IMG/VR virus record: IMGVR_UViG_3300006872_000016
Coordinates: 1-37,911 of that record
Source: a virus
Lineage: Duplodnaviria; Caudoviricetes
Reading direction: 5' to 3' (one strand)
DNA length: 37,911 bases
A program made the translations under genes and the position numbers. Below, in pieces: positions 1 to 37,911 of this stretch (positions within the stretch are counted from its first letter, which is position 1; the number at the start of each line of letters is the position of its first letter). The notes under the pieces were generated by a model. That model was not told the origin of the DNA. It worked only from the letters and a program-made list of their open reading frames with translations, and searched no databases.

Positions 1-189
1 ATGGCGTCGGCGATCGAGCTCGCAGCCACCCGCCCGGACATGACGGTGATCAACGCGGACGGCGTCGAGGTGCCGGCCGCGCAGGCGCTCGCCGAGGCGG
101 ACGCGGCGATCCGGGAGGCGGAGCGCTCGCGCCTGGCGTCGACGCGCTGGCCGCGTGCGCGCTTCAACAGCTAGCCACCGTGGCGTGAG
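1..189 (+). CDS. C-terminal end of a large internal virion protein, probably the gene that starts at 35242 (partial, apparent frameshift near 125)
   Basis: Frame 1 reads ...RPDMTVINADGVEVPAAQALAEADAAIREAE and stops at 172-174. A shifted frame continues PGVDALAACALQQLATVA* to 189, which resembles the AxxAC-type C-terminus I recall for epsilon15-like internal proteins. Confidence 0.55.
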
Positions 190-198
190 GTAATCGGG

Positions 199-489
199 AT
201 GAGCGAGCAAAAGGGCGGGCTGTCGGTGATCGAGACCATCCCGCTTACTGACATTGCCGGCCGGCTGCGGATGCTGGCCGACGAGATCGAGAAGGAGCCG
301 CACGGCGTACGGTCCTGCATCGTTCTGGTCGACTGGATGGGAGAGCACAACGACTACGGCGTCGACCTTCGATCCTTCGGCATCAACGACCCATTGCGCG
401 CGCTCGGCGTGCTCCACGTCGCGGCGTCGGACCTGGCCGCGACCGTCAACGGCGGGCCCGTGGTTCGTGCGGTGAGCCACGATGGCTAG
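199..489 (+). CDS. hypothetical phage protein (96 aa)
   Basis: GAGGT SD upstream, protein-like composition, overlaps the start of the next gene. Confidence 0.7.
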   Translation: MSEQKGGLSVIETIPLTDIAGRLRMLADEIEKEPHGVRSCIVLVDWMGEHNDYGVDLRSFGINDPLRALGVLHVAASDLAATVNGGPVVRAVSHDG

Positions 490-2983
490 AGCGCAGTGCA
501 TCGCGGCAATGAAGCGGGCGATCGGGCGAGACCCGACCGCCAAGGAGCTACGCGACATCGAGGACCGGCTGCGCGCGAACATGCGCGAGCTCGCGGTGCG
601 CGACCCGGTGCGCGCCTCGAGCATGAGCGCCCGCCAGCGGCTCGACGCCGCGGCCAAGCTCGCCGCGCAGCAGCTCGTCGCCGAGGCGGCCAAGGACAAG
701 CAGCGGGTCGCGCTCTCCATCATCGCGCGCCAGCGGCTCGACCAGTACATCAGCGACCACCCCAAGGGGCCCGCGCAGGCGATCGACGATCTCGTCGCCT
801 TCAACCCGCGGAGTACTGCCGGCGTCATGTCGATCGAGACCCGCGCCCGCGCTATCTCGCGCAACGCCGAGCGGCAGCTCGTCGAGCTGTGGGAGCAGGG
901 CGGCGATCGCTTCCTGGGCCTGTTCCAAGATACGGCCGGCCTCGAGACCCTGATCCGCGAGATCCACGGCGAGGACACCGGCAACCCCGACGCGAAGCGC
1001 GCGGCCGAGCAGTGGCACCGCGTGGCCGAATCCATGCGCCAGGCGTACAACGACGCAGGCGGCAAGATCGAAAAGCTCGACGACTGGGGCATGCCTCACC
1101 ATCACTCGCCCGAGAAAGTCGGCCGCGCCGGCCGCGACGCCTGGGTGCTCGAGACCTGGCAGCTACTCGACCGCGACCGCTACCGCAACGACGACGGATC
1201 GCGCATGAGTGACGCGCAGCTCGGCAAGTTCCTCGGGCACGCCTGGCTGTCGATTGCCAGCCGCGGCGCGAACAAGATCGAGCCGGGCCAGTTCCGCGGC
1301 GAGGGCATGCGCGCCAACCGGCACGCCGAGGAGCGGCAGATCCATTTCCGCGACGCCGGCGCCTACATCGAGTACCAGCGGCGGTACGGCGATCAAGGCC
1401 TGTTCCAAGTGCTCACCGGCCATATCCGCAGCATGGCGGCCGACCTGGCGCTCGTGGAAGTACTCGGCCCGAATCCCGATCACACGATGCGCTGGGCGAT
1501 CGACGAGGCGCAGAAGCGCGAGGCCACGACCAACCCGCTCGAGTCGGAGAAGGTCGCCGAGCGCATGCGCGGGATCGAGAAGCTCTACAACGTGGTCGCC
1601 GGCCGCGGCGAGCCCATCGCCGACCGCCGGATCGCCGGCTGGGCGGACGCGCTGAAAAATACGCTCGTGGCGTCGCGCCTGGGATCGGCGATCATCAGCT
1701 CGATCAGTGACGAATCGACGATGATGCTCACCTCGAAGGTGAACGGCATCAGCTACGCGCGCGTGTTCATGAACGAGATCCAGGCGCTCAACCCCGCGAA
1801 TCAGACGGAGCTTAGACTCGCGCGCCGCACCGGGCTCGCGCTCGACACGATGATCGGCACCCTCGCCCGGTTCGGCGACGCCGACCTGGCGCAGCGCACC
1901 GGCCGGATCGCGAATGCGGCGATGCGGGCGTCGGGGCTCAATGCGATCACCGAGGCGCGGCAACGCGCTTTCGGCGTGACGATGATGGACGCGATCGGGC
2001 ACCTCACGCGCACCCGCGGCTGGGGCCAGCTGCACGCCGGCGATCTGCCGATCCTGCAGGCCAAGGGGATCACGCCGACCGACTGGCGGATCTGGCGCAA
2101 GGCGACGCCGGAGGACTGGGGCAACGGCAATCGGCCGCTCACGCCGGATTCGATCGCCGCGGTCGACGACGCGACGATCGAGCGAATCATCGGCAACAAC
2201 GACCCGGCGGCGATCCGCATGGCGCGGCGCGACGCAATGATCCGCCTGATCGGCGTGGTGTCCGAAGAAGTCGATATGGCGGTGATCTCGCCAGGCGTCC
2301 GCGACCGGGCGCGCGCGGCGCTCGGGCAGACTCGCGGCACGCTCCGCGGCGAGCTCGTGCGGTCGGTGTTCCTGTTTAAGTCCTTCCCGTTCGCTATGAT
2401 CGCCCGCCATTGGGGGCGCGCTGCCACCATGAGTGCCGGCTCGCGCGCCGGCTACATCGCGGCGCTTCTGGCGTCGACGACGGTTCTAGGCGCGCTGGCC
2501 GTGCAAGTGTCGGAGCTCGTCAACGGGCGCGACCCGAAGGCGATGGACAATCGCCGCTTCTGGGTCGCGTCGCTACTCAAGGGCGGGTCGCTCGGCATTT
2601 ACGGTGACTTCCTGTTCTCGAGCTCGTCGCAGCATGGCGGCTCGGCGATCGGCTCGCTCCTGGGCCCGGCGGTCGGCCTCCTCGAGGAGGCGGGCAACCT
2701 GACTCAGGGCAACATGATTGAGCTCATGCAGGGCGAGGATCCGAAGTGGGAGGCGGAAGCGGTCAAATTCATCAAGGGGATCACCCCGGGGGCTTCGCTA
2801 TGGTACGCAAAGGCGGCGATCGATCACCTGTTCTTCCAACAGCTGCAAGAGCATTTCAGTCCCGGCTACCTCGGGCGGGTAAAACGCCGGGCGCGGCAGG
2901 AGTTCGATCAGGAGTACTTTTGGGAGCCGGGCGAGGCGCTGCCCGAGCGCGGCCCGGACTTCGAGCGGGCGCTCGGCGAATGA
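482..2983 (+). CDS. large internal virion / DNA ejection protein (833 aa)
   Basis: Long helical ORF with WGMPHHHS, ERQIHFRD, FLFKSFP, GGSLGIYGDF and PGASLWY motifs typical of the last ejection protein of epsilon15/BPP-1-like podoviruses. Confidence 0.8.
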   Translation: MARAQCIAAMKRAIGRDPTAKELRDIEDRLRANMRELAVRDPVRASSMSARQRLDAAAKLAAQQLVAEAAKDKQRVALSIIARQRLDQYISDHPKGPAQAIDDLVAFNPRSTAGVMSIETRARAISRNAERQLVELWEQGGDRFLGLFQDTAGLETLIREIHGEDTGNPDAKRAAEQWHRVAESMRQAYNDAGGKIEKLDDWGMPHHHSPEKVGRAGRDAWVLETWQLLDRDRYRNDDGSRMSDAQLGKFLGHAWLSIASRGANKIEPGQFRGEGMRANRHAEERQIHFRDAGAYIEYQRRYGDQGLFQVLTGHIRSMAADLALVEVLGPNPDHTMRWAIDEAQKREATTNPLESEKVAERMRGIEKLYNVVAGRGEPIADRRIAGWADALKNTLVASRLGSAIISSISDESTMMLTSKVNGISYARVFMNEIQALNPANQTELRLARRTGLALDTMIGTLARFGDADLAQRTGRIANAAMRASGLNAITEARQRAFGVTMMDAIGHLTRTRGWGQLHAGDLPILQAKGITPTDWRIWRKATPEDWGNGNRPLTPDSIAAVDDATIERIIGNNDPAAIRMARRDAMIRLIGVVSEEVDMAVISPGVRDRARAALGQTRGTLRGELVRSVFLFKSFPFAMIARHWGRAATMSAGSRAGYIAALLASTTVLGALAVQVSELVNGRDPKAMDNRRFWVASLLKGGSLGIYGDFLFSSSSQHGGSAIGSLLGPAVGLLEEAGNLTQGNMIELMQGEDPKWEAEAVKFIKGITPGASLWYAKAAIDHLFFQQLQEHFSPGYLGRVKRRARQEFDQEYFWEPGEALPERGPDFERALGE

Positions 2984-3192
2984 AGGGCGGGCCGCGGAAG
3001 TTCCTCGAGGCGATCGCCTGCCTGGTGGCGATCGGTCTGGTCGGCGCCAGCGCGGCGCTGTTGGTCATGCTGGCGACCCCGCAGCCGGTGCAGTCCGCCG
3101 CGCCGTTCCTCGAGCTTTTGGGCATGCTGGGCGCGGGGATCGGCGGCAGCGCCGGCGCGCATTGGGTGCTCGAGCGCCTGGTCGGAGGCTGA
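2980..3192 (+). CDS. small two-TM membrane protein (possible holin or lysis accessory)
   Basis: ATGA overlap with the previous stop; MKGGPRKFLEAIACLVAIGLV... has two hydrophobic segments; lies directly before the endolysin. Confidence 0.6.
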   Translation: MKGGPRKFLEAIACLVAIGLVGASAALLVMLATPQPVQSAAPFLELLGMLGAGIGGSAGAHWVLERLVGG

Positions 3193-3195
3193 GCG

Positions 3196-3648
3196 GTGCA
3201 GCTGTCGCCACACTTCCACCTATCCGAGTTCGAAGTTAGCCAAACCGCGGCGCGGCTCGGGATCCACAACGCGGCACCGCCTGCCGTGGTCGACAACCTG
3301 CGGCGCCTGGCCGAGGCGCTCGAGCGCGTGCGCGCGCACCTGGGCACGCCGATCACCATCACCAGCGGCTACCGTTCGCCAACGCTGAACCGGGCGATCC
3401 AGGGCTCGGCCAAGAACAGCGCCCACCAGTACGGGCTAGCGGCCGATCTCGTGGCGCCGCGGTTCGGCCCGCCGCTCGCGGTGGCGCGCGCGATCGTCGA
3501 GTCGGGCGTCGAGTTCGACCAGCTGATCTACGAGTTCGGATCCTGGGTGCACTTCGCCATCCCGGCCGAGCTCAAGGCGCCGCGGCGCGCGCTGCTCACC
3601 ATCGACCGCAACGGCACCCGGCTGGGGATCGAGGGCGTGAAGTGCTGA
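3196..3648 (+). CDS. endolysin, peptidase M15A family
   Basis: LSPHFHLSEF, ITSGYRS, SAH..G.AAD and WVH zinc-peptidase motifs. Confidence 0.9.
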   Translation: MQLSPHFHLSEFEVSQTAARLGIHNAAPPAVVDNLRRLAEALERVRAHLGTPITITSGYRSPTLNRAIQGSAKNSAHQYGLAADLVAPRFGPPLAVARAIVESGVEFDQLIYEFGSWVHFAIPAELKAPRRALLTIDRNGTRLGIEGVKC

Positions 3649-3968
3649 CGGTCGAGCAGCTCGCCAAGCTCGAGGCCAAGGGGCGCGAGCTCGCCGATCT
3701 GGTGCTCCTCGAGCTCGACACGGCGAAGTGGCCGAGCATGGAATCGAAGGAGGGCCGCGGCGATCGCGTGTGGGTGAAGAAGAACGTCTCGGCGTCTCTC
3801 GTGCTGATCGACCAGATCCAGCGCGTGCTGCGCGCCCAGCCGCTTGAGGCGCCGCCGGCGACGCCGAGCGAGGTGGAAGGCGAGACCGCCGAGGACGTGA
3901 TCGTTCGAGAAGCGGAGGCGCGGGCCGAAGCCATGAGCGGCCGCGCAGGGCGTGCGACGCCGCATTAG
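3642..3968 (+). CDS. terS: probable terminase small subunit
   Basis: LADLVL.E.D...WP...RGDRVWVKKN motif of the small gene that precedes TerL in this phage group; overlaps TerL. Confidence 0.7.
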   Translation: MLTVEQLAKLEAKGRELADLVLLELDTAKWPSMESKEGRGDRVWVKKNVSASLVLIDQIQRVLRAQPLEAPPATPSEVEGETAEDVIVREAEARAEAMSGRAGRATPH

Positions 3969-5574
3969 CTTTCTCGCCTTCTTCCTGATCTGGGCCGATT
4001 ACAAGGGCTGGAAAGTCCCGGCCCTGCACGTCGAGGTATGCAACTGGCTGGAGCGCGTCGCGCGCAACCGCACGCCGGAGGCGGTGCTCGAGGTGTTCCG
4101 CGGCGCGGCCAAGTCGACGATCGTGGCCGTGTTCCAGGCCTGGCTACTCTACGACGATCCCACCTTCCGCATTCTCGACCAGGCGGCCGACGATAAGGTC
4201 GCGCGCAAGCTCTCGCGCGACACGCGCGGAGTACTTCGCCGGCACCCGCTCTGCCGCGGCATGCTGCCGCGCGACGACCAGGCGGCCGAGTCGATCAACG
4301 TGCTCGGCAACCCGGACGAGCGCAACCCGTCCGTATCGGCCGCCGGCGTGATCTCGAACGTCACCAGTGCGCGCGCCGACGCCGCGGTGTTCGATGACGT
4401 CGAGGTGCCGAAGAACATCAGGAGCGACGAGGCGCGCGAGCGCCTGCGCGACCAGATGCAGGAGTCGGTGCACATTCTCGTGCCGGGCGGCTGGCGGCTC
4501 CTGATCGGCACGCCGCACACGCACGCCTCGATCTACGACGAGCACACGGCCGGCGGCGCGCTGACCCTCAAGATCCCGCTACTGCGGCATCACGTGCGGT
4601 ACGAGGCCGACCTAGCGGCGAAGCAGCGCGCGTTCCCTTACAACTTCCCCAACGTGAACCGGGCCGATCTGCTCGTGTTCCTGGGGCCGACGCGCACCGG
4701 CCGGCTTCTGGTGGATGGCGTCGACTACAAGGTCGACCGCGGCGCGGTGATCTTCGCCCAGCCGCCCGGGCAGCTCGTCGACATTTACGCGGGCTCGGCC
4801 TGGCCGGAGCGGTTCGACCGCGAGGAGATCGCCAAGCGCCGGCGGAGCTGCCGCACGCTCAACGCCTGGGACTCGCAATACCTCCTCCACGCGAAGCCGC
4901 TCCATCAGCAGCGACTCGACCCGGCGCGCGTGATCCCGTACGACGTGCAGCCGACGATCGTGGAAGCGAACGGCGAAGTTCGCATGATGCTGGGCGAGAC
5001 CCGGATCATTGGCGCCGCGGCATATTGGGACTGCGCGGTCGGTAAGGTGCGCGGCGACGCGTCGGCGTTCTCCGTGGTGCTGACCAACGAGCGCGGACAG
5101 CTGTTCTGGCACGTGTGCGAGGCGCTCGAGGGCGACATCGATAACCAGTGCCGGCGGGTGCGCGAGATCGTCGAGCGCCTGGGATTGATGGGCGTCCGGG
5201 TGGAAACCAACGGCGTAGGCGGCTTCGTGCCGGCGCACCTCCGCAAGGCGCTCGCCGGCACGGAGTGCGGCGTCGATGAGTACCCCGCGCCGTCGGACAC
5301 GACCAAGGACGAGCGGATCCTAGACGCGCTCGAGGCGCCGCTGTCGGGCCGCTACCTGTGGGCCCACGTCGACGCGCTCGACGTGTTCGAGACTCAAATG
5401 CGTGACTGGCAGCCCGGGGTGCGGGGGCAGAAAGATGATTTCATCGACTCGGGGGCGGGTGCCATTTCCCAAACCCCGATCCGCATAGGTAAGATCCGGG
5501 GGCCCGTGCAGCACGCGCGGCCGCCAGATTGGCGCCCCGATGGGGGCGAGTACGAAATCGAGATCGGGGGGTAG
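3952..5574 (+). CDS. terL: terminase large subunit
   Basis: Walker A-like FRGAAKST, Walker B VFDDVE, coupling motif IGTPH, nuclease acidic residues (YWD, VETNG, DDFIDS). Confidence 0.95.
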   Translation: MRRRISFLAFFLIWADYKGWKVPALHVEVCNWLERVARNRTPEAVLEVFRGAAKSTIVAVFQAWLLYDDPTFRILDQAADDKVARKLSRDTRGVLRRHPLCRGMLPRDDQAAESINVLGNPDERNPSVSAAGVISNVTSARADAAVFDDVEVPKNIRSDEARERLRDQMQESVHILVPGGWRLLIGTPHTHASIYDEHTAGGALTLKIPLLRHHVRYEADLAAKQRAFPYNFPNVNRADLLVFLGPTRTGRLLVDGVDYKVDRGAVIFAQPPGQLVDIYAGSAWPERFDREEIAKRRRSCRTLNAWDSQYLLHAKPLHQQRLDPARVIPYDVQPTIVEANGEVRMMLGETRIIGAAAYWDCAVGKVRGDASAFSVVLTNERGQLFWHVCEALEGDIDNQCRRVREIVERLGLMGVRVETNGVGGFVPAHLRKALAGTECGVDEYPAPSDTTKDERILDALEAPLSGRYLWAHVDALDVFETQMRDWQPGVRGQKDDFIDSGAGAISQTPIRIGKIRGPVQHARPPDWRPDGGEYEIEIGG

Positions 5575-5576
5575 CC

Positions 5577-7182
5577 ATGCCACTTGCCGCGGCCGTAACC
5601 GAACAGCTTTACACCGGGGACGGGGTGTCTACCGGGCCGTATGTCCTGAGCGCCGAGATCGAGGTCGCGACCGACCTTGTGGTCACGCTCGACGGGGTAG
5701 TGACGAGCGCCTACACGGTTTCCGGGATCGGCAACGACGCCGGCGTGTCGGTGACCTTCGGCTCGCCACCCGCCAACGGCGCCGAGATCGTGCTCGCCCG
5801 CGTGGCGCCCTACGATCGCACCCGCTACGACTACCAGCTCGGCAACTTCAAGCCGGACACGGTCGACGCTGACGTCGACCGCGTGGTGATGCTGGTGCAG
5901 CAGCTCGCGACCACGCTGCTACGCGTCCCGCAGCTGCCGCGCGGCAAGACGTCGCTCAATCTCGGCCTCACGCCGGAAGCGAACAAGCTGATCGGCTGGT
6001 CGGCGGATGCGCTGTCCCTGGTCAATCTCACGCCCGCCACCATCACGCCGGCCGCCCTGGTGTTCGGCGCGATCGGTCAGCTGCTCGCCGTCGCGGCCTC
6101 CCAAGCGGCCGCGCGATCGGCGATCGGCGCGATGTCTCAAGCTGACGTCAACACGTCGATCGGAGCGTCCTTCTCCTGGCGCAATGTGCTGGTCAATGGT
6201 GACATGCAGATCGACCAGCGCAACGAGGGCGCGGCGGTCAATCTCGGCACGGCCGCGGGGACGCTGTGCGTGGATCGGTGGTTCGTTCGGTCATTGTCGG
6301 CGCCGTCCGGCACGCTGCAGGCGCAGCGCGGGGGATCTGGCGTCAACGGTCAACCGCAGTACGTGCTGCAGTTTTCCAGATCGGCCGGCACCTATGCCGG
6401 CAACGTGGTCGCGGAGCAGATCGCCCCGTTCGAGGATACCTACCATTGGGGCGGGAAAACCGTCACGGTCTCATGCCTAGTGCGGAAGGGCATCGCGTTC
6501 TCAGGGACCGGCGTCAAGCTGTCCCTAATCTCTGGCGGCGGAAACGCGGGGCATGCCTCGCTCGTTGCTGGAAGTTGGGCCGGGCAAGCGGTGGTGGCGG
6601 CCGTGTCGGCGTACGTCGGCGTCACTCCCGTCCGGCGCTGCCGCGTTTCTCAAGTTGTCGGTTACGGTCACGCTGCCCACGTTCAACGTCCGCGAGTTCG
6701 CCGTGCGCCTGGAGGTCGAGGGCTTTTCGGGGTCGGGGGCCGCGGCCGATTACATACAGTTCGCCGATGTGCAGCTCGAGCAAGGAGGCATCGCGACCGA
6801 GTTCGAGAAAGTGCCGTACCCGATGCAGAAGCTACGTTGTGAGCGGTTCTATGAAAAATCCTATGTTGAGGGCGTGCGGCCCGGGACCGCGTCGACCGAC
6901 GGCGCGCAGCAGCATCGCGCTGCCGGCGCCGGCATCATTCTCGAAACGATCCATTGGCGCTTCCACGCGCCCAAGTACCAGCTGCCAACCGTCACGTGGT
7001 ATTCAACGGTGACCGGCGCGGCCGGCTTCTGCCGCGACATACAGGGCGCGGCTGACGTGGCGGTCACTGGCGCCGTCCTGAGCTCGGGCCTTGTGTCGAC
7101 TGGTAACCCAACGATCGCGGCGGGCGTCGCCGGTCGATTGTATGAAGTCCAGTTTGCATGCGATGCCGAGTATCGCACCTAG
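5577..7182 (+). CDS. tail fibre / receptor-binding protein, split by a +1 frameshift near 6612
   Basis: T7 gp17-like N-terminus (YTGDG..., DADVDRVVMLVQQ). The domain opening with NVLVNGDMQIDQR in the first frame closes with VQLEQGGIATEFE...CERFYEKSY in the second frame (6553-7182). Confidence 0.85.
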
Positions 7183-7187
7183 GCGCC

Positions 7188-7565
7188 GTGGCGGACGAAA
7201 CGGAGATCGCCCGGGTCACCGGGCACGGTGCCGACTGGCTTACCTATGTTGGCGTGCTGGCCGTGTCCGGCTGGGGCGGCGTGGTGTCGTGGATCCAGCG
7301 TCGGCGCAGCGGCGAGGCGCGGCCGTTCTCGTTTGTCGAGCTGATCGGCGAGGTGGCGACCGCGAGCTTTTGCGGGCTTATCGCCTTCTGGCTTTGCCAG
7401 GAGGCGCAGCTCTCGAAGTACCTGACCGCGGCGATCACAGGCGTTGCCGGGCACCTCGGCAGCCGCGGGCTGTTCCTCCTCGAGCGCGCGCTCCTGCGGC
7501 GCTACCTTCCTCCCGAGCTCGCCGCCGAGCTCAGGGATTCACGTGGAACCGGCGAGGCGCCGTGA
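7188..7565 (+). CDS. holin (LydA-like)
   Basis: GWGGVVSWI..., ELIGEVATASFCGLIAFWLC and GVAGHLGSR pattern with three hydrophobic segments; GTG start chosen just after the fibre stop. Confidence 0.85.
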   Translation: MADETEIARVTGHGADWLTYVGVLAVSGWGGVVSWIQRRRSGEARPFSFVELIGEVATASFCGLIAFWLCQEAQLSKYLTAAITGVAGHLGSRGLFLLERALLRRYLPPELAAELRDSRGTGEAP

Positions 7566-7566
7566 C

Positions 7567-7983
7567 CTAGCGCGCGCCGGTGTCGCGCGCCAACTTCCCT
7601 TTCCCGGCCGCGGCGAGTAGCCACGACACCGCGGTCCGGTTCTTGATCTGCTCCGGCATGACGCGCATTACCCGCCAGCCGAGGGCGACCGCGGTGCTGA
7701 TCTTGTGGCAGTCCTCTCGCATGCCAGCCCCTCGAGAGTGGCGGCCGCCGCCTGGGATGAAGCCGCCGCCGTCTACTTCAACGGCCAGCAGGATCGACGG
7801 GTAGGCCAGATCGAAGCGCCAGTCTTTCAGGCCCGCCAGCTGTAGCCGCGCACGCACGCCGGCGCCCGTGCCGCCGGTGGCGATCGCCGCAAAGCGGTAT
7901 TCGCGGCTGCACGGCGGCAGGCCGGCCAGCCGCCCCCACTCCTCGAGGACGGCGGGCCAGTCGACTTTCTGCTTCGCGATCAC
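7567..7983 (-). CDS. Vsr/DUF559-like PD-(D/E)XK endonuclease
   Basis: EYRF...WRFDLAYP...AVEVDGG...GRH...D..K...A...GWRVMR; GTGA overlap with the upstream gene. Confidence 0.85.
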   Translation of the reverse strand: MIAKQKVDWPAVLEEWGRLAGLPPCSREYRFAAIATGGTGAGVRARLQLAGLKDWRFDLAYPSILLAVEVDGGGFIPGGGRHSRGAGMREDCHKISTAVALGWRVMRVMPEQIKNRTAVSWLLAAAGKGKLARDTGAR

Positions 7984-8402
7984 AGCTCGAGCCTCATCTG
8001 TGTGGCCTGGGCGCGAGCGCGGATCCCGGCGCGCCGGTGCGCCGCGTCGTGCCGGTTGTGGCACAGCTGACAAAGCGCCGCCAGGTTGAGGAGCCCGGCG
8101 GCCTCGGGGCGGTGATCGTAGACGTGGGCGCACGTGAGCACGATGCGCACCGGGCCGCGGAAGTTCGACGGCGGGCCGCCGAGCGGGTACTCGCGCGTCG
8201 TGAACCGCACCCGATAGCGCCCCATGCCCAGCTCGCGCCGCGCATACCACGCGCGCGGATTCTCGGGGTGGCGCCACACCTCCCACCCGTGCGGCACGCC
8301 GCACCACTCACAGCAACCGCGGGCGCGGACGAACCGGACGAAGCGCGAGCGGAGCGGCCAGTCGGCCGGATACCGCGCGCGCATTTCCTGTCGGATCGGC
8401 AC
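7980..8402 (-). CDS. HNH endonuclease-like protein
   Basis: MPIR..RYP.DW, CEWCG, IVLTCAH..H, NLAALCQLCHNRHD. Confidence 0.85.
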   Translation of the reverse strand: MPIRQEMRARYPADWPLRSRFVRFVRARGCCEWCGVPHGWEVWRHPENPRAWYARRELGMGRYRVRFTTREYPLGGPPSNFRGPVRIVLTCAHVYDHRPEAAGLLNLAALCQLCHNRHDAAHRRAGIRARAQATQMRLEL

Positions 8403-8404
8403 GG

Positions 8405-8563
8405 CTACGCGGCCGCGAACAGCACGACGGCCACGGCGCCGACGCACGCGCCGCCGAATAGAAGCCCGGCCGCCGCCCGCCGCCCGCCGCGCTCCCACTC
8501 GCGGCGGGCGGCCTCGAACGTGACCGCCGCGACCAGCACGTAGACGATCCCGAGCGCGATCAC
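8405..8563 (-). CDS. small membrane protein (52 aa)
   Basis: GTGA-coupled start, two hydrophobic stretches. Confidence 0.55.
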   Translation of the reverse strand: MIALGIVYVLVAAVTFEAARREWERGGRRAAAGLLFGGACVGAVAVVLFAAA

Positions 8564-8964
8564 GTCGGCGGCGCCTCGCCGCGCAGCTCGCCCGCCAGCG
8601 CGCGTACGCCGTCGGACATTCCCGCCAGCATGGCCGCGGCGCGCTCGAGCAGCTCGGCGGTGCCGGCGAGCTCGGCCGCGGTCTGGGCGGCCGGCGCGCG
8701 CTGCGCCACCATCGCAAGCGGCACCACGGCGAACGAGAGCCGCGGATCGACGACGGGCGAGCGCACGGCCCACGCGTCGAGATTGCGGCGCGCCTGGTCT
8801 TGCGAGCTCGCGAGCGTGGCGAGCAGGAGGTCGCCGCGGTTGCTGATCGCGACCCATGCCAGCTGTACGGTCGAGAAGTCTCCCTCGCGCTGCGCGCGCT
8901 CGAGCAGCGACTCGGGGAGCGGTGCGGGCTCGGGGTGGTGCCCGTTCAGTATGACGCCGGTCAT
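8560..8964 (-). CDS. hypothetical protein
   Basis: ATGA-coupled start with GGAGGGAG SD. Confidence 0.65.
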   Translation of the reverse strand: MTGVILNGHHPEPAPLPESLLERAQREGDFSTVQLAWVAISNRGDLLLATLASSQDQARRNLDAWAVRSPVVDPRLSFAVVPLAMVAQRAPAAQTAAELAGTAELLERAAAMLAGMSDGVRALAGELRGEAPPT

Positions 8965-9359
8965 GCTTGCTCCCTCCCTTCTACGCCGCGCGCCTCGCGC
9001 TCGAGCGTGCGGGCGTGCAGTTGCTCGAGCGCCCACTCGACGTGCGCGAGCGCCCGATCGTTCTCCTTGCATGGGTACGGCCCCGCCTGGAAGCAGCGCA
9101 GCCGGTCGGCCACGATGGCGAGCAGCGCCTCATTCGTCACGCCGTTGACGCCGTTTTCCGGCACGCCGCCGCACTGGAACAAGATCGCCGTGTCGCCGTC
9201 CGCCGTGATTGCGATCGCGTCGCCTACGTCCGGGTGCCTGTGAGGCTCTCGAATCGCTATGCGGTAAAGGTGTGGCGCGCCCCCCGGGCCCAATTCCCCG
9301 GCGCGGATGGTCGGCGCCAGCGCCTCGAGCCTGTGCTTGTGTTCTGTGATCTCTCTCAT
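8961..9359 (-). CDS. tad1: Tad1-family anti-defence nucleotide sponge
   Basis: APHLY...ILFQCGGVPENGVNGVTNEALLAIVADRLRCFQAGPYPCKENDRAL..VE.AL..L..RT..REARGVEG matches the Tad1 signature as I recall it. Confidence 0.85.
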   Translation of the reverse strand: MREITEHKHRLEALAPTIRAGELGPGGAPHLYRIAIREPHRHPDVGDAIAITADGDTAILFQCGGVPENGVNGVTNEALLAIVADRLRCFQAGPYPCKENDRALAHVEWALEQLHARTLEREARGVEGREQA

Positions 9360-9910
9360 GTCGTCGATCTCCGTTGCTTGGTTGGAATCGGGGGAGCCGC
9401 GGCGAGGAGGGCGCGCGCAGCACTCAAGGCGGTGCGTGCGGCCTCTGGCGCGGGGCGTGGCGCCGGCGCCGGCGTTGGGGCCGTGCGCTGGGGTGGGTCG
9501 AGCTCGAGCTCGAAGCCTGGGGCCGCGGAGAGGGCCGCAGCTGCCGCCGCGGCCGCGACCGGCACCTCGGGGCGCCGCGCGTCGCGCGTGCTCGAGGCGC
9601 GCGGCGCGCGCTTCTCCATGTCCCGGGCCAGGGCGCACCATCGCGCCCACTTCGCCGGGTTGTGGAAACGGCCGTCGCCAGGTGCGTCGAGCGGCGCCTC
9701 GCCCTTGATGAAATTGATCAGGGCGGTCGACCAGTCCACATAGAGCGCCGGCCGGCCCTCCTCGTCGCGGCGCTTGTGGTAGGCGATGAACTCGGCGCCG
9801 AGCACGTCGGCCAGGTGGTATAGCCCGTAGCGGGTGGCGGTGAACTCCCGCACGCGCTCGCGCACGACGAACCCGTCGGGCATTCGTGAGCGGCGCGCGC
9901 GGGCAGCCAT
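9356..9910 (-). CDS. possible replication protein with DnaT-like helical domain
   Basis: MPDGF...EFIAYH...YVDWSTALINFI resembles the P..F / F..Y / DW...F..W pattern of phage replication initiator C-domains; Pro/Ala tail. Confidence 0.45.
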   Translation of the reverse strand: MAARARRSRMPDGFVVRERVREFTATRYGLYHLADVLGAEFIAYHKRRDEEGRPALYVDWSTALINFIKGEAPLDAPGDGRFHNPAKWARWCALARDMEKRAPRASSTRDARRPEVPVAAAAAAAALSAAPGFELELDPPQRTAPTPAPAPRPAPEAARTALSAARALLAAAPPIPTKQRRSTT

Positions 9911-10737
9911 TACGCCGCGTCCGCCTTGCCGTCGTCGTCGGCCGCCGGCGGCGGGCCGTCGGCGATGATGCGGCGATCGTCCGGGCTCAACGATTCGTTG
10001 AGCGCGGCGGCCGTGGGCGTCCACCCGCCGAAGTCCATATAGGCCGCCGGAATCCCCTCGAGCTTGCCGCCGTGGTCGTACTTCGCGGCGTATTCCGGGG
10101 CGGTGATCTGCCCGAGCGCGAGCAGGAACTCATCGCGCCACAGCTCGATCGGGATTTCCTCCGTCGGCGCCTGCAGGCCTTCGATAGCTTCGACGGCCTC
10201 GGCCAGGTCGAGCGCCACCTCGGCCGCAGCTGCGTCCTGCGAGGCCTTGAACTGCGCCACGATCGGCGACTCCCCGCGCAGCTGGTCGGCCAGCTCGGCC
10301 GCCGGCGACGGCCCGGTGTCATCGTCGGCAAAGAAATCGCCTTGCCGGTTGAGCTCCTCGAGGCTGGCGACGTTGCCGGCGGTCATCACGATCAGGAACG
10401 ATCCCTTATGCGTGAAGAAGTCGCGCGGCACCTGCGAGCGGACGGCGGCCAGCGTGAGCGTGACCACGTCGCCCTTGACGCTGATCCCGTTCTCGGTCGC
10501 CGCTACCGACGGCTGCCCGCTCGCGACGAACGCGTCGAACAGATTGCCGAGGCGGCGGGCGAGCTCGGTCTCTGTCTTGATCGCCCAGGCATCGATCAAT
10601 CCCGTCATGCGGTCGCGCTCCTCCTCGCCGAGCACGAGCCACACGTCTTGCATTTGCTTGCACGCGTCGACCGCCCCGGAGAACAGCAGATCGCGGATCT
10701 TGGTCCCTCTCACTAACTCTCTAACGTCTTGGGCCAT
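9910..10737 (-). CDS. hypothetical acidic protein (275 aa)
   Basis: AGGAGGT SD, protein-like ORF, TAATG overlap with the next gene. Confidence 0.7.
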   Translation of the reverse strand: MAQDVRELVRGTKIRDLLFSGAVDACKQMQDVWLVLGEEERDRMTGLIDAWAIKTETELARRLGNLFDAFVASGQPSVAATENGISVKGDVVTLTLAAVRSQVPRDFFTHKGSFLIVMTAGNVASLEELNRQGDFFADDDTGPSPAAELADQLRGESPIVAQFKASQDAAAAEVALDLAEAVEAIEGLQAPTEEIPIELWRDEFLLALGQITAPEYAAKYDHGGKLEGIPAAYMDFGGWTPTAAALNESLSPDDRRIIADGPPPAADDDGKADAA

Positions 10738-10752
10738 GATGGCACCTCCTAG

Positions 10753-11058
10753 TCATTCGCTGCGGAGTCGCCGCAGCTCGAAGAATCCGGCGAGCTCGCG
10801 CTCGCGCTGCATGAGCGCGCGCGCGTAGTGCGACCGGAAATTGTTGTTGAGCTTGAATTCATCGCCATGCGTCCGCATCCCGTGGCGCCACCGCAGGATC
10901 TCGAACAGCTGCCCGATCCCAGCCCGGTGCCCGCGGCGGGCGGCCGCCAGGGCCAGGCGCCGGAGCTCCGCATACACGTGCGGGTTGTCGTTGTGGAACT
11001 CGAGAAACGCGTCGCGGATGGCGCGCTCGCCCCCGAGCAGCTCGTACTGCTCGCTCAC
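10753..11058 (-). CDS. conserved phage hypothetical protein
   Basis: F..FH..NPHVY...ILRW...FKLNNN....YAR.......GFFELR, a recurring phage family; GTGA-coupled. Confidence 0.75.
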   Translation of the reverse strand: MSEQYELLGGERAIRDAFLEFHNDNPHVYAELRRLALAAARRGHRAGIGQLFEILRWRHGMRTHGDEFKLNNNFRSHYARALMQRERELAGFFELRRLRSE

Positions 11059-11474
11059 GCCGCGATGGCGGGGCAGCAGATCGCCCGCTCCCGCGCGTCC
11101 CGATAGAACTCGATCGGCAAGTCGACGAACAGCGGCGCGATCATGCGCTGGGCGAAGTGCTCGATCTCCCGGCGCACGCCGACGCTGCGGTCCCAGCCGC
11201 GGATCCGCACCACGTGGATCTCCGTGCACAGCGCCATGATCGGATCGTTCACGTCGGCCCACGCCGCGGCGTCGCGGCCAAGCGCACAGCCGCTCGCCAT
11301 CCATATCGCGTGCCCGTGGGTCACGGGGGAGAAAACGGCCACGCCGTGCGCCTCCATCAGGGTAGCGGCGTACCGCGTGAGGACATTAGCCCGCGAGCCT
11401 TGCTCTAGGTTCTGCGTCCGGTAGCCGGTGGCGTGCGAGGTGTAGGGCCCCGCGATGTAGATGATTCGCTTCAT
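11055..11474 (-). CDS. DUF1937/DUF4406-like protein (nucleoside 2-deoxyribosyltransferase fold)
   Basis: IYIAGPYT, VFSPVTHGH, GWDRSVGVRREIE. Confidence 0.85.
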   Translation of the reverse strand: MKRIIYIAGPYTSHATGYRTQNLEQGSRANVLTRYAATLMEAHGVAVFSPVTHGHAIWMASGCALGRDAAAWADVNDPIMALCTEIHVVRIRGWDRSVGVRREIEHFAQRMIAPLFVDLPIEFYRDARERAICCPAIAA

Positions 11475-11484
11475 GGGTCGATCC

Positions 11485-12153
11485 TCAGATCCAATTGAAG
11501 GGGGCGCGGGTGTTGAGCAGCCGGGCACGGTCCCAGCAGAACCACGCATACTCGTGCATGTCGGTCGTGTCGCGCATCCGGTCGCCACACTCGGGGCACT
11601 CCCTGGTGCCGAGCGGCGCGGACGCGTCGCAGCTCTTGCGCTGGCACGTAGCGACGAACGCCGGCCGGCTCTCGAGGTAGTACACGTGCGTCGGCGGGAT
11701 GAGCCGCAGCAACGCGGAGCGCGGGCCCGCGGGCCAGCTCGCGCGGAGCAGAAGGCACACCGTCACGCACTCGCGCAGCAGCTTCTCGAGGAACTGCCCG
11801 GCCAGGTTAAACGGCGGATTGGTGACCGCGAGATCGAATGCCTGGAGGTGCGGCCCGGCGATCGTGTGCGGGCGCTCGAAGCTGACGCCCAGCTGCGGCA
11901 GCTCGAGGTAGTCGGCCCGGATCCAGCCCGGCCCGCCGCGCCTGAGCTCGACGCCGCGCACCACCCGCCGCAGCGACGTGATGCGGTCGGCCGCGCGGGC
12001 GATGATCGCGCCGTCGCCAGCGCAGGGCTCGAGGAACGAGCGCACGCGGAGCCAGTCGATCCGATCGAGGAACGCGTCGACCACCGGCCCGGGCGTCGGG
12101 TAGTCGTCGGACGCGCGCCGCTTGGTGCGCTTCTTGTCTGCTTGTTCGGTCAT
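11485..12153 (-). CDS. DNA amino (N6-adenine) methyltransferase
   Basis: DDYPTP, FLEPCAGDGAI (SAM binding), TNPPF (catalytic); CxxxxC...CxxC insert near the C-terminus. Confidence 0.85.
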   Translation of the reverse strand: MTEQADKKRTKRRASDDYPTPGPVVDAFLDRIDWLRVRSFLEPCAGDGAIIARAADRITSLRRVVRGVELRRGGPGWIRADYLELPQLGVSFERPHTIAGPHLQAFDLAVTNPPFNLAGQFLEKLLRECVTVCLLLRASWPAGPRSALLRLIPPTHVYYLESRPAFVATCQRKSCDASAPLGTRECPECGDRMRDTTDMHEYAWFCWDRARLLNTRAPFNWI

Positions 12154-12491
12154 GCTGTCGCGGTCTCCCATAGTGCCGCCCCTTTCCCCTGGAAGGCCGA
12201 GGCCTCGAGCCGGGTACTAGGCGATCCCCTGTTTTCCGTTTCCAGGGTCCGGGGCGATAGGCGGTCGATCGTTGCCCGGTTGGTTGTCCGTCCTTGTTGC
12301 GCGCTTTCCTTCCAGACAGCGACGCGCCGCGCTTCACTAGCTTTCGAGTGGAGATCGACCGGATCGGGATTGACAGGGCGGGAGCGTGCGAACCATGATC
12401 GAGGTCCGCGCCGTCTCGTGCTTCTTTCACGATTCGGTAACGCCCCGGCGAGGTGACACTCCCGGGGCGTTTTCATTTGTAGCCTACTCAA
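12150..12491 (-). CDS. possible hypothetical protein (113 aa)
   Basis: Fills the gap exactly, with 4-nt overlaps at both ends (TTGA, ATGA), but the sequence is not recognisable. Confidence 0.35.
   Translation of the reverse strand: MSRLQMKTPRECHLAGALPNRERSTRRRGPRSWFARSRPVNPDPVDLHSKASEARRVAVWKESAQQGRTTNRATIDRLSPRTLETENRGSPSTRLEASAFQGKGAALWETATA
12370..12399 (+). promoter_or_regulatory. sigma70-like promoter antisense to the left early operon
   Basis: TTGACA-N18-CATGAT. Confidence 0.55.
12405..12478 (+). ncRNA. putative ~70-nt antisense small RNA ending in an intrinsic terminator
   Basis: Follows the promoter; hairpin TCGTG-CTTCTTT-CACGA, then stem AACGCCCCGG/CCGGGGCGTT followed by TTCATTT. 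Confidence 0.5.
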
Positions 12492-13498
12492 GCGGGGCGG
12501 GTCAAGTTGGCGGCGCGGATGAACGTCGCCGCGACTTGCGGGACGATGGCGTTACCGTAGCCCCGCAGTCGTCCCACGCGGTTGGCAGCCCCATAAGCCA
12601 GCGGCTCAATGCCGGGTTCAATGCGCCGCGCTTTTCCGTCGGCGCAGGGGAGCCAGACGTAGTCGCTCCACGGGCCTGATAGCTCAGCGGCTTGCCCCGC
12701 GGGTGCTCGTCCCGCGGCGCGTCGAATTCCTCGGTCGCTGATTCCGATTTCCAGTCGCGCGCCGCTGGTGTCGCCCAGCCCGCCAAGTGCGCCGCGCAGT
12801 CCAAGTCCTGCGGCCCGCCCTTCCGCGCCACCTCGTTCATCGCTCCCTGGTCCGTCCGCACCGACTTGCTGCCGTCCGTCTGTCGAGCGGTCGGCCAGCC
12901 CGCGAACCTCGCCGCGTCCGTCAGCGTTGTGCCCGGATGCCGCCCGCTCTCGGTCGAGTAGCCCGCCGCGCCGCTGCTCGCGCTGTCCTGGCGCGTCGGC
13001 GTCGGCCGCCCACCACAGCCGCTGTCGGATGTGCGGCGCGCCGACGCTCGCAGCGCACAGATCGGCGGCCCCGACTGCATAGCCCAGACCTTCCAAGTCA
13101 GCGCGTATTCCGGCGAGCCAGTCACGTCCAGCGCGGCTCGCAACCTGTTCTCCAAAGACGACTGCAGGTGAGCACTCCGCAATGAGGCGTCGGAACTCGG
13201 GCCACAGGTGTCGTGGGTCGCGCTCGCCATCCCCGCGTCCGGCGACGCTGAAAGGCTGACAGGGGCAGCTCCCGGTCCACACGGGTCTATCATCGGGCCA
13301 GCCTGCGAGGCGCAGGGCGAGACTCCATCCGCCGATGCCGGCGAAAAAATGGCACTGGTTGAATCCTTCAAGGTCACGCGGGGATACCTCCGATATTGAT
13401 CTTTCGTCCACGACGCCAGGCGCAATGTGGCCGGCGTCTATCAGGGCGCGTAGCCACTGGGCGGCGAAAGGGTCGATCTCGTTGTAGTAGGCGGTCAT
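12488..13498 (-). CDS. C5-cytosine DNA methyltransferase, large (alpha) polypeptide
   Basis: FFAGIGG (motif I), SCPCQPFS (IV), FGEQV (VI), HIRQRLW (VIII), RLRGYGNAIV (X). Confidence 0.9.
   Translation of the reverse strand: MTAYYNEIDPFAAQWLRALIDAGHIAPGVVDERSISEVSPRDLEGFNQCHFFAGIGGWSLALRLAGWPDDRPVWTGSCPCQPFSVAGRGDGERDPRHLWPEFRRLIAECSPAVVFGEQVASRAGRDWLAGIRADLEGLGYAVGAADLCAASVGAPHIRQRLWWAADADAPGQREQRRGGLLDRERAASGHNADGRGEVRGLADRSTDGRQQVGADGPGSDERGGAEGRAAGLGLRGALGGLGDTSGARLEIGISDRGIRRAAGRAPAGQAAELSGPWSDYVWLPCADGKARRIEPGIEPLAYGAANRVGRLRGYGNAIVPQVAATFIRAANLTRPA
12502..13425 (-). CDS. alternative-frame (beta) polypeptide of the C5 methyltransferase; start uncertain (possibly 13230)
   Basis: Nested ORF with repeats RPTPTRQD / WPTARQTD / WATPAARDWK and LNPALSRWLMGLPTAW (motif IX-like), which the main frame lacks. 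Confidence 0.75.
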   Translation of the reverse strand: MRLASWTKDQYRRYPRVTLKDSTSAIFSPASADGVSPCASQAGPMIDPCGPGAAPVSLSASPDAGMASATHDTCGPSSDASLRSAHLQSSLENRLRAALDVTGSPEYALTWKVWAMQSGPPICALRASARRTSDSGCGGRPTPTRQDSASSGAAGYSTESGRHPGTTLTDAARFAGWPTARQTDGSKSVRTDQGAMNEVARKGGPQDLDCAAHLAGWATPAARDWKSESATEEFDAPRDEHPRGKPLSYQARGATTSGSPAPTEKRGALNPALSRWLMGLPTAWDDCGATVTPSSRKSRRRSSAPPT

Positions 13499-13692
13499 AG
13501 GTGGCGAATAGCATAGGCGGCCAGGTACGGGATCTCGCCCTTCCCGGCAAGCCAGTGCTGCACCGTTCTCCGCGTGACGCCGAGGCGCTCGGCGAGCTCG
13601 AGCGTGTCGATCTCCTGGGTCCGCATCAGCGTTGCCAGGCTGGCCGCTGTCATCTTCGCGCCGGCGCGCGCGTCGGGCTTTCTCTGGATCAT
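13495..13692 (-). CDS. Cro/XRE-like HTH regulator
   Basis: ELAERLGVTRRTVQHWLAG...IP; ATGA overlaps at both ends. Confidence 0.85.
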   Translation of the reverse strand: MIQRKPDARAGAKMTAASLATLMRTQEIDTLELAERLGVTRRTVQHWLAGKGEIPYLAAYAIRHL

Positions 13693-14216
13693 CGCCTTCC
13701 CTCCGAATCATCGCGCGTCGTCGCGCGCTCGTTGACTAGCCAGCCGTCGGCGGTCAATAGGTGCCCCGCGTCGCGCATGCGATCGAAGCGAGGATTGTCC
13801 GGGTGACCGTCCCGCAGCGCCCCGAAGTAGTAGCGCACCTGAGCCTCGATGCCTTCGCGCTGATCGTTCACCGTGCCGCGCAGGTTCGCGACCGCGTCGG
13901 CGTAGCGCAGCAGCGCGTCGCGATCGGTGTCCGGCGGATCCCCGTAGAACACGGCGAGCACGCGCTGCCACCACGTGCGGCGCGGCCTCGGCACCGGCGG
14001 CCGCGGGAGCGCGTCGGAGATCGACGAGCCGAGCACGCCGATCCGGTTCGCTACCTCCATCAGCAGGCGCGCCTCGCACTCGTTCGCGAGTCGCATGAAC
14101 TCCTGGCGGCGGCGGCCGGCCAGGCTGGCCGCCGGCGGCACCATGCGTGGATGGTCGGGGCACTCGCCCCCCATCCGGTTAAACCCGCAGCGCGGGCAGT
14201 TGTCGATCATCGCCAT
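13689..14216 (-). CDS. hypothetical protein with N-terminal CxxC...CxxH
   Basis: MAMIDNCPRCG...ECPDH; GGGGG SD-like; coupled to the HTH gene. Confidence 0.6.
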   Translation of the reverse strand: MAMIDNCPRCGFNRMGGECPDHPRMVPPAASLAGRRRQEFMRLANECEARLLMEVANRIGVLGSSISDALPRPPVPRPRRTWWQRVLAVFYGDPPDTDRDALLRYADAVANLRGTVNDQREGIEAQVRYYFGALRDGHPDNPRFDRMRDAGHLLTADGWLVNERATTRDDSEGRR

Positions 14217-14278
14217 GATTCCCCCGTGGGGTAGTGGGTACGCGGAAGGGCGCCAGCCGGCGCCCTTCGACCTAGCCA

Positions 14279-14473
14279 CTAGCGCCCGAATGTCTCGACG
14301 TAGTCGCGCGCCGCGGTCGTGATCTGGTCGAGCTCCTGCCCGGTGCGCAACCCGTCGCCCGCCCACGTGTCGAGCGCCAGGACGATCGCGCGCAACTCGG
14401 CGAGCTCGTTCTCGATCGTCATTCCCGGCGCGCGCGCCTTGCGGATCGCGGCCTGCATCTGGCTGGGGGTCAT
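14279..14473 (-). CDS. hypothetical protein
   Basis: MTPSQMQAAIRK...; ATGA overlap. Confidence 0.6.
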   Translation of the reverse strand: MTPSQMQAAIRKARAPGMTIENELAELRAIVLALDTWAGDGLRTGQELDQITTAARDYVETFGR

Positions 14474-14820
14474 ATCCATTTCGCGCGCTCCTGTGCGTTG
14501 AGCGCCGCGGCGATCGCCTTGATCTCCGCGGCGACTTTCGGGTCGATGGTCCGCGCCCGGTAGGGCGGGACGGTAGCCTTGAACCGGTACGGCGAGTGCG
14601 TGATCACCGCCGGCCGGCCTGCGAGATTCGCCTCGAGCTCGGCGCCGGCGAGGGTCTCGAAGTCGCCGGCCTGGTAGAGAATGCCGAGCGCGGCGTCGAG
14701 CTCGCCCGGGCCCTGCAGCTGTAGCTTGTACGGCCGCGGGTCGGCCTCGAAGCTCGCCGCACCATCGGTGCGGGCGAACATCGCGATCAGGTTGGTCGAT
14801 GTGTAGGTGATCACGTTCAC
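14470..14820 (-). CDS. hypothetical protein
   Basis: GGAGG SD and GTGA overlap. Confidence 0.6.
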   Translation of the reverse strand: MNVITYTSTNLIAMFARTDGAASFEADPRPYKLQLQGPGELDAALGILYQAGDFETLAGAELEANLAGRPAVITHSPYRFKATVPPYRARTIDPKVAAEIKAIAAALNAQERAKWI

Positions 14821-15401
14821 GCCTCCACCGCTTTCGGGAACACCCGGCCCGCGGCGTTGTATCCATAGCCGTCGTCGCCGATGAACTGCACCCGCGCCGC
14901 GGTCGGCGAGGGCTTCACCACCAGCCGATCCGAGAGCTTCGCGAGCGTCTGGTATATCTGCTCCTGCCAACACCAGTTGTTCGACCATCTGTCGCCGATC
15001 ATCACCATGGTCCCGGCTTTGCCGTTCCTGAACTGCTCGACGGTGCACACCTCGGCCGGCGCGTATTTCTTCGTGAGCTTGCCGATCGCCCGGACGATCA
15101 TCGCGTCCGAATAGCTCCGCTCGCAGAAGATGAAGTCGGCGCCGAAGCTCGCCCGCTCGCCGTCCACCATGTAGTAGTTGCTCCCCTTGTAATCCTTCAT
15201 CCCGTCGAAGTAGCTGCCGGCGAAGGTGTCGGCGATCGCTTCGACCTGGGCCCGATTCGGGCCGTCGAGCCAGCCGACCCGCACCGAGGCGCCGCCGCTG
15301 TAGGTGCTGGTCCGTACCGAAAACTTCACGTCGGGGAATGCTTCCTTGAGCGCCTTGCGGATGAGCCCGGCGGTCTCGGCGGGCTTGAAATACTTGGTCA
15401 T
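14817..15401 (-). CDS. LPD29-domain protein (first gene of the left early operon)
   Basis: ETA.LIRKALKEAFPDVKFSVR...YSGG.S..V.W.DGP...FDGM.DY...FGADFIF..R.YS; GGAG SD. Confidence 0.8.
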   Translation of the reverse strand: MTKYFKPAETAGLIRKALKEAFPDVKFSVRTSTYSGGASVRVGWLDGPNRAQVEAIADTFAGSYFDGMKDYKGSNYYMVDGERASFGADFIFCERSYSDAMIVRAIGKLTKKYAPAEVCTVEQFRNGKAGTMVMIGDRWSNNWCWQEQIYQTLAKLSDRLVVKPSPTAARVQFIGDDGYGYNAAGRVFPKAVEA

Positions 15402-15443
15402 TCGTCGGTCTCCAGTCGACGCGGGAGAATTCCCGCAGCGCCT

Positions 15444-15471
15444 ATTATCCACACTCCGAGCGGCCGCGCAA
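15444..15471 (-). promoter_or_regulatory. leftward early promoter
   Basis: TTGCGC-N16-GATAAT on the minus strand. Confidence 0.6.
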
Positions 15472-15472
15472 C

Positions 15473-15497
15473 TATTTCGCGAAAATATTTCGCAAAA
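15473..15497. promoter_or_regulatory. operator-like palindromic/tandem site between divergent promoters
   Basis: TATTTCGCGAAAA-TATTTCGCAAAA: perfect palindrome TTTCGCGAAA plus a 13-bp-period repeat in an AT-rich island. Confidence 0.6.
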
Positions 15498-15501
15498 GGT
15501 A

Positions 15502-15529
15502 TTGACGCCGGGCGCGCGGTCTGGATAAT
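15502..15529 (+). promoter_or_regulatory. rightward early promoter
   Basis: TTGACG-N16-GATAAT. Confidence 0.7.
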
Positions 15530-15627
15530 TGGCCTCGAAGGCAACGACATCCCTTTCTAGTCGGCATTGGCGGGCGTCGCGTGCGGCGCCCTGCAATGCG
15601 GATTCCCCGCAGACAGGAGACCGAGAT

Positions 15628-15939
15628 ATGAGAAAGAGCATCACCATTCAAACCGCGAAGGGCTGCGCATGGCGCGGCGTCTACCTCAACATCGCCGGCC
15701 GGCAGGCTTTCGGCGCGACTCTCGATCCGCACTACGGAGTGCGCCCCGCTTTGACTCTGGCGGTCCTCGGACGCAGCGCGCGCGTTCCTATGCCCTATGT
15801 TCCGTGGCGCTGGGTGGCGAAACATGGTGGCTACGGCTTGCCTCTCATGTGGTTGTATCGGCTTTCGCGCGCGTTCTGGCGTGGCGTAGACGGGCGCTAT
15901 GGCTGGGGGACGGCGGCGAGCCGCGGGCCGCAGTCATGA
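15628..15939 (+). CDS. hypothetical protein (first gene of the right early operon)
   Basis: AGGAG SD; ATGA overlap with erf. Confidence 0.65.
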   Translation: MRKSITIQTAKGCAWRGVYLNIAGRQAFGATLDPHYGVRPALTLAVLGRSARVPMPYVPWRWVAKHGGYGLPLMWLYRLSRAFWRGVDGRYGWGTAASRGPQS

Positions 15940-16895
15940 GCGAGATAATCGTTAAAGAGGCGATCCTGTCGGTGCGCGAGGAGGACGAGATCGCGCCGGC
16001 GGCCGTGGCGCCGCTGGTGGCGAGTGGAAAGCCGCGCGCGCGGGCCGACTCCGTCGTCGCACGCGCCTCGAGCGAGACCATGGGGATCGCGCTCCTGATC
16101 GAGAAGGCGATCGAGTCCGGCCGCCCCGTGGCCGAGCTCGTGCAGGCATTCGAGAAGGCGCTCGAGATCCAGGCGCGGCAGCAGTTCGCGCAGGCGATGC
16201 ACCAGTTCCGCGCCAGCATGCCGGCCGTGCCCAAGGCGCGATGGGCGAACATGGAGAAGCGCGACGGGAGCGGCGCGTGGGGCTTCGCCTATGCGCCGCT
16301 CGACGTGATCGAGGAGTACGCCCGCCCGGTGCTGGACGCGTGCGGCCTGTCCTACCGTTGGGTGCAGGAGCCGCCGCAGGGCGGGATCATCACCACGATC
16401 TGCATCGTGCGGCACGTCGGCGGGCATGAGGAGCGGACGCCCTACTACTCGCCGATCGGGGACAACAAGGCGATCTCGACCGCGCAAAATTGGGCGGTCG
16501 CTAACTCGTTCAACAAGCGGCAATCCCTGGTCGCCGCGCTCGGCATCGTCACGACCGACTATTTCGACGACGAGGAGGCGCTCGCGCGAGCTCGCGAGGC
16601 CAACAAGGGCGCAACCGCGAAGCAGATCCGCGACGAGGTGCAGGCGCCGCGCCGGCGGCCGGACGCGGAGCCGCCCCGCCAGGCGCCCGCCAGGCCGCCG
16701 GCCGCGCCACCACCTGCGGCGCCGCCTGGCGAGTTCGCCAGCGACCGCCAGGTCGAGAGCATCAAGCGCCGGGCCGACTACGCCGGGATCAGCGAGGCGG
16801 AGGTGTGCCGCCGCTTCGAGCTCGAGACCTTCGCCAAGATCCCGCGCGGCAAGGTCAACGCGATCTTGGCCTACCTTGAATCCCTCGCGGGTTAG
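15936..16895 (+). CDS. erf: ERF-family single-strand annealing protein
   Basis: F.YAPLD.I....RPVL...GL, RHVGGH, AQ......SF.KRQSL.AALGI. Confidence 0.85.
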   Translation: MSEIIVKEAILSVREEDEIAPAAVAPLVASGKPRARADSVVARASSETMGIALLIEKAIESGRPVAELVQAFEKALEIQARQQFAQAMHQFRASMPAVPKARWANMEKRDGSGAWGFAYAPLDVIEEYARPVLDACGLSYRWVQEPPQGGIITTICIVRHVGGHEERTPYYSPIGDNKAISTAQNWAVANSFNKRQSLVAALGIVTTDYFDDEEALARAREANKGATAKQIRDEVQAPRRRPDAEPPRQAPARPPAAPPPAAPPGEFASDRQVESIKRRADYAGISEAEVCRRFELETFAKIPRGKVNAILAYLESLAG

Positions 16896-16949
16896 TCCTA
16901 CGCTGTGTCGGTCGACGCCTACGCGTCGACCGGCTGGAGACCGACAGAC

Positions 16950-17588
16950 ATGCAACCTTTTCGCTTCGATCCGGAAGCTCACGCCTATTACCTAGGCGAC
17001 GAGCAGATCCCCGGAGTGACCGCCGTTCTTGCCCAGGTGGTGAGCTTCGATTTCGTCCGCGACGAGGTGCTCGACCGCAAGCGGGCGATCGGCAGCGCCT
17101 TGCACTCAGCGATCGAGCTCGACCGCATGGGCGTGCTCGATGAGGACAGCGTCGACCCGGCCGTGCGCCCCTACTTCGACGGCTGGCGCGCGTGGCTTGA
17201 TCATCAATCGTGCTTCACCGTCCGCGCCGGCGAGCAGCCGGTGTGCTCTCGTGTCTACCGCTACGGCTGCACGCCTGACGTGTGGGGCGAGCTACAGATC
17301 GGCGAGGTCGCGGTGCCGTTCGTCATGGAGCTCAAAAGCTCGGCCACCGTTCACCCGTCCGTCGGCCCGCAGACTGCGGCGCAAACGCGCGCGATCGCCG
17401 AAACCATCCACGGCGGCCGACGCGGGGCGGCCGATCTGTGGGTGTCGACCGTGCGCCGGTTCGTGCTGCAGCTGCTCCCGACCGGCAAGTATTCCCTTCG
17501 CGAGCTGACCGCCCGCGACGACTTCACTACCTTTCTGGCGCTGCTCACGGCTTACCGCTGGAAAAAGCGCCACAACATCGGCCAATAG
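16950..17588 (+). CDS. PD-(D/E)XK exonuclease (recombination partner of ERF)
   Basis: FDPEAH.Y...IPGVT, G.ALH..IE, E.PV...YGCTPD, ELKS, Q.AA. Confidence 0.85.
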   Translation: MQPFRFDPEAHAYYLGDEQIPGVTAVLAQVVSFDFVRDEVLDRKRAIGSALHSAIELDRMGVLDEDSVDPAVRPYFDGWRAWLDHQSCFTVRAGEQPVCSRVYRYGCTPDVWGELQIGEVAVPFVMELKSSATVHPSVGPQTAAQTRAIAETIHGGRRGAADLWVSTVRRFVLQLLPTGKYSLRELTARDDFTTFLALLTAYRWKKRHNIGQ

Positions 17589-17599
17589 GAGGCCTCCCC

Positions 17600-17911
17600 A
17601 TGTTCGACAAACCCGACGCCTCGGCGTCTGAATTGAGCAAGCGAGAAGTGCTCGAGCTCGTGCTCCTGCACGCTTACCTGACCGCGCCCGAGGTCGGGCC
17701 ATCGTTGCGGCGCTTCGAGTCGCGCGCCCTGGCCGCGTTCGATCTGGTGCTCGGCGCGCCGGAGCCGCCACCGGTCCCGCCACCAGCCGAGGAGGTGGTC
17801 GGCGCACTCACCGCGGAGCTCGAGGAGGCCGCGGCGATCGCGCGGCAGTACGAGCGGATGGCCGACGGCAAGATGCCGCGCGCCGTCGATGCGAAAGGGG
17901 GTGAGGCATGA
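17600..17911 (+). CDS. hypothetical protein
   Basis: AGGAGG SD; ATGA overlap downstream. Confidence 0.6.
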   Translation: MFDKPDASASELSKREVLELVLLHAYLTAPEVGPSLRRFESRALAAFDLVLGAPEPPPVPPPAEEVVGALTAELEEAAAIARQYERMADGKMPRAVDAKGGEA

Positions 17912-18771
17912 ACGGCACCAGCATGCAGCCGGCGGTCGCGCCGGCGCCCGACGCGGCCCAGCAGATCAAGCCGCATATCAACGCCGCGGCGCTCGAGTGG
18001 GTCGGCCGCGCCCGGCAGTGGGTCGAGCGCGCGAAGGCGGCCGGCCCCATCACCACGGCCGAGGAGCATGAGCGGGCGCTCACCGCGCGCAAGATGATCG
18101 GCGAGGGCGGCCGCCAGATCGAGACCATACGCAAAGAGCACACCGCGCCCTATCGCGCGGCGGTCGAGGCGGTCAATGACTTTTTCCGCGGCCCGGCCGA
18201 GGACGTCGCCAAGGCGGCGCAGATCCAGGGCGACCGGATCAAGGCGTTCGAGAAGGCGGAGGCGGAGCGCCGCCGGCTGGCCGAGGAGCAGGCCAGGCGG
18301 GAGCGCGAGGCGGAGGCGCGCCGGCTGCGCGAGGAGGAGGCCCGCATCGCCCGGGAGCGCGAGGCGGCGGAGCGCGAGGCGCTCGAGCGCGCCCAAGCTC
18401 TCGAGGCCGCCGGCCGCGTCGATGAGGCCGACGAGGTGCTCGAGGAGGCGCAGCAGCAGCTCGGCGAGCTCGAGGCCGCGCAGGCCGCGGTCGCCACGGA
18501 GGCGGAGCTCGTCGCCACGGCGCCCGTCGTCGCCGTCCCGCAGCTGTCCACCGGCGGGCTGCGCCGCACGACGCGCTACTCGGCCAAGGTCACCGATCTC
18601 CGCGCGCTGGTGCAGGCGTGGCTGGATCAGAAGGTGCCGGCCGACATGCTCGCCGGCGAGCGCGTGCTCGAGGCAATCACCAAGCAGGCAAGCGGCTACG
18701 CGCGGATGCAGCGCGAGGGCTTCGCCTTCCCCGGCTGCGAGCTCGTGGCCGAAACGAAGATCGAGGGCTGA
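17908..18771 (+). CDS. coiled-coil phage protein
   Basis: IE..RK..TAP......VND.F, a long E/A/R helix, and a C-terminal Y.A.VTD...PG.. pattern common in recombination modules. Confidence 0.75.
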   Translation: MNGTSMQPAVAPAPDAAQQIKPHINAAALEWVGRARQWVERAKAAGPITTAEEHERALTARKMIGEGGRQIETIRKEHTAPYRAAVEAVNDFFRGPAEDVAKAAQIQGDRIKAFEKAEAERRRLAEEQARREREAEARRLREEEARIAREREAAEREALERAQALEAAGRVDEADEVLEEAQQQLGELEAAQAAVATEAELVATAPVVAVPQLSTGGLRRTTRYSAKVTDLRALVQAWLDQKVPADMLAGERVLEAITKQASGYARMQREGFAFPGCELVAETKIEG

Positions 18772-18774
18772 CCC

Positions 18775-19566
18775 ATGCGACTGTTCCCCCTGGACACCGA
18801 AACAACCGCGGCCAGCCCCGGCGGCCGCATCGTCGAGATCGCGATCGGCCGCGTCGGCGCCAACGAGCCGGCGCCGTTCGTGCGCCGCGTGAATCCCGGC
18901 ATGCCGATCCCGGAGCCGGTCACCCGGATCCACGGCATCGCCGACGCGGACGTCGCCGACGCGCCCGGCACCCGCGAGGCGCTGCTCGCCGCGGTCGACT
19001 ACCTGATCGAGCAGGCGCCCGACGGGCTGCTTATCCACAATGCCGGCTTCGACTGCCGCGTCGTGCAGTGGGAGTGCGACCGCGTCGGCGTCGACTGGCC
19101 GCAGGAGATCCCGGTGTTCTGCACGCTCGAGCACGCGCAGGCGCGCGCCGAGACCAAGAACAACCGGCTCGAGACCCTGGCCGACCACTACGGGCTCGCG
19201 ACGCCCTGGCCGTCACACTCGGCGATGGGCGACTGCCACCTAGTGCAACAGTACGCCGAGCTCCTCGGCGTCGAGCGCGGCCAGCCGCGGCCCTGGCGCG
19301 AGTGGGTCGCGACCGCCCGCGGCGGGCGCTACTCGGCGCAGCTGCCGGAGGGCTTCGAGGCCTTCCCCGATCTGGTGGCGGCCGGCGGCCGGTTCTCGTT
19401 CGACTACCGCGACGAGCGCGGCAAGGAAACCCGGCGGACCATCATCCCGGCCGGCTGGGCGGACTGCGGCGGCTTCCTGAGCTTTCACGGCTTCTGTCTG
19501 CTCCGCAACGACATGCGCGAGTTCAGATCCGATCGCGTGGTTGCCGTTCAGTCGGTGGCGTTCTAG
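18775..19566 (+). CDS. DEDDh 3'-5' exonuclease fused to a C-terminal WYL domain
   Basis: LDTETT, IHGI, HNAGFD, CTL, HSAMGD, then FDYRDERGKETRRTIIP...GFCLLRNDMREFRSDRV. Confidence 0.88.
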   Translation: MRLFPLDTETTAASPGGRIVEIAIGRVGANEPAPFVRRVNPGMPIPEPVTRIHGIADADVADAPGTREALLAAVDYLIEQAPDGLLIHNAGFDCRVVQWECDRVGVDWPQEIPVFCTLEHAQARAETKNNRLETLADHYGLATPWPSHSAMGDCHLVQQYAELLGVERGQPRPWREWVATARGGRYSAQLPEGFEAFPDLVAAGGRFSFDYRDERGKETRRTIIPAGWADCGGFLSFHGFCLLRNDMREFRSDRVVAVQSVAF

Positions 19567-19569
19567 GCT
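19541..19569 (+). promoter_or_regulatory. promoter for the putative sRNA
   Basis: TTGCCG-N17-TAGGCT; the predicted +1 (~19576) coincides with the start of the stem. Confidence 0.6.
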
Positions 19570-19575
19570 ATGCGG

Positions 19576-19660
19576 CGCCCGACGGCCGGCCACCCTCCTC
19601 GGTGTCTCGGTCTCCAGCCTTCCGGCCGTCGGGCACTACTCCTTTCAGGAGTACTTCTCC
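19576..19660 (+). ncRNA. putative trans-acting anti-Shine-Dalgarno small RNA
   Basis: Perfect 13-bp stem (19577-19589/19622-19634) around a 32-nt pyrimidine-rich loop containing CTCCTC and TCTCGGTCTCCAGCC; second hairpin TACTCCT-TTC-AGGAGTA. Confidence 0.65.
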
Positions 19661-19661
19661 C

Positions 19662-19952
19662 ATGAGACATTCCCTCAAGACGATGATCGCGGCGCTGCTC
19701 GGCGCCGCTTCCGTGCAGCCTGTGATCGGGCCGACCCAAACCGCCACCCGCGCGCCGGTGCAGCAGCATCCGATCCAGACGCCGCCCGCGGACCGCGCCC
19801 CGAGCGGCCGCGCCGCCGACCGCCGGCGCCGCCAGGGTCGCGCCGGTGGCGGCGGCCCCTGGCACGCTCGCCACGGCGCCGAGATCGGCGACCCGCGGTG
19901 TGGGTGCTCGCAGTGCGTCCGCGCCAGGCGGGAGGCGCTGCATGCCAGGTAA
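19662..19952 (+). CDS. hypothetical protein with signal-like N-terminus and HxxH/CxCxxC tail
   Basis: AGGAG SD (inside a hairpin); MRHSLKTMIAALLGAA...HARH...CGCSQC. Confidence 0.55.
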   Translation: MRHSLKTMIAALLGAASVQPVIGPTQTATRAPVQQHPIQTPPADRAPSGRAADRRRRQGRAGGGGPWHARHGAEIGDPRCGCSQCVRARREALHAR

Positions 19953-20154
19953 CCCGGTCGCGGTCGCGCAGCGCGCCCAGCTGCGCGCCGAGCTCAAGCA
20001 GGCGATCCGCGACGCCTGCCGCTCGCGCAAGGATTCCCGCGCCCACTATGAGGCGGCGCTCGAGGAAACCATGGCCGAGCCGGCCGACACCTGGCCGTGG
20101 TGGCTGGAGTACTGGCGCGGCCAGTACCGATCGGTGCGGGTGCACGTGTCGTGA
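19942..20154 (+). CDS. hypothetical protein
   Basis: GGAGG SD; GTGA coupling to the next gene. Confidence 0.6.
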   Translation: MPGNPVAVAQRAQLRAELKQAIRDACRSRKDSRAHYEAALEETMAEPADTWPWWLEYWRGQYRSVRVHVS

Positions 20155-20354
20155 ACCGGCGCCGCGACGGCAAGAAGTACTCCCGGGCCGAGCGCCAGCT
20201 CCGCGCGCAGGCGCGCACCCTGGCCGAGTTCGTCGCCCGGTCCCGCCTGGTGCGCGAGCTCGGCGGCCGTCCGGCCGGCCACCCGCAGCGCGGCCGCCCC
20301 GTCCCGTGGGATCGGCTGATCGCCGAGTCCGGGCTCGAGAGGCGCCCCGAGTGA
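20151..20354 (+). CDS. hypothetical basic protein
   Basis: GTGA overlaps at both ends. Confidence 0.5.
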   Translation: MNRRRDGKKYSRAERQLRAQARTLAEFVARSRLVRELGGRPAGHPQRGRPVPWDRLIAESGLERRPE

Positions 20355-20689
20355 ACCGCCGATCGTTCCTGCGCTCGATGGTGGCGGCGCTCACCGTCGG
20401 CCCGCCGGCGGTCGCCGCTCTCGCCCGCGCCATCGACTTTTCGCCGGGCGAGCTCGACGCGATATGCGCCGGGATCACCGAAAGGATCGAGCGCCGCGCC
20501 ACGCCCGTCGGCTCCTGGGTGGTCGTGTACACCTTCGAGACGCCGATCGATTCTGCGTGCTACGCGGAGATTTTCGACGAGCAACCGACCGACGCGACGC
20601 TCGCCAAGCTGCGCCTGACAGCTGCGGCCGCATTCCAGCGTTACCAATTCATCGACCCGCCCGCGTTTCTCTCGAGGCCGCGAACGTGA
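20351..20689 (+). CDS. hypothetical protein with twin-arginine-like signal
   Basis: MNRRSFLRSMVAALTVGPPAVAALA; GTGA overlaps. Confidence 0.6.
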   Translation: MNRRSFLRSMVAALTVGPPAVAALARAIDFSPGELDAICAGITERIERRATPVGSWVVVYTFETPIDSACYAEIFDEQPTDATLAKLRLTAAAAFQRYQFIDPPAFLSRPRT

Positions 20690-20898
20690 AGCGCCGGTCC
20701 CGCGCCCGCCGCTGGCGTAGAAGCCGCCGGCCCCTGTGGCGGGTCTACCTCGATCCGCAGTACTGGCGCTCCCTCGCGGACTACGTGATCGGCGATCCGC
20801 TCGAGCTCGAGCCTGGCGAGGCGGACGTCGCGCCGACGTTCACCGGCGAGATCGGCGTGTTCCGCGGCTTTCGCTTCCGCCCCCTCGAAAGGGGGTAA
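20686..20898 (+). CDS. hypothetical protein with capsid-like GEIG..GFRF motif
   Basis: GTGA overlap; last gene before the late promoter. Confidence 0.5.
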   Translation: MKRRSRARRWRRSRRPLWRVYLDPQYWRSLADYVIGDPLELEPGEADVAPTFTGEIGVFRGFRFRPLERG

Positions 20899-20979
20899 GA
20901 ATCCCTCAATTCACCGATCGCGCGATTGATTGATTCGCGAGATCGGTGCGTCGCGCGCGCGCGCGCGTTTGCCCCTGGC

Positions 20980-21009
20980 TTGACCGGCCCGCCGGTGCGG
21001 TCGCATGCT
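20980..21009 (+). promoter_or_regulatory. probable late promoter
   Basis: TTGACC-N18-CATGCT ahead of the structural operon, followed by GAGAGG SD and ATG 21039. Confidence 0.5.
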
Positions 21010-21038
21010 GTCGCGGACTCCAACCGAGAGGCCGCCCC

Positions 21039-21594
21039 ATGTCGAAGTCTGATCCGCGCAGTGCAGGTGCCAGGCGCCGACGCGCCAAAGCTCCCCGAGC
21101 TCGAGCTCAACAATACCGATCTCGACCCCAACGAGATCGCCGCGCAGCAGGAGGCCCGCGTCGCCACGATGCACGCGCAGGAGCTCCTCGCGTCCGGCAA
21201 GGTCGACGAGGCGCTCGCGGTCATGAAGGACGCGGCGACCGTAACGCAGGCGCTCCGGGCCGAGGCGCCGGCGATGGTGGACGAGGCGCCGCGCGCCGCG
21301 TCGATCTATGGCGACGAGGTCGAGCGCGTCAGCATGCCGGCGATCCGCCGCAATACCGACGTCGACAAGTACGGCCCCGAGGTCTCGCACCCGGTCGGCA
21401 CCCGCCTGGACGCCGACTATCAGCCGTGCACCGGCGCGGCCGAGGCCTGGTATTACGTCGGCAATCTCCTGATCAAGGGCCGCGGCTGGCTGATCAACCG
21501 ACCGATCCCGATCGAGGGCGGCCCGGCCGACCCGCGCGTGATCGAGGAGCGCGCCCGCCAGGCGGCCGCGCAGCAGCAGGAGGCGGCAGCATGA
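21039..21594 (+). CDS. hypothetical protein, first late gene (apparent frameshift near 21060)
   Basis: The SD-linked ATG 21039 (MSKSDPR) is out of frame with the protein-like body VQVPGADAPKLPELEL... Confidence 0.55.
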
Positions 21595-22037
21595 GCCAGA
21601 TCGCCCCGACCGTCGGCCGCGTCGTTCTGTTCCGCCCGCGCCCGGGCGTAGAAGGCGAGGAGCGCCCAACCCTGGCCGCCCTGGTGGCGCACGTGCTCGG
21701 CGACGACTGCGTCGTCCTGTCCGTGATCGACGCCAACGGCAACGCGCGCGGCTCCGGCCCCGTGTATCACCGCGACGCCGGCGTCCTGCGCCTGGTCGAA
21801 GGGGAGGGCGCCGAGGAGGTGCCGCTCGAGGAGCGCGACTTCTGGGAGTGGATGCCCTACCAGCTCGGCCAGGCCGCCAAGACGGAGGACGAGATCGGCC
21901 CGCTCCGCGCGCGGATCGAGGAGCTCGAGACCAAGGTCGCCCAGGCGCCGACCGTCGCCGAGGCCAGCAAGAAGGCGATCGCCGCCGAGGTCGACCGCCA
22001 GCTCGACGCCGCGCTCGAGCGCCTCAAGGGCGCCTGA
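21591..22037 (+). CDS. conserved phage protein
   Basis: PTVGRVV...AALVAHV...DANG...WMPYQ.GQAAKTE; GGAGG SD; ATGA overlap. Confidence 0.75.
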   Translation: MSQIAPTVGRVVLFRPRPGVEGEERPTLAALVAHVLGDDCVVLSVIDANGNARGSGPVYHRDAGVLRLVEGEGAEEVPLEERDFWEWMPYQLGQAAKTEDEIGPLRARIEELETKVAQAPTVAEASKKAIAAEVDRQLDAALERLKGA

Positions 22038-22046
22038 TCTCCCGCC

Positions 22047-23102
22047 GTGGCCGCTCGCATCCCGACGATCGTTGTTCCGGGCACCTACAACGCCAAGACG
22101 TTGCCGCTAGGTCGCCCGGACGTCGCCGCCGTGAATTACGGCGTCACGACGCGCAATGTGTCGCGGCGCCTCGAGAAGCTATGGGCGCACCGCGCCGAGA
22201 AGGCGGGCGGCAGCAAGCAGATTTTCGACAAGATCGCGAAGTGGGCCAGCCCCGAGGAGATCCGCCGGCGCGGGGGCAACCCCGCCGATCGGCAGTGGCA
22301 GCTGTGGGGCGAGTACCTGCGGACCGGCAAGATCGACTCGGGGCTGCGGCCGCAGTTGCAGGTCACCGCGCTCGGCCTTGGTCTGTCCGAGACCGCGCGC
22401 CACCAGCAGCACAAAAAGGGGTTTCTAGATACGTTCGTCGGCAAGCTCGTGTCGATCGGCGCGATGGCCGCCACCGCGTGGGTCGGCGGACCGTGGGCCG
22501 CGGCGGCGGTTGGCGGCGGTCTCGGCTGGGTCAAGGATCACTCGCTCCTGGGCGTCGCCACCGGCGCGCTGCAAGGCTACTCAATCGGCCAGGCGACCAT
22601 GTGGGCGCAGAACGGTGGATTTTCCAGCCTGTTCAACCCGGCCAACGGCGCGGGGATCACCGCCACCGGCGGCGGCACCGGCCTGGCAAACTTCCTGACC
22701 AACGTCGGCACGCAGATCGGCGGCAATATCGGCGCGGGCACGCTGCTTGGCGGCGCGATCACCGCGGCCGGCCTGGTGGCGGGCGGCGGGCGCGGGGGCG
22801 GGCGCACGGGCGGCGGTCGCGGTCTGCTCGGCAACGGTCCGGCGGTCTCGCCGCAGGACGTGATCGACGCGGCCGGCAACGACATCGACAAGCAGCGCGA
22901 CGCCGTGACGCGGCCCGTCGTGCAGCAGCGCGCGAGCGCCGAAACGCTCGAGGCGCGCAGCGCGCGCCGCATGTCTCTGCTCGCCACCGGCGCCCACACC
23001 GGCGCCGGTGACCCGCGGCGCGTGTCCAACTTCAAGCCCAAGGCGCGCCCGATTGACACGCCGAGCGGGCGAATCGCGATCCCGGTGGCGAGGGCGGCTT
23101 GA
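22047..23102 (+). CDS. Gly/Ala-rich putative virion (pilot-like) protein
   Basis: Hydrophobic glycine-rich central region; directly upstream of the portal. Confidence 0.6.
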   Translation: MAARIPTIVVPGTYNAKTLPLGRPDVAAVNYGVTTRNVSRRLEKLWAHRAEKAGGSKQIFDKIAKWASPEEIRRRGGNPADRQWQLWGEYLRTGKIDSGLRPQLQVTALGLGLSETARHQQHKKGFLDTFVGKLVSIGAMAATAWVGGPWAAAAVGGGLGWVKDHSLLGVATGALQGYSIGQATMWAQNGGFSSLFNPANGAGITATGGGTGLANFLTNVGTQIGGNIGAGTLLGGAITAAGLVAGGGRGGGRTGGGRGLLGNGPAVSPQDVIDAAGNDIDKQRDAVTRPVVQQRASAETLEARSARRMSLLATGAHTGAGDPRRVSNFKPKARPIDTPSGRIAIPVARAA

Positions 23103-24739
23103 TGACACCCGACAAGATTTGTGAGCGCCACGCGCGCAACGTATCCGATCGCACCTCGATCGAGTGGGTCTACCGCGACTGCTACGCGATGACCATGCCG
23201 ATCCGCGGCGCGCGGTGGTGGACCGGCGCCGACACGACCAAGGGCTCCGCGGAGCTCTCGCTCGGCAAGGCGCTGCAGGATGCGCTGCTCGACGAGACCG
23301 GCGCCGACGGCGCGCGCATCCTGGCCGCGGGGCTCAAGGATGGCGGCTGCCCCGCGACTTCGCGATGGTTCGGGCTGGACGTCGACGGCGTCGGCGACGG
23401 CGCGCGCCTGTGGCTGGACAAGAGCGCCGATCGACTCTGGCGCCTGATCCACAATTCCAACTTCGACGCCGTCGTGTTCGAGGCGTTCCTCGATGAAGTG
23501 ATCGGCGGGCAGTTCGTGCTTTACGTCGACGAGGATTCCGTCGAGGGCGGTTTCCAGTTCGAACAGTGGCCGACCGCGGATTGCACGTGGGCGCAGTCCC
23601 GGCAGGGCGGCCGCATCGACATGGTGTGGCGCGAGTTCGTGATCACCGCCGAGCAGTGCGTCGCCGATTACCCCGGGCGATGCCCGCAGGCGATCGAGGA
23701 GCTCGCGGCCAAGGAGCCGTCGGCGCCGGTCACGATGCTGCGCTACATCGGCCCGCGCGAGGGCACGCCTGGCCGCTTCGCGCTAAACATGCCTTTCGAG
23801 TCGATCACCCTGATCAAGGAACACAAGCACGTGGTGCGCGAGTCGGGTTACCCGCGCTTCCCGTGCGTGGTCCCGCGGTGGATGACGATCCCGGGCTCGG
23901 TGTTCGCGGTCGGCCCGGCGTACGGCGTGCTCGGCGCCATGCGGCAGCTGAACGAGATCACCCGCATGCAAATGCTCGGCCTCGAGGTGCACGCCGGCGT
24001 CGGCACCTACAAGGCGAAGGACGACGGCGTATTCAACCCGCGCACCGTCAAGCTCGGGTCGCGCCGCGTGATCGTCGTCGGCGACATGGACAACCTGCAG
24101 CCGCTCTCGCAGGCGGGCGATATGCAGGCAACGCTGCTCGACATCGAGCGGCTCCAGAAGGCGATCCGCAAGGGCTTCCTCGCCGACGCGCTCGAGCCGC
24201 AGGACACCGGCGTAAAGACGGCGACCGAGATACAGGTGCGCGTCGACATGATCCGGCAGCAGCTCGGCCCGATGTACGGCCGGCTGCAATCGGAGTTCCT
24301 GATCCCGTTCGTTGAGCTGTGCTTCGCGATGGCGCTCGAGCGCGGCGCGTTCGAGGCGGTGCCGCAGGAGCTCGCGCGCCGGCCGTTCCGGGTCAAGTTC
24401 CTGTCGCCGCTCGCCCGCGCTCAACAGCTGCAGGACGTGGTCGCGATCGATCAGTACGTCACCGGCACCCTGGTCGACGTGCAGATCGACCCGTCCGTCG
24501 CCGACAACGTCGACATGGCCGAGCTCAACCGGATCCGCGCCGAGCGCCTGGGCCTGCCCCGCGAGGGACTGCGCGACCGGGAGAAGGTGCGCCAGCTGCA
24601 GGACGCGCGAGCGCGAGCTCAGGCGCGCCAGCAGGCCGAGGCGCTGCAGGTTACCGCCGCGGGCGCGCAGGACGCCGGGCAACGAAACACGGCCGCCGCT
24701 GCCGCCGGCGCTGCTCGTGGTCGAATGGTCGCGGCGTGA
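23102..24739 (+). CDS. portal (T7-like head-tail connector, BPP-1 Bbp21-like)
   Basis: P..RWF, SNF, RESGY..FP..VPRW, KTATEI..R....QQLGP.YGRLQSEFL.P, SPLARAQ. Confidence 0.95.
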   Translation: MTPDKICERHARNVSDRTSIEWVYRDCYAMTMPIRGARWWTGADTTKGSAELSLGKALQDALLDETGADGARILAAGLKDGGCPATSRWFGLDVDGVGDGARLWLDKSADRLWRLIHNSNFDAVVFEAFLDEVIGGQFVLYVDEDSVEGGFQFEQWPTADCTWAQSRQGGRIDMVWREFVITAEQCVADYPGRCPQAIEELAAKEPSAPVTMLRYIGPREGTPGRFALNMPFESITLIKEHKHVVRESGYPRFPCVVPRWMTIPGSVFAVGPAYGVLGAMRQLNEITRMQMLGLEVHAGVGTYKAKDDGVFNPRTVKLGSRRVIVVGDMDNLQPLSQAGDMQATLLDIERLQKAIRKGFLADALEPQDTGVKTATEIQVRVDMIRQQLGPMYGRLQSEFLIPFVELCFAMALERGAFEAVPQELARRPFRVKFLSPLARAQQLQDVVAIDQYVTGTLVDVQIDPSVADNVDMAELNRIRAERLGLPREGLRDREKVRQLQDARARAQARQQAEALQVTAAGAQDAGQRNTAAAAAGAARGRMVAA

Positions 24740-24749
24740 GGATCTCAGC

Positions 24750-25592
24750 ATGACCGATCGCGATACCGTCTCCACCGGACTCGCCACGCTGACCGCTAAC
24801 GGGTGGGTTATCGTGCCGGGCGCGGCCGGCGGCGCCGGCAAGCAGCGCGTGCGGTTCACTGGGTCGGGCACCTTCATCGTGCCGGCCGGGGTTTACGAGT
24901 TGCTGTTCTCTGGCAACGGCCCGGGCGGCGGCGGTGGTGGTGGGCACACGGCGGACCCGGGCGGCGGCGGCGGCGGGGGTGCGCCGGGCTGGCCGTTCGA
25001 AAATGTCCCCATGAAGGTGCTGCCGGGCGAGGTGCTCACGATCACCATGGGCGCGTTCGGCCCGGGCGGCGCCCCGGGATCGAATGGGTCGGCGGGCGGG
25101 TCTCTCACCGTCGCCGGCGGCTCCCTGTGGCCGTTCTCGTTCCGCGCGCAATCCGGCTCGCCCGGCCTGGCGGGCGCGGCGGGCGTCGGCGGCAATGGCG
25201 GCGCGGTGTCGTCCCTGATCACGGCGCCGAGCGGCGGCGCCGGCGTCGGCGGCGGGTCGATCGGCTCGACTGCGATCACGTTCAGAGGTCAAAACCTGTT
25301 CGTGTCCACGGGTGCGGCGGGCGGTGGTCCGTCCAACGCCGGCGGCCCCGGCACACCGCGCGTTTTCGGGCCGTTCTCGACGCCGGCCGGCGGCGCGGCG
25401 ACCGGCACGCAAGGCGGCGGCGGCGCGTCCGGCACCAGCCCCAACGCGATCGGCGTGGCCGGTGGTGCCGGCGGGTCGCCTGGGCTGACTAACCCGTACC
25501 CCGGGGGTGGCGGTTCTGGCGGCGGCGCGCTAGCCGCGGGCGGGGACGGCGCGCCCGGCTTCCTCGACATTGAATGGGTTCTCGGCGCATAA
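24750..25592 (+). CDS. glycine-rich fibre-like virion protein
   Basis: FTGSGTFIVPAGV...GPGGGGGGG...GGDGAPGFL.IEW, typical of the phage Gly-rich domain. Confidence 0.75.
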   Translation: MTDRDTVSTGLATLTANGWVIVPGAAGGAGKQRVRFTGSGTFIVPAGVYELLFSGNGPGGGGGGGHTADPGGGGGGGAPGWPFENVPMKVLPGEVLTITMGAFGPGGAPGSNGSAGGSLTVAGGSLWPFSFRAQSGSPGLAGAAGVGGNGGAVSSLITAPSGGAGVGGGSIGSTAITFRGQNLFVSTGAAGGGPSNAGGPGTPRVFGPFSTPAGGAATGTQGGGGASGTSPNAIGVAGGAGGSPGLTNPYPGGGGSGGGALAAGGDGAPGFLDIEWVLGA

Positions 25593-25603
25593 GGAGCGGA
25601 GAA

Positions 25604-26005
25604 ATGGCAACTCGAACCGTATTCACTGACGCGGCCGGCGTCGTGCAGCTGGTGGTCATGATCTCCGACGAGCGCCTCGAGGGCCCGGCGCGGCAGCTGT
25701 CCGCCGAGGAGGTTTGCGAGCAGTTCGGGTTCGCCGCCTACTTCCCGACGCCGGCGGACGGCGACCGGCGCCTGTTGTTCCTCGAGGTGGGCGACACCGT
25801 CCCGATCCAGGCATCGCCGGGCACCGCCCGCGCGACTCCCGTGGCCGCCGGCCTGGTCAAGGCGACACCGGCCCAGCGCGAGGCGCTCGACAAGGTCGAT
25901 CGCGCGCTCGACGTGGCGCGCGGCCAGGTGGTCGAGATCGACGTCGAGGCGGCGCCAAAGCTCCTCGAGCTCGCGGCGGCCGAGGCCGTGGTCGATGGCG
26001 GCTGA
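25604..26005 (+). CDS. hypothetical protein (possible fibre chaperone)
   Basis: AAGGAG/GGAG SD; follows the Gly-rich gene. Confidence 0.6.
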   Translation: MATRTVFTDAAGVVQLVVMISDERLEGPARQLSAEEVCEQFGFAAYFPTPADGDRRLLFLEVGDTVPIQASPGTARATPVAAGLVKATPAQREALDKVDRALDVARGQVVEIDVEAAPKLLELAAAEAVVDGG

Positions 26006-26252
26006 CGAGCGCGAGCCCGTCGACCCGCGCGCCTACTCGCGGATCTTCGAGGGCAACCCGGACGGCGTCGCGATCCTCGAGGAGCTCTCGCGCGTGTTCG
26101 CGGGTGACCCGTGGGTCGGCGGAGGGGTCGACGGCGCGCGCGCTACCGATCGCAACCTGGGCAGCCTGCGGGTGCTGAATTTCATCGTGAACAAGATCAA
26201 CCTCGCCGCCGGCCTCGAGCCGTGGGGCGAGCAGGAGGAGGCGAAGCCATGA
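25995..26252 (+). CDS. Bbp19-like conserved protein
   Basis: Y.RIF....G..ILEEL...F...T..N.G...V..FI; usual position between portal and scaffold. Confidence 0.75.
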   Translation: MAADEREPVDPRAYSRIFEGNPDGVAILEELSRVFAGDPWVGGGVDGARATDRNLGSLRVLNFIVNKINLAAGLEPWGEQEEAKP

Positions 26253-26566
26253 GCGGACTTGTAGCGGGCACCTTTGCCAACGGCGGATCGGTGGCGAACG
26301 GCATGCGGTCGGAGCCGCTCGTGATCCCGTTCGGCGTAACGTCGATGTTCCTGACGCTGGGCGACGGTATCGACGCGTCCAACACCGTCAAGACGCGCAA
26401 GAGCACGGACAACGGGATCACGTGGGTCGATCAGGTGACCTACAACGCGGCGCAGAATGGGATCTCCGTGACGGTGGCGCACGGCGAACAATGGATCGTT
26501 GAGACCGTCGCCGGCCAGGCCTTGAGGCAGATCAGCTACAAGCTGTCGTGCGAATCCACCCCGTGA
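26249..26566 (+). CDS. small beta-rich putative virion protein
   Basis: GGAGGAGG SD, ATGA overlap; STDNGITW motif. Confidence 0.65.
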   Translation: MSGLVAGTFANGGSVANGMRSEPLVIPFGVTSMFLTLGDGIDASNTVKTRKSTDNGITWVDQVTYNAAQNGISVTVAHGEQWIVETVAGQALRQISYKLSCESTP

Positions 26567-26588
26567 TCTGACCCCTGGAGACCGCCCT

Positions 26589-27530
26589 ATGTTCAACGCG
26601 CTGCGCCCGTCCCTGTTCCACGCTGCGACCGACGATCTGCCGCCTGGTGGTGCCGACGGCGATCCGCCGCCTGGTGGTGACACGCCGCCGGCCCCGCCGG
26701 CGCCCCCCGCTGGCGACGCACCGCCGGCGCCTGTCTCCGCGTTCCGCCCGCCGGCCGGCACGCCGCCGCCTGGTGACGCGCCACCGGCTCGCCCGGACTG
26801 GTGCCCTGAGTCGAATTGGGACGCCGAGGCGGGCGCGCCGATCGTCCCTGAGAAGTTCTGGGACAAGGAGGCCGGGGCCGCGAAGGCGGACGCGCTCGCC
26901 AAGTCATACCGCGAGCTCGAGCGCCGCATGGGTGCCGCGGCCGATCTGCCCCCCAAGGACGCCAGCGGCTACGAGTTCGAGAAGCGCGACGGCGAGGCGC
27001 TCGAGGTGCCGGCCGAGATCGACGAGGCGATCCGAGACTTTGCCGCCGAGATCAAGCTCACGAACCAGCAGTACAACGAGATCGTGCGGGAGCTCTACGC
27101 GACGGCCAATGACGCGGTCGCGGGCTCGTGGGCGGCCAACGAGCAGCGCACGCTTGCCGATCTCAAGACGCAGCACGGCGCCGATGCGGCCAAGGTGCAG
27201 GCCGACGCCTGGAAGGTCGCGCAGACCTATCTGTCTGCCGAGGAGCTCGCCCAGCTCGAGAAGGCGCCGAGCTCGGCGATCGTCATGAATCTGCTGGCGC
27301 GCGTGTCGCGCGAGCTTCGCGCCGACGGCCCGCCAGGTGCAGGCGGGTCGCCGCCGCCGAGCTTCGACGTGATGACCAGCGAGGCGATCGCGCTGCGTCG
27401 CAATCTCGATTCCGAGTTCTGGCAGGAGCACAAGCCCGGCCACGCCGCGGCCGTCGCCAAGGTGTGGGCCTGGGAAGGCGAGTGCATCCGCCGCGGTGTC
27501 AGCTCGCGCGAGCTCCTCGAGTCCCGCTGA
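26589..27530 (+). CDS. capsid scaffolding protein
   Basis: Pro-rich N-terminus, PEKFW, LAKSYRELE..MG..P.....Y; directly upstream of the capsid gene. Confidence 0.85.
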   Translation: MFNALRPSLFHAATDDLPPGGADGDPPPGGDTPPAPPAPPAGDAPPAPVSAFRPPAGTPPPGDAPPARPDWCPESNWDAEAGAPIVPEKFWDKEAGAAKADALAKSYRELERRMGAAADLPPKDASGYEFEKRDGEALEVPAEIDEAIRDFAAEIKLTNQQYNEIVRELYATANDAVAGSWAANEQRTLADLKTQHGADAAKVQADAWKVAQTYLSAEELAQLEKAPSSAIVMNLLARVSRELRADGPPGAGGSPPPSFDVMTSEAIALRRNLDSEFWQEHKPGHAAAVAKVWAWEGECIRRGVSSRELLESR

Positions 27531-27568
27531 TCTCCTTGCCACCGTTTGCCCCGGCCTTGTGCCGGAGC

Positions 27569-27680
27569 TTGTTTCTCCTGGCTCAGCTGTTCTAGGATTG
27601 CGCCCAGCGGATAACCGGAAACGGCCCGCGACGCTACCGCCCTTCGCGCGACGGCCCGGGACACCGGATAACCGACAAGC
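27569..27680 (+). promoter_or_regulatory. capsid leader: promoter-like site and repeated motifs
   Basis: TTGTTT-N18-TAGGAT; CGGATAACCG at 27608 and 27665; ACGGCCCG at 27621 and 27651. Confidence 0.5.
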
Positions 27681-27723
27681 AGGCACACCCCAACGTGTAC
27701 CCGTTTGATCGGAGATCCGCGCC

Positions 27724-28617
27724 ATGTCCCAGCAGGCACCCGAAAATTTCGCCATTGCCTTCGGCAACAACTTCTACGAGCTCGGCCAGCAGATCAGCTC
27801 GCGCCTCTCGCCGCTCGTCATGATGGAGTCCGGCATCCGCGGCGCCTCCAAGGCGATCGAGCGCGTCGGCGCCGCCGAGGCCTACGACATCACCAGCCGC
27901 CACGCCGACACCCGCTATGTCGAAGTGCCGCACTCCCGGCGCTGGATCGACCTGCAGGACAAGGGCTGGGCAGAGCTGGTCGACGAGATGGACGAGATCC
28001 GCATGCTGGCGGATCCGAAATCGAAGTACCCCAAGCTCGGCGTGCAGGCGCTCAACCGCGCCAAGGACGACGTCATTTATGCGGCGGCTCGCGGCTCGGC
28101 CCGCTCCGGCGCTGGTCCGGTCCCGCTGCCGGCGGCCCAGAAGATCGCGGAGGGCGGCACCGGCCTGACCCTGGCGAAGCTCCTGGCGACGAAGGAAATC
28201 ATCGACGCGGCCGAGATCGGCCACGGCGGCGACGAGGCCGCCATGTCGGCCACCGGCCAGGGCAAGGTCTACGATCGCGGCTTCATCGTCTCGAGCAAGC
28301 AGCTGACCAACCTGTACGGCACGACCGAGGTGAAGAACATCGACTACAACACCGTCAAGGCGTTGTCGGAGGGCGTGATCGATACCTTCCTCGGCTTCAA
28401 GTTCATCCGGTCGGAGCGCCTCGCCAAGGTCGGCACGTCGCGGTTCTGCGTGGCCTGGGCCCGCCAGGCGATGGTGCTCGGCATGGGGAAGGACATCATC
28501 ACCAACGCGACCGAGCTGCCGACGAAGAACTACTCCTGGCAGGTCTACGCGCGCATGAGCCTGGGCGCTGTTCGCGTCGAGGACGCGGGCGTCGTCGAGG
28601 TGGCTTGCTTCGAGTAA
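27724..28617 (+). CDS. major capsid protein (BPP-1 Bbp17-like)
   Basis: QQ..SRL, PHSRRW, D..R...DP.S.Y......A.NR..DD.I, DYNTVKAL..G..DTFLGFKFI.SERL, GAVRVED..VV. Confidence 0.93.
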   Translation: MSQQAPENFAIAFGNNFYELGQQISSRLSPLVMMESGIRGASKAIERVGAAEAYDITSRHADTRYVEVPHSRRWIDLQDKGWAELVDEMDEIRMLADPKSKYPKLGVQALNRAKDDVIYAAARGSARSGAGPVPLPAAQKIAEGGTGLTLAKLLATKEIIDAAEIGHGGDEAAMSATGQGKVYDRGFIVSSKQLTNLYGTTEVKNIDYNTVKALSEGVIDTFLGFKFIRSERLAKVGTSRFCVAWARQAMVLGMGKDIITNATELPTKNYSWQVYARMSLGAVRVEDAGVVEVACFE

Positions 28618-28626
28618 TCGACGGAC

Positions 28627-28652
28627 GGCGCCGCGAGGGCGGCGCCTCCTTC
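28627..28652 (+). terminator. hairpin after the capsid gene (weak terminator or processing site)
   Basis: GGCGCCGC-GAGG-GCGGCGCC followed by TCCTTC. Confidence 0.4.
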
Positions 28653-28674
28653 ACCAGAATACGAGGATCCGACA

Positions 28675-29367
28675 ATGCCGAATTTCAATTCCGTACAGCT
28701 CGCCGCCTACGCCGCGACCCCCGGCTTCAAGACCAAGTCCGCAGTCAACCACGGCAAGCTCCGCGTGGCCGAATGGACCTATCGCGCGCCGACGTCGGGC
28801 ACCGCCCCGGCGATCGCCGACAAGATCGTATGGGGCAAGCTCCCGGTGCGCGCGAAGATCCTGGGTCACCTGTCGATCTTGCAGTGGAGCGCGGGCACCG
28901 CGTTGTGCACGCTCAACGTCGGCGACAACATCGTGCCGGCTCGCCACCTGGCCGCGACCGCGGTTACCGCGGCGGGCACCGCGGTTCCCAACGCGGCGGC
29001 GCTGACCAAGACGTGCACGTGCGACACCGTCAACGGCTCGCCTTACCTGACGTTCCTCAACGCTCGAGGCGCGATCCAGCCGGGCGATCTGCTGTCCGGC
29101 ACCGGCATCCCGACCGGCGCCTTCGCGCTGGCGGTGAACAATGATCAGGTGACCATGTCGGCCAACGCGACCGCGTCGACCACCCCGGGCACCGGCACCA
29201 CGATCACCGCGGTCGGCGCGAGCTTCGAGACCAGCAACGATAGCGCGAACGAGGCCAACGGCTGGACGACCACGCAGGACGATTGCACCCTGTTGTCGAC
29301 GGTCGCCGGCGCGCAGATCGCCAACAATCAGGTGATCCGCCTGCGGATGGTCTACGCGATCGAGTAA
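28675..29367 (+). CDS. capsid cement/decoration protein
   Basis: GKLRV...D.I...KLP..A.I...TLNVGD jelly-roll pattern with an inserted Thr-rich beta segment; directly after the capsid gene. Confidence 0.7.
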   Translation: MPNFNSVQLAAYAATPGFKTKSAVNHGKLRVAEWTYRAPTSGTAPAIADKIVWGKLPVRAKILGHLSILQWSAGTALCTLNVGDNIVPARHLAATAVTAAGTAVPNAAALTKTCTCDTVNGSPYLTFLNARGAIQPGDLLSGTGIPTGAFALAVNNDQVTMSANATASTTPGTGTTITAVGASFETSNDSANEANGWTTTQDDCTLLSTVAGAQIANNQVIRLRMVYAIE

Positions 29368-29414
29368 CCCGCAACGCGGGCGCCTCACGGGTCGCCCGCC
29401 GATTGCGCTATCCT

Positions 29415-29444
29415 GAGACCGGGCCGTGTGCCCGGTTTCTTTTT
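29415..29444 (+). terminator. intrinsic terminator after the head genes
   Basis: GAGACCGGGC-CGTGT-GCCCGGTTTC followed by TTTTT. Confidence 0.8.
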
Positions 29445-29454
29445 GGGGGTGTCG

Positions 29455-30021
29455 ATGGCCGCGACCGCAATCTCGATCTGCTCGAATGCCCGCATGCTCT
29501 GCGGTCAATCTTCGATCTCATCCTTCGATGAGGACTCGACCGGCCTGGCCGGCAATATGTGGGACACGGTGCGCCAGTCGACGCTGCGGCTCGGCGTCTG
29601 GTCCCGCGTGCGCAAGCGTGCCTCGCTCCCCGCGCTGCCCGATAGCCCGGCGTGGGGCTGGACGTATCAGGCGATCATCCCCCCCGACTGCCTGCGCGTG
29701 CTCTCCGTCGGCGAGGGTGGCGAGGTGCCGGACTTCGAGATCGAAGGCGATCGGATCTTGTCGAACGAGGCCGCGATCAAAATCCGCTACGTGTACGACG
29801 CGACCAACCCGGCGACGTGGGACTCCGTGCTGATCGAGGCGACCACGATGCACATGGCCGCGGTCATGGCGTACCCGCTCACCGGCTCAAAGACGCTGCA
29901 GGACGCGATGCAAGCCAACTTCGCCGCGCTGCTCGAGGCGGCCCGCGGCATCAATTCGGTCGAAGCGCCGACCGATCCGATCGGCGATAAGCCGCTGTTC
30001 CGAGCTCGCGCGGGGTACTGA
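29455..30021 (+). CDS. head-tail adaptor (tail tubular protein A-like)
   Basis: ICSNA...G...I.SFDE.S, W....KR..L, W.YQ...P.DCLRV, F.IEG..I.SN. Confidence 0.88.
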   Translation: MAATAISICSNARMLCGQSSISSFDEDSTGLAGNMWDTVRQSTLRLGVWSRVRKRASLPALPDSPAWGWTYQAIIPPDCLRVLSVGEGGEVPDFEIEGDRILSNEAAIKIRYVYDATNPATWDSVLIEATTMHMAAVMAYPLTGSKTLQDAMQANFAALLEAARGINSVEAPTDPIGDKPLFRARAGY

Positions 30022-30022
30022 C

Positions 30023-32224
30023 GTGGCGCGCCAGGAGTGGACGCAATCGGACTTCACCGCGGGCGAGTGGTCGCCGGCCATGCTCGGCCGCACCAACCTG
30101 CCGCGGTATCAATCGTGCTGCTCTGAGCTCTCCAACTTCATCGCGCTAGTCCAAGGCGGCGCGCGCTCGAGGTGGGGGACGTACTACACCGCGGAGACCA
30201 AGGACAGCACGCGCCGGCCGCGCCTGGTGCCGTTCCGCTATTCGAATTCGCAGGCCTACGTGCTCGAGCTCGGCAACCTGTACATGCGGGTTTACACGCA
30301 GAACACCCGGATCGAAGTTCTGGGCACGCCGATCGAATTCGTCACGCCGTGGGCCGAGGCCGACTTGCCCGATCTCGAATGGGCGCAGTGGGGCGACACC
30401 GCCGTCGTCGTGCACCCGACCAAGGTGCCGTATCGGATCGTCCGTATCTCGAATGAGCAGTGGAAGGTGCAGGCCGCGCCGTTCATCGTGTGGCCGTCGG
30501 CCGAGCTCGGGCTCAAGCCCGCGACGACTGCGACGCTGTCGGCCACGTCGGGCGCGATCACCATCACCAGCGGCGCCGCGGCCTTCCTCGCCTCCGACGT
30601 CGGCCGCCAGGTGATCGCCGACATCGGCGAGGCGACCATTACGGGATTCGTGTCGACGACGCAGGTAAACGCGACCGCGACCGGCTTCCTCGCCACCGCC
30701 TACACGTCCGGCAACTGGACGATCACCGAGTCGCCGAAAACGACGCTCACGATCTCCGGCTCCACCGGCCGGAAGAATGGCACCGTAACCTGCACGCTGT
30801 CGGCGAACGGCTGGCGCAGCACCGACGTCGGATCCTATGCCCGCATCAATGGCGCGCTGATCGAGCTCACCGGGTTTACCTCGGCGCTGATCATGACGGG
30901 CAAATTGCGCGAGCTGTTCACCTCGCCCGCGGTGCTCGATGCTGAGTCGGGCGCCTGGTCCCTCGAGCCGCGCGCCTGGTCGGCGACGCTGGGCTACCCG
31001 CGCGCCGTCGCGCTGGCCGAGCAGCGCCTCATCTTCGGCGGCTCGGCCGCGTTCCCGCTCGGCACCTGGGCCTCGGCGACCGGCTTCTACTACGACATGA
31101 CCCGCGGCGAGCGCGATGCCGCGGGCTGGGCGATCGACTTCTTCGGCAACGACATGAGCACGATCATGCACCTTGTTCCGTCGCCGACCACGCTGCTCGC
31201 GCTCACCGCGTCCGCCGAGCTCTCGGCCGGCACCGGCAACGATGAGCCTATGACATACAAGACGCTCCGGCCGCGCACCGGGTCGAACAATGGCGCGAGC
31301 CGCTGCCGGCCGCAGATCGTCAACAACGACCTATGGTTCGCGCAGGACGGCGGGACCAAGATCCGCGCGCTCGCCTTCACGTTGACCGAGAATGCGTTTT
31401 GGTCCCCTGACATCACCTGGGAGTCATCGCACCTTTTCGCGTCCGGCGTGCGCGAGATCGTTTTCAGCAAAGACCCGTACCCGATCGCCTATGCGGTGCT
31501 CGAGGACGGGCGCCTCGCCGCGTGCGCGGTCTCCCGTCAGGCGGGCGTGCTCGAGCATGACGTGCTCGCCTGGTCGCCGCTGTCGACGGATGGATTCATC
31601 GAGTCGGCCGCGGTCATGCGCTACGGCGCCGAGGATCAGCTGTGGCTTGCGGTGCGGCGCACGATCAACGGCGTGACGAAGCGGTACATCGAGCGGGCCG
31701 ACTGGTCCCTGCAAACGGATTGCGCGCTGACCGGCACCTCGGGCACGCCAACGTCGACGTGGGCCGGGTTCGGGCACCTCGAGGGCAAGACGGTGCAGAT
31801 CCTTGCCAACGGCGCGGACGTGGCCGACCAAGTGGTAGTCGCCGGCACAGTGCAGACGCTTGAGGCGTCCGGCGTCGGCGCGCCGCTCCTGGCAACCGCG
31901 ATCGAGGCGGGCCTGCCGTTCGAAGCGGTGATGACAGTGCCGGACATTGAACCGCCTGGCGTGTCATTCGGCGGCGCCAAGGTCCGGGCCCATGAGGTGA
32001 TCGTCGACGTGCTCGAGACCACCGGGATCGAGGTGCAAGACGCGCAGCTCAAGTGGCGGCCGTTCGGGGAGGGCGCCTTCACGTCGCCGCTGATCCCGTT
32101 CACCGGGAAAAAGAGCGTGCCGAATCTCGGCTGGGACGGCGGGCGCGTTACCATCCGCCGGCGCCTACCGTATCGCGCTCACGTGCGCCGCGTCATTCGG
32201 CGCTACACCGTCAATGAGGGGTAA
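30023..32224 (+). CDS. tail nozzle (tail tubular protein B / P22 gp10-like)
   Basis: Q.DFTAGE.SP...GR, NF....QGG...R.GT, RL.PF......Y.LE.G..YMR, GYP..V....QRL.FGG. Confidence 0.9.
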   Translation: MARQEWTQSDFTAGEWSPAMLGRTNLPRYQSCCSELSNFIALVQGGARSRWGTYYTAETKDSTRRPRLVPFRYSNSQAYVLELGNLYMRVYTQNTRIEVLGTPIEFVTPWAEADLPDLEWAQWGDTAVVVHPTKVPYRIVRISNEQWKVQAAPFIVWPSAELGLKPATTATLSATSGAITITSGAAAFLASDVGRQVIADIGEATITGFVSTTQVNATATGFLATAYTSGNWTITESPKTTLTISGSTGRKNGTVTCTLSANGWRSTDVGSYARINGALIELTGFTSALIMTGKLRELFTSPAVLDAESGAWSLEPRAWSATLGYPRAVALAEQRLIFGGSAAFPLGTWASATGFYYDMTRGERDAAGWAIDFFGNDMSTIMHLVPSPTTLLALTASAELSAGTGNDEPMTYKTLRPRTGSNNGASRCRPQIVNNDLWFAQDGGTKIRALAFTLTENAFWSPDITWESSHLFASGVREIVFSKDPYPIAYAVLEDGRLAACAVSRQAGVLEHDVLAWSPLSTDGFIESAAVMRYGAEDQLWLAVRRTINGVTKRYIERADWSLQTDCALTGTSGTPTSTWAGFGHLEGKTVQILANGADVADQVVVAGTVQTLEASGVGAPLLATAIEAGLPFEAVMTVPDIEPPGVSFGGAKVRAHEVIVDVLETTGIEVQDAQLKWRPFGEGAFTSPLIPFTGKKSVPNLGWDGGRVTIRRRLPYRAHVRRVIRRYTVNEG

Positions 32225-32227
32225 CGC

Positions 32228-32743
32228 ATGAGTCTGCTTGACGTCGGATCGGCTGCGCTCTCCCTGGTCTCGACCGGGCTGCAGTTCTATAGCGCCTGGA
32301 AGGGCGGCGAGGACAAGGGCGACCTGTACGCCGCTCAGGCGGCCTCGAGCTACGCGGACGCGCGCCGGGCGCTGTTCACCTCCCGCCTGGTGCGGGACGT
32401 CGCCGAGGTGGAAGCGCGCCAGGTGCAGCGGAAGGGCGCCGAGTATCGGAGCGCGGCGCGCGCGGCCTACGCGGCCAACGGGATCCGCGTCGACACCGGA
32501 TCGGCGATCGCCACGCAGCGCGACATCACCCGGCGCGCCGATCAGGACGCGATCAATGCGATCTTGTTGGGCGAGCGCCAGGGCCAGCAGCTCGAGCAGG
32601 ACGCGCTCGCGTCCCTCACCGAGTCGGGCCTGTACATGCAGGCCGGCAGCAACGCGGAAAACGCGGGGCAGCTGACCGCCTGGGGCACCGCGCTGGCCGG
32701 CGCGGCGGACGTGTGGTCGAAGTGGCGCGCGGCGGGGGATTGA
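32228..32743 (+). CDS. internal virion protein (T7 gp14-like)
   Basis: Ala-rich helical protein with ARAAYAANGI.VDTGSA; position after the nozzle. Confidence 0.75.
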   Translation: MSLLDVGSAALSLVSTGLQFYSAWKGGEDKGDLYAAQAASSYADARRALFTSRLVRDVAEVEARQVQRKGAEYRSAARAAYAANGIRVDTGSAIATQRDITRRADQDAINAILLGERQGQQLEQDALASLTESGLYMQAGSNAENAGQLTAWGTALAGAADVWSKWRAAGD

Positions 32744-32746
32744 GGC

Positions 32747-35245
32747 ATGGCGACGATTGATCCGGGTCCGTTCGGGAACTACACCGCGCCGGCCGTCCGG
32801 CCGGGCCGCTCGGCGCGCCCCGTGCCGGAGGCCTTCGACACGACCGGCGGGATACAGGAGCTCGCGCGCGGCGCGGCCATCGCCAGCGACATCGGCGCCA
32901 ACGTGGCCGCACAGCAGCGCCGCGAGCAGGAGATCGCCGCGGAGCGTGCCCGCCGGGAGGCCGAGCAGGCCGCGCGCGTCGAGGAGGCCACCCGCGCCCG
33001 GCGCGACCAGATCCAGCTTGGCGAGGAGGTCGCGCGCAGGGCGCAGTCGATCCTCGATGACGACTCGATCCCTGGCGACCAGAAGGAGGCCAGGCTCGAC
33101 GAGTTCGTTACCCAACGCCGCGCCGCGCTCGAGCCCACCTACAAGATCCCCGACCTACTCGGCGCGCAGCAGGCGAACATCGACGAGATCAGTGTGCGTG
33201 CGCGCGCCGGGATCCGCGAGGGGATCACCCGCCAGAACCGGGCGAAGGTCTCGGCCAACGTCGCGCAGTCGATCGAGTCGCTCGGGCGCCAGGCGCTCAG
33301 CGCCGGCGATGCTGACCCCTACATTGACCAGGCCTTCAAGATCATCGACGAAAGCGCCGCGGCGGCCGGGTGGGACGCGCTCAACGTCGAGAAGCAGAAG
33401 CAGGCGGTCTCCGAGAGCTGGACCGAGACCGTGGTCGCGCAGCGCGTCAACGACGATCCCGCCGGCGCGCTCGAGGCGCTCGACGGCGACGCGTACCCGC
33501 GGCTCGACCCCAAGGTCCGCATTGCGCTGCGCGGCCAGGCCGAGGCCGAGCTCGAGCGCCGGGCGAACCGCGCCAGGATCGAGGCGGATGCGCGCGAGGC
33601 GCAGGCCGGCCGGGCGATCGCCAGGCTCGGCGACATTTACCAGCAGGGGCTACAGCCTGACGCGCAGTGGGTCGCGTCGACGGCGGCCCTGGCCACCGGC
33701 ACGATCTACGAGCAGGACATACAAGCCATGCAGGCGGCCGCCGCGGACCGCGCGCGCTTTGCGTCCGCTCCGATTGCCGACCAGCAGCGGGAGGTGGAAG
33801 CCTTGCGCGCGCGCTACACCGATCCGGCGCAGGGCGTGAAGCAGGGGCAGGACTGGGATTACCGGTGGCGCGAGCAGCAGCTCGCCAACACGCAGCAGGA
33901 CATACGCGCCCGCGGTGGTCTCATGGCGGCCGCGGCGCGCCGCGTGATCGATCTCCCGCCGCTCGACGTCGACACGCCCGAGGCGCTGGCCGAGGGACTG
34001 AGCGCCAGGCGCGAGGCGGCGGCGCAGGCGAGCGCCTGGGCGGGCCAGCCGGTCGGGCTTCTCACGCCGTCCGAGCTGCGCGCGTTCTCCGAGAACCTCA
34101 AGCGCACCCCGGCCGACCAGCAGGCCGCAACGATCCACGGGTTCGCGCTCGCCGTCGGCGACCCGCAGGAGTTCCGGCAGATCATGGCCGAGCTCGCGCC
34201 CAGCAACGGCGCCGCGGCGAGCGCCGGCCGGTTGCTGGTCGACAAGGCGCCAGGTGCGCGCGACGCGGCCGAGCTGATCCTCAAGGGCGAGGCCTACCTC
34301 AACCCGCCAGGCGAGGGCGCCAAGCCGCTCGTGCGCCTCCCCAATGCCGACGCGATCGCGCGCAAGTTCGACGACCTGACGGGCGAGGCCTACGTCGGCA
34401 GCGCGCGCGTGCGCGGCATGGATCTGGACAACGCGCGCCGGGTCTATGCGGCGCTCTCGGCGCAGGAGGGCGACTTCACGCAAGATCCGCAGGACGTCGA
34501 CGGAAAGCGGATGCAGCGCGCGATCGAGATCGCCACCGGCGGGATCGGCGAGTACGCCGGGGCGGCCGTGGTGCTGCCGCGCGGCATGAGCGAGGACGAG
34601 CTCACCAGCCGGGTGCAGGACCGGCTGCTCGAGCTCAACCGCACCGGCGGGCTGATCACGCGGTTCAACGATTCGCAGCTGCTCGACTTGCAGATCGAAA
34701 ACGCGCCCCGCGGCTACTACGTGAAGCAGGGCGGGGCGTATCTCCTCGATCGAAAGGGCTACAAGGTCAACATCGATCCGCGCTCCGCCCCGATCGACTG
34801 GCAGGCGCCGCTCGCCGCAGCTGACCCAGAGTTCGACGTGCCGCCGGCGCCGGCGCCCGACTGGCAGCCCAACCCCAACGATCTACGCCCCGACGGCACG
34901 CAGAAGGGCCGCGGCTACTTCGGCCCGCTCAGGACGCCGGACGGCGGGACCATGACGGAGCTGTCGGTCGGGTTCAACATCGACGGCCGCGAGGTCGACG
35001 TGCCCGCCCTGGTGCCGACGCTGACCCGCGGCGAGGTGCGCGCGGTGCTCAACGCGAAGCAGGGGCAGCGCCTTCCGCAGTCTGTCTACGTGAAGGCCGA
35101 GGCCTTCGCGCGCGACCGCCTGGCGCGCGGCCTCTCGCCGTACGCCCAGCCCGAGGAGGAGGGCCAGTTCCAGCCGGCGCCGAATCCGCGCAAGCGCCTG
35201 CAGTGGGGGCCGTACGGGTTCCGGTTCGAGGACGTCGCGCCGTGA
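32747..35245 (+). CDS. internal virion / ejection protein (832 aa) with an appended C-terminal domain
   Basis: Long helical ORF in the ejection module; GAGG SD. Confidence 0.8.
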   Translation: MATIDPGPFGNYTAPAVRPGRSARPVPEAFDTTGGIQELARGAAIASDIGANVAAQQRREQEIAAERARREAEQAARVEEATRARRDQIQLGEEVARRAQSILDDDSIPGDQKEARLDEFVTQRRAALEPTYKIPDLLGAQQANIDEISVRARAGIREGITRQNRAKVSANVAQSIESLGRQALSAGDADPYIDQAFKIIDESAAAAGWDALNVEKQKQAVSESWTETVVAQRVNDDPAGALEALDGDAYPRLDPKVRIALRGQAEAELERRANRARIEADAREAQAGRAIARLGDIYQQGLQPDAQWVASTAALATGTIYEQDIQAMQAAAADRARFASAPIADQQREVEALRARYTDPAQGVKQGQDWDYRWREQQLANTQQDIRARGGLMAAAARRVIDLPPLDVDTPEALAEGLSARREAAAQASAWAGQPVGLLTPSELRAFSENLKRTPADQQAATIHGFALAVGDPQEFRQIMAELAPSNGAAASAGRLLVDKAPGARDAAELILKGEAYLNPPGEGAKPLVRLPNADAIARKFDDLTGEAYVGSARVRGMDLDNARRVYAALSAQEGDFTQDPQDVDGKRMQRAIEIATGGIGEYAGAAVVLPRGMSEDELTSRVQDRLLELNRTGGLITRFNDSQLLDLQIENAPRGYYVKQGGAYLLDRKGYKVNIDPRSAPIDWQAPLAAADPEFDVPPAPAPDWQPNPNDLRPDGTQKGRGYFGPLRTPDGGTMTELSVGFNIDGREVDVPALVPTLTRGEVRAVLNAKQGQRLPQSVYVKAEAFARDRLARGLSPYAQPEEEGQFQPAPNPRKRLQWGPYGFRFEDVAP

Positions 35246-37911
35246 GCTCGTTTGAGTTCTTCCCCGAGGAGCGCCCGCTCGCGATCGAGAGTGAGGCCGA
35301 CGCGCTCCTGCCGGGCGACATCGACGTGCCGGCGTTCCGCGGCATGGGGCACGAGGCGTGGGCCGCGCCGGCGCGCGGCATGGTGCGACTCGGCGAGGCG
35401 GCCGGCCTGGCCGCGGGCGCGATCAACGGGCCGATCGATTCCTTGCTCGGCACCGATCTGCAGGATCAGGCGTTCGGCTCCGTCGACCGCATGCGCGCGG
35501 TCCGCGAGTCGATGGTGCTCCGCCCGGGCGAGATCGGCGTCGCCGCTCGAGTACTCGGCGGCCTGGGCGAGTTCGTCACGCAGCTCGCCGTCGCGCGCTC
35601 GCCTGGCGCGCTCGCTTCCACCATTCTCGGCACGTCGTCCGACCTGGCGGTCGCCGGCGTCGACCCGCGGACGGCGGTGCAGGCTGGCACGCTCGAGGGC
35701 GCCGGCCTGGCGGTCGGTCTCAGGATCCCGACGCTGGGCGCCACCCTGGCGCAGCGTGTGGGGCTCGGCGCCGGGGCCAACGTGGCGCAAGGGGTGATCA
35801 CCCGCGGCGCAGTGGGCGAGCTCCTGCGAAGCGAGGGCGCGCCCGCCGGCGTGGCCGAGGGCTATCAAGCGTGGGACGGCGAGGCCTTGATCGTCGACGC
35901 GCTCGCCGGCGCCGTGTTCGGCGGCGTCGATCACTGGAGCGCGCGCCCGGACGTCGCGGCGCTGAATGACCACGCGCACCGCGTCGCGCGTACCGCGCCG
36001 GGCGTGCCGCAGACTGCCGACGCGCTCGACGCGCACGCCCAGGCGCTCGATCAGGCGCTCGCCCAGGTGCTCGCCGATGAGGCGGTCACGGTGCAGGCGC
36101 CGCCGGGGCGGTTTCAGGACGACGGGCGCGCCGCCCAGGCGCAGGCCGACACCGAGGCGATCGTCACGTCGGATCGCGTCGCGGGCCTCCTCGCGCGCCA
36201 CGTGCCGGATCTGCAGAAGGCCGACGAGATCCTCCCGCCCGAATCGGCCGCGGCGCTGCGCGGGCTCTACGAGACCGCCGTCGCCAACTTCGACGACTTC
36301 AATACCGAGCTACGCACGATCGCCAAGGAGATCGGCGCGCGATTGGTGATCGGGCCGATCAAGCTCGCCGGCAAGGCGTCGGCCAAGATTGCCGGCGACT
36401 ACAAGGGCGACGCCTCGCAGATCGCCGATCTGTTGCGGTCGACGTTTGAGCTGCCCACGCTCGAGGGCGCGGCCGCGGCCGTTGACCGGGTGCGCTCGAG
36501 CTACCCGGTAGTCGAGGCGCGATCGCGCAACTGGCTGGACCCGGGCATTGAGACCGCGGACGGCTACCGTGACGCGAAATTTGTGATCGAGTACCGCGGC
36601 AACCTCGCCGAGATACAGGTCAACATTCCGGAAATGCTCGAGGCCAAGAGCGGCCGCGGGCATGAGCTCTACAAAGAGCGCGAAGCGATCATCAAGGGCT
36701 ATCAGCTCGCCGGCCGAAAGGCTCCGACGCTGGCGGAGCGCAAGGAGATCCGCCGTATCACGGCGGAAATGCAACAGCTTTACGGCGCGGCCTGGGAGAA
36801 GTTCCTCGCGCGCTCGCGGAAGAAAGCGAGCGTGACGGCACTCCCGCCGCGCAAGGACTCAACCGGGAAGGGGCGCCCGCCGGGCACGTCCCAGGCGACC
36901 ACGGCGTCGGGGCCGACGCCTGCGCCTACTGACACGGGGATCCCGTCGACGTCCCAAAACATCGTGTCGGGATCGAATGATTCGATCGGAGCGAACATAG
37001 ATGCGGCCTCCGCAGGTATTGTAGCCGAAGCGCCCGCGGCACTCCAGGGCACCGACGGTGCGGCCGCGGTGGTGGTGACGGAGCGCGGCCTCGAGGTGCC
37101 GGTGCGTTATCGGCTGGTCGACGCGTCCGCGCTGGTCACGTCCCACAATGACGCGCTCGAGGTCGATCCGCGCTTCCCGCCCGAGCTCCAGCCGCGCGAC
37201 CGGTCCCGCGCCGCCAGCGACCAGCAGATCGCCAAGATCGAGAATGCGATCCGGCCCGAGCTCCTGGGCGAGTCGGTCAAGGCCAGCGACGGCGCGCCGA
37301 TCGTCGGCGCCGACGGCGTCGTCGAGTCCGGCAACGCTCGCACCATTGCGCTGCGGCGCGCCTACGCGCGGAACAAGGCAGGCATCTATCGCGAGTGGCT
37401 ACGGGCCAACGCGGCCCGCTTTGGTCTCGACCCGGCCGCCGTCGACGGCATGGCGGCGCCGGTGCTGGTGCGCGTGGCGCAGGGCGCGCGCGACCGCGCG
37501 GAGTTCGCCCGCCAGGCCAACGAGTCGGCGATCGCCACCATGTCGCCCGGCGAGCTCGCGCGCGCCGACGCGCAGCGGCTCGGCAGCCTCGAGGGGCTGG
37601 CGACCAACGAGAACGGATCGATCAACCTTGCGCAGTCGCGCGCCGTGGTCGACGCGTTCCTGCGCGACGTGGTGTCGCCGGCTGATCTCAACACCACCAC
37701 CACGGCCAAGGGCGGGCTGTCGCAGTTCGGGCTGTCGCGGCTGCGCAATGCGATTTTCGCCCGGGCCTACGGCGATACGGAGCTGTTGCAGGCGCTCACG
37801 GAGTCGCTCGACTCGAACGTCAAGAACGTGCTCGCCGGCATGGTCCGCGCCGCGCCGGAGGTGGCGCGCCTGCGCGATCTGCAGGCCGAGGGCGCGCGCC
37901 ATCCGATCGCC
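35242..37911 (+). CDS. polyvalent internal virion protein: structural N-domain + RelA/SpoT synthetase domain + ddrB-like ParB domain (runs off the window end; absent from the ORF track)
   Basis: GTGA-coupled start; own translation found no stop. GPIK...K...DYKGDASQIADLLR...GYRD...EIQVN...HELY (~36340-36680); ELQPRDRSR...DGAPIV...VVESGNAR (~37180-37340). Confidence 0.88.
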   Translation, partial: MSSFEFFPEERPLAIESEADALLPGDIDVPAFRGMGHEAWAAPARGMVRLGEAAGLAAGAINGPIDSLLGTDLQDQAFGSVDRMRAVRESMVLRPGEIGVAARVLGGLGEFVTQLAVARSPGALASTILGTSSDLAVAGVDPRTAVQAGTLEGAGLAVGLRIPTLGATLAQRVGLGAGANVAQGVITRGAVGELLRSEGAPAGVAEGYQAWDGEALIVDALAGAVFGGVDHWSARPDVAALNDHAHRVARTAPGVPQTADALDAHAQALDQALAQVLADEAVTVQAPPGRFQDDGRAAQAQADTEAIVTSDRVAGLLARHVPDLQKADEILPPESAAALRGLYETAVANFDDFNTELRTIAKEIGARLVIGPIKLAGKASAKIAGDYKGDASQIADLLRSTFELPTLEGAAAAVDRVRSSYPVVEARSRNWLDPGIETADGYRDAKFVIEYRGNLAEIQVNIPEMLEAKSGRGHELYKEREAIIKGYQLAGRKAPTLAERKEIRRITAEMQQLYGAAWEKFLARSRKKASVTALPPRKDSTGKGRPPGTSQATTASGPTPAPTDTGIPSTSQNIVSGSNDSIGANIDAASAGIVAEAPAALQGTDGAAAVVVTERGLEVPVRYRLVDASALVTSHNDALEVDPRFPPELQPRDRSRAASDQQIAKIENAIRPELLGESVKASDGAPIVGADGVVESGNARTIALRRAYARNKAGIYREWLRANAARFGLDPAAVDGMAAPVLVRVAQGARDRAEFARQANESAIATMSPGELARADAQRLGSLEGLATNENGSINLAQSRAVVDAFLRDVVSPADLNTTTTAKGGLSQFGLSRLRNAIFARAYGDTELLQALTESLDSNVKNVLAGMVRAAPEVARLRDLQAEGARHPIA
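36780..36998 (-). CDS. nested antisense gene (72 aa), candidate antitoxin/immunity protein
   Basis: MFAPIESFDPDTMFWDVDGIPVSV...AWDVPGGRPFP...; GGAGG 8 nt upstream (37007-37011); TACAAT -10 box (37018-37023). Confidence 0.7.
   Translation of the reverse strand: MFAPIESFDPDTMFWDVDGIPVSVGAGVGPDAVVAWDVPGGRPFPVESLRGGSAVTLAFFRERARNFSQAAP

Follow-up and report, generated by a model that had tools for sequence, protein, structure and literature searches.

That phage RNAs can control ribosome-binding sites (RBS) by antisense pairing is already known, with c4 as the example. Both c4 and the P4 CI RNA, which together are the closest known kind of phage-encoded RNA, are thought to be cut from the leader of an operon. 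In the available text of the source, the c4 antisense RNA of phages P1 and P7 (RF01695) is a short structured RNA that acts in trans on the phage's own mRNA, through loops that pair around the RBS (PMC12197685). The element analysed here has a loop complementary to phage RBS, through which it would block translation. The difference lies in the targets, as c4 acts on a single antirepressor transcript, in a temperate phage, whereas here a single seed would address the entry genes of several operons. The RF01695 model gave no match over the whole stretch at the gathering score, and none at E up to 10 over positions 19450-19750. Among the 57 ORFs, no antirepressor annotation was found, nor any integrase, resolvase, ParA or S24 domain.

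Three other described systems share part of this design. The betaproteobacterial toxic sRNAs ncS03, ncS05, ncS27 and ncS62 (RF02278) carry CU-rich unpaired stretches complementary to the RBS, and overexpression of ncS27 slows growth, according to the accessible part of PMC5688073. A predicted unpaired CU-rich stretch complementary to the RBS is common to these sRNAs and to our element; the sRNAs, on the other hand, are chromosomal and made of two hairpins ending in a U-tract terminator, whereas the element is a three-way junction with no terminator and has extended matches to phage genes. The RF02278 model returned no match to the element at E up to 10. The cuckoo/alpha-r14 sRNAs (NfeR1, CcsR) present two to four adjacent hairpins, each with CCUCCUCCC, in the passages available of PMC4615179. 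Variable stems around a fixed anti-Shine-Dalgarno (SD) loop are found in both cases, but here there is one conserved loop, GGUCUCCAGCC, and the CUCCUC loop is absent from the relatives L068-L073. IsrK of Gifsy-1 is a phage RNA that doubles as sRNA and mRNA leader and activates its own downstream orf45/anrP, as far as the available text of PMC12197685 goes; no homology of the element to IsrK was found.

A phage-private tag around the start of unrelated genes has been described as the SAS of Cluster K mycobacteriophages, a 13-bp extended RBS tag in 11-19 copies, for which the sections available of PMC3203893 name no partner and leave binding by RNA or protein open. Unlike the SAS, five tagged genes and a complementary structured element occur here in one genome. 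In the literature readable without subscription, no paper was found that describes a phage RNA with an anti-SD seed directed at the first genes of several operons of the same phage. The 11-nt core of the element gave no match in the passages and six supplementary files consulted of PMC10690425, of which three further files may list the family.

The window, that is, the whole stretch of 37,911 bases analysed, is one virus record with ~69% G+C, estimated by CheckV as 95% complete. Comparison with the relative L059 places the missing bases, about 350, at the join of the record ends. In its capsid protein the phage shares 41-43% identity with Pelagibacter phage HTVC010P and the nearest relatives of that phage, and a podovirus is consistent with the portal, the tubular tail proteins and the terminase. 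The leftward early operon, from 15401, encodes LPD29, a helix-turn-helix (HTH) protein, two methyltransferases, Tad1 and HNH; the rightward one, from 15628, encodes ERF, exonucleases and a DnaQ-WYL fusion. The records holding the element come from freshwater, drinking-water, biofilter and sludge metagenomes. A blastn search of positions 14800-20000 against GenBank phages gave no match. The host look-up by capsid and cluster gave as its sole result a 'Gammaproteobacteria bacterium' MAG with 68% identity. In the GTDB scan with the WYL query there were six weak WYL matches, all of them without the element, so that no host came from that scan, and no prophage copy was seen. The ESM Atlas offered no function for the 275-aa protein at 9910-10737.

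Table 1. Coordinates of the element, its predicted targets and associated features in the window.
Feature	Position	Strand	Details
Predicted sigma70-type promoter TTGCCG-17-TAGGCT	19541..19569	+	TAG = stop codon of upstream gene
P1 closing stem	19577..19634	+	13 Watson-Crick pairs, 19577-19589/19622-19634; 32-nt loop
P2 mini-hairpin CACC/GGTG, loop CUCCUC	19591..19604	+	variable; sequence not conserved
Seed UCUCGGUCUCCAGCC	19605..19619	+	conserved core GGUCUCC(A/C)GCC at 19609-19619
P3 hairpin	19637..19653	+	pairs SD of next gene, AGGAG (19647-19651); no U-tract after
96-aa ORF, no family match	19662..19952	+	heads overlapping run to 20898
DnaQ-like 3'-5' exonuclease + WYL fusion	18775..19566	+	Pfam RNase_T and WYL matches
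Divergent early promoters	15444..15529	.	minus TTGCGC-16-GATAAT; plus TTGACG-16-GATAAT
Predicted internal promoter of exonuclease gene, TTGAAT-17-TACGCT	16876..16904	+	L068, same place: TTGAAA-17-TACGCT
RBS of exonuclease gene (start 16950)	16932..16944	+	13/13 exact complement
RBS of first rightward gene (15628-15939)	15616..15626	+	11/11; rank 2/50
RBS of first leftward gene (LPD29, start 15401)	15405..15415	-	11/11; rank 5/50
RBS of putative scaffold gene (start 26589)	26575..26584	+	10/10
RBS of DNA methyltransferase gene (start 12153), weaker	12156..12168	-	12/13; 8 exact at 12161-12168; rank 7/50
RBS of Tad1 homologue, weak: GGAGATCGA	9364..9372	-	9 bp, one G:U; outside top 9/50 (accessibility counted)
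65-aa Cro-like HTH protein	13495..13692	-	HTH_3 above cut-off; phrog_2328 repressor E 4e-5

The element lies at the 3' end of the DnaQ-WYL gene, within whose final codons the promoter sits, and precedes a small ORF; homologous small ORFs are found 3' of P3 in the relatives. The 140-nt region folds at a predicted -58.6 kcal/mol (z -3.8), a stability equalled by 0 of 200 shuffles. An earlier note on this DNA had described a perfect 13-bp stem around a 32-nt loop, and this stem is indeed present as P1. The 15-mer which the note took as unpaired is better described as a weak structure, as the core is predicted to form a 3-bp GGU/GCC hairpin showing CUCCA, rather than to be fully open. The Rfam check proposed there gave no match over the window at the gathering score; at E up to 10, only two miRNA matches with E 1-1.4 appeared in 19450-19750, which were taken as chance.

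The promoter claimed in the same note gained support, being the only match of the pattern TTGCnn-N16-18-TAnnnT in the window and recurring at the syntenic place in L069-L071; in L068 the corresponding sequence is TAGCCG-17-TAGACT. In all lineages the -35 hexamer falls on a rare Val codon (GTT is 43 of the 752 Val codons in gene bodies). From the usual spacing of sigma70 start sites, the RNA is expected to begin at about 19575-19577. No terminator-like site was found on the + strand at 19577-19660, and the homologues also have no U-tract, so the element RNA is likely an operon leader. The free sRNA of 60-85 nt with a defined end, as earlier imagined, gives way to an RNA that runs into an SD-hiding hairpin; if the leader has a discrete 3' end, this would come from termination of the untranslated RNA or from trimming. 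In L067, L068 and four DNA runs the helix extends outward to 19572/19639, 2 nt past the -10 hexamer. That is too close to the -10 for an RNA born at the promoter, and read-through RNA may form these outer pairs, which overlap P3 in part and are thus weak evidence against the promoter. The RNA runs X17-X20, available as contigs only, gave short contigs with thin cover for the element and for the rest of the region alike.

Homologues were collected by a metagenome scan with the WYL C-terminal alignment, a search on protein only and blind to the RNA. All the syntenic loci found in this way (7/7) carry a hairpin directly 3' of the stop codon of the upstream gene. They belong with the window to three lineages, which are all the independent lineages behind the comparison: window/L067, L068 and L069-L073, with protein identities of 93%, 56% and 44%, respectively. 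Six of the 7 homologous loci share the core GGTCTCCAGCC exactly, and L069 differs by one A>C. Across the window, L067 and L068, three of the 18 P1 pairs changed on both sides and one on one side only, so the sequence differs and the pairing is kept; 96% of the P1 cells are paired against 35-59% in slid controls, and 18 of 500 shuffles did as well on these three sequences only. Four DNA runs from four studies added 15 substitutions and one deletion in 261 bases. Positions 19607-19619 were unchanged in all four, a C>T at 19606 lies at the 5' margin of the seed, and where the stem changed the pairs were kept or restored, with the outer P1 pairs restored in 4/4.

P2 is shorter in L068 and is replaced in L069-L073 by a 6-bp stem with an AACCCUG loop, which puts CUCCUC outside the conserved design and leaves its claimed role as a second anti-SD loop without support. 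Every homologue has a P3 of differing sequence that hides the SD of the ORF after it. The bases predicted as unpaired are CUCC(A/C) in the window and L067-L069, UCU in L070-L072, and UCC in L073, so that a conserved accessible seed within a covarying fold is present by prediction. A covariance model built on three sequences (R1) recovered only its training set and scored the syntenic L073 at E 0.53 with filters off. As the model missed them, L069-L073 are taken as homologous from their synteny, the shared 11-nt core and the common architecture. A MAFFT/RNAalifold alignment of all six sequences misaligned the stems and was left unused. Searching IMG/VR at the protein level, with the exonuclease-WYL fusion or alignments of it, found no element-bearing locus. 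DNA pattern scans of the same database returned 13 and 81 loci, none of them a homologue, and in the 81 the closing stem never exceeded 8 Watson-Crick pairs; BLAST of the element against 26 capsid-related records gave 0 matches. Taken with the target data below, the element appears as a conserved and uncatalogued phage sequence with good comparative support for the predicted pairing with an RBS tag.

All six RBS matches cited in the earlier note are present in the sequence, the one at tad1 being weak. Outside the loop there are five exact matches of at least 10 nt to the loop complement, and four of these lie at an RBS. Three of the four stand on first genes behind predicted promoters; the exonuclease gene has a predicted promoter of its own, which makes each of the three best early targets an entry gene. 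The fourth belongs to a gene labelled scaffold from its place before the capsid gene. All the tagged sites are in SD position and in gene-sense orientation. Two further strong predicted sites, at 3620-3634 (15 bp, three G:U) and ahead of 32747, lack conservation in relatives, and were treated as chance.

The complementarity proposed between the loop and the RBS of the genes that head both early operons proved non-random. GGAGACC occurs eight times outside the loop and five of these are at an RBS (binomial 3e-9, SD-likeness not corrected for). The count of the motif advanced earlier came out divided: placement at RBS is enriched, whereas GGAGACCG counted as a word shows only a mild excess (8 against 3.2 expected; 1 of 100 shuffles reaches 8). 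When GGTCTCC was held fixed and the flanks were randomised 2000 times, the five best matches over 50 start regions summed to 53 against 38.8 +/- 3.9 (p 0.0015), and the same procedure in L068 gave p 0.002. With empirical flanks, taken from the 38 further GAGACC sites and from 116 GGAG-type RBS, extensions as long as those observed (8 nt on the 5' side, 10 nt on the 3' side) had p 7e-4 and 2e-4, jointly ~1e-6. GAGACG is depleted in the window (6 against 44 GAGACC), so that the seventh base of the match is partly background; both nulls hold that base fixed.

The tag is also enriched in the phages that carry the element. Among GGAG-type RBS, GGAGACC is found in 9 of 49 in the window, L068 and L070 pooled, and in 3 of 134 in nine pooled relatives where no element was found (Fisher 4e-4); L069 and L071, near copies of L070, and G008, G022, L032 and L046, likely redundant, were left out of this count. 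The control relatives possibly have other hosts and are partly incomplete, and could hide a diverged element, as the covariance model missed L069-L073. Against 300 shuffled seeds, the window seed scored better on the start regions in all five element-bearing records (z -2.1 to -4.3) and in none of the five other records (z -0.5 to +1.4). The gene starts come from a caller that favours GGAG starts; window 15628 and the first leftward genes of L069 and L070 were added by hand, and one tagged gene of L068 (2816-2823) was missed by the caller.

In L068 the 13-nt site of the exonuclease is kept within a nearly unchanged intergenic stretch, while the protein is 62% identical. The first leftward gene of L068 has GGAGACC and its first rightward gene has an RBS without the tag. 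Both first genes of L069-L071 carry TGGAGACC, yet BLAST detects no similarity between them and the window's first genes. With accessibility counted, the first leftward gene ranks 2/17 in L068, 1/26 in L069, 2/26 in L070 and 1/20 in L071, against 5/50 in the window. The exact matches in L069-L071 reach only 7-8 nt and are not significant with GGAGAC fixed (p 0.11-0.69). The covariation of loop and RBS that the earlier note looked to as a check was not seen. The seed barely varies between lineages, no self-preference was found, the window seed doing at least as well as their own seeds on the start regions of L069-L071, and the variant seed of L069 was not better than shuffled seeds on L069 genes (p 0.40).

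In our preferred reading, to which we give a probability of about 0.55, the folded element is an anti-RBS RNA made from its own promoter at the 5' end of the 19662-20898 operon, and it likely damps early translation. The host sigma70 would start the RNA at ~19575-19577, and read-through from the upstream operon could also supply it. P1, which covaries, is predicted to close the junction that presents CUCCA in the weak hairpin. As P3 hides the SD of the next gene, the untranslated RNA may be terminated or trimmed to the P1-P3 module, leaving a stable RNA of ~60-80 nt, for which the leader-derived phage RNAs offer an analogy. CUCCA would then kiss UGGAG/GGAG of a target, and the predicted pairing would spread to 10-13 bp over the SD. 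With accumulation of the RNA, translation would drop for the entry gene of each of three promoters, leftward, rightward and exonuclease, and overlapping downstream genes would fall with them in part.

The outcome would be a delayed negative feedback on the early programme, acting beside a protein regulator. The polarity by translational coupling suggested earlier holds only in part. Among the leftward junctions listed, 7/15 overlap by 1-10 nt, two entries being distorted by a too-long C5-methylase start, and 6/10 of the rightward junctions overlap (one by 11 nt). Many of these overlaps are of 1-4 nt; other junctions leave gaps of 54-107 nt, and a separate promoter is predicted for the exonuclease gene, so that the polarity would be partial. 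The Cro-like HTH protein is kept in L068-L070 with 54-59% identity. An operator-like palindrome, TTTCGCGAAA (15475-15484), is found between the divergent promoters together with a second, nearly identical one, and similar palindromes stand at the same place in L068, L069 and L071. The kept gene and the palindromes make a protein regulator likely, and we consider the Cro-like protein a candidate for this role at the divergent promoters.

How phages without CI, anti-sigma factors or an RNA polymerase of their own turn their early genes down is largely open. If our reading is true, one short seed that reads a shared tag on several entry RBS would work as a translational switch at the level of a regulon, and private start-associated tags such as the Cluster K SAS would have a testable explanation.

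The evidence can be set against several other explanations. The element may be a host-directed anti-SD RNA, with a seed tuned to the GGAGAC-type RBS of the host and a damping effect on host translation, on the model of the Burkholderia double-hairpin 'toxic' sRNAs, thought to act likewise; the phage matches would then arise because the strongest phage RBS copy the host style. This agrees with the core being fixed across lineages while the phage flanks drift, with the match of only the 7-8 nt core in L069-L071, with the missing covariation of seed and target, with GGAGAC at some RBS of relatives without the element, and with the tagged genes being those expected to have strong RBS. We regard it as unlikely, for in the window and L068 the matches extend much further than chance would give, unless the consensus of the host has the same length, and perfect matches to its own first genes are something that a phage should avoid rather than keep. 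If instead the element works only in cis, as an intercistronic leader or processing structure, the long stem would serve RNase III-type cleavage or stabilisation, P3 would gate the next gene, the loop would be conserved for the fold or for a protein, and the RBS matches would be a by-product of the symmetry of GGAG hairpins. The missing terminator, the conserved hiding of the next SD by P3 and the small hairpin formed by the core itself are in line with this, as is the helix to 19572 (L067, L068 and the four DNA runs), which only read-through RNA could form; the partial overlap of the outer pairs with P3 weakens this last point. Exact complementarity of 10-13 nt at four RBS on both strands would be left unexplained, and so would the enrichment of the tag in element-bearing phages, and we hold this explanation for the least probable but one of those considered. 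At the bottom stands the minus strand, on which GGCUGGAGACCGAGA would imitate an RBS and sponge up a repressor or a host sRNA, together with the idea that the motif is the DNA site of a phage protein. The minus-strand fold is about equally stable, more so in the window and L068 and less so in L067 and L069-L073. The one-sided, G:U-type changes favour an RNA of the + strand, however, the conserved promoter faces the same way, and the tagged sites are all in SD position and gene-sense, neither of which a DNA operator needs, so that this explanation is very improbable.

Two readings go further than ours in what they ask of the RNA. In one, a constitutive RNA gives immunity or a carrier state by holding the lytic programme off, and replaces CI as the earlier note had it. 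The P1/P7 c4 RNA is a precedent in the available text of PMC12197685. The targets comprise a conserved late gene and the genes that open three transcription units, the RNA comes with a host-type promoter, and no S24-type CI was found. Six-frame searches of the 95%-complete record, which misses only ~350 bases at the join, gave no tyrosine integrase, resolvase, ParA or S24 repressor domain, and a serine integrase was likewise not found in it. No prophage copy was seen among GTDB genomes with the WYL query, the seed is invariant across lineages, contrary to a heteroimmunity-type specificity, and the Cro-like HTH gene and operator-like palindromes point to a protein. The replacement of CI is thus left without support, and we rate this reading as improbable, slightly above the cis-only one. 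In the other, marginally less doubtful and still below the host-directed explanation, a non-integrating HTVC010P-like phage would use the leader-derived RNA as a master switch that silences the GGAGACC-tagged entry RBS and that of the scaffold together, enter a carrier state and exclude its relatives with no CI protein.

The GGAGACC before the scaffold homologue is kept in L001, L002, L018, L019, L021, L022 and L037; it was found in 0 of 9 more distant records, and three further records gave no usable start. This conserved site suggests that the anti-RBS RNA of our preferred reading may also adjust the amount or the timing of head assembly. A target that is late and structural sits poorly with a role in early shut-off. 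Two other accounts of the core were rejected. Comparison with CsrA/RsmA sites, based on the CsrA consensus, fails as the + strand RNA shows no GGA loop. The core also contains what we take to be a BsaI-type word, which does not account for the SD position of the tagged sites.

In all seven homologous loci the RNA element lies directly downstream of a gene whose product joins a DnaQ-like exonuclease to a WYL domain at the C-terminus, and full-length relatives of this fusion are scarce, since only about 12 of 98 matches span at least 96% of the protein. The small ORF gated by the hairpin P3 encodes, in every lineage, a product that is hydrophobic at its N-terminus and rich in Arg in its C-terminal part; the family search returned no match for it.

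Further targets were predicted for the seed, the RBS-complementary loop stretch of the RNA. The G:U-rich sites before late genes ranked high in the window, and no conservation of them was found among the relatives compared. The start region of an HTH gene ranked 3 of 26 in L069 and 1 of 26 in L070, two syntenic metagenome loci of one lineage. In L069 this region carries CGGGAG, which matches the variant loop CUCCCG of the same locus; as a sequence match, it hints at seed-target covariation and is the lone sign of it, none being seen for this gene in the window.

Features of the window and related loci, with strand
Feature	Location	Strand	Remark
Late-gene seed sites, 14–15 nt	3620–3634; upstream of 32747	+	Ranks 1 and 4 of 50
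Tad1 (Thoeris anti-defence) homologue	8961–9359	-	E 1e-14 to PDB 8kbb
TTTC(G/C)(C/G)GAAA-type palindromes	15444–15529; L068 4219; L069 5781; L071 1615		Between divergent early promoters
ERF-exonuclease intergenic stretch	16896–16949; L068 5829–5885	+ (window)	
DnaQ-WYL gene	18775–19566	+	
Small ORF behind P3	19662–19952; L068 8683; L069 9356; L070 10382		
Promoter-like TTGTTT-18-TAGGAT	27569–27600	+	In 190-nt gap preceding capsid gene
HTH gene	L069 4628–4843; L070 5635–5847	-	Start region a predicted seed target

The ERF-exonuclease stretch is nearly unchanged between the window and L068, although the flanking proteins are 49–62% identical. It contains a promoter-like signal and a 12-bp hairpin, and also an alternative pairing of TGTCGGTC with GACCGACA, which would mask the RBS. 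The promoter-like sequence before the capsid gene may mark a late leader, and DNA near 27603 is kept in the related phages L001 and L002 (blastn). The palindromes, whose central bases vary from lineage to lineage, may serve the Cro-like HTH protein (13495–13692) as operators.

Word counts over the whole window, both strands together, revealed strong avoidance of AGCGCT (2 observed, 42 expected), AGATCT (0 and 25) and TGGCCA (2 and 20), and a weaker one of CGTCTC/GAGACG (6 and 17), which are probably host restriction sites. Two DNA methyltransferase genes are present in the phage.

Follow-up and report, generated by a model that had tools for sequence, protein, structure and literature searches.

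Does a RelA/SpoT-type synthetase lodged in the middle of a phage structural gene come with its own antidote, and if so, where is the antidote encoded? The question is raised by the 3' part of a 37,911-nt stretch of phage DNA (the window, hereafter), for which a sequence-only reading had proposed a toxin–immunity cassette with the immunity gene hidden on the opposite strand. That toxin–immunity reading is supported by the analysis described here.

The carrier gene

The synthetase is an internal domain of a polyvalent protein gene, whose parts are the following:

35242..37911, + strand: polyvalent protein gene in an internal-virion gene cluster, open at its 3' end
35461..36207, + strand: N-terminal region related to epsilon15 gp16 (phrog_1145, E 4e-21)
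36214..36813, + strand: RelA/SpoT-type synthetase domain, closest to Tas1 (profile, model, Foldseek)
36814..37086, + strand: S/T/P/G-rich linker, which holds the greater part of the nested gene, together with its promoter (composition, partial constraint)
36780..36998, − strand: nested antisense gene of 72 aa, predicted immunity protein of the synthetase (conservation, selection, co-fold)
37007..37011, − strand: Shine-Dalgarno motif GGAGG of the nested gene, ending 8 nt upstream of its ATG
37018..37023, − strand: −10 box TACAAT of the predicted antisense promoter, with 19 nt from its end to the ATG
37087..37476, + strand: DdrB-like ParB domain, a phage polyvalent-protein domain (PF18763, E 7.7e-38)
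1..188, + strand: C-terminal end of the polyvalent gene (residues 1008–1069 of P0003 match window positions 1–185 in two frames)

The contig opened inside the polyvalent gene, of which about 118 codons are missing; a full-length relative, 97% identical, has 1069 aa. The N-terminal region also matches epsilon15 by tblastn within gp16 (36.5% identity, E 2e-13), a protein whose RefSeq entry is hypothetical only, and the neighbouring genes (phrog_418, phrog_992 and phrog_684) keep the order of epsilon15 gp14, gp15, gp16 and gp17. Several conflict domains in one chain, encoded among virion genes, make this a phage polyvalent protein, and both its RelA/SpoT and DdrB-ParB content and its position resemble those described by Iyer et al. 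2017 (PMC5512222). The main text of that paper mentions no antisense, opposite-strand or overlapping partner. Across the family the carriers vary among gp16-like, portal-like and ParB/methylase polyvalent proteins, mostly of virion-associated type.

The composition of the linker is as the sequence-only reading had described: S, T, P and G account for 35 of the 73 overlapped sense codons, against 25% over the whole ORF, and for 42% against 25% in the 25 nested loci described below. The GC content of the cassette is 65–67%, while its flanks reach 76% and 73%.

The synthetase domain

The domain matches the Tas1 profile at E 2.6e-23, compared with 2e-6 for Rel. Its model has the SYNTH fold (pLDDT 97), and in Foldseek it retrieves 6ox6_A as the top match (E 7.5e-9) among Tas1, SaEAS, RelP and Rel. 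When aligned to Tas1 and Rel, the catalytic Asp, the Glu-x-Gln motif, the G-loop Tyr and the basic donor-site residues are present, and K50, K58, D72, R75, T77, Y118, E133, Q135 and H150 (numbered from 36214) do not vary in any of the 25 aligned rows. The RelA/SpoT assignment made earlier thus holds by Tas1 similarity, fold and conserved residues, but not by Pfam: RelA_SpoT (PF04607) has no match on the window's domain, and among 24 homologous proteins scanned it finds one (L024) above the cut-off and five others below it.

What the enzyme makes is less clear-cut. The Apk (p)ppApp synthetases (Apk1/Tas1 and Apk2) are marked by R-x-T in syn2 and G-x-N in syn3 (PMC12226406). The first motif is present as R75-S-T77; in place of the second, the window reads D120-x-K122, with D in 23 of 25 rows, a D-x-K that departs from both the Apk signature and that of the long RSH enzymes. 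Since the syn3 G-x-N is missing, the enzyme is not filed as an Apk member. Related exported synthetases are described as producing (p)ppGpp only (PMC12691689), and the odds that (p)ppApp is the main product appear even. Pyrophosphorylation of tRNA is less likely than alarmone synthesis. The domain is likely to be toxic, although the window's own enzyme may be weaker, as it departs from the family majority at four positions (R54K, E57A, K71A and N124V).

A gene nested on the opposite strand

On the minus strand, a 72-aa ORF runs from an ATG at 36998–36996 to a stop at 36782–36780. The position, translated peptides, GGAGG motif and TACAAT box given by the sequence-only reading are all borne out, as is the sharing of third positions by the sense and antisense frames. 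The −35 element had been called weak, and a consensus promoter scan of 36000–37500 agrees, returning 0 sites; the window's own −10 box lacks a TG extension. The claim that the ORF lies exactly opposite the linker is right for most of its length, but its last ~11 codons run into the sequence for the final synthetase helix.

An open antisense frame alone is no evidence of a gene, because the ten long genes of the window contain 128 same-frame antisense ATGs, 24 of which stay open for at least 72 codons. Only one of these 24 has a Shine-Dalgarno motif, namely the nested gene itself. When the remaining parts of the 27 sense ORFs were scanned for another such cassette, a single candidate came up, and it was not convincing. 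The small protein has no match in Pfam, PHROGs or NCBIfam and no usable feature match in the ESM Atlas, where the structure rows were under the bar and came from a poor model.

Conservation among loci

The frame is kept open in homologues, as the earlier reading needed: behind the synthetase, a same-frame antisense ORF is found in 27 of 27 distinct loci. It is fully nested in 25, and partly free-standing in the other two (22% and 60% overlap). A Shine-Dalgarno motif precedes the small gene in 26 of the 27 loci, and 24 have a TANNNT box with exactly 19 nt between its end and the start, extended by TG in 16; both signals together occur at 1 of 770 control ATGs. These locus counts are favoured by the procedure, since each locus offered several possible starts, of which the one with the highest signal score was taken.

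Membership is uneven at the edges. One locus (L040), without a Shine-Dalgarno motif and with different spacing, is a doubtful member, and the small proteins of the L030–L045 group are only 17–30% identical to that of the window. Phase and signals are alike in an independently found, more divergent locus (L125), whose synthetase retrieved no relative in a viral scan. A common family is not shown for its nested protein (profile comparison probability <3%); nor is it for a co-directional 69-aa gene of phage PHB04 and its three relatives (<3%). The small-protein profile matches 73 called proteins in all, including three in which the domain is duplicated in tandem. Bacterial genome bins account for four of the loci, and tblastn with one family member did not find the small gene in cultured phages and plasmids. 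A search for RNA data gave 21 runs, each sharing less than half of the sequence words; four were aligned, all as contigs, and among the pieces listed from the three that were truly RNA none spans the small gene, a result with no bearing on whether it is transcribed.

The two loci with partial nesting sit on an open fork in a tree built from 31 synthetases, a placement that does not tell ancestral from later nesting. Sequence identities of synthetase and small protein are correlated (Mantel r 0.72), a value that reflects shared history and is not taken as proof of co-evolution.

Selection in both frames

Could the ORF be a mere shadow of a conserved sense linker, its promoter yielding nothing but a regulatory antisense RNA? 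Sense and antisense residues are tightly coupled in this frame, long antisense frames are common in the window, as seen above, and the sense linker is itself under some constraint (7/89 versus 41/169 transversions, p 0.001). The substitution pattern nevertheless speaks for a protein. At wobble positions left free by the sense frame, transversions amount to 9/158 where the antisense protein constrains them, versus 55/204; the constraint stays when stop-prone codons are excluded (4/96 versus 41/169), and the rate is lower in 11 of 13 disjoint pairs. No such effect appears in a control region, and the constraint at sense-synonymous sites tracks the antisense code inside the ORF only. The comparison of both frames that the sequence-only reading had called for therefore finds both of them under selection.

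Copies outside the nested arrangement also stand against a shadow. A search with the small protein gave 41 distinct loci: 25 nested behind a full synthetase, one behind a remnant and 15 without any, which contradicts the expectation that homologues would always lie antisense just downstream of the enzyme. Eleven of the 15 are intact orphan or fused copies, and in the copies without synthetase the small gene is intact, with the opposite frame broken by stops in 7 of 12. In one locus (L083) a single protein joins the small domain to a (p)ppApp hydrolase of Aph1 type (7smg E 4.9e-40, next match 6e-11), and in two others (L089 and L080) the small gene adjoins HD_4 hydrolase genes. With free-standing, orphan, duplicated and fused copies at hand, the shadow reading is largely refuted and retains hardly any credence, and the 72-codon ORF is almost certainly a real gene.

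The predicted complex and its relation to Tas1–Tis1

Co-folding of the synthetase with the small protein, proposed earlier as a check, passes against controls: the score is 0.88 in three runs, the best of 3 controls being 0.01. At least 98% of contacts agree between runs, with a partner pLDDT of at least 89. The mark applied is reached by 116 of 157 solved pairs and 2 of 215 mismatched ones, and is only roughly valid with the alignments used here, which were our own. As a like complex, Tas1–Tis1, is already solved (6ox6), the prediction may show likeness only. In the model, the small protein is predicted to bind the acceptor side across the G-loop tyrosine, with K58 and Y118 in the interface; contacts are predicted at residues 24–33 and 54–56 of the small protein and at 113–118 and 160–171 of the enzyme. 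Tis1 binds the acceptor side of its synthetase, and inhibitors of (p)ppApp toxins and of tRNA toxins bind different sides (PMC11782079); the side predicted here is that of the (p)ppApp-toxin inhibitors, not that of the tRNA-toxin inhibitors.

Tas1 (Apk1)–Tis1, from Pseudomonas aeruginosa type VI secretion, provides the closest solved synthetase by profile and fold. Its partner is of similar size (76 aa, against 72 aa for the phage protein) and is the top fold match, though a weak one: Tis1 ranks 1 of 48,161 chains with Z 3.8, rmsd 4.8 and 59 aligned residues, tied in Z with three unrelated chains, and in Foldseek it has the highest probability, yet E 3.9 and TM 0.40. No sequence similarity to Tis1 is detectable among matches up to E 10 with both profiles, a search that short divergent proteins can escape. 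Tas1 is a secretion effector with G-x-N in syn3, whereas the phage enzyme is an internal domain of a virion-cluster gene with D-x-K, and its partner, unlike Tis1, is nested antisense. Taken with its conservation and selection, the small protein is very probably the immunity protein of the synthetase.

Two further systems are alike in part. In MuF-Apk2/IapK/Aph1 of temperate phages, a head-associated carrier bears a synthetase accompanied by a small binding immunity protein and a hydrolase as second immunity (PMC12226406, PMC10083569), an arrangement that the phage cassette resembles and that the hydrolase fusion of L083 recalls. In those phages the toxin forms the C-terminus and separate immunity genes come after it, whereas here it is internal and its partner lies on the opposite strand with its own predicted promoter; the MuF N-terminal domain is absent, and the likeness to IapK is one of description. 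The toxSAS enzymes (FaRel, FaRel2, PhRel, PhRel2 and CapRel), often of phages, also pair a synthetase with an adjoining small protein partner, but they are described as small genes that stand by themselves in operons of two or three (PMC7229694), whereas here the enzyme is one domain within a large structural protein and its nested partner is convergent. A co-transcribed operon of that type is not seen here: in all 27 loci the partner is encoded on the other strand. No report of a synthetase with a nested antisense immunity gene was found in the literature, and a 2025 RelE/ParE paper considered as a precedent does not describe antisense antitoxins.

A model for the cassette and its alternatives

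The reading judged probable is that of a two-strand synthetase–immunity cassette that has entered an epsilon15-gp16-like virion protein in frame, and delivery of the enzyme from the virion is given the same credence. According to this model, the enzyme would belong to the virion protein and be packaged and ejected with it, and the small protein would plug its acceptor side. The nested gene may be under its own host-polymerase promoter and thus be expressed soon after DNA entry, before the late virion genes, so that the large protein would be produced blocked in the infected cell. The virion would then bring unblocked enzyme into the next cell, where an alarmone pulse, most likely of (p)ppApp, would stall the host until fresh immunity protein builds up; a cell that already carries an immunity gene, be it cognate or an orphan, would be unharmed. 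Nesting would have let enzyme and antidote enter the middle of a structural gene in frame, as one unit.

It could be argued that the same pair acts without virion delivery, in the producing cell or in a lysogen, as an abortive-infection or anti-superinfection system like the toxSAS PhRel. Phage Phrann PhRel guards against superinfection (PMC7229694), a host-type promoter would work in a lysogen, and some loci, as noted, come from bacterial genome bins. The toxin nevertheless sits in a late structural gene cluster behind an epsilon15-gp16-like N-terminus, in carriers that vary yet remain mostly virion-associated, and no sensor domain was seen. Superinfection exclusion by a lysogen, one of the roles suggested earlier, is unsupported in the genome, where a search found no tyrosine integrase (record 95% complete). 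Action within the cell is accordingly considered unlikely. A somewhat less unlikely alternative, though still an improbable one, is that the enzyme is a mild regulator, acting through (p)ppGpp or tRNA modification, or is partly inactive, and that the small protein tunes or chaperones it. The atypical syn3 and the four departures from the family majority would suit such a role, and alarmone-like reprogramming of the host was put forward by Iyer et al. 2017 (PMC5512222); against it, enzyme-less orphans are kept beside or fused to alarmone hydrolases, which fits protection from a harmful product, and the predicted binding side is that of the (p)ppApp-toxin inhibitors (PMC11782079).

Implications

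The virion-delivered cassette would join enzyme and antidote in a unit that ordinary annotation misses, and would offer an answer to how a toxic domain can sit mid-way in a structural gene with no space behind it for an immunity gene. It also provides a natural example of opposite-frame selection on two proteins in many phage lineages, and gives a name to an unannotated protein family. Tentatively, and with rather less confidence than in the cassette itself, immunity genes nested antisense, each with a promoter of its own, may be a general design for toxic domains in virion-delivered polyvalent proteins, whose linkers would hide unannotated immunity genes. Orphans captured elsewhere might disarm incoming virions; in the present phage, the ejected synthetase might stun the host before phage expression, the nested gene ending the pulse. 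A search rule for other polyvalent domains follows: look opposite an S/T/P/G-rich linker for an ATG preceded by a Shine-Dalgarno motif and a −10 box. As the domain can be cloned with its predicted antidote, the role of virion-associated alarmone synthetases becomes testable.

The nested gene and its carrier

The linker behind the synthetase domain of the polyvalent protein carries on its opposite strand a gene that is real and conserved, and that is likely the immunity gene of a Tas1-related synthetase borne by a polyvalent protein of the virion cluster. The window is linear and covers the whole virus record of 37,911 bases (completeness estimate, 95%); PHROG family matches mark its portal, capsid, tail and internal-virion genes, in the gene order of phage epsilon15.

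35242..37911 (+): polyvalent protein gene
36214..36813 (+): synthetase domain, no Pfam hit, identified by its match to Tas1
36814..37086 (+): linker
36998..36780 (-): nested small gene, 72 aa
directly after the linker: DdrB-like ParB domain of the polyvalent protein
14817..15647 (-): standalone LPD29 polyvalent-associated domain
12488..13711 (-) and 11485..12171 (-): two DNA methyltransferases
15567..16895 (+): ERF recombinase domain

The gene starting at 35242 is truncated by the window end, and a full-length relative (P0003, 97% identity) has 1069 aa. Residues 1-889 of P0003 correspond to 35242-37908 and residues 1008-1069 to window positions 1-185; since both ends match one protein, the contig was opened within the polyvalent gene, of which about 118 codons are absent between the window ends (1-188 and 37911). 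Relative to P0003 there is a frame shift near 124-126, either an assembly error or real. The N-terminal region resembles epsilon15 gp16, hypothetical in RefSeq, with a head protein on one side and a virion structural protein on the other. Epsilon15 is said, in a passage of the review PMC8954989, to eject internal virion proteins upon infection; that passage gives no assurance on gp16, because its gene numbers and sizes disagree with the RefSeq record. The GC content of the cassette is below that of its flanks which, together with its occurrence in different carriers, fits a cassette that moves as a unit. A near-identical relative (P0004) has about 140 additional residues directly after the antisense promoter, suggesting that this point takes further insertions.

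Conservation of the antisense frame

The sequence-only reading had described a 72-codon antisense ORF with GGAGG 8 nt upstream and a TACAAT box, and all three were found where it had placed them. The two frames have their third positions in common, and open same-frame antisense frames of such length are frequent in the window (24 of 128 ATGs); a ribosome site is present at only one of those 24, that of the 72-codon ORF. Loci gathered from the synthetase (the window, 31 viral and four genome loci) were reduced to 27 at 90% identity, and the antisense frame, expected to stay open in homologues, does so in 27/27, ending 44-60 codons past the EIQ motif (96 in locus L040). The ORF is fully nested in 25 of the 27; an early end of the sense gene in L015 and L024 leaves overlaps of only 22% and 60%. 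With starts taken as the best-scoring of several candidates, a choice biased toward these signals, ATG is the start codon in 25, a ribosome site precedes 26, and in 24 a TANNNT box ends exactly 19 nt upstream, with a TG extension in 16. The control was every other same-frame antisense ATG in these genes: of the 770, 37 have a ribosome site, 39 a -10 box and one has both.

A class-wide search of 400 genomes added two synthetase loci. In L125 (2079-2303, -) an ORF nested behind a divergent synthetase agrees with the other loci in phase and start signals, and comparison did not establish homology of its much more divergent protein to the small-protein family; in L124 no nested ORF was seen behind the synthetase. 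The nested arrangement is not shared by all such synthetases: in phage PHB04 and three relatives the small gene, instead of being antisense, runs in the direction of the synthetase gene. In cultured PHB04 (L119:5086-7351), the related synthetase ends a portal-adjacent gene and is followed by a 69-aa gene on the same strand and then an HD_4 hydrolase, the three with hypothetical or generic annotation; the locus looks like an Apk2/IapK/Aph1-type arrangement. In a Photobacterium replicon (L121) about 1 kb separates two related synthetase genes, and the small-protein profiles have no match there.

Selection on both frames

Because the frame couples both proteins, conservation alone proves little, and four-fold degenerate third positions of the sense gene were therefore used, in 13 disjoint pairs taken from 45 nested loci, a set without L015, L024 and L040; shared ancestry among the pairs makes the p values approximate. 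Inside the small gene, transversions were found at 55/204 sites that are free in the antisense codon too versus 9/158 that are constrained there (p 6e-8), and the rate was reduced in 11 of the 13 pairs. The same comparison in the synthetase-only region showed no difference (97/343 versus 71/243, p 0.85), and the reduction persisted after dropping stop-prone codons (4/96 versus 41/169). The reverse test found the sense linker constrained as well (7/89 versus 41/169, p 0.001), so the linker is not pure filler, and the proposed selection is present in both frames.

Synthetase, small protein and their predicted contact

The domain profile, built from 25 of 27 aligned domains (L012, with an undetermined base, and L040, with a long insertion, left out), matches Tas1 with E 2.6e-23 and Rel with 2e-6. 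The model (pLDDT 97) has Tas1 and then SaEAS as nearest structures; catalytic residues are invariant in the aligned family, and the window's synthetase differs from the majority at four positions. Its syn3 motif is D-x-K, which is G-x-N in Tas1 and Apk2 and S-x-H in long RSH enzymes, according to PMC12226406, and PMC12691689 describes exported relatives, some of which produce (p)ppGpp only. Both points argue against a plain Apk label, and (p)ppApp is no more than a candidate product.

The model of the small protein (pLDDT 78.5) shows two helices and a sheet of three strands. Neither Foldseek nor a second method gave it a significant match to a solved fold. Tis1, the Tas1 immunity protein, had Foldseek's highest probability and its fifth-ranked E-value (3.9); the second method put it first of 48,161 chains, at Z 3.8, a value shared by three unrelated chains. 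The proposed co-folding of synthetase and small protein scored 0.88 in three runs, versus 0.01 for the best of three controls, with contact agreement of at least 98% and partner pLDDT of at least 89. The mark it passed is reached by 116/157 solved complexes and 2/215 mismatched pairs, counts roughly valid with the alignments used; as the Tas1-Tis1 complex is solved, the pass may reflect likeness more than binding of this copy. The predicted binding site includes K58 and Y118, the latter aligned with the G-loop tyrosine; D72, R75 and E133 are not listed in it. PMC11782079 describes acceptor-side blocking for (p)ppApp-synthetase inhibitors, unlike inhibitors of tRNA-modifying enzymes.

The small-protein family beyond the synthetase

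The small-protein profile matched 73 called proteins among 503 candidates; some of the 73 may be the nested ORFs themselves, as called on short contigs. None has a Pfam family, and three are tandem duplicates. In P0011, P0012, P0025 and P0068 the small domain is duplicated in tandem or, in one fusion, joined to another small domain. A search for loci with the small protein gave another set, also of 73, which reduces to 41 distinct ones. Homologues had been expected always to lie antisense behind a synthetase, which holds for 25/41, nested over their whole length and in the same phase behind a full synthetase (four shared with the forward, synthetase-gathered set), and fails for 15/41 without any; one more lies behind a remnant. 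The 15 comprise two weak partial matches, two cut by contig ends and 11 intact copies, and at 7/12 orphan or remnant loci stops interrupt the opposite frame inside the intact small gene. In L089 the small gene follows an HD_4 hydrolase gene, and a copy in L080 lies near one. L080 has two orphan copies (76-276 and 2501-2707) with decayed synthetase ends, and between them an HD_4 hydrolase and a Gp49/HTH toxin-antitoxin-like pair; the orphan copy L075:2501-2704 also has a decayed synthetase end, with an integrase gene nearby. The ORF L083:2276-3223 has three parts, with the small-protein domain joined to an N-terminal region of unknown kind and to an Aph1-type (p)ppApp hydrolase; among solved structures the hydrolase part best matches 7smg, a (p)ppApp hydrolase (E 4.9e-40). 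Though a single case, this fusion links the small domain to alarmone defence without recourse to any model.

Proposed role

Tas1/Tis1 and MuF-Apk2/IapK already follow this toxin-immunity logic; what appears to be new is the small-protein family and the in-frame cassette spread over two strands. No antisense nested partner of a phage synthetase was found in the literature searched, which held few subscription papers and consisted of text without supplements, so that absence from print is not established; these proteins may be listed in the supplements of PMC5512222 and PMC12691689. Protection of a lysogen, including the superinfection exclusion suggested earlier, is unsupported in this genome, since no tyrosine integrase was found in the record, 95% complete. 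As an immunity gene, the small gene would be expressed early, from a host-type promoter, so that the late large protein would be synthesised in a blocked state. Its synthetase would then be packaged in the virion and ejected, giving in the next host an alarmone pulse that would end once the immunity protein accumulates.
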